Below, piece after piece: positions 1 through 64,000 of a DNA stretch of 64,000 nucleotides. Made by a program: the position numbers and the translations under genes. Position 1 is the stretch's first letter; each line of letters opens with the position of its first letter. Where the stretch lies: NCBI RefSeq assembly GCF_024521635.1, contig NW_026250414.1:434001-498000 (forward strand), in the 5' to 3' direction. This stretch comes from Tricharina praecox. Taxonomy: Eukaryota. A model generated the notes under the pieces. It saw only the letters and a list, made by a program, of their open reading frames with translations, made no database searches and had not been told where the DNA came from.

Positions 1-283
1 CGGTGGTGTAAAAAAAGTGATCGCCGTTCATTAATAAGTACGGACTTATGTGTGTGTACCCATCAAATAATTTTTCCCCCTTCTGGGCTGGGCCGCTGGG
101 CCTTCAAGTTCGGCCAGCCATACAAGTTGCAAGCTACAAGCTACAAGTTTACAAGTTTACAACCACTTAGGCCCCGGAGTCATACTGGATATAGAACTTA
201 GAACTACAACTTTTTTTTCTCCTTGCAGGGCGGTTACGTGATCAACGCAATGGGTAGGTACTCTAGAGTACTCGCTAGAGCAG

Positions 284-2560
284 TTAGAGTTGAAGGCGGC
301 GATTCATCGGCGGAAGGCCACTGCGGCGCCGTTTCTTGAGAGCGAGTGCACCTACTGTTGTTGTCGCGGGTTCGTCAGCGGTTGTTCTGGAATGGACAGA
401 CTCCTCCTACGCACGCACACACGAACACGCGCGCGGTCTCGAAGTCTCGAGGTTGCATCGCCATCGACCGACACGACACATGACGTGGCTCTGGACGGAC
501 GCCGAACGCCGAACATGATGATGCCCGGGCAGCCAGACGACAGAGAGGCAGAGAGGCAGAGAGGCAGAGAGGCAGAGAGGCAGAGAGGCAGAGAGGCAGA
601 GAGGCAGAGAGGCAGAGAATGGGAGGAGGGCACGTACACAGCAACGCCAGCAGATACCGCAAAAGAGCCTTCCTCCATCTCGGGGCACCGAGCATAACCA
701 GTTTCCAGAACCATCCATCGTACAGCAACTTCCCGTTGCGGTCAAAGTTTGCCGAAGGAATGTTTACCGAAGCGGCGTACTGCTTGATTTTTTTCTGGTT
801 GAAGGGCGGATATCGGAACTGTTTCCCCGGGTCGGTCAGTCAGTGGACTGCTGTGGGAGGGGAGTCGTTCTGTTTGCTTTTGTTGGACTTGCCTGCATTA
901 AGTTCTCGGTCCAGCTGGGCTGCGTGATGACTGGTCGTTTGTGCGTGAATGCATCGAACGTGTGCCGCCCTGTGATGTTTCGAGCCATGTGAGTACAGAG
1001 TTCAACGGCCGTCTGGTGGCCGGTCGGCGGGGTGCAATCGCCTCACCTCTGTAGGCTCCACTACCACTCTCGCCAACTCCTCCGAACGGGACGCTGTGAA
1101 TGGCGGCATGGAATATGGTGTCGTTGAACGTTACACCACCACTGCGAGTATTTGAGAGAACTACACACACACACACACACACACGAAGAAGGGTCAGCAA
1201 CACAGAGCAGCACTCGATGACATCGGCTCCCCTCGAAAACGTACTCATCTCTTTCTCCTTCTTGTCGCGCGTAAAAGCATACAGCGCAAGCGGGCAGTCT
1301 CCCACTTTCCTTACGATACCCAACATCTCCTGCAGCCCGCCCGGAACCACCACGTACGGCAGCAGCGGCCCAAAGATCTCCTCGCCCAGCAAGGAATCAT
1401 CCAGGCTATCGACCCTGATGACGGTTGGCTCAATCCACTTGTCCTCTGCGTCCGACCGTCCTCCGAAGACGATCTTCCCCTTGCTGTTCTCGAGCATGCC
1501 CACAATGCGGTTGAAGTGCCGCTCGTTGATGATGCGCGCAAAGTTGTCTGGGTCTTGCGTGCCGTTCGGAAAGAACTTGTGCATGGTCTTGATGTAGCTC
1601 TCGACGAAGGCGGCTTCGCAGCTGGGGTCGATCAGGACGTAGTCGGGGGCGAGACATATCTGCCCGCAGTTCATGAGTTTTCCCCAGGCGACGCGTGGTC
1701 CCGCCAGTTTTGCGTCCGCGGTCGAGGTTATGACAACCGGGTTCAGACCGCCTCTGAGATCATCCGTCAGCATTCGCTCTCGTAGGGATTCTCCACTCCA
1801 TCATTTGGTGTAACCCACAGCTCCAGGAGTACAGGCGTCAAGTGTTTGGCTGCCGCCTTGGAGACGATCCGGCCCACGGCGCTGCTGCCAGTGTACAGGA
1901 TCTTGTCCCACTTGCAGTCGAGCAGCCTCGTGGTCTCCTCGATGCCGCCGTTGACGACCGCGTAACAGTCGGGGTCCAGGGCCTCCTTCACGATCTTTTC
2001 GATCATGGCGGACGAATGTGGCGTCATCTCACTCGGCTTGAGCACGCACGTGCAGCCCGCCGCGATCGCTCCGACGAGCGGGACCATCACCAACTGAATG
2101 GGGTAATTGAACGGTCTGCATACCGTGGGGTCAGCACTTCCCTGCTCGATCCTGTCTATAGTACACTCCCCGCCACTCACCCGATGATCAACACCGTTCC
2201 CAACGGATTCTTCTGAAGCTTCGGCGGCCCCATGAGTTTATACATCATGGGCACCTCGCAAGGCTCATCCGCGACGAGGGAGTCGAAATTCTCAAGGGTG
2301 GCCATGATGTCATGCTCCAGCCAGGTGGTCTCCGTCATCATCGCCTCGGCGGTGGGTTTGTTCAGGTCCTTCTTGAGTGCGGCCAGCACCGCATCGCGAT
2401 TGGCCACCACGGCATGGTAGAGTTTCCGGAGCTGCTGCTTGCGGAATTCGAAGGGGCGCGTTTTGCCGCTGAGGAAGGTTTCCGACAGCCGCGAGTGCGT
2501 TGACTCGATCTGCGAAAGAGACGTTGTGGTGTACGTGACGAGCTGCTGGCCGTTGGACAT
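284..2560 (-). CDS. Fatty aldehyde dehydrogenase (ALDH3/Hfd1-like), multi-exon, C-terminal membrane anchor
   Basis: ALDH motifs across ORFs 2177-2560, 1767-2180 and 898-1773: PFNYP, LKPSE, YTGSSAVG, VLLEL/GG, catalytic Cys in NCGQICLAPDY, EEIFGP, PFGGVGESG. A last intron at 355-637 (GTACGT...GCTGAC...CAG) gives the tail RYLLALLLGALALKKRRR...LQL*, with the stop at 284-286. Confidence 0.9.
541..617. repeat. (CAGAGAGG)n 8-bp tandem repeat, about 9-10 copies, inside the last ALDH intron
   Basis: Directly visible; lies within the predicted intron 355-637. Confidence 0.95.
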
Positions 2561-3265
2561 TTTGTCAGTGGTAAGGGTTGTGGGAGAATGCTGTGCAATG
2601 GGGAGACAGGTAGCTTAAGTACAGAAGCTACATATGTTGTGTGTGCCGCAGGATGTACTTAGATGGGTAGTTGGGTACCATGCGACACTGAAACCTGCCA
2701 GTGTCCAGTAGATACCTCATAGGCAGAAGATTAAGTATATATCCCCGGCATGCGGTGCATACTTCATCAATATCCCCACACCGATCGCTATTGAAACCGG
2801 ATCCTCCCGAGGCTTCGCAAGCTTACGCTTTTTTTTTTACCGTCACCGGCCCCACAGTCTCCCCGGGCTCCGGCGAATGTCCCACTCAGGCGATGGATAA
2901 TTGCACTGCGATACACGCCAAATGATACCTATTGATGCTCATATCTATCTTCTTCACTCGCCCATCGAAAGACACGGGTATTCGCTTTCCCTTCGTCGCG
3001 GAGAGACGTCCGGCAAGCCAAACCATCGCTCCTTCCGCATCGCACGTGCAATGTTCACGGCAGCCTCGGTACTCTAGGTAGTGGCCTGCATGAGGAATCG
3101 TGGCCGGCGCCGCAGTGGTGCGACCAACGCCCGCATCGGCAAGGCTCCCGAAACGAAACTTGATTGCATCATGCACGTGAGCGAGCGCTTTACCACGCGC
3201 GTTTCTCCAGCGTGGGGCTCGCCAACAACCCAAACACCCGCACCCACACACACACACAACACACG

Positions 3266-3955
3266 ATGGTCCAACTAACAACCACCCCGCGCCTGCGCCG
3301 CGCAGTCCGCATCTACAACGCGCTCCCCACGACCACCACACCGCTCCCCGCCGACGCGGTCGCCCTCTCGCACGAGCAGATCCGCGCCGTGTCGCGGGCG
3401 CTCGCGCACCACCCCGCCGACTCCGACTCCGGGGATGGGGACTACACGTTTTCGACGCTCCTCCGGGGCAGCGGGATCTTCCACGCGCCGCCGGCCCCTG
3501 CGCCTGCGAAGACTCCCGAATACATCGCGCTGATGGCGCGGCTCCGGCGCGACGAGGAGGAGCGCGAGTACACGGCGCTGCTTGCGGCACCCCAGCACGC
3601 AGCGTCCACCTCAATCCTGAGCGAAGACGAGGACTGGAAACTTGTCAAGAGCCAGATCTCGATGATCTTCAATGTGCTGCTCAGTGTGCTGGCTACGGCG
3701 GCCGCCGTGTGGAAGGTTGCTGGTGCGTGGGATGTTGCTGCGAGGTTGGGCGTGGCGTTTCTGGCTGCGATTGTCGTCGCTGTTGCAGAGGTGGTGCTAC
3801 TGTGGGGGTATCTTGGAAGGGTCGAGGAGGCGGGAGAAAAGGAGAGGCAGAGGGGGAAGGGCGAGGTCAAGGGAGCTACGGGGGTTAGTTGGATTGTTGG
3901 GCTGGGAGGTGTGGTTGAGAAGAGGGGTAGTAGTGGGATGGGTGGGAAAGGGTGA
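3266..3955 (+). CDS. VMA12: ER V-ATPase assembly factor Vma12/Vph2 (TMEM199 family)
   Basis: Starts MVQLTTTP. Contains LLRGSGIF, KTPEYIALMARLR...EEREY and KLVKSQISMIFNVLLSV, followed by two TM helices ending VAVAEVVLLWGYL, all typical of Vma12. Confidence 0.85.
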   Translation: MVQLTTTPRLRRAVRIYNALPTTTTPLPADAVALSHEQIRAVSRALAHHPADSDSGDGDYTFSTLLRGSGIFHAPPAPAPAKTPEYIALMARLRRDEEEREYTALLAAPQHAASTSILSEDEDWKLVKSQISMIFNVLLSVLATAAAVWKVAGAWDVAARLGVAFLAAIVVAVAEVVLLWGYLGRVEEAGEKERQRGKGEVKGATGVSWIVGLGGVVEKRGSSGMGGKG

Positions 3956-4368
3956 GATCGGTGGTGAGGACGGGTGTTATTCACGAAGTGCCACACACGC
4001 ATATATCAATCGTTCACGACTCACGGTCCGATATCTGTAAGCAGAAATCATGGTTTATGTAGTATCGATAAAAACATCCCGGGAAAACGAAACACCGACC
4101 AGAACACATAAAACCCCGAAGAAAAGGAAGACACGCTAAAGGACAGAAGAGCTAGAGAATCGGAAACAAAGCTACAGAACAGGCATCATGTTGTAAATGC
4201 AAAAGAAGAAAACGGGGGTAGCAGAAAAAGAAACCACGCCGAGGTAACAAAAGCAAAACAGAAGAACGAGAGAGAGGGGAGGTGTCTATTTCCATCTCGG
4301 CAGCAATCCATCGAGCAAAGCAATAATACGAAAGCACTAGACTGTCTAACCTCCCGCGTGGCAGAGGC

Positions 4369-5216
4369 CTAGTTCTTGAGGACACGATCGAACTGCACGT
4401 TCTTGACGTATCCTCCTTGCATACTTTGCTTAACGTTCCTCTTGAAGTTTTCACGAGTCAGGCGCAGGTCCTCAGCAGCCTCCTTGTTGAGAGGATCGCT
4501 GGAGTTCGGCTCGAGGAACAGGAACTATCTACGCGTCAGCATCACCACCGCCACGCCACCGAGGTAGTAAACCCACCTGCAATCCAACCATGACCGCATT
4601 CAGATTCAACACGGGCTTCCAGTCCTCGCGGAGGATGTTCAAGCACACGTTCCCCTCCAGATCGATGTTTGGATGGTAGATCTTCTGCGTGCATTTGACC
4701 TTGGGGGGCTCGTGGGGGAAATTGCTGTTGATCGCGAACGTGAACTTGAAGACCCCGCCTTTGTACATTCCTGCGATGCATCCGACCCGCGTCAGCCAAC
4801 CCGACCCAACCCAACCCAACCCAGCGCCACCATACGGATTCATCTCGGATACTTACCCTCATCAGGCTCGATCTTCAACTCAAAGTTGAGGATATCGTCG
4901 GGGTCCGGAAAGTGTGTTCGCATGGTCGAAGGCAACGATAATTCCGCCACATCTATCCGCCCCATCCATCCTCTTTAGCCCCCCTCCTTCTCTCTCGATG
5001 GCGACGATGAAGACGAGGAGACGCACCCTTCTGAGCCCGCAGTTGCGCCGCGGTAACTTTCTTCTTCTTTCCACCTTCGGAGTTGTTAGCAGCCTGCTGC
5101 TGCTGCTTCTATTCCCCAGAGTCCTGATCAGCAAACGACTCACGCGACGCAAGTTCGGGGGTAGGGTAGAGGGGGGCAAGTGGGGGAAGACAAACCATGG
5201 ACCAGATCTTCAACAT
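4369..5216 (-). CDS. UBC12: NEDD8/Rub1-conjugating enzyme Ubc12, multi-exon
   Basis: N-terminal [20 protein letters not shown], and UBC core [26 protein letters not shown] with the active Cys; [15 protein letters not shown]; stop at 4369-4371. Confidence 0.95.
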
Positions 5217-5935
5217 GGTGCTCAGTTATCGTGGTGAGGGGGAGGCGAGTGAGGGGGATATTCGGGGCGTTGGGATATGGTAGTGGTGGTGGTGGAGATG
5301 ATGAAGCGTTCGTTTATTCGTGGTTGTCGACGGCGGCGGCGGGGTGGTGGAGGAAGTGGTGAGTTGGGCGCTTCGGAAGATTGCAGAGCCGCAATAATTG
5401 TGTCACCGCTCGGTTCGGTACGCGTCGAATTGCTTCTTTGGTTAGCGATAGCGAGTGACCTATTATGTGTGCGGTGTGCGCGAGAATTTGCCAATTTGGT
5501 ACATATGTCGCATTGTTGTCATATTGATCCAACTCACAGAAGTCACATATAGGCAGGAGAATCGGTCAAGTATTCACGAGTCATAAATCGCATTATGCCG
5601 CTGGAGGCTGTATATATGATGTATGATGTAGGTATGTTTCAAAGGCACGCGTACAGTAGAGAAGAAGATTCAGAATTCACCGGATACTACGTTAATTCTA
5701 ACTTTTAAGGCACATTTACACAATTATAGCTGTCGCGCATCCGGAGAAAAGTATCTACCCGGCGTACAAATACGATACTATACTCATATCCATACTTGAT
5801 TTTACGACCACGGGTAGTTGGTCATAATATATGTATCAATTTCTGAGATGTTGGCTTTTGAGCGAAGTTCAACTAACTTCCGTTACAACGTGGTGATGAT
5901 GGATGCATGGTCAGACCTAATATATGATCTTTGGC

Positions 5936-7998
5936 TTAGAAAGTGAGGGTACATAGGCGGTCTTTGTTTGATGTAGAGACCTCGGTATCCCGATCGACAT
6001 GTAGCTGTGTGAATACCTCCAACATCCAATCGCTCTTGGATCCACCAGTAGCTAATGGCATTGGCGTCCTCTCAAATATACCAGCGATGGGGACATCAGC
6101 GCCTATCTCATTCCCCCACTCGGCTGCGCAATATGGTGGCGTCTGTCCATTCCCATCGATGATCGAGACCTGGGCGCCTCGAGAAACCAACAGTCGAAAT
6201 TCCGCTTCAAGCCCGCACCCACTTGCGCAATGCAGTGGCGTTCTCCCATACCGATCGGCTGCGGAGACATCGGCGCCCAGATCAACCAAAAGGCGCACCG
6301 AATCCGCTACCTTCGGAACGTTCAACCAAGGGGTGGCAAAGTGTAGCGGCGTCATCCCGTCCTCATTGCGGATCGAAACCTCAGCGCCGAGATCAATGAG
6401 CAACCGTAACACCGCTTGATTCCCGGTCACAACTGCCCGGCGCAGTGGCGTCAGCCAGTTATTCGTGGTCGGCAAATCGTCGATGCCCCGATCAACTAGC
6501 ATTCGCATAAATGGCACCACCTTCGAATCGTACCAGTACCCGGCGGCCAAGTGTAGTGGCGTGTGCCCGTTCTTATCGGTGGCGAAGACATTGGCACCCC
6601 GATCAATCACCAGCCGCAACACCGCCTCGTTTCCGCGCTCGGCTGCCCAGTGCAGCGGCGTCCTCCCATCCTGATCGGTCGTGGAGGCATCGGCGCCGCA
6701 ATCAACCAAAAATTGCACCAGCGATCTTGCCTCCGTATCGTCCTCGTACCCAGCGGCCAAATGCAGTGGCGCCTCGCCATTGTTATTCGTGACCAAAACA
6801 TCGGCGCCGAGATCGATCAACAACCACAAAACCACCACGTTCCCACTCCCGACTGCCCGGTGCAACAGCATATCCCCGTTCTTATTCGGACCCGATAACT
6901 CGGCACCCAGATCTATCAGCAACTGCAGTACAGACTCATCCCCACTTCCGGCTGCCCAATGTAGTGGTTTGTTTCCATCCATAGCGGTGGCTGAGACGTC
7001 GCAGCCGTGATCAACCAGAAGTCGCACCAACGACAACGCTTGAGAGCTGTCCGGGGATTCAGCGGAGCGCGCTTGCACTGGGCCGGTCATGGTGCCCCGG
7101 TCTTTGCCATGCGAAGCAATGAGCACCTTGTTGAACATATAGGAGAAATGTCGTTACCGCCTCCAGATCATTCTTGTATCCGGCGGCCAAGTGCAGCGGC
7201 GCCTCGCCATTCGTATCTTGAATGGAGACCCCGGAGTCAAGATCGATCAGCAGCCGTAACATGGCCTCGTTCCCTATTCGGGCTGCCCAGTGCAGCGGAA
7301 TTTCCCCACCCACATCAGTCGCGGAGACATCGGAGCCCCGTTCAACTAGTAGCCGCACCGATGGCACCGCCTTCGATTTGTATTGGCATCCAGCAGCGAA
7401 GTGCAGTGGCGACAACCCTTTATTATCGGTGGTCAAGACATCGGCGCCGAAATCAATCAGCAGCTGCAACACCGCTTCATTCCCACTCTCGGCTGCCCGG
7501 TGCAGCGCCGTCATTCCATCTTGATTGGTCGCGGAGACATCGGCGCCCCGATCAATCAGCAGCCTCACCATTCGCTCCGCCTGCGCACCATCCCAGAATC
7601 CGGCGGCCACGTGCAATGGCGTCTGCCAAAATGCATCCTTAGATGTGACCTTAGCCCCGCGATCGCTTAGCAGTCGCAATACCGCCTCGTTACCGAAGAT
7701 GGCTGCCCAATGGAGCGGAGTGTTCCCGTTCCCATCGGGGGCGGAGATATTGGCGCCCCGATCGACCAATAGTTGCACCAAGGATACCGCTTCCGAATTG
7801 TTCCTGTATTTAACCGCCAAGTTCAGTGGCATATGTCCGTAGTCATTGGAGACCGAGATATTGGCGCCCTGGTCGATGAGCTGGCGCATCACAGCCTCGC
7901 ACCCACTACTAGTGGCAAAATTCAGTGGCGTGTTCCCATTCTTGTCGGTGGCCGAGACGTGACCTGGGCTATAGACAGTGCTAATATTAGCTGTTTGC
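5936..7998 (-). pseudogene. Ankyrin-repeat array (about 18 repeats), frameshifted and 5'-interrupted; probable pseudogene or gene fragment
   Basis: Repeated TPLHxAA...GNEAVLRLLIDxGA units in ORFs 7059-8204 and 5936-7138, which are in different frames. A 121-bp non-repeat insert at 7037-7157 shifts the frame, and the 5' end abuts a MITE. Confidence 0.75.
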
Positions 7999-8489
7999 CA
8001 GTGTTCTCCATCGTCCGGCCCGGACGGCCAAAATGCCGGACGGTCCCAGCCTGGGACGGACGGTTGCAAAATTTCTCCGTCAAGTCCGAGCCTGGGAAGG
8101 ATGGGTCGGTCCCCGTCCGACGGTGGAGGACGACCGTCCAAGTCACGTGAATATGATTCGGCTGCTTGATGATTTCTTAGCACCGATATCCAACACACCA
8201 CCATGTCAGTTCATCCCTCACCGCTCCACAAGCTGTGAAAAGTAGCATTATTCTGACTCGGCCCATATCACAGCGCTCTATGCACCATATCTCACTCGGC
8301 CACCCAAGGCCCCACGCCCGAAACTAGGTTTTTACCCAACGCTTGGCGAACGGCCGTCCTGCGCCGTCCGTCTCGTCCGTCCGCTGAGAAAACCTTGGCC
8401 GTCACATCCTAGGCTTGGACGGACGGGAGGCACGCCGTCTGTCCTCGTCTGAGGCCTAAGACGGACGGACCGGACGATGGAGAACACTG
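7999..8489. mobile_element. hAT-type MITE (491 bp)
   Basis: Perfect 20-bp terminal inverted repeats CAGTGTTCTCCATCGTCCGG / CCGGACGATGGAGAACACTG, with dense GGACGG/CCGTCC subterminal motifs. The flanking 8-mers (CTGTTTGC vs GTGAAGGC) do not form a TSD. Confidence 0.8.
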
Positions 8490-8796
8490 GTGAAGGCTGC
8501 AGTACTGAGTTGTGAGAGCGAGGATGAGGGCAGAGATGGCAGAAGCAGTTATGGAGGACTGTCACAGTGACAAGCGGTGGGTGGCGGCGTCGGGCGGGTA
8601 GTGAGAGTAGGACAGAATTCTGTGTTTTTTCAGAAGAAGTTTTCATACTACAGTATGGACGGTGCTTTACTCGCTCACAAGCTTATCTGTAGTAACTAAA
8701 TACAGACAGCAAACCATGATAAGCTCAGATAGTGCGAATGGATATTCTCATATGAGACGCAGAACTCAAGTTCCAAACTCTTAAATACAAATCACA

Positions 8797-10843
8797 TCAA
8801 TATCCGATCCTCCTCTCGACCTTAACCATCAGAGGTGCCTTCAGCCACATAAAGTACGTCTTGCACTTCCGTATCAAATCTTCTTCAGGTTTCACAAGCT
8901 TCAGGTCATATAGGAACATCATCCTAGCGATATAAAGCCGCATCTCCATCCACGCCAGATTCTGTCCCAGACACTGTCGACTCCCCAGACCGAACGGCAC
9001 GCTCGCTTCCTTGACATCTGTGTTGTCTTCGTCTATCCATCTCTCCGGCCTGAACTCGTCGGGACTATCCCACCACTCTTCACCATGGCAGAGCGTCCAG
9101 GGGTGCGTGGATACTTTGACCTTTTGGGACGTCAGTGGGTCATGCAGAGCGGAGAGGGGCGGAATCAAGTCGATGGGTGCAGGAATAACGTACACCTTTG
9201 GGTATGTAATTCCCAGCCACAAACGCGCCGGGCGAGTACCTAGGTAGCCCGGTTGGGCCAGGTGGGAAGACTCTCAATCCTTCCTTGATGACGGCAGTCA
9301 GATACGGAAGTTCTCCGAGCTTTCCGGCAGTGATATCCTCTAGACATGCGAATTTGGTGCGGATTTCTCCTTGGAGATGAGCGATTACGCGGCGGGTCTT
9401 TGCGAGGTGATAGATGGTGCCGCAAAGCATCGCGGTCATTGTTTCTGCGCCGCCGAGACTGGAAAAAAAGAAATGTTAGACCAAACGCCAACCTTCTAGT
9501 AATAGGATAGGGTACTAGTCACATAAGCTGGGAACTGTGTGCTGTTAATTCATCGTGGGTGACCGGTGATTTGCCGTGTTTGTCGACCATGTAGCCGAGG
9601 ATGTCCTTGCGTTCGGATGGAGACGATATACGACTGTAGGCAAAAGATTAATATGCGGTGGTTCACGCGGTTTGGTTCTGCGACTGATCCACTGACCGGA
9701 GAGTTTGCTCCTTGCTCCAGGCGACGTGCCATTTCCGGGCATCGATGTACACCTGCGGGATAAACCGCTTGAAGATGGAGTTGAAGATTGGGAAACGCCT
9801 GGCCGCCTCGACGTACGCGGCGACATCTATAACATACCGGTAATCAGCACGATCTGCTATGGTTGACGGACCGCGCTTCGACCACCACCTACCAATGCAT
9901 TCGGTTACCATGCTCATCCATCGATGCGATATACCTATGTACCAGATTTAGCACGGTATCCCATAGAGGGAAGGAATAATCGTTCGCCCCTACCTTTATC
10001 CAGAGCTCCAAATGCCTCCCCAAACGCCAGATCTCCAGCAGTATCGAACGTAAGGAACTGGAACCATTCGACCATATCCACACCCTCCTCGGTTTTTCCC
10101 CTCTCTTCGATCGCACTCATGAATCGATCCAGATGTGGGAGCACCAGCGGTTCAAACTCCCAGGTGGCCTGCGGGGTAAACGCCGGTGTCAGGAACTTAC
10201 GTTTTCGGAGATGAGTTGCGACGTCACGTTCCGTGCCAATGCCGTGTTCACCGAACCCTGAGTCGATGGCATCGAAGAACTCCGTCTTGGTGAAATGCTG
10301 CCGGGATTTGAAAATATCACGGTAGCTGGTCGGCGTGGCGAATGATAGATCGTTAGGTGCGATACGGACAACCGGGCCTACAACGCTGTACATTAGCACC
10401 AGCACGGATGCAAGGGAGTCCAAGCTCGCTCACCGTATTTCGCATGCATGTCCTTAATGATCCAGATTGACCTCCCGCTAATATGAACGTATCCAAGCCA
10501 TATCTGCCATTACACCTCTGCATTTCGCTTACCGTCTTCCCTGGTAGCCCACCAACCAAAGGGGAAAGCTTACGCCTGATATCGCAGCAATTTTTGGACC
10601 TGGGAATCTGGCTAACGGGTGGAAGAACAGTAGGTAGGTGGCGCGAATGAAGTGGTAGATCAACACAAAGCCAAAGACAGCAAGGACCTTATGCGTGGCC
10701 AGATAATAGAGTGTTCCCCTCGCCGTAGGCGTGACGTTGGCGAAGGCGGTGGTGATGTTCTCCCAGGACGGAGATATGTCTTGGAATGATTCGACGGAGA
10801 GGGATATGGGTGTGAGAGATGCCACAGCCGATTGTAACCCCAT
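8797..10843 (-). CDS. Cytochrome P450, CYP65/Tri11-like clan, multi-exon
   Basis: N-terminal TM followed by HPLARFPGPK; YGPVVRIAPNDLSF; WFQFLTFDTAGDLAFGEAFG; I-helix GGAET; ExxR (KEGLR); PERW; heme motif FGLGSRQCLG. The first introns (10504-10573, 10378-10433) are canonical GT-AG and keep frame. Confidence 0.92.
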
Positions 10844-13800
10844 AGCTGCTGGGAGTAAACGAACACAGATGTCTGAAGGTATGTGAAGTAGGAAGTTCAG
10901 TAGATCTCGCCCTCTCGGTGGGGTGAGTGAAGAGGGAATCGATGGCAGTGGCAGGCAAAGGATGGAGGTTTTATCAGTTGATCTGACTTGAGATACAGGA
11001 ACAATCAAAATCAGCCGCTACCAAAAGACGCTGAGCACACACTCGTGTGTGCATTGTCGTGACTCTCCGGGGGAGGGGGGGGGGAGAGAAAGGGCGGAAA
11101 TGCCCGGCTCTGGCGAGGATGTTCGTGATTCTGCTTCCTGCGGTGCAGACGCTTAGGTTTACGCTTTTCGGTTCTGTTATCGACCGGCCCGAACTTCGAA
11201 GTTGTGGAAGGCTTTTCCCGCACCAAGATAGAAGCCTAACAGCTACATGGCGGAGTGGCTGCATGGCACTAAAAGCAGTGAGAGAGAGAGATCTTCAATT
11301 TATTTCGCATGCAGTCTATCTAGACTATGACGAACCGTTAAAAGCAGTGAGTGTACAACGACCGTACTGATTAACGTGGACGTCATCTACTCACGCGGTG
11401 GAGGATCCAGACGCACAAGGTATGTAATTATTAAACGTTATATCATGGCATTCACTATGTGCCGAGGACTGCATTCATACAGAATCCCCCACATCTTGCT
11501 GTACCTATCTCTATATCCCTGCACGCCTAAAAAAAATTTCACCGGTGACTTTCACCGCCCCAGATTCTCCAGAACCTGGAACCCCGCCATCGCTCACCGG
11601 ACATCGACGCGCGGATGAAGACTACGGCAGTTCGTTTACTTGGTGACTCAGCAGGATATATGTGGCAAGTCTATACCGTGATAGGCCAGCAACGTAGTCT
11701 TCGCCTAAACTCCACAAGCATTTGGGCATAAATACAACGGGCACTTATCCAATACCATTAACCAAGTTATTGGTTTGAACAGTCTTGTAAGTAAAGCACA
11801 ATATTGTGCTGGTGAATTAGATGAGGCCCTGAGTGTGATTAAAAATGCAGAGGAAAATGAGGGATAAAGGGCCACGAATCGTGGACTAGAAAAACGTAGG
11901 TAGCCTTTGCATAGCGTGGACGATAACTACGAGCCTAAGAACGGGATGAAGGTAATAAATACTACGTAAATGTAGATAAAAGTTAACCAGGTCATTATTA
12001 GATTGTATCTAAAGAATACCATGTTCGGCGTTCGCTGCGGCCCTGTGGCGGCAGCTATGCAAGGACTATGATCACCCAACTAGCGCTATAGGCGCCGGCT
12101 GTGCGGAGACACTGGGGTATGGATATAGAACAAGACTAGCGTCGCTCCACCTCACACGCAGACCGGCGGCGTAAGGGCCTAGGCCGTTTGGATATGCTAT
12201 TGCCCCACGAGTAGAGTACTCAATACATAGTATATATTGGATATTAACCAAGGAATAGTGGGGTTCGCGTTGTCTAGGTACGCGAGACCAGATCTGTATT
12301 TGAGCCCCAACATTGCATGAGACCGCAACTTATTTCCAGAGGTGTGGGGAGGAAACCATGCCATCTTTGGGCAAGAGATAGCCCATCGCCGTGCATGCTA
12401 GCAAGAGACTTCCTGAATGAGCAGACCCCATACATTAAGGTTTTGGACAATCTCTGCATAAATTCTGACTTCAATTGACCGGACTCAATGTCCAGATGGA
12501 ATGGCCCCGGCCACTTCCATTGAAAGCTTAGCCCCCTCGATACGAAACTTTGAACACAAGGTAGGAGCATAAGTTGGGATACAGATTAGCTACAGCAAGC
12601 CAAATGGCTCGTATTGAGGGGAGTGGCAGCCGAGTTTGCGCCTAAGCCGACAGCGCAGGGAGCAAATAACGGCGGTTTATGTAGATATCGTGATGTTTGG
12701 CCGGCAGCAACAAGGTAAACGAACCCCATAAACCCAAGGAAAATCGGAAATGTCTTTCCAGTGGAATCAGAGTTGGCAGTAGTGGCCTGAAGCGGTGGTG
12801 GCGGTCCGAGTAGTGGGAGGCAGCGGCAGTCTATCAGTTTAAAAATAGCCTGTCCCGCGCTCCCCAAGCGTACTCTATTACGAGTGGAAGTGGTCCTCTG
12901 AAATAAGTATGCGTCAGCTTCAACTCTTGGGAATATCAGGCGATATGTCTGCTTCTGAATGTGCCCGCAGTCAAACGCATGAAGCGTTTGGTCTCCTCGT
13001 CACAAGCCGCAAGGCTGCCTTATCTTATTTCTCGCTCTTGGTCTGTATTGTACCTGCATGGCCGCTGCCATGGCCCTACCCGCAGTTGCCACTCCTCGTC
13101 CCGTTGGACTGCATGCGTCTGGCGCTAACTATCCGTGTCGCAGCCGGGATAAACTGCCGACATTCATTCCGCTGTCGTCCATAGCACCCAACACCCACTG
13201 GCAGTCTTTCGTTTTTTCGGAGATCCGCCCGATATGTACTTGCTACGATTTCCACCGGACAACCACAGCCTTAGCCGAAGGCCGGGGTTATAGATCCGGA
13301 CGACCGTGAGAATCATGAGATATGTATGTAAACCCGTAGTTGATCCGCACTCCAGCATTTTTGCGGCGCTAATGCCCCACTGCGGCGGTATTCTGGGCAG
13401 AATCCAGGATCAGATTCACATCCACGATAATTATACTATGTTAACCGTCCGCACCCTCTTTTTCGCGCGGCCTTTTATCTTAACCGGAAACCCCGCAAGG
13501 GAGGTTACCGGTGTGGTGCGTCTGGTCAACCAAGAGTGTTCTCGAGCCGCCATGTGAAGCGCGCTTGCCTAGCAGCCGCAGATAGACGGAACATGAGACA
13601 AAAACCGCGAGAGGCGTGCCGCGGGGCTCCAGGAAGGCATTACCTCGGAATAGGCCGTAACAATAAGCTAGTAATACAGATATGAGCACGACGTTGAGTC
13701 TATGGCGTGTTACAGGGACTTTCAGAGGTACTAACTGCCTCGAAGGACGAGCGGAGACGTTATCCATATGCTTCTTCTGGGGGTTGACCTATAGTCGCTG

Positions 13801-14370
13801 AATAGCTGCTCCGCATTTGGGAAATCAGTTGATTCTTCGCCTCCGCTTGCTTTTTATCACTTACCGGCCAGGCCGGTCAGAATGCCGAGTGATTTCTCAT
13901 GATGGTATGTTCCGCATTTCGATAATTGCTTCCCCTTTATAGAATGACAGTAGTGAGTAAGAACATACGCAATGGGCAAGCATTTAATGCATCCGCGAGA
14001 TGCAGGCAAGTTTCCGAGCAAGCCTTACCACGTGCTGTATCATGGCCTCCACGCTGCGAGCGGAGCACTATTCCAACCTGTCGGGCTGTCACATCCTGAC
14101 ATCCCTTTTGAGCTGTTGTTTCGGTGGACATCATCATGAACCACTCCAATGGGTGGATCAAAGAGGTACAAATAAACGGCTGATTTCCTGTCCGAACTGC
14201 CACGCTTGCAACCCATCAGGAAAATCATTTTCGGCACGCCTTCGAACAGCCAGAAAAGTACCACGCGATTCAAACTTACGATGCATCACCAACTGGCTTC
14301 ACTGGCTTTGAACAGCCTCTCATTGTCCGTTTCTTACATCGCCAAAATCCTTCGATGGTGGTCGGCCCAC

Positions 14371-15390
14371 ATGCCCCCGATCGCTATTACCGCAGCCAAC
14401 CAGCCGACACCAGAGAGACCACTTGGGCTGAATCTCGACGGAACCGTACTGAAGACATTCCTCAACTCTCTGAACTTCGACATTGAGAAGGAAGCGATCC
14501 CACGCAACCTCGAGCTCGAAGCAGCCATGCAGCGAGTATTCGAAGCCGAGAACCTTCCGCCCAAAAGCCTAGCACAGGTCCTCCAGATGCTGCCCTTCAC
14601 CTGTGCGGCGTCAGAGATGTCGTACTACACCCATCCGTTCGCAATAAAGGTCTTCATCGCGACCTATATCACCCTCCTCCTCTACCTCGACGATCTCTGC
14701 GAGAAAGACCCCGCCGCGATGGTCCCCGAGCTCACGCGCGTCGTTGCCACCGTCGGCAGCGGCGGCGGCGAAGAACACCAGTACCACCCGAGCATCCGCC
14801 ACTTCCTGCGGCTGGTACGGGAAGACGCACCGAAGCACTACGGCCCGCTGTCGACGGGTGTGATCGTAAAGTCGACGATCGACTACTTCGTCGGCTGTTT
14901 GATCGAGAGCCAGTATCCGAAGGGTGTGAAGTGTCCCGCGAGCGCCGGCCGGTTTCCGAGGTACCTGCGCTTGAAATCGGGCAATAGCGAGGCGTTCGCT
15001 CACATGATATTCCCCGAGGAACGGTTTCCAGAGCGGAAGTTCCTCGAGACATACCTCCCCACCATCCCAGATATCGTTGAGCTCACGTATATGATCAACG
15101 ACTGCTTGTCGATGTATAAGGAGTCGATCGTGGGGACGGAGGAGAACACGTACTTCATGAGCATGGGTAAAGTGCATAGGTGTGATCCGGTCGATGTCTT
15201 GGTGAGGACGGGGGTTGATCAGGCTGGGTTGGCCAGAGATGTTAGTGCAACGCTGGATGGGAAAGAGGAGTTGAAGGAAGCTTTTGAGACGTATCTAAGC
15301 GGCTACATCATGTATCACTGTACTCAGAAACGATATAGGCTGGCAGAGCTGGGGATCAGCATGGAGCCTTCACGTTCGCCACAAGCTTGA
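14371..15390 (+). CDS. Trichodiene-synthase-family (TRI5-like) sesquiterpene cyclase, intronless, about 339 aa
   Basis: Asp-rich motif LLYLDDLCEKD, pyrophosphate-sensor region YLRLKSG, NSE/DTE triad INDCLSMYKE, and C-terminal RYRL. An alternative in-frame ATG lies at 14281. The product cannot be assigned from sequence. Confidence 0.88.
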   Translation: MPPIAITAANQPTPERPLGLNLDGTVLKTFLNSLNFDIEKEAIPRNLELEAAMQRVFEAENLPPKSLAQVLQMLPFTCAASEMSYYTHPFAIKVFIATYITLLLYLDDLCEKDPAAMVPELTRVVATVGSGGGEEHQYHPSIRHFLRLVREDAPKHYGPLSTGVIVKSTIDYFVGCLIESQYPKGVKCPASAGRFPRYLRLKSGNSEAFAHMIFPEERFPERKFLETYLPTIPDIVELTYMINDCLSMYKESIVGTEENTYFMSMGKVHRCDPVDVLVRTGVDQAGLARDVSATLDGKEELKEAFETYLSGYIMYHCTQKRYRLAELGISMEPSRSPQA

Positions 15391-16866
15391 GGGATTGTCT
15401 GTCGAATGCACTTTATAATTCGATATTTCCGTACTGGTATGCATCTATGGTGGGAAGGACAGCTAGGCCGTTATGGGAAAGTTCCGGGCACACAATAGCA
15501 TTAGGTATGTTGTACAGCTGCCTTGATGGGCTCACATCGTGTCCATGTGCGGCCCAACTCCTGGAGTTTTCAAACCACCCCACCGCACAGTTCCGAAGGT
15601 TTTTGTTTTTGTTTTTGGCGGGGGGGGGGGGGGGGGGGGCGCAGGATTGTTGGATCAGCTAGTGTGTATGCACCCTCTGTCACTCGCCGAGTGATAGTCA
15701 TGAGTTCCAAATGTTTCTTTCTGAACTGGTTTAATTTGCCATGTTTTCTCACGGAACTCCATCGTCTCTGCACCTAATTCTCATTATGACCTCCTAAAAA
15801 TGAAGTGACTCCTTGTACATAGGCGTTTAGAAACAATTGCTGTGGCGGCTACTACACATGATATGTATAGTACATGATGGACGTCTTGGGGTTAACTAAG
15901 TCAAAGTACTCTTGCCGCGGCAAGGCTCCGCCAGAATCCAAATACAGAGTCTATGCGTTACTTCGCGCTTCGCGCCGTCTAATACCTCGGACCGAGTGAG
16001 CTGACTGCACTGCATGCGCTCTCTCAAGTCTCAATGCGAGTACTACTACTACTACTACCGTAGTAGGGTCTACCATTTATTAATCGGCCCCCCGAGTCCA
16101 TCAACGGCGTTTCCAAGCCGCCGCCCGAGTGAAGCGGCAACACGGATGTGGCTTTAACCACTCAATGATCGGTATTGCATCTTTGTGTCGTCCCGTGGCT
16201 GTCGCTCAAGTACCTACTTGGTGACTGATTTGGGTAATTATATACTTGCGCATGCACCCGGCGGGACCGACTAGAGTAAAGCGGGGCGACGTGGAAACTA
16301 CTGTATATAGAACGAGGAATGGGTATTCGCTACGATGTATGATGTAAAGTCAATGGCAGCTATTGAGTCTCGAGACGCAGCGTTTCTATATGAGCAGTGA
16401 CGATTCCCAGCGGCTACCGTGTTGAAGAGATACGATACATACACGATCGATTGCTTATCCAACGATCCCCACGTCACCCCGAGAACAGCAGAAACGATGA
16501 ACGACAAACGACTGGGTGATATCCAGACTCAGGATTGACCTGTCTGTCAGTGTTGGAGGTGCCCAAGTATATACACAATAGCACCCACTGCCTGTCTGTC
16601 TGTCCCAACTATTACGCAGAGTCATGAACCCATCCGACATTCATTATCTCTCTTTTGTATGCCATCCCATTGAAGACACCCCCGAAAACCCCATAAACCC
16701 GAAAGATGTAAGTAAAAAGACAACTGGTACATTTGAAACCAGAACACATGGAAAATCATTCGCTATGCTAAGCCTATCCCCCCACGCCCCTCCCCTCCCG
16801 ACACAAATAAAAGTGATACAAGTACAAGAATGGACATCGTCAATACGCGAACCCGTGTATGGGTAA

Positions 16867-18772
16867 TCAGATGTCGATGTCAATGCCCAGGTCCATACTC
16901 GCGATGACGTCGTCGACACCGCCGCCACGACGTCCCCTAATCGGAAGGCTGCCCACAAGCCCCTGTCCAGCAATAGGAGGGGTCAGGTTCTCCTTGGGCG
17001 CAGAAGCACCGACGACGACCTCCTCCTTCTTGTCTTCATGGATCATGTCGTGCCGGAACTTGACGGTGGTCTTGACGCGCATGAAAGGGTTGGCGAAGCT
17101 GCCACCCTCAGCCTCGGCCCTGAGGAGAGCCTGTCTGGCCGCCTTCTTCTCTGCAATCTCTGCACGCCTGACTTCGGCCATATTCCGCTTTCGGTTCTCG
17201 ATGTTGAGGCGAGCCATACGTTGCATCTGAGTTTCGGCGCGCGCGGGTCCCGCCTTCAAGTCCTCGAGCTCTTGGAGCTCGCGATCGAGGCGGCTGACCT
17301 CGGCTTCGTCGTCGTCCTGTATGGCCTTGTCGCGCATATCCATCAGGTAGCGACGTTTGGTGATGTTGATGACATAATCGTGCTTGCCGGCGTTACGCTT
17401 TGCGAGCATGGCATCGAGCTCGCTGGTGGTGAGCGAACGAGTGGTGAGATTGTGGAGTGCCTTCATCTTGTTGCGCACGTAGGTGAGGGTCGGCAGTGAT
17501 ACTTTGTCGATCTCGAGCTGGTTCTTGAACCGGTTGAACTCGCCCTGGTCCTGAGATTAGATACTGGAGAATAAAGGGAGACAGACAGAAAGTTACCTCG
17601 GTAAACCTGGAATCCGACATCATGTCCATGGGGAATTCACGCTCCGACTTGCCGTGAATGACACAGAGGTATTGATCTGTCTTCCGCGCACCATCAAGCA
17701 TGCTGTATGGCTTGCCAGTCCGGAAACCTGCACCGAGTTAGGAGGGGAAGCACAGAGACGATGAGACGGAAGCCCGTACCTTTTATCTGCGCCATCCTGT
17801 ATACATTTCGATTTGATTCCTTGTCGAACATGGTGACGCGAACAAAGACATCGGTGACCACATCAAAGAAATTGGGGTAATCCAGGTGCTTGGACAGTGA
17901 TGTGCGGCCAATCCTGCACTGGTTGATGTCGGAAAGCTCAATGGGGCGTTCCTCTTTGGCGGGGGCCTCTGGAGTAAAGTCCTCCTCTCCGTCCGACAAC
18001 AACTTCTTGCTCGCATCCTCATCACCGAAGGAGTTCCTCCGTCCGGTCGCCTTACGCTCCTCCCTGTTCCTCCGCAACTCGTCAAGCTTTCCGCGTTTCG
18101 TCGTCTCCTGGGTCTGCTTCGGTGCACTCTTAGTTCGCAACGACTTCCGGATCGAGGCAGCGGCTGCAGCAGCACCTTTGGCACGATCGGCCGCGTTGCG
18201 AGATTTCAACAGGTTGCGTAAGTGTCGGTCCTGCTGTTCGCGTTCAATCTGGGCCATGCGCTCGGCGAGGACAGCTTCTCGGTCGATCTCGGTCATAGCT
18301 CGCAGGCGCTCCTTGTCGGCATGGTCTTTGTATTTTCCCTCGAGGGGATACAGCGGAGGTTCACCGTCTTCATCTTCGTCGGAACCGGATTCGGAGCCCA
18401 TGTCCATGGGAGTCTCGCGTTCGTTGTCGGAGGAAGCGGCGTCGGACTCCTCGTCGGAGAGAGTTTCGCTACTAGAACACGTGTATCGTCAGCTCGAGCC
18501 CAACGAAAGTGTGTACGGGAAATGCGGGCGATGCGGGCGGGAGCATACCCTTCATCCTTGGCATCATCATCGTCACTGTCGTCGTTGCGGCGCTGCTTTT
18601 TCCGGCTCTGTCGCGCCGGGGCCCGCGATCTCTTTTTCGGTGACGAAGGCGTGGCGGCAGTCGGCGCGGGTGTGGGTTGTCTCGCTGGTGGCGGGGAAGA
18701 TTCCGACTTGACGTCGTCATCTTCTTCATCCGAGTCGCCGGCAAGCGCTAGGAGTTCGTCCTCGAGAGACAT
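16867..18772 (-). CDS. RTF1: Paf1 complex subunit Rtf1 (Plus3 domain), multi-exon
   Basis: MSLEDELLALAG start; YPLEGKYKD...RLRAMTEIDREAVLAER; Plus3 region FVRV...YRMAQI...HGKSEREFPMDMMSD; C-terminal NPFMRVKT and DLGIDIDI. Confidence 0.92.
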
Positions 18773-20470
18773 TGTGAGAGGTCGAGAGCAGGAGTCTTTT
18801 TTTACTCTTCGTTAGGGGGTGTAAAGAATGTGGATTGCGGAAGAGGTTGCTGGTGATGGCGATGGTGGTGTTAAGAGGAAGGGGTCGAGGGGGTGTTGAA
18901 AAGGGAGAGTTGAAGGAGGCGAAGAGAGGAAAGGGTGGTGGTTGGAGGAAGGTTGGGTGGATTTATAGTTGTCGAGCTGTCTTGTCGTTGCTGCTCTTGC
19001 TCTGTCTGTTGCTGGTCGTTCTTTCTGCCACTCGCTCTAAAGACTCCTTTCCCTTTCCGCGAATTTCGTGGTACAGCACACGCGCCGCAGCCCGCTGGCT
19101 CCAGACATCCAAAAGTGCATTTAGGGTTGAGGGTTTTGAGCCGGGGATTATTCAGCCAAGCCAACCTAGGAAGCATGACGCACTGCCCGAGTGATTCGGT
19201 ACAGTACTCTACTATAAAAATGGGTGGCAAGGTTCACTGTCGTCGAGATGAATCCTACGCATTGATTTTTCCAAATTCTTGGTCGTGGGTGAAACCAGGC
19301 CAGTAGAGTTTCCAACGGGTTGCGGAGGGTGCGGAGATTTCACAGACCAGAGCAGAAAACGAGAATACGACCAAAGATCATGCTGAATGCAGCGGCCACT
19401 CTACAGGTGGGTAGTTGGGTACATAATCGATGCGATATCGGTCCCAGCACGCAACACCAATATATTCTCCGTCTGAAGTGTAAAACCGTTGTGTGAAACC
19501 TTACTGCCCTCAAAATTCAGCCACCCAGAAGTTAGAACCCCAGGTGCCCTCGACAACCTGACTTTCCCGGACCATCCAATGGATCGTCTTGCAAGCGCGC
19601 TTCCACGCCGACACAAGCCCACAGGAAAGTCTTGATGCTTCTGTAAGGATTGAGTACCACAGGCTGGATCGATCTTTAGTATCTCGGTGTGCATACAAAG
19701 TTTGAAGATATGCACTGGTGCATTAATGCCGACCGCAATGTCTAGGTGTTGGTCGACGAGTACTCCAGACAGTAGGAAGCCTAAAGAAGATAATCCCATC
19801 ATCATCCCTATCCGGTAGGAGTACGACTGCCGTACATATAAGTGAGGCCTCCAGAGACCTGGTGATTCCCAGGTCCTTGGCTAGTTTGTCGTACCCGTTT
19901 CAAACCTCGGTGTAGAATTGACTATTCACGCCGTTGAATTGGCCTTGGTGGTGGTGGTGATTCAGCTGTAGGTCAGCAATATTACTATAACTCACGGATT
20001 CGGATCCCACAACTACCGTACGGTTTTAGAAACCATGGGCTCTTACGGTGGAGTTGTAGTTGCTGCGGGGATAGGTATGGTGTACACTACACAGGTACGG
20101 ACAGAAGGATACTGGTATCTACGCCCTGCGACCCTGAACAGCGGCACGTTCACGTCACACCAACAGGGCAGCGATCGGAACATCCTGTTTACCAAGTGCA
20201 CTACACGTACATTTTACCATCTCATCGGTGGTGTGAGAAAGAAAGAAAGCAGGCCGATAGATATACTATAAAACAAACTCTTCACGCCGGCACAGCTCAT
20301 CCGTGGGAAGTAACAAGTATTAGCATTGTAAGCAGCTGGGGCTCAAGACTCAATTTATCGAGCTCCTTCTCATCTCTACGCGTGGAGTACCGTAGTTACC
20401 ACCACCCCACCACCAACACGTCGTCCTATCTACGCCATCTGAAATCAAGACCAACCAACTTCCCGCCGTT

Positions 20471-21225
20471 ATGTCGCTTCGAATCCTCACCCACGCTCCG
20501 GCGCTCGGCATCTCCCGGATCGCCGCCACCACGACCACCCGCAAACTCACCACCGCCGCCGCCGCCCACACCCAACCAACATCGTCGCCGGCACCGGCGC
20601 CGCCTCAGCGGCCATTGACCGCAAAAGAAACCGCCTTCCTCGAAAAAGCCGTACGTCACCCCGACCCGCCCCCAACACGCCAGCTAACGCCCTCCCGCAG
20701 CTGCGCGTCAACCAAGCCGGCGAGCTCGGCGCCAACCTCATCTACGCGGGGCAATATGCGATATTCAAGCGGGACGCGAAGCTCGCACCACTGATCCGGC
20801 ACATGTGGGACCAGGAGGTTGAGCACCTAGACAAGTTCGACTCGCTGCTGGCGAAGCATCGGGTACGGCCGACGGCGCTGCGGCCGCTGTGGAACGTGGC
20901 CGGGTACGCGCTGGGACTGGGCACGGCGCTGCTGGGGCCGAAGGCTGCGATGGCCTGTACTGAGGCCGTCGAGACCGAGATCGGCGGGCATTACAATAAT
21001 CAGCTGCGGGTCCTGCTCGATATGTGCAAGGACGAGCCGGAGCTCCTAAAGAACGGGGAGATCAAGGAGCTCGTCGATACGATACGCAAGTTCAGGGACG
21101 ATGAGTTGGAACATCTGGATACGGCCGTGGAACACGATGCGAAGGGCGCCGAGGGTTACGAAGTGCTGCATAATCTCATTCGTGGAGGGTGTAAGGCAGC
21201 AATTTATGTCAGTGAGCGGATATAG
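20471..21225 (+). CDS. COQ7: 5-demethoxyubiquinone hydroxylase Coq7, intron 20651-20700
   Basis: [35 protein letters not shown] and [10 protein letters not shown] di-iron motifs; N-terminus resembles a mitochondrial presequence. Confidence 0.96.
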
Positions 21226-21328
21226 TCTGTGTGGCTGGCAGCTGCAGCTTCCTGCTCGATTTCTAGGGATGGCGCGGGACATAGATTGTATGATATGTAC
21301 TCTATAAACAATAGACGACTGACGCCAC

Positions 21329-22399
21329 TCATGCTTCTTTCTCCGTCTTCTTACTAAACAACTCGATGATCTTGTCAATCGTAGTGTTTCCTCCGCTGAT
21401 GACAATCCCCACCCTCACCTCTTCCCGCCCCGCAAAGACACGCTGTATTTCCGCCCTCCACTCGGGATTTCCAAGCACCACAGCCACAGGCACAGCACTA
21501 CTCGGCTCGATGAGGATCTTGCACCTCTCGACGACCAACCTCATAGCTTCCATGATCTCTTCCTCTCCCACCGAAAACACCCCATGGACCTTCTCCGGAT
21601 TGCTTATGACCCCCCAATTATTGAAGCCAACCGGAGTCCTCAGTCCATCAGCCACCGTCGAGCTCTTCACCGCCTCCACCCTCTTCCCCTCCTTCAGCCC
21701 CCTAACACAATCGTCCGCGCCCTCCCTCGGCTCGGCACCATAAACTCTGACCCCAGTCCCCTCACACGCGGTCGCAATACCAGCCAACAACCCGCCGCCC
21801 CCACAGGGCGCAACGATGACATCCAACCCCGCAGCCACCATGGCCTTTACCTGCTCCAAAAACTCCAGCGCAACCGTGCCCTGACCCACGATGACATCGG
21901 GGTGATCATACGGGGGGACAAGCACCGCGCCGGTCCTCTGCTGCACCTCCCTAACGACCGCCTCCCTCTCCGCAGCCGTCGGCCCCGAAAACGTCACGGT
22001 AGCACCATACCCCCTCGTAGCCGCAATCTTCGACGGTGTGCTGCCCGCAGGCATAACCACATACGCGGGCACAGCGATGCCGCGCCGCCTGCCCGCCTCC
22101 GCTGCAGCAAGCGACAGCGCCTGCGCATGGTTTCCGGAGGAGTGCGTGACCACGCCGCGGGAGAGCTCGGCATCGCTGAGCCGGGCGATGGCGTGCGTCG
22201 CTCCGCGGATCTTGAAGGCGCCGATTTTTTGGAGGTTCTCGCATTTTAGAAAGAGGGTAAGCCGGGGACCGGTGGTGGGCGTGGAGAGCGATGAGAGCGT
22301 GGTCGAGGTTACGACGGGCGTCGTGTGGATGTACGGTGCGATCAGCGGGAGTGCGTTCAGGACGCTGGAGCGCGTGAGGGGCTGCGAGGTCGAAGACAT
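21329..22399 (-). CDS. PLP-dependent serine racemase / Ser-Thr dehydratase family (Sry1-like)
   Basis: KCENLQKIGAFKIRGA (PLP Lys), SSGNHAQA, PPYDHPDVIVGQGT, GGGGLL, EPSSA and SGGN motifs; intronless, 356 aa. Confidence 0.92.
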   Translation of the reverse strand: MSSTSQPLTRSSVLNALPLIAPYIHTTPVVTSTTLSSLSTPTTGPRLTLFLKCENLQKIGAFKIRGATHAIARLSDAELSRGVVTHSSGNHAQALSLAAAEAGRRRGIAVPAYVVMPAGSTPSKIAATRGYGATVTFSGPTAAEREAVVREVQQRTGAVLVPPYDHPDVIVGQGTVALEFLEQVKAMVAAGLDVIVAPCGGGGLLAGIATACEGTGVRVYGAEPREGADDCVRGLKEGKRVEAVKSSTVADGLRTPVGFNNWGVISNPEKVHGVFSVGEEEIMEAMRLVVERCKILIEPSSAVPVAVVLGNPEWRAEIQRVFAGREEVRVGIVISGGNTTIDKIIELFSKKTEKEA

Positions 22400-22946
22400 A
22401 TTTGATTCCTAGTCGTGCGGGGGAGAAGGGGGAGTTGCAGGGGCGAGACGGGACAGTGGATATTTGTGGATATATGCGGACATCTTCAGCAGCCAGCTGG
22501 TGCAACATCCAACCCACCAAACAACCGACTTCCGGATTCGGAGAGGTCTCCTCGTTCCGGTGAGTGTTCCCTGCTTCGTCCCGGCGAGCGTGGGCGCGGG
22601 ATTTAGGAACACGGCTCGCTTAAACCCCCATTCCGCCGTCCCACTGCAGAAAAGCAGGCTCGGCCCGCTTACGGAAACCTTACCCCAACTTAAAGCACAT
22701 AAAACCTCCCACGGGCGACTGGGGGGAAAGGGGACAGACTGGATGTTCCGGTAAGGGAGTCGTATGCATCAGTAAGGACCCGTATTGAATAATGTGGGCG
22801 CGGAAACGAGTCCCGCAACAAAAGCGGTGACACATCCGCTGTTTCGGATTTCAGCCGAACATAAATACAACGCAGTGATCGACTTTGATTTGATATCGGC
22901 AGAGTTTGGTGGATACGCACACAAAAATACGCGGGGAGACAAAAAT

Positions 22947-25329
22947 ATGGCAACTGCACCAAATCCTTCCCTCTCCGTCGGCGGCTCAATCGCGGGGCTC
23001 CTGGCGCTCGCGGGAACGATCGATGCACGCCTGTCGCGGTTCGACACCGAGGAACTGGCAATGCAGATAGTTACCGAGATGCGGAGCCTCGCGGGTGTGT
23101 TAGGGTTGCTGAGGCAGTTGGTTTCGAACCCAAGTGGGAGTGGGATGGCTTTGGTCAAGGTGGAACTTTTGGTCGTCGTGTTGACTGGGTGTGTGGTTGT
23201 GGTTGCCGAGTTGGAGGCCGAGCTGAAGGAGCAGGAAGAGGATGGGCCGTGGAAGTGTGGGCCCGCTCAGGAGGAGAGGTTGAGGACGCTCGTCGACAAG
23301 TTGGCCGTGCATAGGGCCAGCTTGAATTTGATGCTTACGGTATTGCAATGGTATGTTTGTATGGGCATCAAGAATGCGGCTGCCTGGCTGACTGCCCGGT
23401 GACGATAGTCAGCCAACACCCGAAGCGGAGCAATCGATGAAGGATATGTTTGAGCAGGTCTCAAAGTTGGTGGAGACCAACCAGCGTCTGGTGAAACTAT
23501 GGCAGGACACACAGCCACCCGACTACGATGCGCAAACGCTGCGTGGGGATGCGGATTCAGAGCTGCCAGGAGCAAAGGCTCCAGCATACGCCGAGGAGGA
23601 GGGAGAAGCCTCCACTTCTCACATCATCCGATTCGACGAGAGCGAAAACATTGCGCAGCCGGTGGCAGTCCGATTCGCGTTCGAAGACGCACTGCATAGT
23701 ACCCGAGTGTACACACGCACCGAGTCCAATTCCGCTTCGAAATCCTTCAAGAGTCTTCGCACCTCGGCATCGAGTTGGACTCAGCTCACAGGGCTCTCGC
23801 TCGCTCAAGTCTCGAACATCTCTGTGATCCAGCTGCCGATCTGTGCCAGTGATTTGCCGCCAAGCTCCTCTCGCTGGTTCGATTTGAGTGCGTTGTCGGC
23901 TTGCATGGCGCGATGGGGGAGGCAGGAAAATGCGTTTGATGTGAGCTCTTGGGGGGAGGCGGCGTTAGGGGCGGCAGCGTCGGTGAGGGAGAGGGCACAA
24001 GAGGTCCGGCGGAATTCCGTGCCAATGCTTTTCGATATGCCTTTCGGAGTCGTCCCCAGGCTGGTTCGAGGGACTGACAACACCGCAGGAGGGCTACAGG
24101 GACCTCCATTCATGCAATATCTCATGCAAGCAACTCCCAACTCAAACCGTCCGGCAGCGATCAAAAAGCTCAGCGCGCTTCCACTCGATCAGTTGGGGGA
24201 GCTGCTCGTTTCCGTGGGAACCGAAGCACATCGTCGAGATGAAGAAATGTCCATTACACCCGCGAAAATCCAGCCGCCCTCGACGCTCCGCGAACAGAAT
24301 CTGTGTGATTTCATAGCCGACCTGGATTTCGTGTTGCAACGCTGGTGTATCTTCTTCTCATTCACACCTCCCACTACGGAGGAAAGTCGCCGGATGGAAC
24401 ACAGACACACAATCATTGGCGGAGGTGCAAACGTCGAAAAAGGCCTCATGACTCTGCCGTTGGGAACCAAGCCGGGCCTTGCTATCGAGACGTCCAGCGG
24501 GCTAGAATCGCCCAAACTCGGACAGCCCGTCCGGAATACAATCACCACTGCCAAATCAGACGCCACCCCATCAATCCCCAGTCTCCCTCCAACTCCAGTC
24601 CCTGTCGTAAAACCTCCATCCACAAACCTTGCCATGACGCTGGGCATCATGGGCGACGCCTGCACCGGCAAATCTCAGCTTCTCCAATCCGGTGGCGCAG
24701 CAACACTAGAAGACCACACGCCATTTCTGCTGGCTTGCCAGAACATCAATCTCGATATCCTCGACACCGGCGGAGCCTACGAGTACCGCTCGCTGCTCCC
24801 ACGGTGGATCGAAGAGACCCAGCTGTTCCTCCTCGTGTTCCGCCCGGATCTCCCGGGCTCGCGGGACTTTGTCACGCAGCTTGTCGCCATGATCCGCGTA
24901 CAACATTCCGACGCTGAGATGAACCCCATCCTGGTCTTCGAGAACGATAAAAGGCCGTTGGAAGGCTGGCGGGATAGCAGTGATGGCAGTAGAGTAGCGA
25001 GGCAGCGCTGGGCAGAGGAGCGGGGCTGCGAATATGTAGTTGGCGATAGCGGACAGGTGGGGATGGGCGAGACGCTGTTTATTAGCCTGGCGAGGCGGAG
25101 ACGGATCGCGTTGGAGAAGCTCGTGGGTGGGAGTGGTAAGGGGAAGGGAAAGGCCGGAGGGAAGAGCATTGTCGTTAGGGTTAGGAGTGCCCTGCAGAGA
25201 CAGATGTCGAGGGATTGGTCGAATTCGACAACGAGACTGCCGACCTTGCCGGAGACGGAGACGGAGACGCAGACGCAGACACCGCTGAAGCCGATGACGC
25301 AGACATCGAGGTTTTTGTATCGTCAGTGA
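22947..25329 (+). CDS. Fusion protein: fungal STAND N-terminal (HeLo-like) domain + 2 degenerate Spa2-homology repeats + degenerate Ras-like GTPase; intron 23351-23408; 774 aa
   Basis: Exon 1 (LSVGGSIAGLLALAG...LTGCVVVVAELEAEL...ASLNLMLTVLQC) splices in frame to ORF 23437-25329. Contains the FEDALHSTRVY...SWTQLTGLSLAQVSNISVIQLPI block, the SHD-like AIKKLSALPLDQLGELLVSVGTEAHRR, G1 GDACTGKS and G3 DILDTGG. Confidence 0.78.
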
Positions 25330-26585
25330 GAGTGATCAGGGGCAGGGAAAGGCACCGCAATGGAATGCGGGATGCGCTTGCTCGTCAGTTATCTATGCCC
25401 CCTCATCCCCTACTCTATACATTCAAGTTAGTAGTACCAATCTCCCAAGTAAGAAAGCGCCTTTTCGGTTCTATCGTCAATATGAAATCATCAATGGCAA
25501 GTACTCCGAGACTTCGGTACCGTGAGCAATCCAAAACTGTGGTTCGCGGGGGTGTGCATCCTCCTGCGGGTGGTCATGGTATGTGCAGTGCGGGCCCTTC
25601 TTCACGGTCTGTACTCTACGAATTGTATATCCACTGCGAGCTGTAACGGAGGTCGAACAAGGGGAAGGCATTGGAAACCTGCCCGAGCACCAAACCGGCC
25701 ACTGGTGAGCTGTGCCTCCGACAAATAATTGCTTTGGCTCACCAGTGAGAAATCCACACCAGTGACCATCCTATCTGCTATCATCCAATCCAAACCAATC
25801 CGGACGTTTGAAGCGCAAACTGATAGGTAGGCGTCCGGTTGGACCACTGTACATACCAGATACGATGTCGAGAGCTTTCCCCAATACTATTTCCTAGCCA
25901 CGAATGTTCCTCCTCTTCGTCCTCCTCTTCGTCCTCATCTTCGTCTTCCTCCTCCTCCTAGCCCCCCGAAGCTGTACTAGTACCGTCTGAACCGTCGTTT
26001 CCGTAGCGGTTCGGCCCTCGGGTCCGATCTGTCTCCATTTTCCAAGCGCTTGTTGGCACGGGGCCATGTCCAGACGGACCACGATCGATGTTAGGGGAAG
26101 GACAGTGCCCACTCGTTGTGAGGCCAGAAGAACACCCATTATTGGCAGGATGTCTGTAGAGTAAGCACCTTACCTATCCACTTCTCAGCTATATTAGGTA
26201 CCTAGAATCGAATCGAACCGCGTCGCCAGTAATGGCTACAATTCCGACCAAAGGTTCACTGGAGGATCCAGCTCTCTGGCCACGGCGAGTCGGCGACACA
26301 CATGCGATACGGCAGAGAAGGGATGCTGGAAAATGCCCAATTATACTAGAACTGTTGCGGGTCTTTGCACTTTACCACGTCACCCGCGCTTCCTCCATCA
26401 AGTTATCTCTACTACAGAACTTATGGACGAATCGGAGCATATTTTCCCATGACTTGGGGGAAACTCGCTCCCAAGCTTTTCGCACCGACTGTTATACCGT
26501 ATGTCCTTGAATACTGCACTTCAGCCCCTCTTCTTCCGCCGCAAAAGATCCAAGTTCTCCGTGAGTCTAGGCCAGTGGGCCACCC

Positions 26586-27860
26586 GTGTCGATCAGTGGA
26601 TCGGCCTATTCCCCGCCGCCGCCAGCAGAGAACCCCCCCGCAAGACTTGAACCAACAAGAGATAGCATACCAGCCATCCACAAAGGAAACTTCAACAGGG
26701 CCAGATTTCTAGGTACTTCTAATCCGGAAGTACTCCAGGAAGACGAAACGGAGCTGATGGTGAATGATCATGAAACGTCGATAACACACTTCTCGCTTCC
26801 GCCTGTTGGGCTCTACGATTGGCTATGGTCATACATCTTCGGGAGTCGGTCCCCCTTATTCGGCTTTACTGGTGTTGGTCTCGATGAACAGCCTGTAGGT
26901 AGTAGGTAGGAATGTAGAGCCGGAGGGATTTTAGGCCGTAAAGATCCTCAGAGGTCTCATGGTTGGTTGATTCTCACGCCTCGTATGCAGATAGTTGGTA
27001 CATACAGGCGTGCTTCGATCACGAGATCTCCAGCATGTGCAGCTTGATGCACCTCTTTTTTTTGATAACCCGTGTGCCAACCCCGATGACTGCATGAACC
27101 AAGGCAGTTCCTTTTGCACAGACAGGAACTTCCACCTCAATATCGAAGTATTATGTCGACTCGCCGGGATTTCTGTCTTCCAAACCTCGCACCCGCGATT
27201 CCAGGTAGGCTGATTCGCCGCCCCTCACTGCGCTCCTCGGGGAAATGTTGTATCGTGGTAGTTATAACTTATGTATGTAGCATTTCCGGCATGCGGGAAG
27301 CCTCCATGGAATGACCACCTAATGTGAGCTGATGTCTGCCCTGCACTGCACTGCGCACTCAACGGCGGCCGCACATGCCGTATCGTCGCATATATAACAT
27401 GATTTACGATATGCCGGAGCGAATATATACCTAGTACGAGGTATACCGTATTCCATGGAAACGTTTGAGCGGCAGTTTGACTCGGTGCGGCCCAGCCCAT
27501 GGAGTAATCTCGACTCACCACACCGCGACTCCGCGAGTTGACCAATCCAATCCGATCCATGGCGGAACATGGTTGTTCCTGTGGGGGTGCAAACGGGCGT
27601 TTGTGTTGGCGACGAGTTTCTATCGTACCGATACTCACTGGCAGTATTCGAGAAGGGACGACAATGAAAGGATACACTCACTGCAGAAGGCGGACGAGAT
27701 GGTGGCAGAAGCCCGCAAGAATCAAGAGACTCGCTGCCAGATCCTACCGATTCGTTGGGGACGGGGCATGCGCCCACAGCATAGGACAATACCTCGCATG
27801 GACCCAGAACGGGCCAACCGCGAGATTCTGGTGGTGCCAGTATGAGATGCTATGGTAACC
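26586..27860 (+). pseudogene. Possible degenerate gene fragments of unknown family
   Basis: Successive protein-like + strand ORFs (26586-26909, 26995-27213, 27465-27858), some bounded by GT...AG signals, but with stops and frameshifts; no recognisable domain. Confidence 0.2.
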
Positions 27861-28018
27861 CCGAGAACACCCCCGGTGGAAACCCCAATAACAACGTATC
27901 CAGTGGAAGGAAGTCAAGAATCAAACGGACCGGGAGGGAAGACTCAAGAGCTGGTTCAGGACCAGAGATGTCCTCGCAAACCGAAGCAGTAGTGAAGCCA
28001 TGGCATGTACGTTTCCTA

Positions 28019-28090
28019 ACCACCACCACCACCACCACCACCACCACCATCACCACCACCACCATCACCACCACCACCATCACCACCACC
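28019..28090. repeat. (ACC/ATC)n trinucleotide microsatellite
   Basis: Directly visible. Confidence 0.9.
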
Positions 28091-30675
28091 ACGGACGGGG
28101 GACGGAGCGCCCGAAGGCCGGAACCGGCTAGCCAAACCCTGGAGATGGGCTCGACCCGACATAACTACCGACCCGATTACAGATCCGGAAAAAAGCTGGC
28201 GCTACTAGAGAGGAGAACAGACTACGAGCCGAGGCATCCACGACAGAAAGACACATCGACGAAGACAAGAAAGTTGGAAATACCGTCTCCGCAAGCAGAG
28301 AAGCCCCACTTCCTCCCCCGGAGAAGAATTCCGACGACGGATAGCCAATAGACAGGCGTCGGTCAGAAGAGTCGGATAGACGAGAAAGCGGTGAGAGAGA
28401 GGCCTCCTTCTGCCCGACAATGGTATCTACATACGATCGTCCTTTTCTCGAGCCTCCGCCCTATTCGGGCCAGCCTCTCTGCTTTGGCCCGACCGCCTTT
28501 CTGCCCTACTACCACAGGCCGCATGGTACAGTACGGATCTTCAGTGATCGGCGAGATACAACTTGCCGTGCAGCTTTCCGCCACGACTTTCGTGACGGTC
28601 CGTACATCCGCCCTTTCCACTGCCACCGTATATGTCTACTTAGCCACAATATTGTTCTGTGGCATGTTTGTTATACAGCTGAAGTCGGCGTGCGGCGCTG
28701 AGCCTGAAGAATCAGAGACTCTACCGTCTACGTAATGCTACCTAAGCAGTAGTTATCACTACCGCCAAATCTAGACTTCCACCGCGCCTTGATACCTGCA
28801 GCCACCTGGTCATACCGTCATAGACTGTGGCTTGATATCGAGCGGATGATGGATCCAACTGTTGGCGACTCCTCGGCAGTGGGCACGCCGCACGCCTACA
28901 TATCGGTATGTTGTATGTTGTACCTACGGGTAGGTTCGGTACATACTCTACATCGTCAGGCCAGCTGTCAACACCTCGGAGATGATGCGCGCTAGAGTCC
29001 AGCGGGCAGCGGGCAGCGGGCAGCCGTCGCCTCCCACCCTCCGTCTTGAGTATTGCCACTCTGCAGGCTCGACTGAGGTGCGGTGAGGCGATGCGAGGCG
29101 AGGCGGGATATCTAACGATCATTCGCGGTGTGCGGTGAGAGCTGCAGGGCGCTGTGAAAACGGGAAGCGCAGCGCCGCAGCTCAGCTTAGCGAACCGCGA
29201 ATACGGTTGTCGATTGTCGGGTCGCATCCCTTGAGTGAGTGGGTGCACGGACCCACTGTTCGCAACCCAACAACCCCTGTGTGATGATGGTGTATGTACC
29301 GCGCCTTTCGTGCAGCGACGCATTTGGCTCGTGAGTGAGTGCGAGAGAGAGAGAGAGAGAGATCGTTCGGCGTCCATTCCATTAGACGAGTGCCGTATTG
29401 CCGAAGAAAGTCGTGCGAGTGCGTATTTGCCATGCAAATATTTGTAGCGACGAATGGCGCTCCGAGGCTGGATGCCCGGAACGAGGCAATGCTAATAATA
29501 CCAGTCATCAACCAGTGATGCTTTGAGCTTCGAGCTTCGAGCTTCGAGCTTCGCCGTCTTGGGCCTTCCGAACGTTCGCTACTGGTATGTAAGTACTAGT
29601 CAGCACTCGGTGTGTACTCTACCGGAATGTTGCGTGATAGCTGTATCTACGGTAGACATCAACTGATATCGTATCCTCCTCCTCCTCCTTCCCCCCCCCC
29701 CCCCCCCCAGGGGGGCTGCTTGCTTTCGTCGGCCGCCATCGGGGGATAGTACCAGCACTCATCCATCCAGTATCCACATGGGTTGCCTGCTCTACTATAG
29801 TTAGTTCGTCCAGTCTTCGCAAGCGTCGGGCTGAGGGATTCGGCAAGGACGGCCAGATTCTGCAGGCTAAGTACTATACCGTGTACATACTTTCTCTCCA
29901 TCGAACCTAGATGAGATGTGCTCGCTGCGTGCGCGCTTTCCTCTCATGCCTCCTCCTCCCCTTCATCCTCCTACGCCTACGCCTACTACACCACGCAACG
30001 CACTCACTCACTCACTCATTCGCTCATGCACTCATGCACTCGAGCTCGCCAACTACCACAACAACCCCTTTCGAATCAGTAAAGCCTCCTCCCGGCTCGA
30101 CGGACGCGGTCCACTTCGACGATTGCCAGAGGAGATGCCATGATTCGTCATATCAGAGCATACATCTTCAATCGATCGAACCCGGCCAGCTTGAGGAACA
30201 GTCACACATACCAGCCAGACCCGCTTGTCTCCTCACCAATAAACCTTCAGAGCGCGCCAACGTCTTCTCCGAGGCAAACTGGCAACACTTTTTTTCTCCC
30301 CCTCATAAACAAAGACTATTGGCGGAAACCAAAGTAATCTGATCAGGGCTGAAGATCATTTAGACTGGTTACATACGTTCGGTCGGTCGGGTCGTTGGTT
30401 TAGATATGCGAGATCGGTAACGGAATTCGGGAGAACCACTGTGTCGGGACGTAACTGGAACTGGATGGGACGACGGCAACCGAGGGGGAAAAAACTCGAT
30501 CCCCAAAGAGAGTTTGATTCTGGCCTCCTTCTTCTTCCCTGTCCTGCCAAACACTATCAACGAAATAAACGGCTCAATAAACGAGCAAACAGGGCAAACA
30601 GACAAACGGATACATAGTCAGCTTACGGTGCGGGAACATACATATATACAGCTTCGGCTGTTCCCACTACCCAGG

Positions 30676-33600
30676 ATGACCCGACCCGGCTCGGCAGTTG
30701 CGTTTGCCTCCGCGATCGCAACCCCGCATCCAGCCCCGTCGGTTTATCGAGGCAAATTTTTCAATGACAGCGCGGCATACTTTGTTGGATGTCGACCGAC
30801 TCGCTCGCTCTGGACTTAGAAATGCTCAAAACCTAGAAGCATGTTGGCGAGATCGACGAGGTGGTATGTGGCGAAGCACAGAGAAATTCGAATCAGCAAT
30901 GAAATTTCACCTCTCCTGTGGATGTTCAATTTTTTTCGGCACATCTCTGTTATCGGGGGATGGATCGAGCGCGTCGGAGGTGCAGTGCGGAGCAGAAGCT
31001 ACCCCTTTTGGTTGCTGGTCTTTCGACACATCTTCACCCCCTTACTGTGGGACTGCCTTCGAAAGATACTTCGAGTGCGGGGAACCGCAAAACCCAGGCA
31101 ATTGAGAGGCACGGGTCACGACAGAGAGCCTCACGACGGCGGAAATAGGCGGTATGGTCATCACCGCACGACGAAGCGGCGGAGGCAAGTGAGGAATATA
31201 CTAGTCGACTAGGCGATCACAGGATCGAGGGAGCAGTGCTAAGGCGGTTTCCCCCAGTCATCTCCGGCTTCGCGACTCGATCTCCAACTCTTATCCTTTG
31301 GAACTCGGGCAATTCACTTTTCAGACGCTCTTGGAATGTCTTTCAGAAGTTTTTGCTCCCATGGCTTCGAATGATGTCCGCTGCAGCGGTGTCCTTAGAG
31401 CGGGTAGGGGCAGTGGAAAAGAAAGCAGCGACGATGCGTTCGACAGAATCCGTGCCATATCTCGAACATTGTTCGGCCGAGCTGACGTCAACAAAGTTCC
31501 TAGTCGTCCATTCGGATTACGGGTCACCGCCGCCCACAGAACCGCTCGTCTTGGTCCTTCCTTCCTGTCACCGATTTTTTGCATCCTATCCTCGCCTTCT
31601 TCGGGACAGAATCCGTCAACATTGATAAAAAGTCCTAGCAGAGGATGATGATCGGGAAAGCGCAAGAATTGTATCGTCCTCTAGGATCCAAAATGCGAGT
31701 GGAGGGTTTTCAAAGGGGAAAGCATGAAAACCGATGGTACGCGTTTGCAAACGAATGCGACCCTTCGATTCGGTGGACTTGGATCAACCTGGAAGCAATC
31801 ATACGCAATCACTGGATCTCACAGTTCGGACCGTCACTGCGGATTTCTGTGGGACCCCCGTCATTGACATGAAAATACCGATTCTGGCGGTTCGTCCTCG
31901 GTGGGCATGGCTAAAGATGGACCGAACGAACTCTCGAGCAGCACGAACGATGAGGGAGACAGGCTGGATCGAGAATGGATCAATCTGAGGAAAATGATAC
32001 CATTAGCATAGATTGCGAGCGGGCTGGGGGTAGGCGGCGGCAGGGTTACCCGGTTATCGGCTCACCTGGTGCGTCACATTTGGTCACCGATACAGAGGAT
32101 TTCACCCTCGGCGGCCCCGAGAAATCCAGTTGGGCTCCTACAGTGTGCTGTGTTGAAATACAAACATCTCCATCGTCTGTCCGTCCGTCCGGTGGAGTAT
32201 TTGCCGTCTTTTGGCCCCTCCGCCATGGTCTGCGTTCTTGCACCCGCCTTTTCGCTATCCTACATCATCCTCGTCACCGACGAAAGGTAGAGAACTCTAC
32301 TTGACCATCGGCGGTTGTTGCCAGTCCAGATTGGTTTCCTTGGCTCTAGTCCGATGTGGGAGTGTGGCTGTCTACGGAGAGGGTGCCGAGGCGACTGAAA
32401 AGCATTGTTCGACCGGTACGCCGCTTCACGTCGGTGGGATTGGTCATCTGGTAGTGCCTATCCACACCAGAAGGGCCGCTAGGTGTCTTATGGCAGTCCG
32501 CCGCGGACTTCATATGCCTAGATGGCCTCCGGGATTCGGGAACACTCTCGTTGAGACGTCCAAGGAGAGAATTCGCGAGGCAATAATCGGCCACCTATTC
32601 CACAGTGCAACCTTGCTAGGACTTCGTGTTGTCTTGCTCCAGTTCAATCCAATCAACGGAAACGAATGAAACAAACGAACGATCACGGGATGTCAGGTTG
32701 AGCCATTGTGTTATCCCAAGGCTTTCAAATTCTAGCATTCGTAGTGGAATCTGGATGAGAGTGGGTTTCGGTTCAGGATGATGCGGCACAATCCATGTGC
32801 TACTCCCAGTCTTCTGGAAGTCGGGCCGTCTGAATCTGCTCGCTGAATATCTTGGTACCGATTCCGCAGTGTACGAATCCAAGCAACTCCGAGCGACCTA
32901 CGACGGGGAGTATTATTGCGGTGTGGAATTTATGAATATTGTTGGGCGGGATGTGCTCGGAGTTGTGGAAACTTGCGGTGGTAGAGTTCGACAATTGTGG
33001 GATCAGACGACGCGAATGTTTTTCCCAAGAGACGAGAATCCGCGACTGGAAAGGATGAAGTGCTCCTTCATACCACCGCGGCCGGGAGTGTTATGCACAC
33101 GTTCCTGTGTTTCTGCTTTTTTCAGCGCCATGGCTCATGGGCTATGGAATCAACTGACAAGCTGGCCGGCCGGCCGTGCGGTGACGCGTTCGGTGGGTTG
33201 GCGTTTTGCTTTTCATCTGCCACAGGCGTCGTCCATGACCAGTTACAGTCAGATTAGTGTTCTGCGGATCTGGGGCACTTCACTCAGAAGTTGGAAATCC
33301 CACCTACGGTCGATCAGAATCGCAACGGAGCGCGGCTCATCGACGAATTTGTGTCTTTCACACAGACCAGCTGACTCTCAGGTAGTGTGAGGTGTGAGGA
33401 TAGGGCAGGTACGCGCTGCAATAGCTTTGAGGTTGGTAGACGCAGACGAATATTGGCCGCTAGTGGCGAGCGGAATGACGTGGTGTTGGCTAAACGATGA
33501 AGCTTGGTAATTGCTGATGGTTGGGTTGACCGCGAGGAAGAGAGTGTTGTCCTGGGTGTTCTGGAGTTCAGGCGGATTCAAGCGGTCCACCCCAACAAAC

Positions 33601-33720
33601 AAGGCTGCGCGCTGCGTCTGGAAGATGTTTCAAATCGGCAAAAAGCGTTCCGGCAGCTCCTCACCAATGCGTACCGGCAACCGCAAGCAGTTGTGGACAC
33701 ATAACTCTCCAGTCAGCGTT
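30676..33720 (+). pseudogene. Possible decayed gene spread over about 3 kb (unknown family)
   Basis: Chain of overlapping, compositionally protein-like + strand ORFs in shifting frames (30698, 30841, 31236, 31645, 32797, 33504); no motif identified. Confidence 0.2.
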
Positions 33721-36700
33721 TGACTACAACTGCATCGCGCACATACACCACTTGGGGGGACGGGTGGGCGGGCGGACGGGCGACAATACACAGCTTGCAT
33801 CACATCCGGCCAATGAAGCGATTATCATCTTGCGAAGGCTGCACGGCTTGTACCTTCTTCCCTAGAGATGCATGGAAACACGAAGCCCGCACAGGCGCCC
33901 TGCGGCAGTTGCTCACAACCTACGGATGTTCTCGAGCCTCGAGTGCCAGTTTGTCCACGCTCATTGTGTGAGTTTTGAGACAACTGGGTGCATCTGTGAT
34001 GGTCATCACACGCCCCATCGAGTTTCTTCCTTGGCTGTGGCGGTATCATGGGATTACTGCTCTAAGCGATGGTCTGCCTTGGCTCTGCAAATCACCGTTC
34101 TCAATGAGGTGCACACACAGCGACTGCCTCGCAGACAGGACGCGTGAGAGAGAGTAGCATAGATCTGTCCGCCCGAACGAAGAAATAAATTTCGGCATCT
34201 CCAAACATCCTGGATTCGGGCTGCCGGGGTCACAGTCAACCCCCGAGGTCACAGACTACTCGAGGCTAGTGCAAGACGTCGCTCCCCCCCCCCCCCCCCC
34301 CCCCGCCTCCCCGGTCCCAAGCCAGAGAAAGCCTTTCCTCCTGCGCGACGAAATTGATTGGAAACTCATCAACAATATGTTGCTGCTGTTATTGTCTTTC
34401 TGGGCATCAGCATCATGGGCTGATCACCCGTCCTTGTCTGATGCTCCTCCCAGGCTGGGATCTTGGTCTAGAGCTCTGCATGTCCGCTCGTTCCCCTTTC
34501 TTCCTTCACGGGTGTGCGGCTTCATATTTGCAGCTGCTAGCGCTGACTTAGGAGTCCCTCCTCAACAACAGAGCAGAGGAGAGCAGGAGCAGCGCAGACT
34601 TAGCAGAGAAGCCCGCCTGTTTGTCGTCCCCCCGGAATGAGTTTGTCGTCCCCCCGGAATGAGCGAAGCGTGTTGGCGGTGCTCGCACTCGCATGCATCA
34701 CCAAATACCTAGTGAGCGACACGGTGCAAGTATTTCGTGAGATGGATCGATGATCGCAGCTATTCCACAGCGTGGCCCGCTACCCGACACTCCCCATCTC
34801 TCATGTGCGCACCTGCCATATAGGGAGGCTGGGGCCGTGAAATAGGCAGCGACAGCCTTCCCACTGTGCATTCAGTTAATCACCGAATATCTGGGAACAA
34901 ACGCGGTAGCCTCATGCCGATAACCGCAGCCTGGGTGGTTGGGAGGGTTTGGGAATACGACCGTCGAGCAGCAGGGACACTGATGACGGTTGTCAATCCG
35001 AACTTGATGACACGTTGAATCGATCTCGATGAAAACAAAACACAATGTTTTGGAAATTGGAAGGAACAGTGGCATTCCATCCTGTGCAGCGTTGACACAT
35101 CACCACGAACGTACGTGACGAGCAAGCGAGTGGGCGAGCGGGCTGTCAATGTGTGGCGACCTGCCTCCGCACTTGCACTCGCACGGAGCTCTACTACCGA
35201 TACGACGGCAACAGCCCATGGATGGAATCCCTTTCTTGCTCCCACCCTCTTTTCCTCCCCCCTCCGTCCCATGCACACGGACGGCAAGCGATAGTCAATG
35301 CCGGGGCAGCAGGTGACCGTCGACGGACGGAGTCTCGACAACCGAAAAACGCCTCCGTTGGCTGGGATCAGGCGTACCACACAATTTACAACTCATAAGT
35401 AGGCCATGGCCGCACGGAGCGATCCGAAACCGTCCTATGCTATGCTATATACGGCCGCACGGGCATGGAGCCCAATCCATATCATTGAGACTGGTCACTT
35501 AGTTTAGGTTGCGAGCTGTACATGGTGATGATGTCGAACTGGGTGACTGGGTGGGCACGTACGGCCACTTGTGTACATACATGCCATGATTAATCATATC
35601 TTTCGGGATATGATTGATCTCGGCCTCGTTGCCTAAATTGACGACCTTCTCCTACTATTCAGCACGTACATACGGCCACTTGTGTGCATACCTGCTATTT
35701 GGTACGTAAGGCCACTCATGTACCTACCATCTATTAGTAAATTCATCCAAAGTACCAGCCGCCCCAGGCTTCAAAGCCTGCAATGCTATGTTTTGATTGC
35801 GGTCCCGTTGGCGTTAAACAGCGACGAGCGAATGCTTCCCCTTTATTTTTCCGATCCGAACCCAGCATAGTGTCCATGGGGTACTCTGCGATCGCTATCT
35901 ATCTACGTTCTCGTGGTCGGGAAAGGCCTTGCGGCTAGTATCCATGAGGTTCCAAAACTTCGGGGGCACCGCGGCGGACTGCGGCCTGCGGTGCATGAGG
36001 AAGGAACAGCGTCCATCCATCCAGGGTCCCGTCTACATGGACCAGCAGCCCGGATATTGGTAAATCACTGCGTTGCACACGGCTGCGGCCGTCGAATGTC
36101 CAATGCAGTAGTTACTCCGCGTCCTAGGGAGTCATGCTGGCCATGCTGGCCATGCTGATCCCAAATGTACTCTGCCACTGCCTCTTCTCCGCTCTAATGC
36201 ATGGCGATTGCATATGGGCACTTGTACTGCTGTTGGAGGAGTGACTGTGCATCATCACTCTCGAAGGAATCAAGGAACTTGTCTGTGACGGTGCACCGGC
36301 GACCCAGATGGAGTGCATCCCCACGGTTCTACCGTTTCCTCTCTCCCCGCATTCATCCCCCGCTGCCGGCGTCGGCTGGGCTGTTGTGGAGTCTTTTTCG
36401 CTGAACTTGCAGTGGTCAAAGTAAAAGGCTGGGGGCGGATGCAATGGAAGGGTGCAAATGAACGACGTACCTACAGGGGGAGAGAGGAGGGGGGGAAAGC
36501 GGAGGGGGGGAAAGCGGAGGGAGGGAAAGCGGAGGGAGGGAGGGAGCCCAGGATATCGGTAGCGGTCATACACATTAAACACTTTTAGTGGAGCGAGCGT
36601 GGGGGTGTGAACCGGAGTGATGGGTTTATTCTAGGAGAGCCGATCCGAGCTCGTTTCTCCGTTCTGGTGGAGATCATCCTAAACCACGGCTCTGGGAACA

Positions 36701-37316
36701 CCAACAGAACACCAACCCTCCCTCGCTCTCTCGCACCTTCCTTCTCTCGCACCCTCCCCGCCTCCCTCACTTCTTCTGTTCCCACTCCCTCCCTATCTCT
36801 CCCTCCCCCCCCCAGTGACTAGATCCTGCGGGATCTGGGCCAACAGAAAAGAAAGTACCGAACGCCAACCAACGCGGACGGAACCGTTGATTCCGGGCCC
36901 TCCTTCCAATATCCAATTCCTCTTGTCCCATTCGGGGCCGATCCATACAATCGTGGTCCAAACGTTTCCGTTTCCGTTTCTGTTTTTTTCTTTTCTTTTC
37001 TCTACCAGGGAGTGAAGAAATCATTATTTTTGCTTTTTTCTGTGATGTATTGTCTTGTTTTGTCTCTGTTTAGCCACCCCGGTCAGACTCCCCGGTCAGA
37101 CTGGACTTGGACTGTCTGGGGTGCACGAATCTCATACCGCAAGTAAGTGGAGGCATTGATTCTAACCCACTAACTGCGCTAGATACTACTGCTACTGCTA
37201 TCTCCCGCGCCGAATGGTTGGGTCTACTCTACTACCTACTCTAGATGGAGTGTGGCAATACTGTAGTTAGCTATATGTAGCTGCCAGCCCGCGAGCACTA
37301 CCAGGTACATTTGGTT

Positions 37317-37323
37317 TATAAAA
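37317..37323 (+). promoter_or_regulatory. TATA box of the orphan gene at 37498
   Basis: TATAAAA about 180 bp upstream of an ATG in a favourable CACAATG context. Confidence 0.45.
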
Positions 37324-37497
37324 CCCCCGCCGAATCTGCTTTCTCGAATCAAATCACATCTGCAGCCTCCGAACAAAACAGAATATCTACAGAACGAACA
37401 TTCGCCTCGAATTGAAGAAGATTAAAAAATCACACACTGTCTTCCAAGAACCCCATCCACAATTCTTTCACAACCCGCCACTACAATCACAATCACA

Positions 37498-38140
37498 ATG
37501 CCCCGAGTATCAGCACCAGCACCGCCAACCCCCCGCCGTGTCCGAACCTCCCGCGGCGCCCCATCACCCGTAAGTGCACATCCTCCGCTCCTCCCGTCCT
37601 TTCCCCTCCTTTCCAGAAACCCCTCCCACACCCGCACACACCAATATTGACAAATTCCAGATCGCCAGCCAAATCCTCCCACTCCTCCCTTTGCTCCGCG
37701 AGTTCAAGGAGAACGCGGCAACATTCGACGAGCTATACGAGCAGTACCACGCACAGGGGCTGGTGCAGGGGCTCGTCGAGGTGGACACGTCGTGTCTGGA
37801 GCCGTATGAAGAGAAGTTCTCGGCGACGTTCTCGAGTTATTCGCACGCCCTCGAGAGGTATCTAGACGAGAATAGGAGCATGGAGGCTTGGAATAGCGAA
37901 TTGGCTACTAGTATAAGTGCTGGGGCTGGGGCTGGGGCTGGGATGATGATGGGAGAGGGGGAGGAAGGGGAGGAGGAGGGGGAGGAGGGGGAGGAGGAGG
38001 GGGAGGAGGGGGAGGAAGGGGAGGAGGAGGAGGAGGAAGGGGAGGAAGGGGAGGAGGAGGAGGAGGAAGGGGAGGAGGAGGAGGAGGAAGGGGAGGAGGA
38101 GGGGGAGGAAGTGGAGGGGGAGGGGGAGGAGGTAAAATAG
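37498..38140 (+). CDS. Orphan protein (183 aa) with a long Glu/Gly C-terminal tail; intron 37570-37660
   Basis: Exon 1 MPRVSAPAPPTPRRVRTSRGAPSP (72 nt), GTAAGT donor, ATTGAC branch, TTCCAG acceptor, then in-frame exon 2 IASQILPLLPLLREFKENAA... ending in about 60 aa of E/G. Confidence 0.65.
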
Positions 38141-39125
38141 TGTGGGGGAACGGGCGTGTTTGTTTGTACAGGCGTTGTTAACTTGTGTTTTTGTTTGTTG
38201 TTTGGTTCGCAAAATTGGCAAAACTTTACTACCTAGGCCGGTATACTGGTTGTTTCTGTTTTTTCTCCTGTTTCCACGCTGGCAAGCTGGGCTTTTTTTT
38301 CTTGTTTCTTTTTTCTTTCGTTTTCTTTTCTTTTCTCTCTCTTTTGGTGGATTCTTGGGAAAGGGTGGTGGGAGGTCCAATGGATTGGGTTGTGTCGGAT
38401 GCAGATGAAACATCGACGTTAAGATCTCACCAGTCAGACTCAGTCATGTGTGTGTGTAACAAAAAAGCGGGAAATACCAATAGTAGAGGGTTGTTCAATC
38501 ACACATAGTAGAGCTGAGTTCACAGGTGGATCTACCGGTAGCAATGCACTTCTAGTTGCACCGGCTGCACCACTGAAGATTCAAGAGCCCGATATTGGTA
38601 CTGCCACGCCTTCGCCAGGCATGGGACTCGGGAGTGATGTCTTTGGACGGGCGGGGTCGAATAGTCGGGGTTTAGGTAGAACGTACATATGGTACATACG
38701 GCATAGGTATACTAGAGATGTACATACGCCGACAGCAAGGCGGAATACCGGTAGAGTACATACGAGCTGGATACCGTACGTACGTACGAGTACCGGTACA
38801 TGCGGGCTCGAGGCTCGAAGCTGGAAGAGTCAAAGCGATCTCCACAGTGCACAGTGCACACCTCACCTCGTCTGTCTATAATACAGAAATACCCACACTA
38901 GCGGCTTCGTTTTTCGTTTCAACGCTCCTCCATCCCCTTCTCTTTCTTTCCTGTTTTTCTTCCTCCGAGGCAGTTGATGGTGATAGTAATAGTGATGGGT
39001 ATGCTATACATAACTGCACCGATCTTTTGCCCGTGTTTACTATACGAGATCGGTTGATGTCGTTGGCTAGCTACTATCATATCATATCATACTATGCAGC
39101 TACAGCGGTGGTGGACCACGGTCGA

Positions 39126-39233
39126 AACGCCTCAGGCACCAGGCAGGTCCGGCTCAATGCAGAACGCCTCAGGCACCAGGCAGGTCCGGCTCAATGCGGA
39201 ACGCCTCAGGCACCAGGCAGGTCCGGCTCAATG
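39126..39233. repeat. 37-bp minisatellite x3 (AACGCCTCAGGCACCAGGCAGGTCCGGCTCAATGCAG)
   Basis: Near-identical copies start at 39126, 39163 and 39200. Confidence 0.95.
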
Positions 39234-40285
39234 AAGGGAAGCCGTCCCAGACTCCCAGTCACCGCTGTCCGGGAGTACTGTTACTACTCTAGCCAGGTAT
39301 CGTCGAGCCATTCGGCGGCACGCATACCGGTGTCCGCGGAGGGCTGGGGCACTGCGGTTTCCCAAATACCCATACATACATGCGCCTTGACCATCAGTTT
39401 CTTGCATGCAGTTTCGGACCAGAATCCAGACGGACCTGGCAAAGATGGGATCTAAATTCTAGACCTGCATATCACATACATACAGCCGTCGGAGGAGGCA
39501 AGTTGCGGGTGCGGGTGCGCGGGCTGAGAAAATAAGAAAGACATAGGCAGCAGCAGCAGCCCTAGAGTGGAGTGTGGTCCTAGACTCCGACACTGACTGC
39601 GTCCCCCCGAAAGCTCTAGAGTCTAGAATCTCGATCAGACACGTACGGTACGGGTTGGCCTGGAGAGCATGCTGTACTAGGTATACCGGTATACTATTAG
39701 TAGTGCTCCAAATACCGTACCTACGCCACACGAGCAGTGGTTGCGCACGGTCCCCGGTATACAGAAATCCAGAAATACATACTGTTATGTACCAGGTCGC
39801 CAATTGCAGTGCGGAGGGGTGAATATTGTATCATACATTGTGGGGGGGATGCGTGGTTGCCCTACCTACTAGCCGTTGTCGTCGTCGTAAGGGTAGAATC
39901 CCGTGGGAGAAACGGCACCGGCCCGGTCCCTTATTCCCATAAACAATGCATACAGTGGTCCAATCTGGAAATTATTCTACGGGCTCGTCTAAATAGCAAT
40001 GGCTAGCACAAGTCAGCTCATCACCACAACCACCACCAACACGGTCTATCAAAGTCGTTTTTGCTACATACTATTCCTACAGCTACTATAGAACAAGCTA
40101 ACTCCGTCAAGCCTCGGTTCCATCCGGCTCGATCACCGAGAGTACATAACTGCACTTTCTTCCCAACTCTCCCAACTCGAGCCAAACTCATCTCCGCATC
40201 CCCTCCCCCCCTCGCCAGGGAACCTGACAATCTGAGAATCTAAATCACGGCGCCGACCTGTCCAGTCGTGCCGCGAATTTGACCC

Positions 40286-40352
40286 CACTTTCTCCGCTTC
40301 CTTCACTTTCTCCGCTTCCTTCACTTTCTCCGCTTCCTTCACTTTCTCCACT
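40286..40352. repeat. 18-bp tandem repeat CACTTTCTCCGCTTCCTT, about 3.5 copies
   Basis: Directly visible. Confidence 0.9.
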
Positions 40353-42687
40353 TCTTCCGAGGCGAGGTTGTGGTCTGGTTTGGTCTAGTCGGCAGGTGCA
40401 ATTATGTAGGTAGGTGCAATTACAGAGGTAGGTGCAGTTATGTAGGTATATAGGATGCATATAGGAGGTATCTGAGACTGCTGACCTACGGTGACGTACG
40501 TACGTCGGACCGTCGGTGAATCTGGGTACGCGGTTACTACTATTACTACCGTAGCTGTGAAAATTACATGTTCGTAATTGTTCGTAACTGTTCGTTCGAA
40601 TTTTAGTCGGAAATTGGAATCGAGTCCTCTGCCTCTGCCTCTGCCTCTGCCTCTTCTCTTACTATTCCAGGTCGAAGGGATAACAACGCTTGCTTGCTCC
40701 GTGGAGAAAGGACAAGGCCCGGGGGGGCAGTGGATCTACCGATGGATACCGGTACCGGATTGCAGGGCCTATGAAGTAGAGCAGGTATAGGCGGCATGAT
40801 ATGGGATGATGCCGGCGGAGAGGAAACTAGTAAGTGGGCGTTCCATCCACGGTATGCTGGCGGAGAGGAAACTAGTAGTTAAGCGGAGATTCAATCCACG
40901 GTAGATAGATCATCTAGGCGAAAGTTAATCCCTCACCGTCAGCGCCGTCCCGTTCCCGGCGAGTGACTACGCTACGGTATAGTTAGCACGGTACGTTACC
41001 GAAATTGAAAAGCGTCATGAGAAGAGAAGAGCTTAGAGAAGTTTCCATGACGGAGCCAGCTTTCCCACGCCAGACCAGTCCAGCCCGGCTCGGAGCAGCA
41101 TCGGTCGGTCATCTCTGCTCCTCCGTTTCTCCTTTTGCTCCTTTTTCTCTTTTCCTTTTTCATGGCTTCAATCTTTTTTGTTTTTATTATTACAGCGGTG
41201 GACCCAAAGGAGTGGGTGCAGATAAGATTAGTTACTAGCAGCTGCGCCCCTGCATGGCCAATTCCCAGCCCGATGGCCTGGGACAGTTGGGACTCCACCA
41301 GAGGCGAGAGCGGCTACGCTAGTTTTAACTAGCCCACACATCCGTTTCCTCGACCAAAGAAAGAAGGAACGAAAGCAACTGCCACCACACACCACACCAC
41401 CACACCAAACCCCGAAACCCGACCAGAATCAAACCAACCCCCTCCATTATTGCTCCACTCCACCACCACCACCAACGCCTCGGTGCCCGGCAGCAAGCAG
41501 GTGCCTACAGAATTAATATCTCTGCTATAGGATGTACTCTAGGTAGAGTGCTGTAGGAACGCCTCTTATTCCTTCCAGGTTCCGAAGCAACGTCCTTCCG
41601 GCAGGAATGTGCGGTTCTTGGATTATTCCACGCTGCACCGCTGCAACCGCGCCGCCACCTGGCCGCCGTCAACCTTGGTAGGTCATTCTTGGCGCGTTCC
41701 CCCGCCCGCTTCCGCCTGATCGAAACACACCCGGTACGGTAGAAGGCACGGAAGCATCCCATCTTGACTCTTGAGGCTTGCACTGTATGTAGAGTATGTA
41801 TCATATGTATGAGGTACGGAATGGGGTTGTCTCTCCGCTCTGGACCCAGGTGCATACATGCAAACCCAGTACCAGCAGCTCGTCGGATGACGATTCACGC
41901 CGAGCGCGGGGGACGACAATCCCCCTCCGGAAAGCAGAGATCCATCTGCAGAGATCCGTCTGCGATGCGACACCTGGCTCGTCACCACTACCTGGCGCCT
42001 CCTCACTAGCTGTAACCCCGTTTGTCCTCACCCGCAGAGTCCAGACAGACGGATGGGATGGTGCGGGGCGTGAGAGCGAGCCAGGGTTCACCGTGCACGA
42101 ACCGCTTTGTGTAGTGCATGGTGTGTGCCCATGGCCCTGGCTGCTGGGTCGTCGACCACCACCACCACTCCATCACCTCACAGCAATGCATAAATTCATA
42201 TTATTGATATAGCGATATCACGACCCAAGACATTCGGCCCGTGCATCCGCCCTTATGCACTCTACTCTCCTCTTTCCTGATTCTGCGGGCTCTTCTTTTC
42301 TTTTCGAGAGGGTCCCGGGCCCCGAGACTTGGGTGGAACGAATCGAATCACACGCTGCTTTCTTCTCTGGGTCGGACGGACGGCGGCGTCGGCGGGTTGT
42401 TTCATTCAGCTCGTCCAGGGTGGGTGGTGGTCGGTCGGGAAAGCCTAAAGCGAGTGGGTTCTGTGTAGATTGATGGATAGAAGTTGGTGCAGCTGCAGTG
42501 ACGGATACGGTTTCCAATCCGGGGGTCGGGGGGGCGATTGTGAACTCGACTGCTCTCCACTCGACGTCAATTCTTCCGTCCATCGATCGGCCGGCACGTG
42601 ATATTCTCCCCCCCTCCCCCTCCCCAACCCCAACCCCAACCCCTCGATAGAAAAGGTCAAGGGATGAGGCACGAGCTCATTTCCCTT

Positions 42688-42757
42688 GCTTCCCTTCCTA
42701 TCCCTTCTCGGCTTCCCTTCCTATCCCTTCTCGGCTTCCCTTCCTATCCCTTCTCGG
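42688..42757. repeat. 23-bp pyrimidine-rich tandem repeat (GCTTCCCTTCCTATCCCTTCTCG) x3
   Basis: Directly visible. Confidence 0.9.
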
Positions 42758-43961
42758 GCACTCTGCTTTACGCACGCATGGGAACTGGCACCTGCGTCTG
42801 CAGTCTGCGGTGCAAGATTGACTTCCGTACCGTATGCTTCTCTGCGGCGGAGTGTCCGGCCTTCGGGTGCACCTGTATGAAATGGGACGGTGACGGTGAC
42901 GGTATGCCGGGACGCTTTTCGTGTGTCTGTGTAGAGGCATTCCCGGGGGGAGAAGACGAAGAAGAAGAAAAGAAGGAAACCTTGGGGGGGAACAACTTTC
43001 TTCTCACCGCTGCCGCCGCCGTTCTGTTTAGCTCTTCACACATCCACCCCCGGACCCATCCACCCATCCACCCCTCCCGCCGGACCCGCCAATCAACAGC
43101 AGCACGTCATTCGCCCCACCATGTCCCGAAGAAGCAGCGGTGTCACCCACCCACCCACCCACCCACCCACCCACCACCCTTTCCCAGCGACTCGGTTCGG
43201 GACTGGGAGTGGGACTGGGGACTGGGGGTAACTAGAATAGAGTAGTTAGGTCCACCACTGCGACGACGCATCATGTCTTATCCTCACCGGGCTGGGCTGG
43301 TTTCCCCCACCCAAAAGCCACCCGGATTCATCAGAGGCTATTCCAGTTTGGTTATCCGGGCTCCGGGTGTTCCTTTTCTCTCTCGAATTCCAAATTCACT
43401 GGGATACGGTGTCTACTGTTTCTCCTGCCGCCTCTCCTGCCGCCGAAACCGTTAGAGTAGTTAGGCAAACGCGGCCCGTCCATGGACCATGGACCATGGC
43501 TGCCGTACTCAATGCGCTGCAACCACGCCCATCGTCGAAAACGGTGACCAACATCGTGCTGACTCTGCGTGCGGCACATACATACAACAACGGTACGGTA
43601 CCGATAATTACGATGGGTACGATGGATACGATGGAAACGATGTACCGTCGATGCGGGGATGTGTGCAGCACCACAGGTTTCCAGGTTTCCCGGGCACAGC
43701 CTGAAACCGGGAACAAGAGTACCGTACCGGTAAACACCTACCGTATTTGTTTCTCCCTGGGAGGTGGGAAGGGAAGGGTGGGTGAGTCGCTACGGTATTA
43801 CCGGTAGTAGGTAGCACATGGACTCATGGAGGGACGCTGGAGCCTGGCGGCTGTAGAGTAGAGTACCGTGTACCGTGTCTTGACGGATTGGATGTGATTC
43901 ATGATTCATGATTCAGCTAATACCGGGAAACAACATCAACATCGGAGAGTTACCTAGATCT

Positions 43962-43964
43962 AGA

Positions 43965-44019
<55 letters not shown>
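43962..44019. repeat. (GA)n microsatellite
   Basis: Directly visible. Confidence 0.95.
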
Positions 44020-44023
<4 letters not shown>

Positions 44024-44692
44024 CATATGAGCTGGATACCTACCGTAACTGGAAACGGCAGAACCTCCGGAGAGGAGAGGTGGAACCTACATATTCACCG
44101 GACACACTCTAAATGCAGCGGACTCGAGGAAGATGGCGTTTGTGATCCAAGTCACCGGCTCACCGCCGAAGTATCTACCAAATGGTCCGATATCATCGCC
44201 ATCGTTCGACTTGTGGAGTTGTGGACTTACTTCAGCCGTAACTACGGTAGATCGCTATTGTCCTTCGATGTTGTCTTTCGACGAGCGACAAGGCTTTTTT
44301 CCGTCTAAGTCCCTCTCTGATTTTCTGGGGCACCCGAACTCAGCCATTGGCCCCCATGGACCGAGAGTTTCAAAGTCGGTTTGGTATGTTGATACGTTGT
44401 CGAGATTGATTCCATTGCGTTTACTAGCAGTATGTGCCGCGGATACCTTTTTCTCTCTTTTTGTGGTGTAATCATTGCATTCGACTTTATCGTCCAGATC
44501 ATGGCGGTTACAACCCGGTTCCACCCCATTGTGCTGCCTTCTGGACTTGCTACTCGTACACTTCAGGTCTACAGCATAGGGAGTAGGGTGATATTTCATG
44601 ATCCACTTTTGTTCGACTTCACACCTAACCCCAACCATGCAAAAAATTCAACCTCAATTGCGGATATCCACCATGTCAACCGACTCCCTCTC

Positions 44693-45025
44693 CTATGTAA
44701 AGAACCACCTGTAAACTCCCAGCCCAAACAATCCCACAGCGGTGCCCTGAATACCCAGGCGCCGAATGCCGATGCCGAAGCGCGTATTCGCCCGTGCGAT
44801 CTCGGCCTCCTTCGCCGCCAGCTGCGACATTCCCGAGATGTATGTGTACCCGCCGAGGCCCATGAATGCCACCGAGCCTGCGGAAATGTAAATGTGAGTG
44901 AGGGTGATACGCAGACGGAGGTTGGAGTACAAACCGATCACACGGCACGGGAGGCAGTCCCCGCGGTCTTGGCGGAGCACATCCTCCAGCGGGATGTCGT
45001 TTCGCGATGGTGGCTTTTCGGGCAT
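44693..45025 (-). CDS. Small membrane protein, DUF4536/DMAC1-like; in-frame intron 44878-44934
   Basis: DCLPCRVIG followed, after a 57-bp GT-AG intron, by SVAFMGLGGYTY and a second TM segment GLFGLGVYRW. The CxxC+TM pattern matches DUF4536. Confidence 0.75.
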   Translation of the reverse strand: MPEKPPSRNDIPLEDVLRQDRGDCLPCRVIGLYSNLRLRITLTHIYISAGSVAFMGLGGYTYISGMSQLAAKEAEIARANTRFGIGIRRLGIQGTAVGLFGLGVYRWFFT

Positions 45026-45271
45026 CGTGAGTGTGTGCGTGCTCGCTCTGTGTAGGAAGACGGCGTGAGATTGGGTGAAGATACCGTATGCGAATGGGCA
45101 CTGGTGGGGTTAAGGTTGAGCTTCTGAACTAAAAAGAGTACCAAGACGTGATATTCTACTCCACGTTACCGCCCACCCCCCTGTCGCATGCTCCAGCATG
45201 CACGTCACTGGACAGCACCCCGCGCTGAGCATCACCACCAAAAACCACCATCACCGGAACCGCCAGAAACC

Positions 45272-46911
45272 ATGAGTGCCATCGAAGCTCTGTACATTTT
45301 CGATCGCTATGCCCCCACCGCGACCATAATCCTCCAACACGAATGGCGCTCGCGCTCTCCGACATCGGCAGTCTCGCTGCTGGCGCACTACAACGCCCAC
45401 CCCGCGCCGCGTCCGTCGCTGATCTACATGCCCACCACATCCCCGCCCACGCTCCTCTTCAGCCTGGAACACAGCAACCTCTTGTTCCTGTCTCCAGCGA
45501 CCTCCGAGATCGAGCCGCTGCTTGTCCTCGAGTTCCTTCACCGCGTCGTTGATGTGCTCGAAGACTACCTGGGCTCGCCGCTGCTGGCCGCAAAGATCGA
45601 GGTCAACTATCACATCGTCGCGCAGCTCATGAACGAGATGGCCGATGACGGCGTACCGTTCACCACTGAACCAAATGCGCTGCGCGATGTGGTGCTGCCC
45701 CCGAGCTTAATGGGGAAGATATTCGGCAGCGTTACCGGCCTGCCTAGGTAGCTACTCGCCCCCGTCCGTCGTGGGCTTTCCTCGCCGTATGCTGATCAAC
45801 CCCGGATGCGGCCCCCAGCTCCACCCTCCCCTCCCTCGGCCACTCCCCGCACACGAACGCGCTCTCGACGATCCCCTGGCGGCGCGCCAACGTCAAGCAC
45901 ACGAACAACGAGCTCTACGTCGACCTGATCGAGCTGGTGAGCGCGACGATCGCGCCCAGCGGGCGGCCGCTCAGCGCGCGCGCCAACGGCACGGTAGCAT
46001 TCACGTCGAAGCTCTCTGGCGTGCCGGACCTGCTGCTCACGCTGCAGGCGCCCCATAGCCACAAGCAGAAGCTGGGAGAGAAGCCGAACGGCATCATCGA
46101 GTACCCGGTGTTCCACCCGTGCGTGCGCCTCAGCCGCTGGCGCGATCATCCGGGTGAGCTGTCGTTTGTGCCGCCCGATGGGAAGTTCGTGCTGGCGAGC
46201 TACGAGGTCGATCTGCTGTCAAAGCAGCATCAGCAGCACCAGCAGCAGCAATTGCAGCTGCCCGTACAGGTGGAATTGAAGACGGCGATTGGCCACGAGG
46301 GCGACGAGTTCGAGGTGCGCGTGTTCGTGTCTACCGCCGCGCTCTCTCCCGTCGCGGGCAGCGGATCGTCACCGGCGTTCGGGAGTCGGGGCGGGAATGG
46401 CGGGGGAAGCAGCAGGAGCCCCGCATTCGGCGGGACCAGCAATGCGCCGGTGATCGAGGAGGTGTCGATCACCATTCCGCTGCCGAACGTGGTCAAGACG
46501 CTCGTTGCAACGCGCTGCAGCAGGGGAGAGTTCCATCACGAAGGGAGGGAGGTCGTCTGGAAGATCCCCACCACCGGCTCCGGCGCTACGCCGAGCTCTA
46601 CGGCAACGTTCCGGACAGCGGTGCAGATCCGCTCTTCGGCGGAGGATGACGATGATGACGATGACTCCGCCGGGGAGGAGGGCGCCGGCAAGAAGGAAGG
46701 CGGGAAAAAGGCCGCCGCTAGGAAACGGAGGATAGAAATGGCTATGCCGCGGTGCGCCATCGTTAACTTTTCCGTCAAGGGATGGTTGGCGAGTGGTGTG
46801 CGTGTGGAGAGCGTCAAGATCGTCGGCGGAAGGGGCATGGGCGAGGGCGTCAAGCCGTATAAGGGTGTCAAGTATATCACTAGAGCTGGCGGAATAGAGG
46901 TTAGGTGCTAA
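45272..46911 (+). CDS. APM3: AP-3 adaptor complex medium (mu3) subunit; intron at about 45748-45818
   Basis: Longin-like N-terminus IEALYIFD...PLLVLEFLHRVVDVLEDY; TTEPNALRDVV; IPWRRANVKHTNNELYVD; FHPCVRL..W; SFVPPDGKFVL; KPYKGVKYITRAG. Confidence 0.93.
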
Positions 46912-47219
46912 TTGTGAATGGGCGCGCAATCTTGGGGGGTTTATGGCGTTTTTGTTTGTAATTTGTGTCTTTTTGTTTGCAGGGTGTAATGTAAACGCAT
47001 ACGGGTCGTGAATTGATCAGGACTGCCTGACGAAATTATCCCTCTCCCATGGGCCATGAACAACCTTTCGTACAGTGACCAGTCATGTTGTAGAGCCAGT
47101 CGGAGCAGCCCCTAGATACACTTTGGACTACATGATCCACGACCCAATCCCATCACGATATCACGTGTAACCTTTCCCACCCACGTCATCCCCGGCCCTC
47201 CACCCTCCATCCAACCACA

Positions 47220-48136
47220 ATGCCCCCACCACCACGGGTACATACACAATCCCTTCCCCCCTCCCCTCCGTTGCAAGCTGACCCAGCCAGACCCCACGCT
47301 TCATCGTCCCCGCGAGCACCGCGCCCTCATCCACCCCCAGCCGTCCCCCCCGCTTCATCGCGCCGCACCCCACCACCACGCCGTCCCGGCACGTCCCGCA
47401 GTTCCTGAGCGCCCCCGCTCCGCCCACCGCGCCCACGACCGCCACACCCACCCCCGCGCCGCGCCCCACATTCGTAACACCCGCGCTCCAGCAGCCTCAG
47501 GAGGAGGAGGAGGTAATCGACGACTTCGGCGACTTCGGCGACCGCAGACGGCGGAAGCGACGGCGACCATCCTCGTCCTCGTCTTATGGCGAGGGCAGCC
47601 AGGACGAAGACGCCGGCCTCGAGTCGCCGACTGCTCACCGTAGCACGCGGGCGCTGCCGTTCGCGCCGGGGAGTACACAGAGCGCTGGTGCGGGCTATGG
47701 TGCTGGTGCGGGCCCGATGGGGCCGCCGATAAGTTCAAGGTTGTTTGCGCTAAGATTGCCGGAGGGCGAGGGTGAGGTCCACCTGCCGGTCGATTGGTCG
47801 CCCACTAAGCCGAAGCGTGGGAGGAGCGCGTATGTGCCCCAAGGATTGGCCGCGACGGTGGCCGGGTGGGCGGTCGATGCGAGGAATGCTCAGGGGCGAA
47901 GGGGAGGCGCGACGTATAGGGTGGTGGAGGCACGGCCAGGAGAGGGGTATGTGGGCGTGGTGACGGAGGAGGGGGGGCTGCTGCTGGTCAGGCGGGTGGG
48001 TGCTGGAGAGGTTGGCGTGGACGTTAGGGTTAAGGTGGAGTGGCCGTGGTGGGAGGTAGGCATTGAGGGGGGGATGTGGAAGGTGTGTGTTTTTTGGGAG
48101 GTTGTGGGAGAGGAGGAGGAGGAGATGTTGGTTTGA
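47220..48136 (+). CDS. Hypothetical protein (287 aa): disordered P/T-rich N-terminus and beta-rich C-terminal domain; intron 47238-47290
   Basis: ATG exon MPPPPR, GTACAT donor, CTGAC branch and CCAG acceptor. Exon 2 is open and in frame with ORF 47717-48136; contains the motif DWSP..KR...YVPQGLAATVAGW. Confidence 0.7.
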
Positions 48137-48280
48137 TCGATGGACGGATGGATAGCATGGCGATAGAGTACTCTTATAGGAGGGTAGATAGAAAGTAAAG
48201 TAGAATGCTGCAATTCGGAGCAGAGAAACAGAACATATATTACACTTATCAAAACAGTATAGATAATGCCTCCCGTCCTC

Positions 48281-48969
48281 CTACAAAAACGCCTCGCGCT
48301 TCTTGTTGTACGCCCGCTGATCCTTCAGCCACTGCCGGTACTGCTTAACGCTCCCAATCTTCTCGCCGTAGTAGTCGGGCACTGGATTCGAAAAGCTCTG
48401 GAACGACGGGTCGACGCGGTTCTTCTTGATGTGATTCAGGAACTCTTTCTCCTTCTATTCCGCCGCAAGCACAGTTATCAACCCCATTCTCCAGCGCGCA
48501 TTCTCGCCATTGCCATCGCCACTCAACCAGCACTCGCACTTACCACCGAAATCTGTTTCACCCAGCGCTTCTGAAGCAGGTTGAACGTCGCGCCACCCAG
48601 ACTAGGCCCGACAAGCCATCCGGCCGCGCCGCACCCGACCGTGGCCAGCCCAAACATGATCAGCGGGTCCATGCCGAGAATCGTCTGTGTCACGTCGATC
48701 TCCTTGTTCGCGAGGTAGCCCATTCCCGCCATCGTGCCGGCGAACGACGTGACGACGCTCGACGCGAGGTTGTAGCGCCGCCGGAGACGACGAAGCTGCA
48801 GGAACGTGTCCCAGCTCAGCTGTCCTGTCGGTGCGGCAGCGGCGGCGGTGTTGCTGTGCGTGGTGGTTGTGGTGCTGGTGCCGGTGGAGGTAGAGGCGGA
48901 GCGGAGAAGCGTAGTGGTGCTGGGCGCGGCGGGAAGAGAGCGCAGGATTGCGCGTGGTGGCGGGAACAT
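48281..48969 (-). CDS. PAM17: Mitochondrial import motor subunit Pam17; intron 48455-48543
   Basis: [26 protein letters not shown], and [41 protein letters not shown]. Confidence 0.95.
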
Positions 48970-50377
48970 CGTGTTGTGCTGTGGGGTTTGTGTTGCGGTT
49001 GGTGGTGGTTGCGAGAGGATTGGTGGGGCGATGATGTAGGTGTAGACGAGAGTTCTGGAGATGGCCGGTGGGAGAATTATTTGTGTGTGGGAACCGACTA
49101 ACGCCCAGACGCTAACGTCCGACGACAATCCGCGCTTAGTTAACGCTTCCTCGCTTATCGGATTCGAACTTGCCTGTTCGGCTGGCTGGCTGGCTGGTCT
49201 GCCCGACACCCGTTCATGCCCGACAACCTGTTTTCACTGCTGAGATGCCCAGATAGCTATTTTCATCGGCCAGGTATTGGAATATGAGGCCGGTCAACAA
49301 AGCCAGTCGGACTATTCCTCTGTCTGTCATAACATTCTGCTCTGTCCCGGACTGAAAGATCTTTATGCTACGATGAGATATGCCAGAGTTGTGTTAATGT
49401 TTGTCACCGGCAATAGGATTCCTGGCCAACCGTCCCCGAAGAGCTTTCGGACGACCTCCCGAGTGCGTTCTATCATCCGTGCACGGTTATCTCCCTTAAC
49501 AAAGATTCAATTCGCTAAGGGTAGGTATTGGATCAAAACAGTCATACTACACCTAGGTACTTTCAAACCGGCCTCGAAAGCGAATCAATCAGCCATTCGA
49601 AGAAACATCCTTTTCCTCGTAGTCCTTTTTAGAATTTGCCTCAAGCTGCACAAGTCTGGCATTTACGGGCTCTGCCATTTGCTCGACGACGACCTTCGAT
49701 CATTCATCTATCCATTCAGCCTTCTGACCACATCCGTATCACCATCACTTACCTCTCCACCTTCCAAACATCCTTCCTACTCCATTTACTTCGCCTTCCT
49801 TCGTCCAATCTCTTCTTCCCCCCTTCCATGAGCCACTCTACGGCCATCTTTGAGATACCTTCTCACTAGGCTAACCCGGTGTTTACAAGAAAACACCTAC
49901 TAAAGCAAACCCCCTCACGATATAGGGCTAACCCAAGCTCACGTTGAATGCTAGAGCATTTTGGTATCGTTCACATACCCTTCTGCCATAACACCTACTG
50001 ATACCAAGTCGGTTCTCAGTTGACATTCTTCGTCGTTAACACTCTACTCGTTACCAAGGAATCTTTGCCGTGGGCCGTGAGCGTGTCTGTTTGATTATTG
50101 CGAGTGACGAGTAGTGAGTAGTGGTGATGCTTTCTCGACATAAAATCATTCCATCTCTCACCATCACTCTACTTTTCTTCATCGGGAATCGCTACATATC
50201 GGTGTGTTCACATTTACCTAGAGTCCGCCCCGCTCTCTGTCCAATTCCTGTAACTAGCTGGGTTATAGATACTGTTGGCGGCGAAGTCACGGCGAATTGG
50301 GGACCATTGTGAAGCCTTAGTTGAACCACTGTCTGAAAGCAATTTCGCATTGATATCTCTCCACCCCCCACAGCACC

Positions 50378-50941
50378 TTAAATTTCGATCTCAACAACCA
50401 CCTTAAGCTCCTCTCCCTGGCCCTGGTTTGCCGCCGCCTCAAGCATCGCCTCGTCCACCTGGCTCCCCTCCACCCACCAAACCTGCATCCACGTCCAAGC
50501 CGCCTCAACCCTGTACTTCCCGGGCTGCAGCCTGAACTCCTTCAGCTCATGATCGACGCTGACCTCTCCGCCGGCAGGCACGAAGACCACGTCCTCCTTT
50601 GGCGGCGGGACGAGGCGGTTGATGCGCATGAACGCGGCGTCGACCTCGTCGCCGGAGGCGGCAGCGAACACGCGGAACACGCCGACCGAGGGCGCGAGAG
50701 CGTCGAGTGGACTGTTCCACGGGAGGATCGAGACCGGCGATGTGGTGGGGTTCCGCAGGGTCGTGGTGAGGACCAGCGGCGACGCGGATTTTTGCGTGAT
50801 GCTGATCTGAAGCTCGGAGATGTTGGGTGCTGACATTTTTGCGGGCGCTGGGGTCGTCGTGGGGATGTTGTAGACGACGAATGCGAACAGGAGTGTGGAG
50901 CACACGAGGATCGGGAGGAGGGGGAGGTTGTAGCGGGCCAT
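50378..50941 (-). CDS. Secreted or membrane-anchored protein (187 aa) resembling a stand-alone M35 (deuterolysin) pro-domain-like fold
   Basis: Hydrophobic N-terminus; TLRNPTTSPVSILPWNSPLD...GVFRV...INR..PP..EDVVFVPAGGEVS pattern; no HEXXH catalytic domain. Confidence 0.65.
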   Translation of the reverse strand: MARYNLPLLPILVCSTLLFAFVVYNIPTTTPAPAKMSAPNISELQISITQKSASPLVLTTTLRNPTTSPVSILPWNSPLDALAPSVGVFRVFAAASGDEVDAAFMRINRLVPPPKEDVVFVPAGGEVSVDHELKEFRLQPGKYRVEAAWTWMQVWWVEGSQVDEAMLEAAANQGQGEELKVVVEIEI

Positions 50942-51490
50942 GGTTGGTTTTGTGTGTCGATGTGGTGCAGAGGGGTGGCAAGTAGTGGTGGTGGTGGCGA
51001 TGCGGTGCACTTATATGAAGGGGCAATTATCGTCGAGAGATGTCGCATCCCGGTATTTAAGAAGGTTGGATGCGGCAGGTCGCAGGAGGGTGGCCATCCT
51101 GATACACGACGTAGAATGACCAGCTCCAAGCTCCGTATACTAAGTTGCCTGTAGCTACGCGGCCGGTTCGTACGCTTGAAACAGAGCTCATGAGTCCTCA
51201 CGGCCTCATCCATGTGTATTCCTCGCAATCTGCAATCAAATGGAAGGCTTCATCTCAACCGCGGTCTCAGCCCCGCAAACGAAAACATGGGATATGGAAT
51301 GGTGATAGGGCACCTCCCAAAATGTGAAGCATCATACATCTACCCTCAAATCTTCGGATACCGCCGGTCGATCACCGTTAGACGGCGGGGTGCGGACCTT
51401 CCTATTGCAAGGTACCTAGCCCACCCCTGGTGAGTGGATAAGCACAAGGCTTCATACTTGCATGATAGTCATAGAAAAAAGCTGGTGTGG

Positions 51491-53009
51491 TATAAATGGT
51501 TTCATGGTGTAGTTGGTTATCACATGTGTCTAACACACACAAGGTCCCCAGATCGAGCCTGGGTGAAATCACTCACTTTTATTTGTCGGACGGCAACCAC
51601 TATGCCAGAGGATTCGACTTTGCGCTCGTATTGCAGGTTTCTTTTTGTTTGAGGTCTTGGGGAAATACAATGAGATCAAATAATGTAGTCTGTGCTTTGA
51701 TTAGCTCGTGTATTCATGGCGATAGTCCGGTCGTCCTACGGCCCGGGGCCATCCATCTGGCCATCAACTCAGCGCCCAACTAGCCACGATCTACTAATAT
51801 ATTGATCAGTAAAGAGCAGTGCTCCCGATAGTCCAGTCCAGAGTCCGGACTGCCGCAGTCCATAAAATTGGAGGACGGTTTGAACTCAGTCCGTCCCAAA
51901 AATTTGCCGCCTCGGACTGCAGTCGACTGACAGACTGCCACTTTCTGCAAATTTTGGGTCGAACTAGGTATGTAACTAGTGGGCATCACTCTTTCAACCT
52001 ATCACATGTTCTGTTTTCGTACCATGCCAGCTCTCTATCTCTTACCCCACTGTCGTCTGAATAAAGATATGATGGAGGTTTTCCAGCAAGAATTGCCTCC
52101 ATGCGATTCCATCGACAATGTGGTACAGTAGGTACTCGGCGAATAAATCACATGAACCTCGCTGGAAAGATCTCGCCAGAACGGCCCTCGAGTATTTGAG
52201 CATTCGCACCATAAGAGTGAGCCGGAACGAGTTTTTAGTGGGGCTAAAATCTCTCTCTCATCGTCGCTCCAGCATGGGTGAGGACGCACCGCAGGTCCTG
52301 GAATGTCTCAAAAGCTCGCAACGAGATGGTCTTGTAGCTGCGACAAAGGGCGATATCTAGGAGATGGAAACTATCCTCAATGCACTGTGCGAGAAGCATC
52401 TGCAATAGCTACCGGTATATTATAGACGTGTACAAAAAGTTCATCACTAATTGCAAACATTTTCCATTCAAAGTATGTAGCAGCCCATTCAGTCGACTGC
52501 AGTCCATGCAGTCCATCCAGCCCTAACAATTGCGAAGTGCTCAGTCCAGTCCGACTTTTGCCGAAAGAGGGACTGGAGTCTGGACTGGACTATATATCGG
52601 AGACACTGGTAAAGAGCCAGTAGTGTCAACTCGGTCCCGTCCCTAACTTCAAAAGCATCAGACAGCATTCCGGGCAGCGAAGGCCGAGTCGGTACATGCC
52701 CCAGTCAGGACACCCCATTAGTCGCCCAACCCTACACACGTCATTACGCTCGCTATGTGTGCTAGACGTCGGGAACATCCCGATAGGGCAAAATCATACG
52801 TGCTATTATATAGACGTTGAGAACATTCCGATAGGGCAAGAGAACATGCACTATTAGGCCTATTAGACCTCGAGAACATTCCGGTGGGGCAAAAGAAGGG
52901 CCATCGTGGCAGCAAAAAAACAAAGAAATGATTTCACCCAGGCTCGATCTGGGGACCTTGTGTGTGTTAGACACATGTGATAACCAACTACACCATGAAA
53001 CCATTTATA
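51491..53009. mobile_element. Non-autonomous TIR element with 81-bp perfect inverted repeats that begin/end in TA (possible TA TSD)
   Basis: 51491-51571 (TATAAATGGTTTCATGG...GGGTGAAATCA) is the exact reverse complement of 52929-53009. Confidence 0.8.
51817..52608 (+). mobile_element. hAT transposon deletion derivative (792 bp) retaining a dimerisation-domain remnant
   Basis: Imperfect TIRs CAGTGCTCCCGATAGTCCAGTCCAGA / TCTGGACTGGACTATATATCGGAGACACTG; perfect 8-bp TSD GTAAAGAG at 51809-51816 and 52609-52616; 52118-52360 encodes PRWKDLARTALEYLSI...HRRSSMGED...LECLKS, resembling the hAT C-terminal dimerisation domain. Confidence 0.9.
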
Positions 53010-53495
53010 TTGCCTAAGCGAATCATACGAACCTTGAGGTTGGATCTGCTTGGGCGATGGGACTTGAGTTGGCGAAAAAAATATCGGTGGGAATTGGGCG
53101 TATTCTGCAATATCACGCGCGGTCCGTCCGGTCCAGACTCGACTGGGGCGAAACCCCATCTAGGCAAAGGGAAAGATCTGATGGGTCGGTCTATTGGACT
53201 GAAAGATCGGACTGGCGTCTGGAAGAATTTCCTAGCTGGATGGGTGAAGCACGGGTGATGCTGTATGATCCTTGATGATGGTTTTTTGAGTGGCGACTTG
53301 ACAACAGATCCTGTTTGTTAGAACTTGAATACTTGAATGGAAGCATGAGCTGTGGTAGCTACCGAAGCTTTTACGCCCATTCACACACCCGAGAGTAAGA
53401 CATCGAGAACAGCCTCCTGAAGTGATTAGGGATTAGGGATTACATATAGTCACAGAGACATGGACCGCTAATACCAGGCATGAGTATCATCCACC

Positions 53496-54126
53496 TCACG
53501 CTTCAGCTCCTCCCCTCATAACCGTCACGACAACGCCGATACACGGTGATCCTATCGCACTCCCATCAGCAACTATCCCTAGTCAACATCCACCATTGAG
53601 AACGCACCATAGCCCGTGTGACTCTTCGTCCGAACAAACAGCCCATAACCATGTCCTTTGTCCCGCTCAACACAGAACGCTGTAACCCATCGTATCAGCG
53701 GTCGAGTCTCTTCTACGACTCCTCCTTCCCGGGCAACAAACCCATCTTCGCATCCATAGGTCTCAGCACGGCCATGCCTCTCCCCATCTCCTGACACCTC
53801 AGTTCCATCACAGCCTCCACCGCCAGCCATCGCCGGGCCGTCGAGAACGCCACCTGGTTTGTCGAAGTAAGAAACGCGATCTTCCCGGTGTCCGCGAGCT
53901 TGAGCAGGTGCTGGTCGGTGAGGGTAAACGTCTGTGGACGGTCGTCGAGGACTGCGAGGGGGTGGTGGAGCTCGAGGAGCGCTGAAACTGCAAGGCTGCT
54001 AGGGGGCAGGGACATCAGGTGGGTGCCGTTCAAGGCGTTGATGAGGAGCGTGAATAGGTGCGGGGAGTGGGAGCTGGTAGCGAGCGGGAGGAGGAGCAAG
54101 GTGGTGAACACCCGGTGGAGGATCAT
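53496..54126 (-). CDS. Small secreted protein (170 aa), 3 exons (introns 53680-53741 and 53552-53607)
   Basis: Signal-peptide-like MILHRVFTTLLLLPLATS. Both introns are GT..GCTGAT..AG and splice to 513 nt in frame, ending AFCVERDKGHGYGLFV...GSPCIGVVVTVMRGGAEA*. Confidence 0.65.
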
Positions 54127-54614
54127 TGTAGGTGCATTGATGGCGGGAGGTAGATTTGCCGTGGTCCATGTTATTTTCTTATGTTTGTGCTCGTACGCAA
54201 GGAGGTGATGGCTTCATATGGGAAAGTGCATATTTCGATTCTCTGCGTGTCACGATGGTACATTTGACGTCACTCGGGTAACTAGCTGGAATGGAGGGGT
54301 GCGGGACCCACCGGGTTGAAGGGCGAGAAAGCGGACAGTGGCCGGGCAACGATAAACCGAACCTGCGCACTCGGCACTCCGAAGCTCGCGGTTGTGTCAG
54401 CGGTGAACCTTGCACTACCGGCCCGCCCCTATGTCTGCAGATACCCATGGAACGGCCCGGAATAAGCACTTCCTATAGCACCTCGATATTATTACAATAT
54501 CGTTGCCTATATCCATGCACCATTATCCACAGAACGAAAATAGAGATTCCAGCACATACAACAAGTCTATACAAAAATTCACGGAAGACGTCCAAAGGTC
54601 TTTGGTGAGAGAAA

Positions 54615-56001
54615 TCACGGCCCAAACTCTTCACCCTTCCTATGAATCTGCACTCGTACCTCTGTCTGCTTGTAGATCTGCATATCGCCCATCACTCGCT
54701 GTCCCTCCCTGGTTTCACAACCGCCCTCAATATCGGTAGTAGTCCCCTGGGCAGTAGCGAACTGCTCCGTCGAGGATGAGTACTCGTCGTCCATCTTTGT
54801 TTTGGAAGCCATACTCCCGAGCGGAATCGAGCCGCCGTTCGAACGGGCGACGGCATGGCCGCTATTGCTGAGACCTGTCGTGCGTCGGTTCTTGGAGCTA
54901 CCGGTGTCGGTGAGGATTCCGGGAAGGAATCGGCGGATGAAGGGGCGGAGAGTGGGGAGGCAGCTGCAAATCACCGCTACTTGCACCTCTATATTGGTCC
55001 AGAGGGCGGCGCTGACGAGCCGGTCTGTTGTGAGGTGTTAGCTGGTACATATTAAGTAACCATGGTAATGCGCTTAGATGGTGTAGCTGTCGGGACTTAC
55101 AGGATGGATCGACTTCGAATTTGTCGTCGAGAACTTCGCCGGCTTTAACTGCAAAGATGAGGCGTGAGATGGATGCAATCCAGACACTTCTTAAAGTTAG
55201 TGCCTCCGCAATCTGATCGTACGAAAGGGAATATCTTACAGTCCTCCTGCCAGGAACACGAGGATCAGCGAGATCTTTTGGCCACGGGGCAATCGCACCT
55301 GCCAGATGATCTTCAATGGCGACAGCCACGTAATAAAGTCCATTATGATGTTGATGCCGCCCACGGACTCCTGGAGCAGGACATAATCGATGCAGATTCC
55401 TAACGCTGCATCGCCTTTTGGGTCTGGGCTCAACCAGAACCGTGAAGGGTCCATCTTACAGATAAAGACGTGCGAGAAGAAAGCGGCGATAGTGAACGTG
55501 CCCGACGCGCCGAGGAGTGTCCAGAAGATGACACGCATGCGATGGGTCGGGGCGAGTCGCACGAGCTGTAGGAGAAGTGATGCTCGTGTGAAGCCCAGCG
55601 AGAGGATGTACACGAGATGAACAAAGTAGGCATACTGCGTGAGATGTCAGATTGATGATGACAGTGGAGTTGGGCGAAAATACCTTTAAAACTACCTGAA
55701 AATTGAACGTTCCCACGACCCATATGTGCGAGCCCATACCGTACTCAGCACTGATGCAATTCATCACCGTAAGGCACACCGCCAACACTGCTGCGGCGAC
55801 CGCACAGTAATCGTCCCAACCGACGATCTTCAGCACTTGTATCCGACCCCATAACCGCAATGTTACGACGATGACTACAACCGTCGAAAGGGTAATCCCG
55901 GAGATCGTCAACTGCGATCCGTTACTGTCAGTTGCCAGCCCCAACGCAGCGATCTGCTCGGGGGTCAGTATTCCGCTGCTATTGGCGGATTGAGGTTCCA
56001 T
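54615..56001 (-). CDS. PTH11-like integral membrane receptor (fungal rhodopsin-like family, no CFEM), multi-exon
   Basis: LRLWGRI...GWDDY, YGMGSHIW, SLGFTRASLLLQLVRL, NIIMDFITWLSPL..IWQVRL...KI, IASISRL and EVQVAVICSCLPTLRP are PTH11-family hallmarks. Confidence 0.88.
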
Positions 56002-59000
56002 ATCGTGCAAGCTGCGTTTTTTGTCGCACGCAATGTGGTGCCATGGGCAGGTACATATACGGGCGATCGGTCGACCGAGTCAATCGTCCCAAGTACCGAA
56101 TCATGGGACGATAGCTGTCGCACTGCATACATACCGAACTGCCATGCGCTGTCGAAGCGAGCCTCGGAAGCTGGCGGTGTTGATACAATACTGACTGCCA
56201 TGTAGGCAGGCTGAATGTGTATGTTGCCTGAATTCATGCAGTCTCGTTGTTTCATGTGCTGCAGGTTCCACGTATTGATATAGTACTCGTATTGCTTGGC
56301 TCTCTCCTCTCTATTATTTTCTCTCTGGAAGTCTCGCCCAGGAGGAATGGGTGCTGTCCATATGGCATTTTGAATTTGATGCGTATCGGCCTGAGAGGCA
56401 TCTGGTCCGGTGAGGACCGTTCGTAGACACCTACGCTATCATAGGTCTGTGTCTCTGTTGTATGTATGGGACGTGTTTGCTATCCGTCGCGGCGTAGTTG
56501 CGAGTCATTTTCGTGCGCATCGGCTCCAAGACCGCTTACGCCCTCAGGCTCATTCCACCTTCGCCTATGTAGTTTTCTTTGCTGATGGATCGGGAAGCTA
56601 GGTAGAGCTGCCTGCCTCTATTGAGCTGATTTCGCGATTTTCTGCAAGGAAGGATCCAGCTGTTCTTTTTCTCGCGCCTGCCGAATTGCTGTCGTGTTCG
56701 GCTCTGGAGGGCTGAGGGTATGCTCAAAAAATTGTTTTACCGAGCACTTTAAACCGGATGAAGGTGGGGGATCTACAATTGCCGCTGGTTAGTGTGCAAG
56801 TGGGTGAGTGTGGAGTGGGTTAGGTAGATCGACGACACATGCCATGGAGATCAATGGTGGCAAAAGGTCACAGGGGATAGCCGGATTTGGTCGACAGCGA
56901 GTGACGACTACCGTAAGAGGGTCAGCACTTTCCATCATGAGCCACGCATATAATATGATACCTCTAAACCATTATGTTTAGTCATGTGCTTGCGGGTACA
57001 CTTCCCTCTTTTTCAAAGCATACTTACCATAAGAATGGCCCACAGCGTCGCCCATTTTCTCAAATTTTCCGGTGTATCACGGAGTGTCGTTAATTTTGCC
57101 GGTGAACATTCAAAACCCAAATTTTACCTCCACTATCACTATTCAGGTGAAGAGCAGAAAGTTATCTGGTCTTCACGGGTCTCTAAGTTTAAAGATTTGC
57201 CATGCTCGATACCAGACTGATCTGTGGCTTAGGAAAGTGTCCTAGAGCCTATATAAGAACCCGGATGGACAGCATGCGTTCTTAACGTTTATCATATAAC
57301 GTCCGTCGGCAAACAGTTCGTCCTCTACACCACGACGGGCCCCACAGACAGGGCCACACCTAGGGTAATAGATACACCTGTTATGCAGAGCGACAATTCC
57401 CCGCCCGACCCTGAGTACTTCAACAACAAGTTATCATAACAAACCTACTGCTGTTTCGTCCTGACTTCCCACATGTTCTCCTCCATGGCCAAGTAGAGTA
57501 CATGCCGGTTCGTACGCGCAGCCAGGTTTACTTGCATGTGCGGAGTATCAGCGCGCGCAAGGGTTCCTCACATCAGGCAGCTTCCTTCTTCCTTCGATCT
57601 TGGAGAAGATCTGGGGAAAGCCAGAGCGTGCACGTGTCGATATTACCCGAGCGGATATCCAGGGCTTTGTTTTCGCTCTGAGACGGAGCAGTCACAACAC
57701 ACCGTGGCATGGATCTTGAAACGCGAAGATTCATGTCACCTAAGCATTCTTGGAATAGTAGGAGCATGGGACTCGGAGACCAGACAGGGGGGCAGGGTGG
57801 ATAGGGGAAGCTGTTATGGATGATGTAAAGTAGAGGTTTAACCTGCAATGGCGAGTGATACTGTGTGTACCTTTGACGAATCCCGGCACTTCATCTGTGA
57901 TCGTTTGGCACAATGCATCTCATGTGGTCCCGCGCGCGCAAACGAGCAACTTCCGGTTAAGGAAGTCGATACATATCCTTCGATATCCTTTCTCCCCACA
58001 CTCCTCGCCTCGCCTCCCCCCCACTTCGTCACATATGCATACATCTAACCTTACGGCACCGAGATGCTCTTGGCGATAACTCCTCTCGAGCTTAAACTCT
58101 AATATATGCACTAGTATACCAGACACCGCACTCCATCAACTTTAGCCAGCCAGCCAGCCAGCCAGGCAGTTCCAGCGAAATCTGTCAATGTCGAACTGGG
58201 ACTATGAAACTGTGGGGGTCACTGTCTGGCACCGAATGAAACCCGAGCAGGGTTGTCACTAGGGTGGGCTACAGTCCATACTTACCGGGCCCGGGAAAGC
58301 CGATCGGTCAGTCCGGGCGTGGATACAATACATTATACATGCCCGAAGCCTGTGCCGTCTCGGGGCGAGCATTGGACGGACTGGTACCCGGCGGCGCGGG
58401 AGGGAGGGAGGGGGGGGGACTATTGGGCCCCCGACGGAGACGTCCGCTGGGACGAAGAGTCCGATGCTTCCCGGCTGGAAGGCAGATATGCATACATACC
58501 AAAAACAGACTGACGGAAGGGCACTCGACTTCCATGTGGCAAAAACCATGTTCAAAATGCGGCGACCAAGCAGTCCAATGTCCATGCCAGGCCCAGGCGT
58601 CACTGGACCTCAAACCTTCTGCCCGGTTATGTATGCAGGCACACCCGAACACGACGGGACTATATAATAACGTATGCAATCCAGTCTCGGTCGCAGGGAA
58701 GCCCAAAGGTGGATCCGACACTCCATTGACTGCCCTGAATTTGAAACCCAGGTTTCGTGGTAGCTACGAATACGCCAGAACGTCGCCGTAAAGGCTTGTA
58801 TGCAATTCCCGAGGCTGGGACCGGCCGGGTTTCCGTTTCCCCTGCCTCATAGGTACCTACTATGCGGATCTGCCATTCAAGATCTGATTTGGTCCCTACA
58901 TAGAAGAAGAAAGCTTTGGAAACAAGCTTTGCCAAGAATTTGGTTGGATATCATATGTTCAAAACTCTCCAGTTGCACAGGTTCTCGCTCATGTCTTCGG

Positions 59001-59338
59001 GGTCAATTGAAGATGTTTCCTTTCACACTGTCTTCAAGCTCTCTTAGACTTGCGAAGAAGGTATGTACAATACAAGCTGACCATCCGGCCGAAGCATTCT
59101 CTAACATGAATGTCTCCCACAATTATCACCCACATACCGCATTATCAGGTACCGAAGGCGCTTCACCTGCGAAGGCAGTCATCGATGTACTATTTATCTT
59201 ACATGTATGTAGAAGACATACCCAACAGTCACACATCAACTAACCGAGAAGAAAGCAAAACTACAGTCTACGGAGGAAGAAAGAAGATTACACCTAAACG
59301 CCAGGGAGTCCGGTTGGTAGTGCCAGCAGTGTCGCAGT

Positions 59339-60616
59339 CTACCGCTGACGCCATGTCGGCTTTTCTGGTAGATTGTTCGGCCGGTAGGAGTTCCCGTTCC
59401 TGTTGCCTCCTCCTCCTCCTCCTCCTCCTCCTCCACCACCCCCCCCGCCGCCGCCGCCGCCACTACGGTAAGAGTTGTAGCCTCCACCTCCACCTCCTCC
59501 CTGGTGTGGTCTCGGTCTGGTGAACATCGACTGCTGCGGCCTGCTGTTCCGCGACAACATCCCCTGGTTGTAGGAACTGGAGCCTGGATGCGACGCGATG
59601 CGCGCATCAATGCTCTGCCTGTAGACACCGAACGGCTCAAACAGCGGGACCATGTTTTGGCTTGTCGCCATCCTTCCAAACGCCCTCGCATCCGCATATT
59701 TGGGCAACTTGGTTTCGCGATCGTATTCGGCGAGCGAGAATTCATCATCTGGCGCCACGTACTGGAACGCGAGCATGCCGGAGAAGGAACTGGTTTCACT
59801 AGAACTGGTTTCCTTCCGCCGCATCGATGCGAGCTGGGGACAGTCGTAGCCGTAATGGCCCAGGCCAGCACAGTTATAACAATAGGCGCGGAGTGTGTAT
59901 CGTTCGGCCGGTGTCTCGCGACGCGCTTCGGATCGCCAGTCGTACGGCTGTGAGGGAGATGGGCTGGTGCTAGGACAGGCGTTCGAGAAGTGTTTATTGT
60001 ACTCGCCACAGTGTTTGCACTAGGGTTGTCAGCCTACGATCCAGAGGGCAGAAATAGTGATGGGACAACATACAGTCAACTCAGGACACGCTTTGCCCGT
60101 GTGTCCCGGTTCGCTGCAAACTGTGCACAGCCTCTCACCGCTCAGCGCAACAATCGGTTTAACCGTGGGCAGGATCCGAAGCTCACGCTCAGCCGTGTCG
60201 AACATTGGGCGGTCCTCCTCTCTGGTCATCAGCGGCAGCTTGTACGGGCGAAAGTATTTTCGCTGGAACTCGTCCTCGATGAGGTTGGGCACCGGTGTTT
60301 CCTCCGCTTCCCCCTCCTCGACATCGCCGCTGCTATCCTCGTCGCCGTCGCCAACGACCGCGGCAGCACCTGCAGCTGCTGCGGTCGTGGCTGCCGAACG
60401 CGCAGCTTTTCGCTCTTTGTTCTTAACTCTTTTGCGCTGTTTCTTCGCTGCTACGCGAGCGGCATCGGCGTCATCGAGCGCGGGAGTGGTCGTCACCTCA
60501 CCCTCCTCGTTGCCTGGAGGAGAGTCGGGGCGTGGTCGCTTTTTCCTGGCCATGGAGGTGTTGGTCGTGTCGCTGTCGCTGTAGTTGACAAGATTCGCAG
60601 GCGTTCCGTCCGACAT
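59339..60616 (-). CDS. Air1/Air2-like zinc-knuckle protein (TRAMP subunit-like); intron 60020-60073
   Basis: Q.KYF motif; knuckles CTVCSEPGHTGKAC, CKHCGEYNKHFSNAC and CYNCAGLGHYGYDC, followed by SSFS and a Gly-rich tail. Confidence 0.72.
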
Positions 60617-61591
60617 GACTACTACGCTCGATTCCGCCAAGCCTAGCGTTGGGAATGTTTAGGAGTAGGGTTTGAGTTTCGTGGAGTCTTTGACTTGCGT
60701 GTTGAGAGTTGGAGCGGCTGATAAGGGATGGAGGTCAAATTTTTTTTCTTCAAGGTTTGAATTCCTGTGGGGCGAGACCTTCACTCTACTGTCCTCCACG
60801 AGCGTCTTTGAATTGATGCATCATCCATCGACCCGCCCCCATGGTGAATGCTGCTGCACACACGTACGTAGAGTATTTGCCATCACATCAGGTCCCATCC
60901 ATCGTACTCGAATAACGCGACTCTGGCTTGCTTTCTTGCTTGTTCCCGCTGTTCCCGCTTTGCTGCAGCTGGAGGAGGCTCTTCTCTTTCTCTTCCGTCT
61001 CTTCCCCTCCACCCCTTTTGTCCATTTACCCGGACCTCGTCGAAGCCCCTTGTTACCTGGCAACGTGACCGATCTCTGCAACCCCCATGAGTAGAGTAGC
61101 TCTCCAAACGAACAAGAGAACCAAACATCATCACCCACACTCCACTGCTTCCCACACACCCCCACCCGAGAAGGACCCCGAACATTCAAGCCAAACAACC
61201 CCTTGCAGAGCACCTTCACCAAACCTCTCCGCCTCCCCTTCTCTTCACAGTCTTTCTTTCAAGCCCGTCGCTGTTCCGCTCACTCACTTGCTCATCCCTT
61301 GATTCTTCCGGCCCGGACAGGCAACCCCCCGTCTACCGTTTAGCTCCCTCATCTCGGATCTGCACCCATCGAACACGCACGCATCGAACACCGTTACAAC
61401 CGTAGTTCCTGTACATCTGTCAAAAAACCCATCCCCCACGATATTCCATCCGCCCACAACCAGCGAAACAACAATCCCTCTCACGCCCCCACGTCCACGT
61501 TTCGATCAACATAACAAGCTTTCAGCGCCCCCCACCGCAGCCGTTCAAAATTCCTTCCCTTCTCATCCCCCGCACCGTCCCTACCGGCAAC

Positions 61592-62582
61592 ATGTCGGAC
61601 GCTGCCCGGCGACGCCGTTCCAGCTCGATAATATATACGGAACCCCCGGAGACCATTGAGCAACGGTCCGATCAAGCCGCGCTTCCCAACCTGAACGCGA
61701 GCTGGGTCAACTCCAAAGGTACGCTGTGCTGCAGTCGGTGGTGCTGGTGGCTGGGGGTGACCGCGCGGGCGTACTGGCGTGCTGTCGTACCATAACTCGC
61801 CCCCGGTGTTGGTTGTCGCCATGTCGTTCCAGAGGAGGGGGCTCATGTGGCTAACATTATGTGTGTACAACCGTATAGGTGCCTGGACTATCCACATTGT
61901 CATCATCGTATGCCTCAAGATCTTTTACGACTCGGTTCCGGGAGTATCACAGGAGACGAGTTGGACGCTGACCAACATCTCCTATATGTTTGTACGTGGC
62001 ACACGATCTCCTGCCGTCTTCCCGACGCCCCCGCGAATGAATCATGGCTGATAGCAGGCCTAGGGTTCGTACATCATGTTCCACTGGGTTCACGGAATAC
62101 CATTCGAGTTCAACGCCGGAGCGTACGACAACCAGAACATGTGGGAGCAGATTGATAACGGTGACCAATACACGCCGACAAAGAAGTTCCTTCTGTCGGT
62201 CCCAATAGTATTGTAGGTTTCATCCGGTGCCATATGTGCGCGCGCCTATGAAAAGACATGCAGCTGACGGGATAACGTGTTGCCGCGCAGATTCTTGATG
62301 AGCACGCATTACACACATTACGACCTCACGTACTTCACCATTAACTGTCTGGCCGTCCTAGGAGTTGTGATTCCGAAATTGCCATGGGTTCGTGCACCCT
62401 CCTGCCCCCACCCCCAAGCCACGCGCTCAAGCCACCTATGCTGCTTTTGTGGCGTTAGCACGTGATCGCTTGTTTCCACTTCACCGATCATCACTCTTTA
62501 ATTCCCTTTTTCGGTCGCACACTGACACTGCGAATAGACCCACCGTATGCGCATCGGCCTCTTCTCAGATCCGGAAGAGTAA
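61592..62582 (+). CDS. ORM1: ORMDL-family sphingolipid homeostasis protein Orm1, multi-exon
   Basis: RRRRSSSI phosphosite; DQAALPNLNASWVNSKGAW; SWTLTN; MFHWVHGIPF; MWEQIDNGDQYTPTKKFL; IPKLPWTHRMRIG; stop at 62580-62582. Confidence 0.96.
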
Positions 62583-64000
62583 TGTATTCGGCCGAGGTCT
62601 GATTTTCCTACAGTGTTCTTTTTGGCTTTGGCAGCAGGGGTAACAAGCGAAAGAAAAAATTCCCCGTTATTCTCATCTTCTCTAAAATCCGGCGTTTATT
62701 CTCTCTGAATCCCCCTCACTCCCTCAATGTGTGTTTGTGTGTGTGTCTGTGTGCATGTGATCTCCTTTTCTGCCTGCCTTTGTCTGTGTATGCCTGTGTT
62801 TGCTTCCCGTACCGTGCGTGTTTTGCTCGCTGTTTCTCTTTCGATTTCTTTTCCAACCACTCCTTAATACGTAACATTGATTGTAGTGCTTCCTTTTCGT
62901 CGTCTTGCGGGTGAAGATTGTTCGCCATTGTTCTGGCTTTTGCGTGTTTACCGGTATATCTTTTACATTTCTGTGCGGTGGCGGTGGTGGCGGTGGTGAT
63001 GGTGCTGGTGGTGGATTGTATACATACTTAGAGGGCGAACCGAGGGGATATGAGGATATTTGCGCGTTCTTTTAAATCGATTCGACGTGTTATGTAATGC
63101 CGTTTTCCTCATGTTGGATGGATGAAGGATGAAGGTGCAGAGTAGATTGCCGCCATAGACGCCGTACTCTAACTGCTCTACGGTCTGAAGTCTGGAAGGG
63201 AAGGGAAGGGACGGGCCGCGGGGCCGACTTGCCGGCTGGTAGCCTGGCAGGAGGCTGGGGGCTGGGAGTTTCACTTTCACGTGTGATCTCGACATAACAG
63301 GTGTATAGTACCAAGAGGTGGCTGGGATCAGCGACGGAGGAGGACTCAGGCCTGGGGTTCATAGAAATCACTCGGCTTCGCTTAGGTACGGTTTCTTTTG
63401 TAAAACTAAAACGAAATATCCTGAATCATTATTGCAGAATTCAAACGTCTGGTGCAAATGAAAATATGGTTATTGAACAGTGGAGCGGGGCTAATGCTGA
63501 TCAGTGATCAGAGGTGATTACCGATATATAGTGGCTCAATGCAGCGGGGTAAGTGTCAAGTGTAGAAATTATTCGGCGCCTTCTATCCACTCCTTACATC
63601 TGGTCGTGTAGTCTAGACTACTGTAGTCTTTGGTACGACGGAATGGAACGAATTGTCGGCTTTCAGATGCAATCCTACGGTCTACCAAGGAAGCAAACAG
63701 GTTATGGGACTGGACCGAAGTTGTCCTGGCCGCCCGGACTATGTAAAAGTTAAAACGCTGTGTTGGACAGGACTTCAGTCTCGGTTGTCACTCGTGAGCG
63801 GGCAAACTCGGATATATCACAGGTTAATCCAGGAGGACGGCGGGCCGGTTCGCATACATAGACTACCTAACTACCATTCTTCCAATTAGGATATCTTCAA
63901 AGAACTCCTTATGCTCGGCTTGAAGTACTAGTAGTTGAAGCATGATTGTCAAGCCTCATGTTTATCTGTGTGTGAACTCAGAAGCATGGAAATCTCTTTT

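Follow-up and report, generated by a model that had tools for sequence, protein, structure and literature searches.

A predicted gene of Tricharina praecox was analysed within a 64,000-nucleotide stretch of DNA (the window), and its 774-aa product was found to combine a HeLo-like N-terminal domain, an apparently undescribed sequence module (the SRVY-LSL module), a variable linker and a degenerate Ras-like domain. It is highly probable that this anatomy is correct and that the gene belongs to an uncharacterised family of the Pezizomycotina. Considered together with the swapped polarity domains of its relatives, the fusion points to a built-in sensor and killer of a type not yet described.

Locus and N-terminal domain

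All of the features described here lie on the plus strand. According to the ORF translation, the predicted gene consists of two exons with a CDS of 2325 nt, which starts at the ATG at 22947, the first in-frame start. Exon 1 (22947..23350) encodes aa 1-134 and two bases of codon 135, and the N-termini of the family line up from its start in the alignment. The following 58-nt intron (23351..23408) was read from the sequence, with a GTATGT donor, a CTGAC branch-point-like element and a TAG acceptor. Exon 2 (23409..25329) encodes aa 135-774 and ends with a TGA stop. Moreover, the alignments to the Trichophaea hybrida protein P0002 and to the family profile were colinear over the exon junction, and the Cys encoded at the junction agrees with the family consensus. 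Frame, canonical intron and homology across the junction all agree with the single spliced 774-aa ORF of the original prediction. An artefact of gene fusion was considered and rejected, because the motif, the linker and the Ras-like domain share the one unbroken frame of exon 2. The same holds for the relatives P0076, P0130 and P0074, each of which was called as one ORF on contigs from ENA, Logan and JGI.

The GC3 of the CDS was 66%, compared with a GC content of 54% for the window. The neighbouring genes are housekeeping or metabolic ones (COQ7, a PLP-dependent enzyme, Plus-3 and a TRI5-like synthase), and no NLR gene was found among the ten large flanking ORFs scanned. Neither NACHT nor NB-ARC was matched on either exon (Pfam, E<=10), as the original prediction had held, and a WD40, TPR or ANK sensor was absent as well. 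The NCBIfam search gave no match, and a word-indexed search with exon 2 recovered nothing but the protein itself, called there as an ORF of 630 aa. In searches of 5.8 billion or 1.84 billion proteins, no close relatives were found beyond the protein itself. The best full-architecture relative showed 42% identity over the Ras region, and there was no close orthologue among the proteins searched.

The HeLo-like / PigL_N domain (aa 8-168; 22968..23508, spanning the intron) comprises four long helices from exon 1 and a fifth one from the beginning of exon 2. The AF2 model of exon 1 (pLDDT 83.9, pTM 0.78) has its helices at residues 7-29, 36-60, 72-98 and 106-133, and helix 4-34 of exon 2 was modelled with a pLDDT of 90-96. 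Exon 1 alone matched no Pfam family at E<=10. The exon 1 search yielded 2 proteins at E<=1 among 6800 candidates; the match to P0002 had an E of 1.1e-11 (41% identity, 93% coverage), and P0002 passed PF17111 over exactly the region aligned to exon 1, with 28.3 bits against a cut-off of 27.2. Furthermore, aa 8-168 of the spliced protein scored 109.1 bits on a proxy profile of ten PF17111-scoring proteins and 97.8 bits when P0002 was left out, while the maximum among 2000 shuffles was 10.2 bits. Membership of the N-terminus in the HeLo-like/PigL_N (PF17111) family, which had been proposed from a Helo_like_N-type pattern, is therefore supported at the sequence level by homology, not by Pfam directly, in agreement with the confident model of a four-helix bundle. 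The PF17111 family is presented in the available text of PMC9815663 as the HeLo-like domain, which is pore-forming and has the four-helix core of MLKL in common.

The domain begins with a small-residue/hydrophobic helix (aa 8-29; 22968..23033), which reads SLSVGGSIAGLLALAGTIDARL in the sequence and aligns with the MDPLSxAASxxGLL starts of 14 relatives; the first helix of the exon 1 model is SLSVGGSIAGLLALAGTI. It putatively corresponds to the first helix by which HeLo/HELL domains are targeted to the membrane. According to the available text of PMC12881547, HET-S and HELL depend on the N-terminal helix both for their membrane targeting and for the induction of cell death.

Among the members scanned, the PF17111 cut-off of 27.2 was passed only by P0002 and by P0075 (36.2 bits). 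P0003, P0026, P0036, P0064, P0072 and P0140 scored 24.8 to 27.0 bits, and P0077 and P0146 gave partial matches of about 20-21 bits. Since most of the relatives are at or below the cut-off, they represent a divergent subfamily whose lethality should not be assumed. Foldseek with the exon 1 model returned no match at E<=1e-3. The MLKL executioner domain 6zz1_A was found at rank 32 (E 0.44, TM 0.55/0.52); the fold matches of exon 1 were generic helical bundles, and the likeness to MLKL is unspecific.

The SRVY-LSL module and its carriers

The module at aa 222-281 (23668..23847) has the family consensus RFxFExxLxxSRVYxR ... WSxLSGLSLxxISNISVxxLP. The query retains every one of its near-invariant columns (F, L, V, Y, S, W, S, L, S, L and P) and scored 88 bits on our own motif HMM, built from 98 relatives with the query left out. 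Of 153 proteins, 151 were found by this HMM to carry the module. The region was modelled as short helices with a pLDDT of 58-79. No Pfam family covered the module in the members scanned individually, and an ESM Atlas search with it gave nothing useful (0.75-0.76). Judged by its sequence, the SRVY-LSL module is an undescribed building block, found in at least 151 proteins.

An exhaustive phmmer search with exon 2 yielded 291 proteins at E<=1e-3. Among the best 150 of these 291, 145 matched via the module (exon 2 aa 4-207) and 5 via the Ras region. The complete N-terminal module, that is the HeLo-like bundle and the SRVY...LSL-ISNISV motif, was carried by at least 151 Pezizomycotina proteins, in which its C-terminal partners are Ras-like, Cdc42-like, CRIB/PBD, RhoGAP, LIM, SH3, PH, G-alpha, WW and ankyrin domains and one bona fide Spa2 SHD. 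A survey of paralogues for a common N-terminus with swapped C-termini, which had been put forward as a check, was thus positive, the exchanged domains including Ras-like, PBD, LIM, ankyrin and the SHD of P0076.

Domain frequencies were taken from Pfam at E<=1e-3 on the best 150 of the 291 proteins, and the counts refer to the 25 most frequent of 52 families. Ras and Ank were each found in 11 of the 150, SH3 and LIM in 3 each, WW and PBD in 2 each, and PH_10, RhoGAP and G-alpha in 1 each. Two Ras-bearing matches, P0013 and P0139, are without the module. The polarity theme of the family amounts to about 35 domain-bearing proteins among these 150, and ankyrin is as frequent as Ras. SH3, LIM, PH and WW are promiscuous domains.

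The combination of a HeLo-like domain with a pseudo-Ras domain was also present in three proteins of Pezizomycetes, P0002 of Trichophaea hybrida, P0005 of Tricharina praecox and P0026 of Sphaerosporella brunnea. The three-part architecture was verified for P0140, whose C-terminal domain is Cdc42-like (142 bits to human Cdc42), and for P0075 (PBD), P0072 and P0083 (both LIM), P0077 (PH_10) and P0028 (Ank); it was also seen in P0059, with a partial G-alpha domain under the Pfam cut-off, and in P0067, with an SH3 domain just under the Pfam cut-off. P0076 has a true two-repeat Spa2 SHD (E 1.1e-6 to 6lag; 59.9 bits on our own profile). A word-indexed search with this SHD region returned P0076 alone, and the metagenome search gave 407 pattern matches, of which none was confirmed. 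No NLR core was detected among the members scanned individually, and all of the named members are annotated as 'hypothetical protein'. Within the openly accessible literature that it covered, our search found no paper on HeLo-like domains fused to GTPase or polarity domains.

Ras-like domain and linker

The C-terminal domain (aa ~543-708; 24631..25128) was assigned to the Ras subfamily by Pfam, PDB search and AF2/Foldseek. Against a Pfam Ras cut-off of 21.6, exon 2 scored 22.1 bits and the isolated stretch of 174 aa scored 26.6 bits, and the PDB sequence search matched the domain to Rap2A (E 6.4e-4) and to Ras-3 of Cryphonectria (E 1e-3). It was modelled with a pLDDT of about 80-90, and the best Foldseek matches of the exon 2 model were KRAS, HRAS and DiRas1 (probability 1.00; TM 0.53-0.60 on the target). 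ESM Atlas with exon 2 returned Ras-family clusters at 0.79-0.81, which is a lead only. A Ras-like C-terminus had been claimed from the start, and these results confirm it.

The motifs of the domain were compared with the canonical forms of the GTPase motifs G1-G5. The G1/P-loop GDACTGKS (24652..24675) fits GxxxxGK[ST] with an Ala at the position of Ras Gly12, and G3, DTGG (24763..24774), keeps DxxG with an Ala at the position of Ras Gln61. At G4, NKxD is replaced by ENDK (24940..24951), by which the guanine-specificity motif is lost, and SAK of G5 is changed to SGQ. The switch-I/beta2 stretch is shortened by about 10-25 residues: a hand count put the G1-G3 spacing at about 10 residues less than in Ras, and the alignment to P0139 and P0140 has a gap of about 17-25 columns. 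The Gly/Lys- and Thr/Gln-rich C-terminal tail (25135..25326; pLDDT about 40-55) lacks a CaaX box, since none of the last 10 residues of the protein is a Cys. Since NKxD, the switch-I stretch, Q61 and CaaX have been lost, the C-terminal domain is, by its motifs, a Ras-fold pseudo-GTPase with the P-loop and DxxG kept, and the decay of the domain was correctly foreseen. The query thus has the fold of the Ras/Rap/Ral GTPases, of which the fungal Ras-3 of Cryphonectria parasitica is PDB 4ku4, but differs from them in these motifs and in being the last domain of a protein of 774 aa. Among the free-standing relatives, the nearest is P0139, a Ras-subfamily protein (131 bits to K-Ras) in which NKxD is present. 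In contrast, NKxD was lost in 9 of 9 module-linked GTPase domains, several of which are also without the P-loop or DxxG.

This loss bears on a reading in which the protein is a non-lethal scaffold or regulator. The bundle and the SRVY-LSL module would then serve only to anchor the protein at the membrane or cortex, or to oligomerise it, and would cause no cell death. Interaction domains of the Ras/Cdc42 pathway would thereby be tethered to the membrane, where they might, for instance, sequester GEFs, GAPs or effectors as dominant-negative sinks while hyphae grow, septate or fuse. Such a role is consistent with the C-terminal partners, which are ordinary signalling modules, with the subfamily scores merely around the PF17111 cut-off, with the unspecific structural match to MLKL and with the neighbours of the gene, which are housekeeping or metabolic genes and not NLRs. 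However, degenerate GTPase motifs in so many module-linked domains would be odd for working switches. Moreover, the N-terminal helix is of the small-residue/hydrophobic type that is typical of the first helices of HeLo/HELL domains in the available text of PMC12881547. We regard a scaffold as fairly unlikely.

The variable linker (aa ~308-540; 23926..24624) was modelled at a pLDDT <50. The pLDDT was <50 for exon 2 aa 173-405, save the isolated residues 257-262, 302, 350, 355, 368, 373 and 390-400, and 348 of the 639 exon 2 residues had such values. The linker was unaligned or gapped, and largely missing, in the nearest homologues P0002, P0005 and P0026.

In this linker, the original prediction had placed two Spa2 SHD repeats with a shortened spacer. 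Both peptides are present (aa 381-411 and 426-446), but their identity as SHD held up weakly. With our own Spa2-SHD profile, built from 50 unique canonical Spa2 SHDs, the segment ATPNSNRPAAIKKLSALPLDQLGELLVSVGTEAHRR (aa 376-411; 24130..24237) matched repeat 2 with 6.9 bits (E 5.9e-4, Z=1), a score that was matched or exceeded by 4/5000 and 1/5000 shuffles (P ~0.001). On a repeat-2-only profile, the same segment scored 5.2 bits, which was reached by 6/5000 shuffles of each kind; with a mixed-repeat profile the score was reached by 49/5000 and 60/5000 shuffles, and a repeat-1 profile had no match in the query. The segment fits the repeat-2 pattern KLSxLPxxxxxxLxxxVxxExxRR, and its best BLASTP HSP versus P0076 was SHD repeat 2 (14/32 identities, E 0.006). 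The proposed second repeat (aa 426-446; 24280..24342), for which a helix was predicted at low pLDDT, was matched neither by any of our four SHD profiles nor by Pfam and is unsupported.

The suggested profile check with Pfam GIT_SHD (PF08518) gave nothing at E<=10, either for exon 2 or for the isolated segments of 101, 34 and 22 aa, while the positive control P0076 scored 28.4 bits (cut-off 21.1). In a PDB sequence search with the 101-aa mid-segment, the Spa2 SHD 6lag was not found, the only match being a designed helical protein (E 1.1). The Foldseek result for the exon 2 model was dominated by Ras, so it is silent on the SHD-like segment. Compared with the Spa2/GIT SHD (PF08518; 6lag, 'Spa2-like protein'), the query has one repeat-2-like segment of 27-36 aa; repeat 1 is lacking and the RF..L..DV..EL aromatic/acidic core is mostly replaced. 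A single Spa2 SHD repeat may thus survive as a remnant in the linker. Of the supposed pair, at most this one weak segment is left, with a P of about 1e-3, and it sits at a pLDDT <50 in a region that is missing in P0002, P0005 and P0026.

These data also bear on whether the protein is a double decoy, with a two-repeat Spa2 SHD and a pseudo-Ras domain in tandem, both of them decayed. Such an arrangement would agree with the likeness of aa 376-411 to SHD repeat 2 and with its best alignment to repeat 2 of P0076, a protein which proves that genuine fusions of an SHD with the module exist. Nevertheless, GIT_SHD and the repeat-1 profile were silent, the second repeat was missed by four profiles, the score on the mixed-repeat profile was reached by 49 and 60 of 5000 shuffles, and the region is of low confidence and is missing in the three nearest homologues. 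Furthermore, the SHD had been chosen by eye among many possible families. A double decoy is therefore decidedly unlikely. An 'integrated decoy' is, moreover, defined within an NLR. Because there is no NLR core here into which a decoy could be integrated, the term used in the original prediction is an analogy only.

The disordered linker and the degenerate Ras domain could instead be the remains of a once functional fusion, if the gene is specific to its lineage, decaying and nowadays without function. The lack of close relatives in the two large protein searches would be expected of such a gene. However, the 2325-nt frame is intact, the intron is canonical, and the GC3 exceeds the GC content of the window. 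The module and the HeLo-like domain score 88 and 109 bits, respectively, and the degenerate-Ras architecture persists in P0002, P0005 and P0026. Decay without function is very unlikely on this evidence.

Possible mode of action

A sensor-executioner reading of the family is plausible. We speculate that the C-terminal domain would serve as a bait or a switch, which either binds partners of the Ras/Cdc42 pathway or is itself recognised or modified by an agent directed against such partners, and which keeps the HeLo-like domain inactive. Upon engagement, the N-terminal helix would be freed and inserted into the membrane, and the hyphal compartment would be killed or sealed, in a mode akin to MLKL or to an NLR-free 'all-in-one' sensor-executioner. 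A complex prediction for the exon 1 bundle and the Ras-like domain (score 0.00, mark 0.34, no controls) was counted neither way. This bait-or-switch mechanism, proposed by analogy, is possible but somewhat doubtful. For the explanation as a whole, that is a member of a family with a HeLo-like domain, the module, a variable linker and a swappable C-terminus that acts by this mechanism, we would put the chances at about even.

MLKL is the executioner of necroptosis and consists of a four-helix bundle, a brace and a pseudokinase. In fungi, HeLo and HeLo-like domains are related to the executioner bundles of MLKL and of the plant CC/RPW8 type. By analogy, the query may likewise join an N-terminal four-helix bundle to a catalytically dead C-terminal enzyme fold that could act as a regulated switch. 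However, its dead enzyme is a small GTPase instead of a kinase, the structural resemblance is weak and unspecific, and the regulation is wholly inferred. With PigL (MpigL), an ankyrin protein in a pigment cluster, the query has the N-terminal family in common, and ankyrin follows the module in 11 of the best 150 of the 291 proteins; the query itself has a pseudo-Ras domain in place of the ankyrin repeats. The fungal 'all-in-one' NLRs with HeLo-like N-termini and the plant integrated-decoy NLRs have the N-terminal domain type in common with the query, and the C-terminal domain of the query, like an integrated decoy, resembles a cellular signalling protein with a degenerate active site. Unlike the all-in-one NLRs, the query is without NACHT, NB-ARC and a WD40/TPR/ANK sensor.

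HELLP and HET-S are resembled in the N-terminal helical bundle, in its small-residue/hydrophobic first helix and in the homology to PF17111-scoring proteins. As described in the available text of PMC9815663 and PMC12881547, HET-S and HELLP end in a prion-forming amyloid motif for signalling, and an NLR encoded next to them is the trigger. In contrast, the query has a pseudo-Ras C-terminus and the additional SRVY-LSL module after the bundle, and no NLR was seen among the ten large flanking ORFs scanned. The available text of PMC12258605 lists kinases, zinc fingers, SPRY and other domains as putative decoys of Sordariales NLRs; the GTPase-pathway domains of the query family are not among the decoys reported in that text.

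A more specific form of the bait mechanism is an NLR-independent guard system of the Pezizomycotina, in which HeLo-like executioners would be fused to dead or binding domains of the Ras/Cdc42 network (pseudo-Ras, pseudo-Cdc42, CRIB, RhoGAP, LIM, SH3, PH, G-alpha and the Spa2 SHD). These would act as baits, set for the toxins or effectors with which bacteria, mycoparasites or mycoviruses interfere with small-GTPase signalling. Once a bait is engaged, the pore-forming N-terminus would be released and the hyphal compartment would be sacrificed, with the present gene as the pseudo-Ras member, possibly with an SHD remnant. We hold this guard system to be unlikely. If true, it would be a fungal counterpart of the pyrin-type guarding of Rho GTPases and of the plant integrated decoys.

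[quoted passage not shown] If the sensor-executioner reading is true, a HeLo-like domain wired directly to degenerate domains of the Ras/Cdc42 pathway would be a third control mode. Even if the family proves to be non-lethal, the conserved SRVY-LSL module remains an undescribed building block. The family also offers a natural series of pseudo-GTPases. If the reading is true, the family would connect the polarity machinery with regulated cell death and provide a set of testable baits for research on fungal immunity and cell death.

Gene structure and the HeLo-like N-terminus

The query gene lies on the forward strand in two exons. Exon 1 starts with the ATG at 22947, and its frame is open throughout up to the GTATGT donor at 23351. 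The 58-nt intron (23351-23408) carries a CTGAC branch-point-like site and a terminal TAG, and exon 2 is open to the TGA at 25327-25329. The spliced coding sequence, joined by script from these coordinates, was 2325 nt long and encoded 774 aa, with a GC3 of 66% compared to a GC content of 54% for the window. When the exons were aligned to the nearest relative, P0002 of Trichophaea hybrida (P-numbers denote related proteins from the exon searches), exon 1 reached residue 151 and exon 2 started from residue 159, and the query is spaced identically. Furthermore, the family profile alignment was unbroken over the junction, and the junction-encoded Cys is a position in the conserved family 'L-x-C-x-S'. 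The predicted splice is supported by this homology, and the gene model of the original prediction was reproduced exactly, from ATG to TGA, with homology colinear over the junction.

The Pfam scan of exon 1 alone returned no family at E<=10, and membership in PF17111 (PigL_N, earlier Helo_like_N) was assessed by proxy through relatives that score on this family. A search of exon 1 against 5.8 billion proteins left two of 6800 candidates with E<=1; P0002 matched with an E of 1.1e-11, 41% identity, and 93% coverage, and its aligned part (residues 12-199) scored 28.3 bits on PF17111, above the cut-off of 27.2. A proxy profile, made by script from ten PF17111-scoring proteins, each cut to its N-terminal 215 residues, matched the spliced query at aa 8-168 with 109.1 bits, and with 97.8 bits when P0002 was left out; the maximum for 2000 shuffled queries was 10.2 bits. 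Moreover, the first helix, SLSVGGSIAGLLALAGTI, fits the MDPLSxAASxxGLL pattern with which 14 full-length relatives begin. The proposed HeLo-like N-terminus is thus supported by proxy, through homology to PF17111-scoring relatives. Most members of the subfamily scored at the PF17111 cut-off or slightly below it; therefore, the query subfamily is a divergent branch.

The AlphaFold2 model of exon 1, made with 15 relatives, contained four long helices (pLDDT 83.9, pTM 0.78), and exon 2 residues 1-34 were modelled as a fifth helix (pLDDT >90). Foldseek of the exon 1 model against the PDB was unspecific, with no match at E<=1e-3, and rank 32, among generic bundles, was taken by the executioner domain of MLKL (6zz1_A, TM 0.55/0.52). 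According to PMC9815663, these values are like the range given by Wojciechowski et al. for HeLo-like models against MLKL, and the agreement is no proof on its own. PMC9815663 and PMC12881547 describe PF17111 as the HeLo-like (HELL) domain, a pore-forming domain that requires its first helix and is akin to the four-helix bundle of MLKL.

A conserved module followed by exchangeable domains

Exon 2 was compared exhaustively by phmmer with 1.84 billion representative proteins, of which 291 matched at E<=1e-3, eight of them at <=1e-10 and none at <=1e-30. Among the best 150 of the 291, 145 matched via exon 2 residues 4-207 and not via the Ras region. The conserved columns and a motif HMM placed the SRVY-LSL module at 23668-23847 on the forward strand (aa 222-281). 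Its consensus is RFxFExxLxxSRVYxR...WSxLSGLSLAxISxISVIALP, in which eleven columns are at least 90% conserved. The motif HMM, built on 98 relatives with the query left out, scored 88 bits on the query and found the module in 151 of the 153 proteins of the set; the two others, P0013 and P0139, had matched through Ras only. The module was modelled as short helices (pLDDT 58-79), and no Pfam family lay over it in the members scanned individually. The module is conserved and is not known to have been named. Its conservation exceeds that of the HeLo-like bundle.

The best 150 of the 291 proteins were scanned with Pfam at E<=1e-3. Among the 25 commonest of the 52 families, Ras and Ank were each found in 11 proteins, PigL_N in eight, SH3 and LIM in three each, WW and PBD in two each, and PH_10, RhoGAP, and G-alpha in one each. 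The order of HeLo-like bundle, motif, and a further domain was verified by individual Pfam scans and two HMMs of our own. The further domain was Cdc42-like in P0140 of Hypomontagnella monticulosa (residues 350-536 of 552 aa, with 142 bits to human Cdc42), PBD/CRIB in P0075 of Geoglossum simile (51 bits), LIM in P0072 of Podospora fimiseda and P0083 of Dothidotthia symphoricarpi, PH_10 in P0077 of Fusarium sp., Ankyrin in P0028, a partial G-alpha in P0059 (43.4 bits, under the 48.8 cut-off), and SH3 in P0067 (20.6 bits, under the 22.9 cut-off). In six N-terminally truncated ORFs, the motif was followed by Ras (P0130, with 130 bits to R-Ras2, P0127, and P0047), RhoGAP (P0074), WW (P0116), or a bona fide two-repeat Spa2 homology domain (SHD; P0076, 545 aa, on an ENA contig, residues 403-489). 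A word-indexed search gave no close relatives of P0076. The query clade, comprising P0002, P0005 of Tricharina praecox, and P0026 of Sphaerosporella brunnea, is Pezizomycete, and all named family members are annotated as 'hypothetical protein'.

Several of the partner types are components of the Ras/Cdc42 polarity network, namely Cdc42, CRIB effectors, RhoGAPs, LIM-RhoGAP/paxillin, SH3 scaffolds, and Spa2. The survey for swapped C-termini, a check suggested with the original prediction, was positive, with one N-terminal module and varied partners that include polarity-network domains. The polarity theme is drawn from a sample of about 35 domain-bearing proteins, and it is to be read with caution, since Ankyrin is as frequent as Ras behind the module (11/150 each) and several partner domains are promiscuous.

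The Ras-like C-terminus and the SHD-like segment

The Ras-like C-terminus stood up to profile and structure comparison. With Pfam Ras (cut-off 21.6), exon 2 as a whole reached 22.1 bits and the 174 residues taken alone reached 26.6 bits; the best PDB sequence matches were Rap2A (E 6.4e-4), Cryphonectria parasitica Ras-3 (E 1e-3), and RalB. The domain model (pLDDT ~80-90) matched KRAS, HRAS, DiRas1, and Rab by Foldseek with a probability of 1.00 and a TM of 0.53-0.60 (on target). When aligned with the canonical GTPase motif forms, the query kept the P-loop pattern (GDACTGKS, 24652-24675, forward strand) and DxxG (DTGG), but had ENDK in place of NKxD, SGQ in place of SAK, Ala at the Gln61 position, and a shorter G1-G3 stretch; it is also without a C-terminal Cys. 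In nine module-linked GTPase domains, NKxD was lost in all, GxxxxGK[ST] was kept in five, and DxxG was kept in six. All three motifs are kept in P0139, the nearest free-standing relative in the set, which is of the Ras subfamily (131 bits to K-Ras). Because the motifs are degenerate in the query and in the module-linked domains, 'pseudo-Ras' is a fair name. Likewise, P0140 is a pseudo-Cdc42, since it carries substitutions at the Gly12 and Gln61 positions and has lost TQxD/NKxD.

An unusual A/T-C-T is common to the P-loops of the query, P0140 (GDACTGKT), and P0005 (GSTCTGKS), where Ras has GGV and Cdc42 has GAV, a hint that the module-linked GTPase domains have a common origin or are under a common constraint.

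An SHD of two repeats had also been proposed, from a likeness originally chosen by eye. Both peptides are present in the query (aa 381-411 and 426-446). Neither exon 2 nor the isolated 101-, 34-, and 22-aa segments matched Pfam GIT_SHD (PF08518) at E<=10, a null which, given the HMMER filters, rules out only matches with P below roughly 1e-5; for this reason, a targeted profile test was made. A degenerate DNA pattern of the Spa2 core motif yielded 118 metagenome loci with 122 translated matches, 61 of which had both repeats in frame, and the 50 unique sequences formed the profile set. P0076 scored 59.9 bits on these profiles; it also scored 28.4 bits on PF08518 (cut-off 21.1) and matched the solved 'Spa2-like protein' 6lag_A over both repeats (E 1.1e-6). 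With the full profile, the query gave 6.9 bits (E 5.9e-4 at Z=1), where aa 376-411 fell on repeat 2; the repeat-2 profile gave 5.2 bits and the mixed-repeat profile 2.6 bits. For the other family proteins, the next best scores were 4.2 and 3.0 bits. In two series of 5000 query shuffles, the observed score was reached by 4 and 1 on the full profile, 6 and 6 on the repeat-2 profile, and 49 and 60 on the mixed-repeat profile. By BLASTP, the three best HSPs of the 101-aa segment against P0076 all fell on its SHD repeats, the best on repeat 2 (14/32 identities, E 0.006).

The two-repeat SHD is rejected, since the second peptide and the repeat-1 profile gave no match and Pfam was silent; what stands is one weak repeat-2-like match. 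The SHD-like segment lies in a stretch of the model with pLDDT <50, and compared with P0002, P0005, and P0026 this stretch is inserted. The chances that aa 376-411 are a remnant of a single SHD repeat are about even.

Four of the metagenome loci (L008, L033, L040, and L077) held paired repeat-1 cores on the same strand, ~950-1300 bp apart, with near-identical flanking peptide. In some genomes, probably of basidiomycetes, the first Spa2 exon or the whole gene may have been duplicated in tandem.

Genomic context and possible function

The surroundings of the query offer no immune context. An ORF at 14176-15387 (forward strand) scored 78.1 bits on TRI5, the family of trichodiene synthase, which places a terpene synthase gene ~8 kb upstream. 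The other neighbours are of housekeeping type: a Plus-3 domain protein (17697-18488, reverse strand, 47 bits), COQ7 (20443-21222, forward strand, 233 bits), and a PALP-family, PLP-dependent enzyme (21332-22408, reverse strand, 227 bits), which ends ~540 bp upstream of the query ATG. The ten large flanking ORFs that were scanned included no NLR.

The analysis shows how the query protein is laid out, to which family it belongs, and that its GTPase domain is degenerate. HeLo and HELL domains are described in the literature as killing by an N-terminal helix that enters the membrane after a conformational trigger. By analogy with MLKL, in which a pseudokinase acts as the switch, the C-terminal domain of the query family might take that role and supply the trigger as bait or switch. 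The pseudo-Ras could still bind Ras partners, or an agent that attacks Ras could act on it. In the main rival explanation, the family would serve as a scaffold or anchor without causing cell death. We regard the wider guard/decoy reading as unlikely. No description of HeLo-like fusions to GTPase-pathway domains was found in the open-access literature searched. The family would represent a putative HeLo-like executioner to which a sensor or regulator of a new class is attached, and the guard/decoy reading, if true, would raise the interest of the family further.
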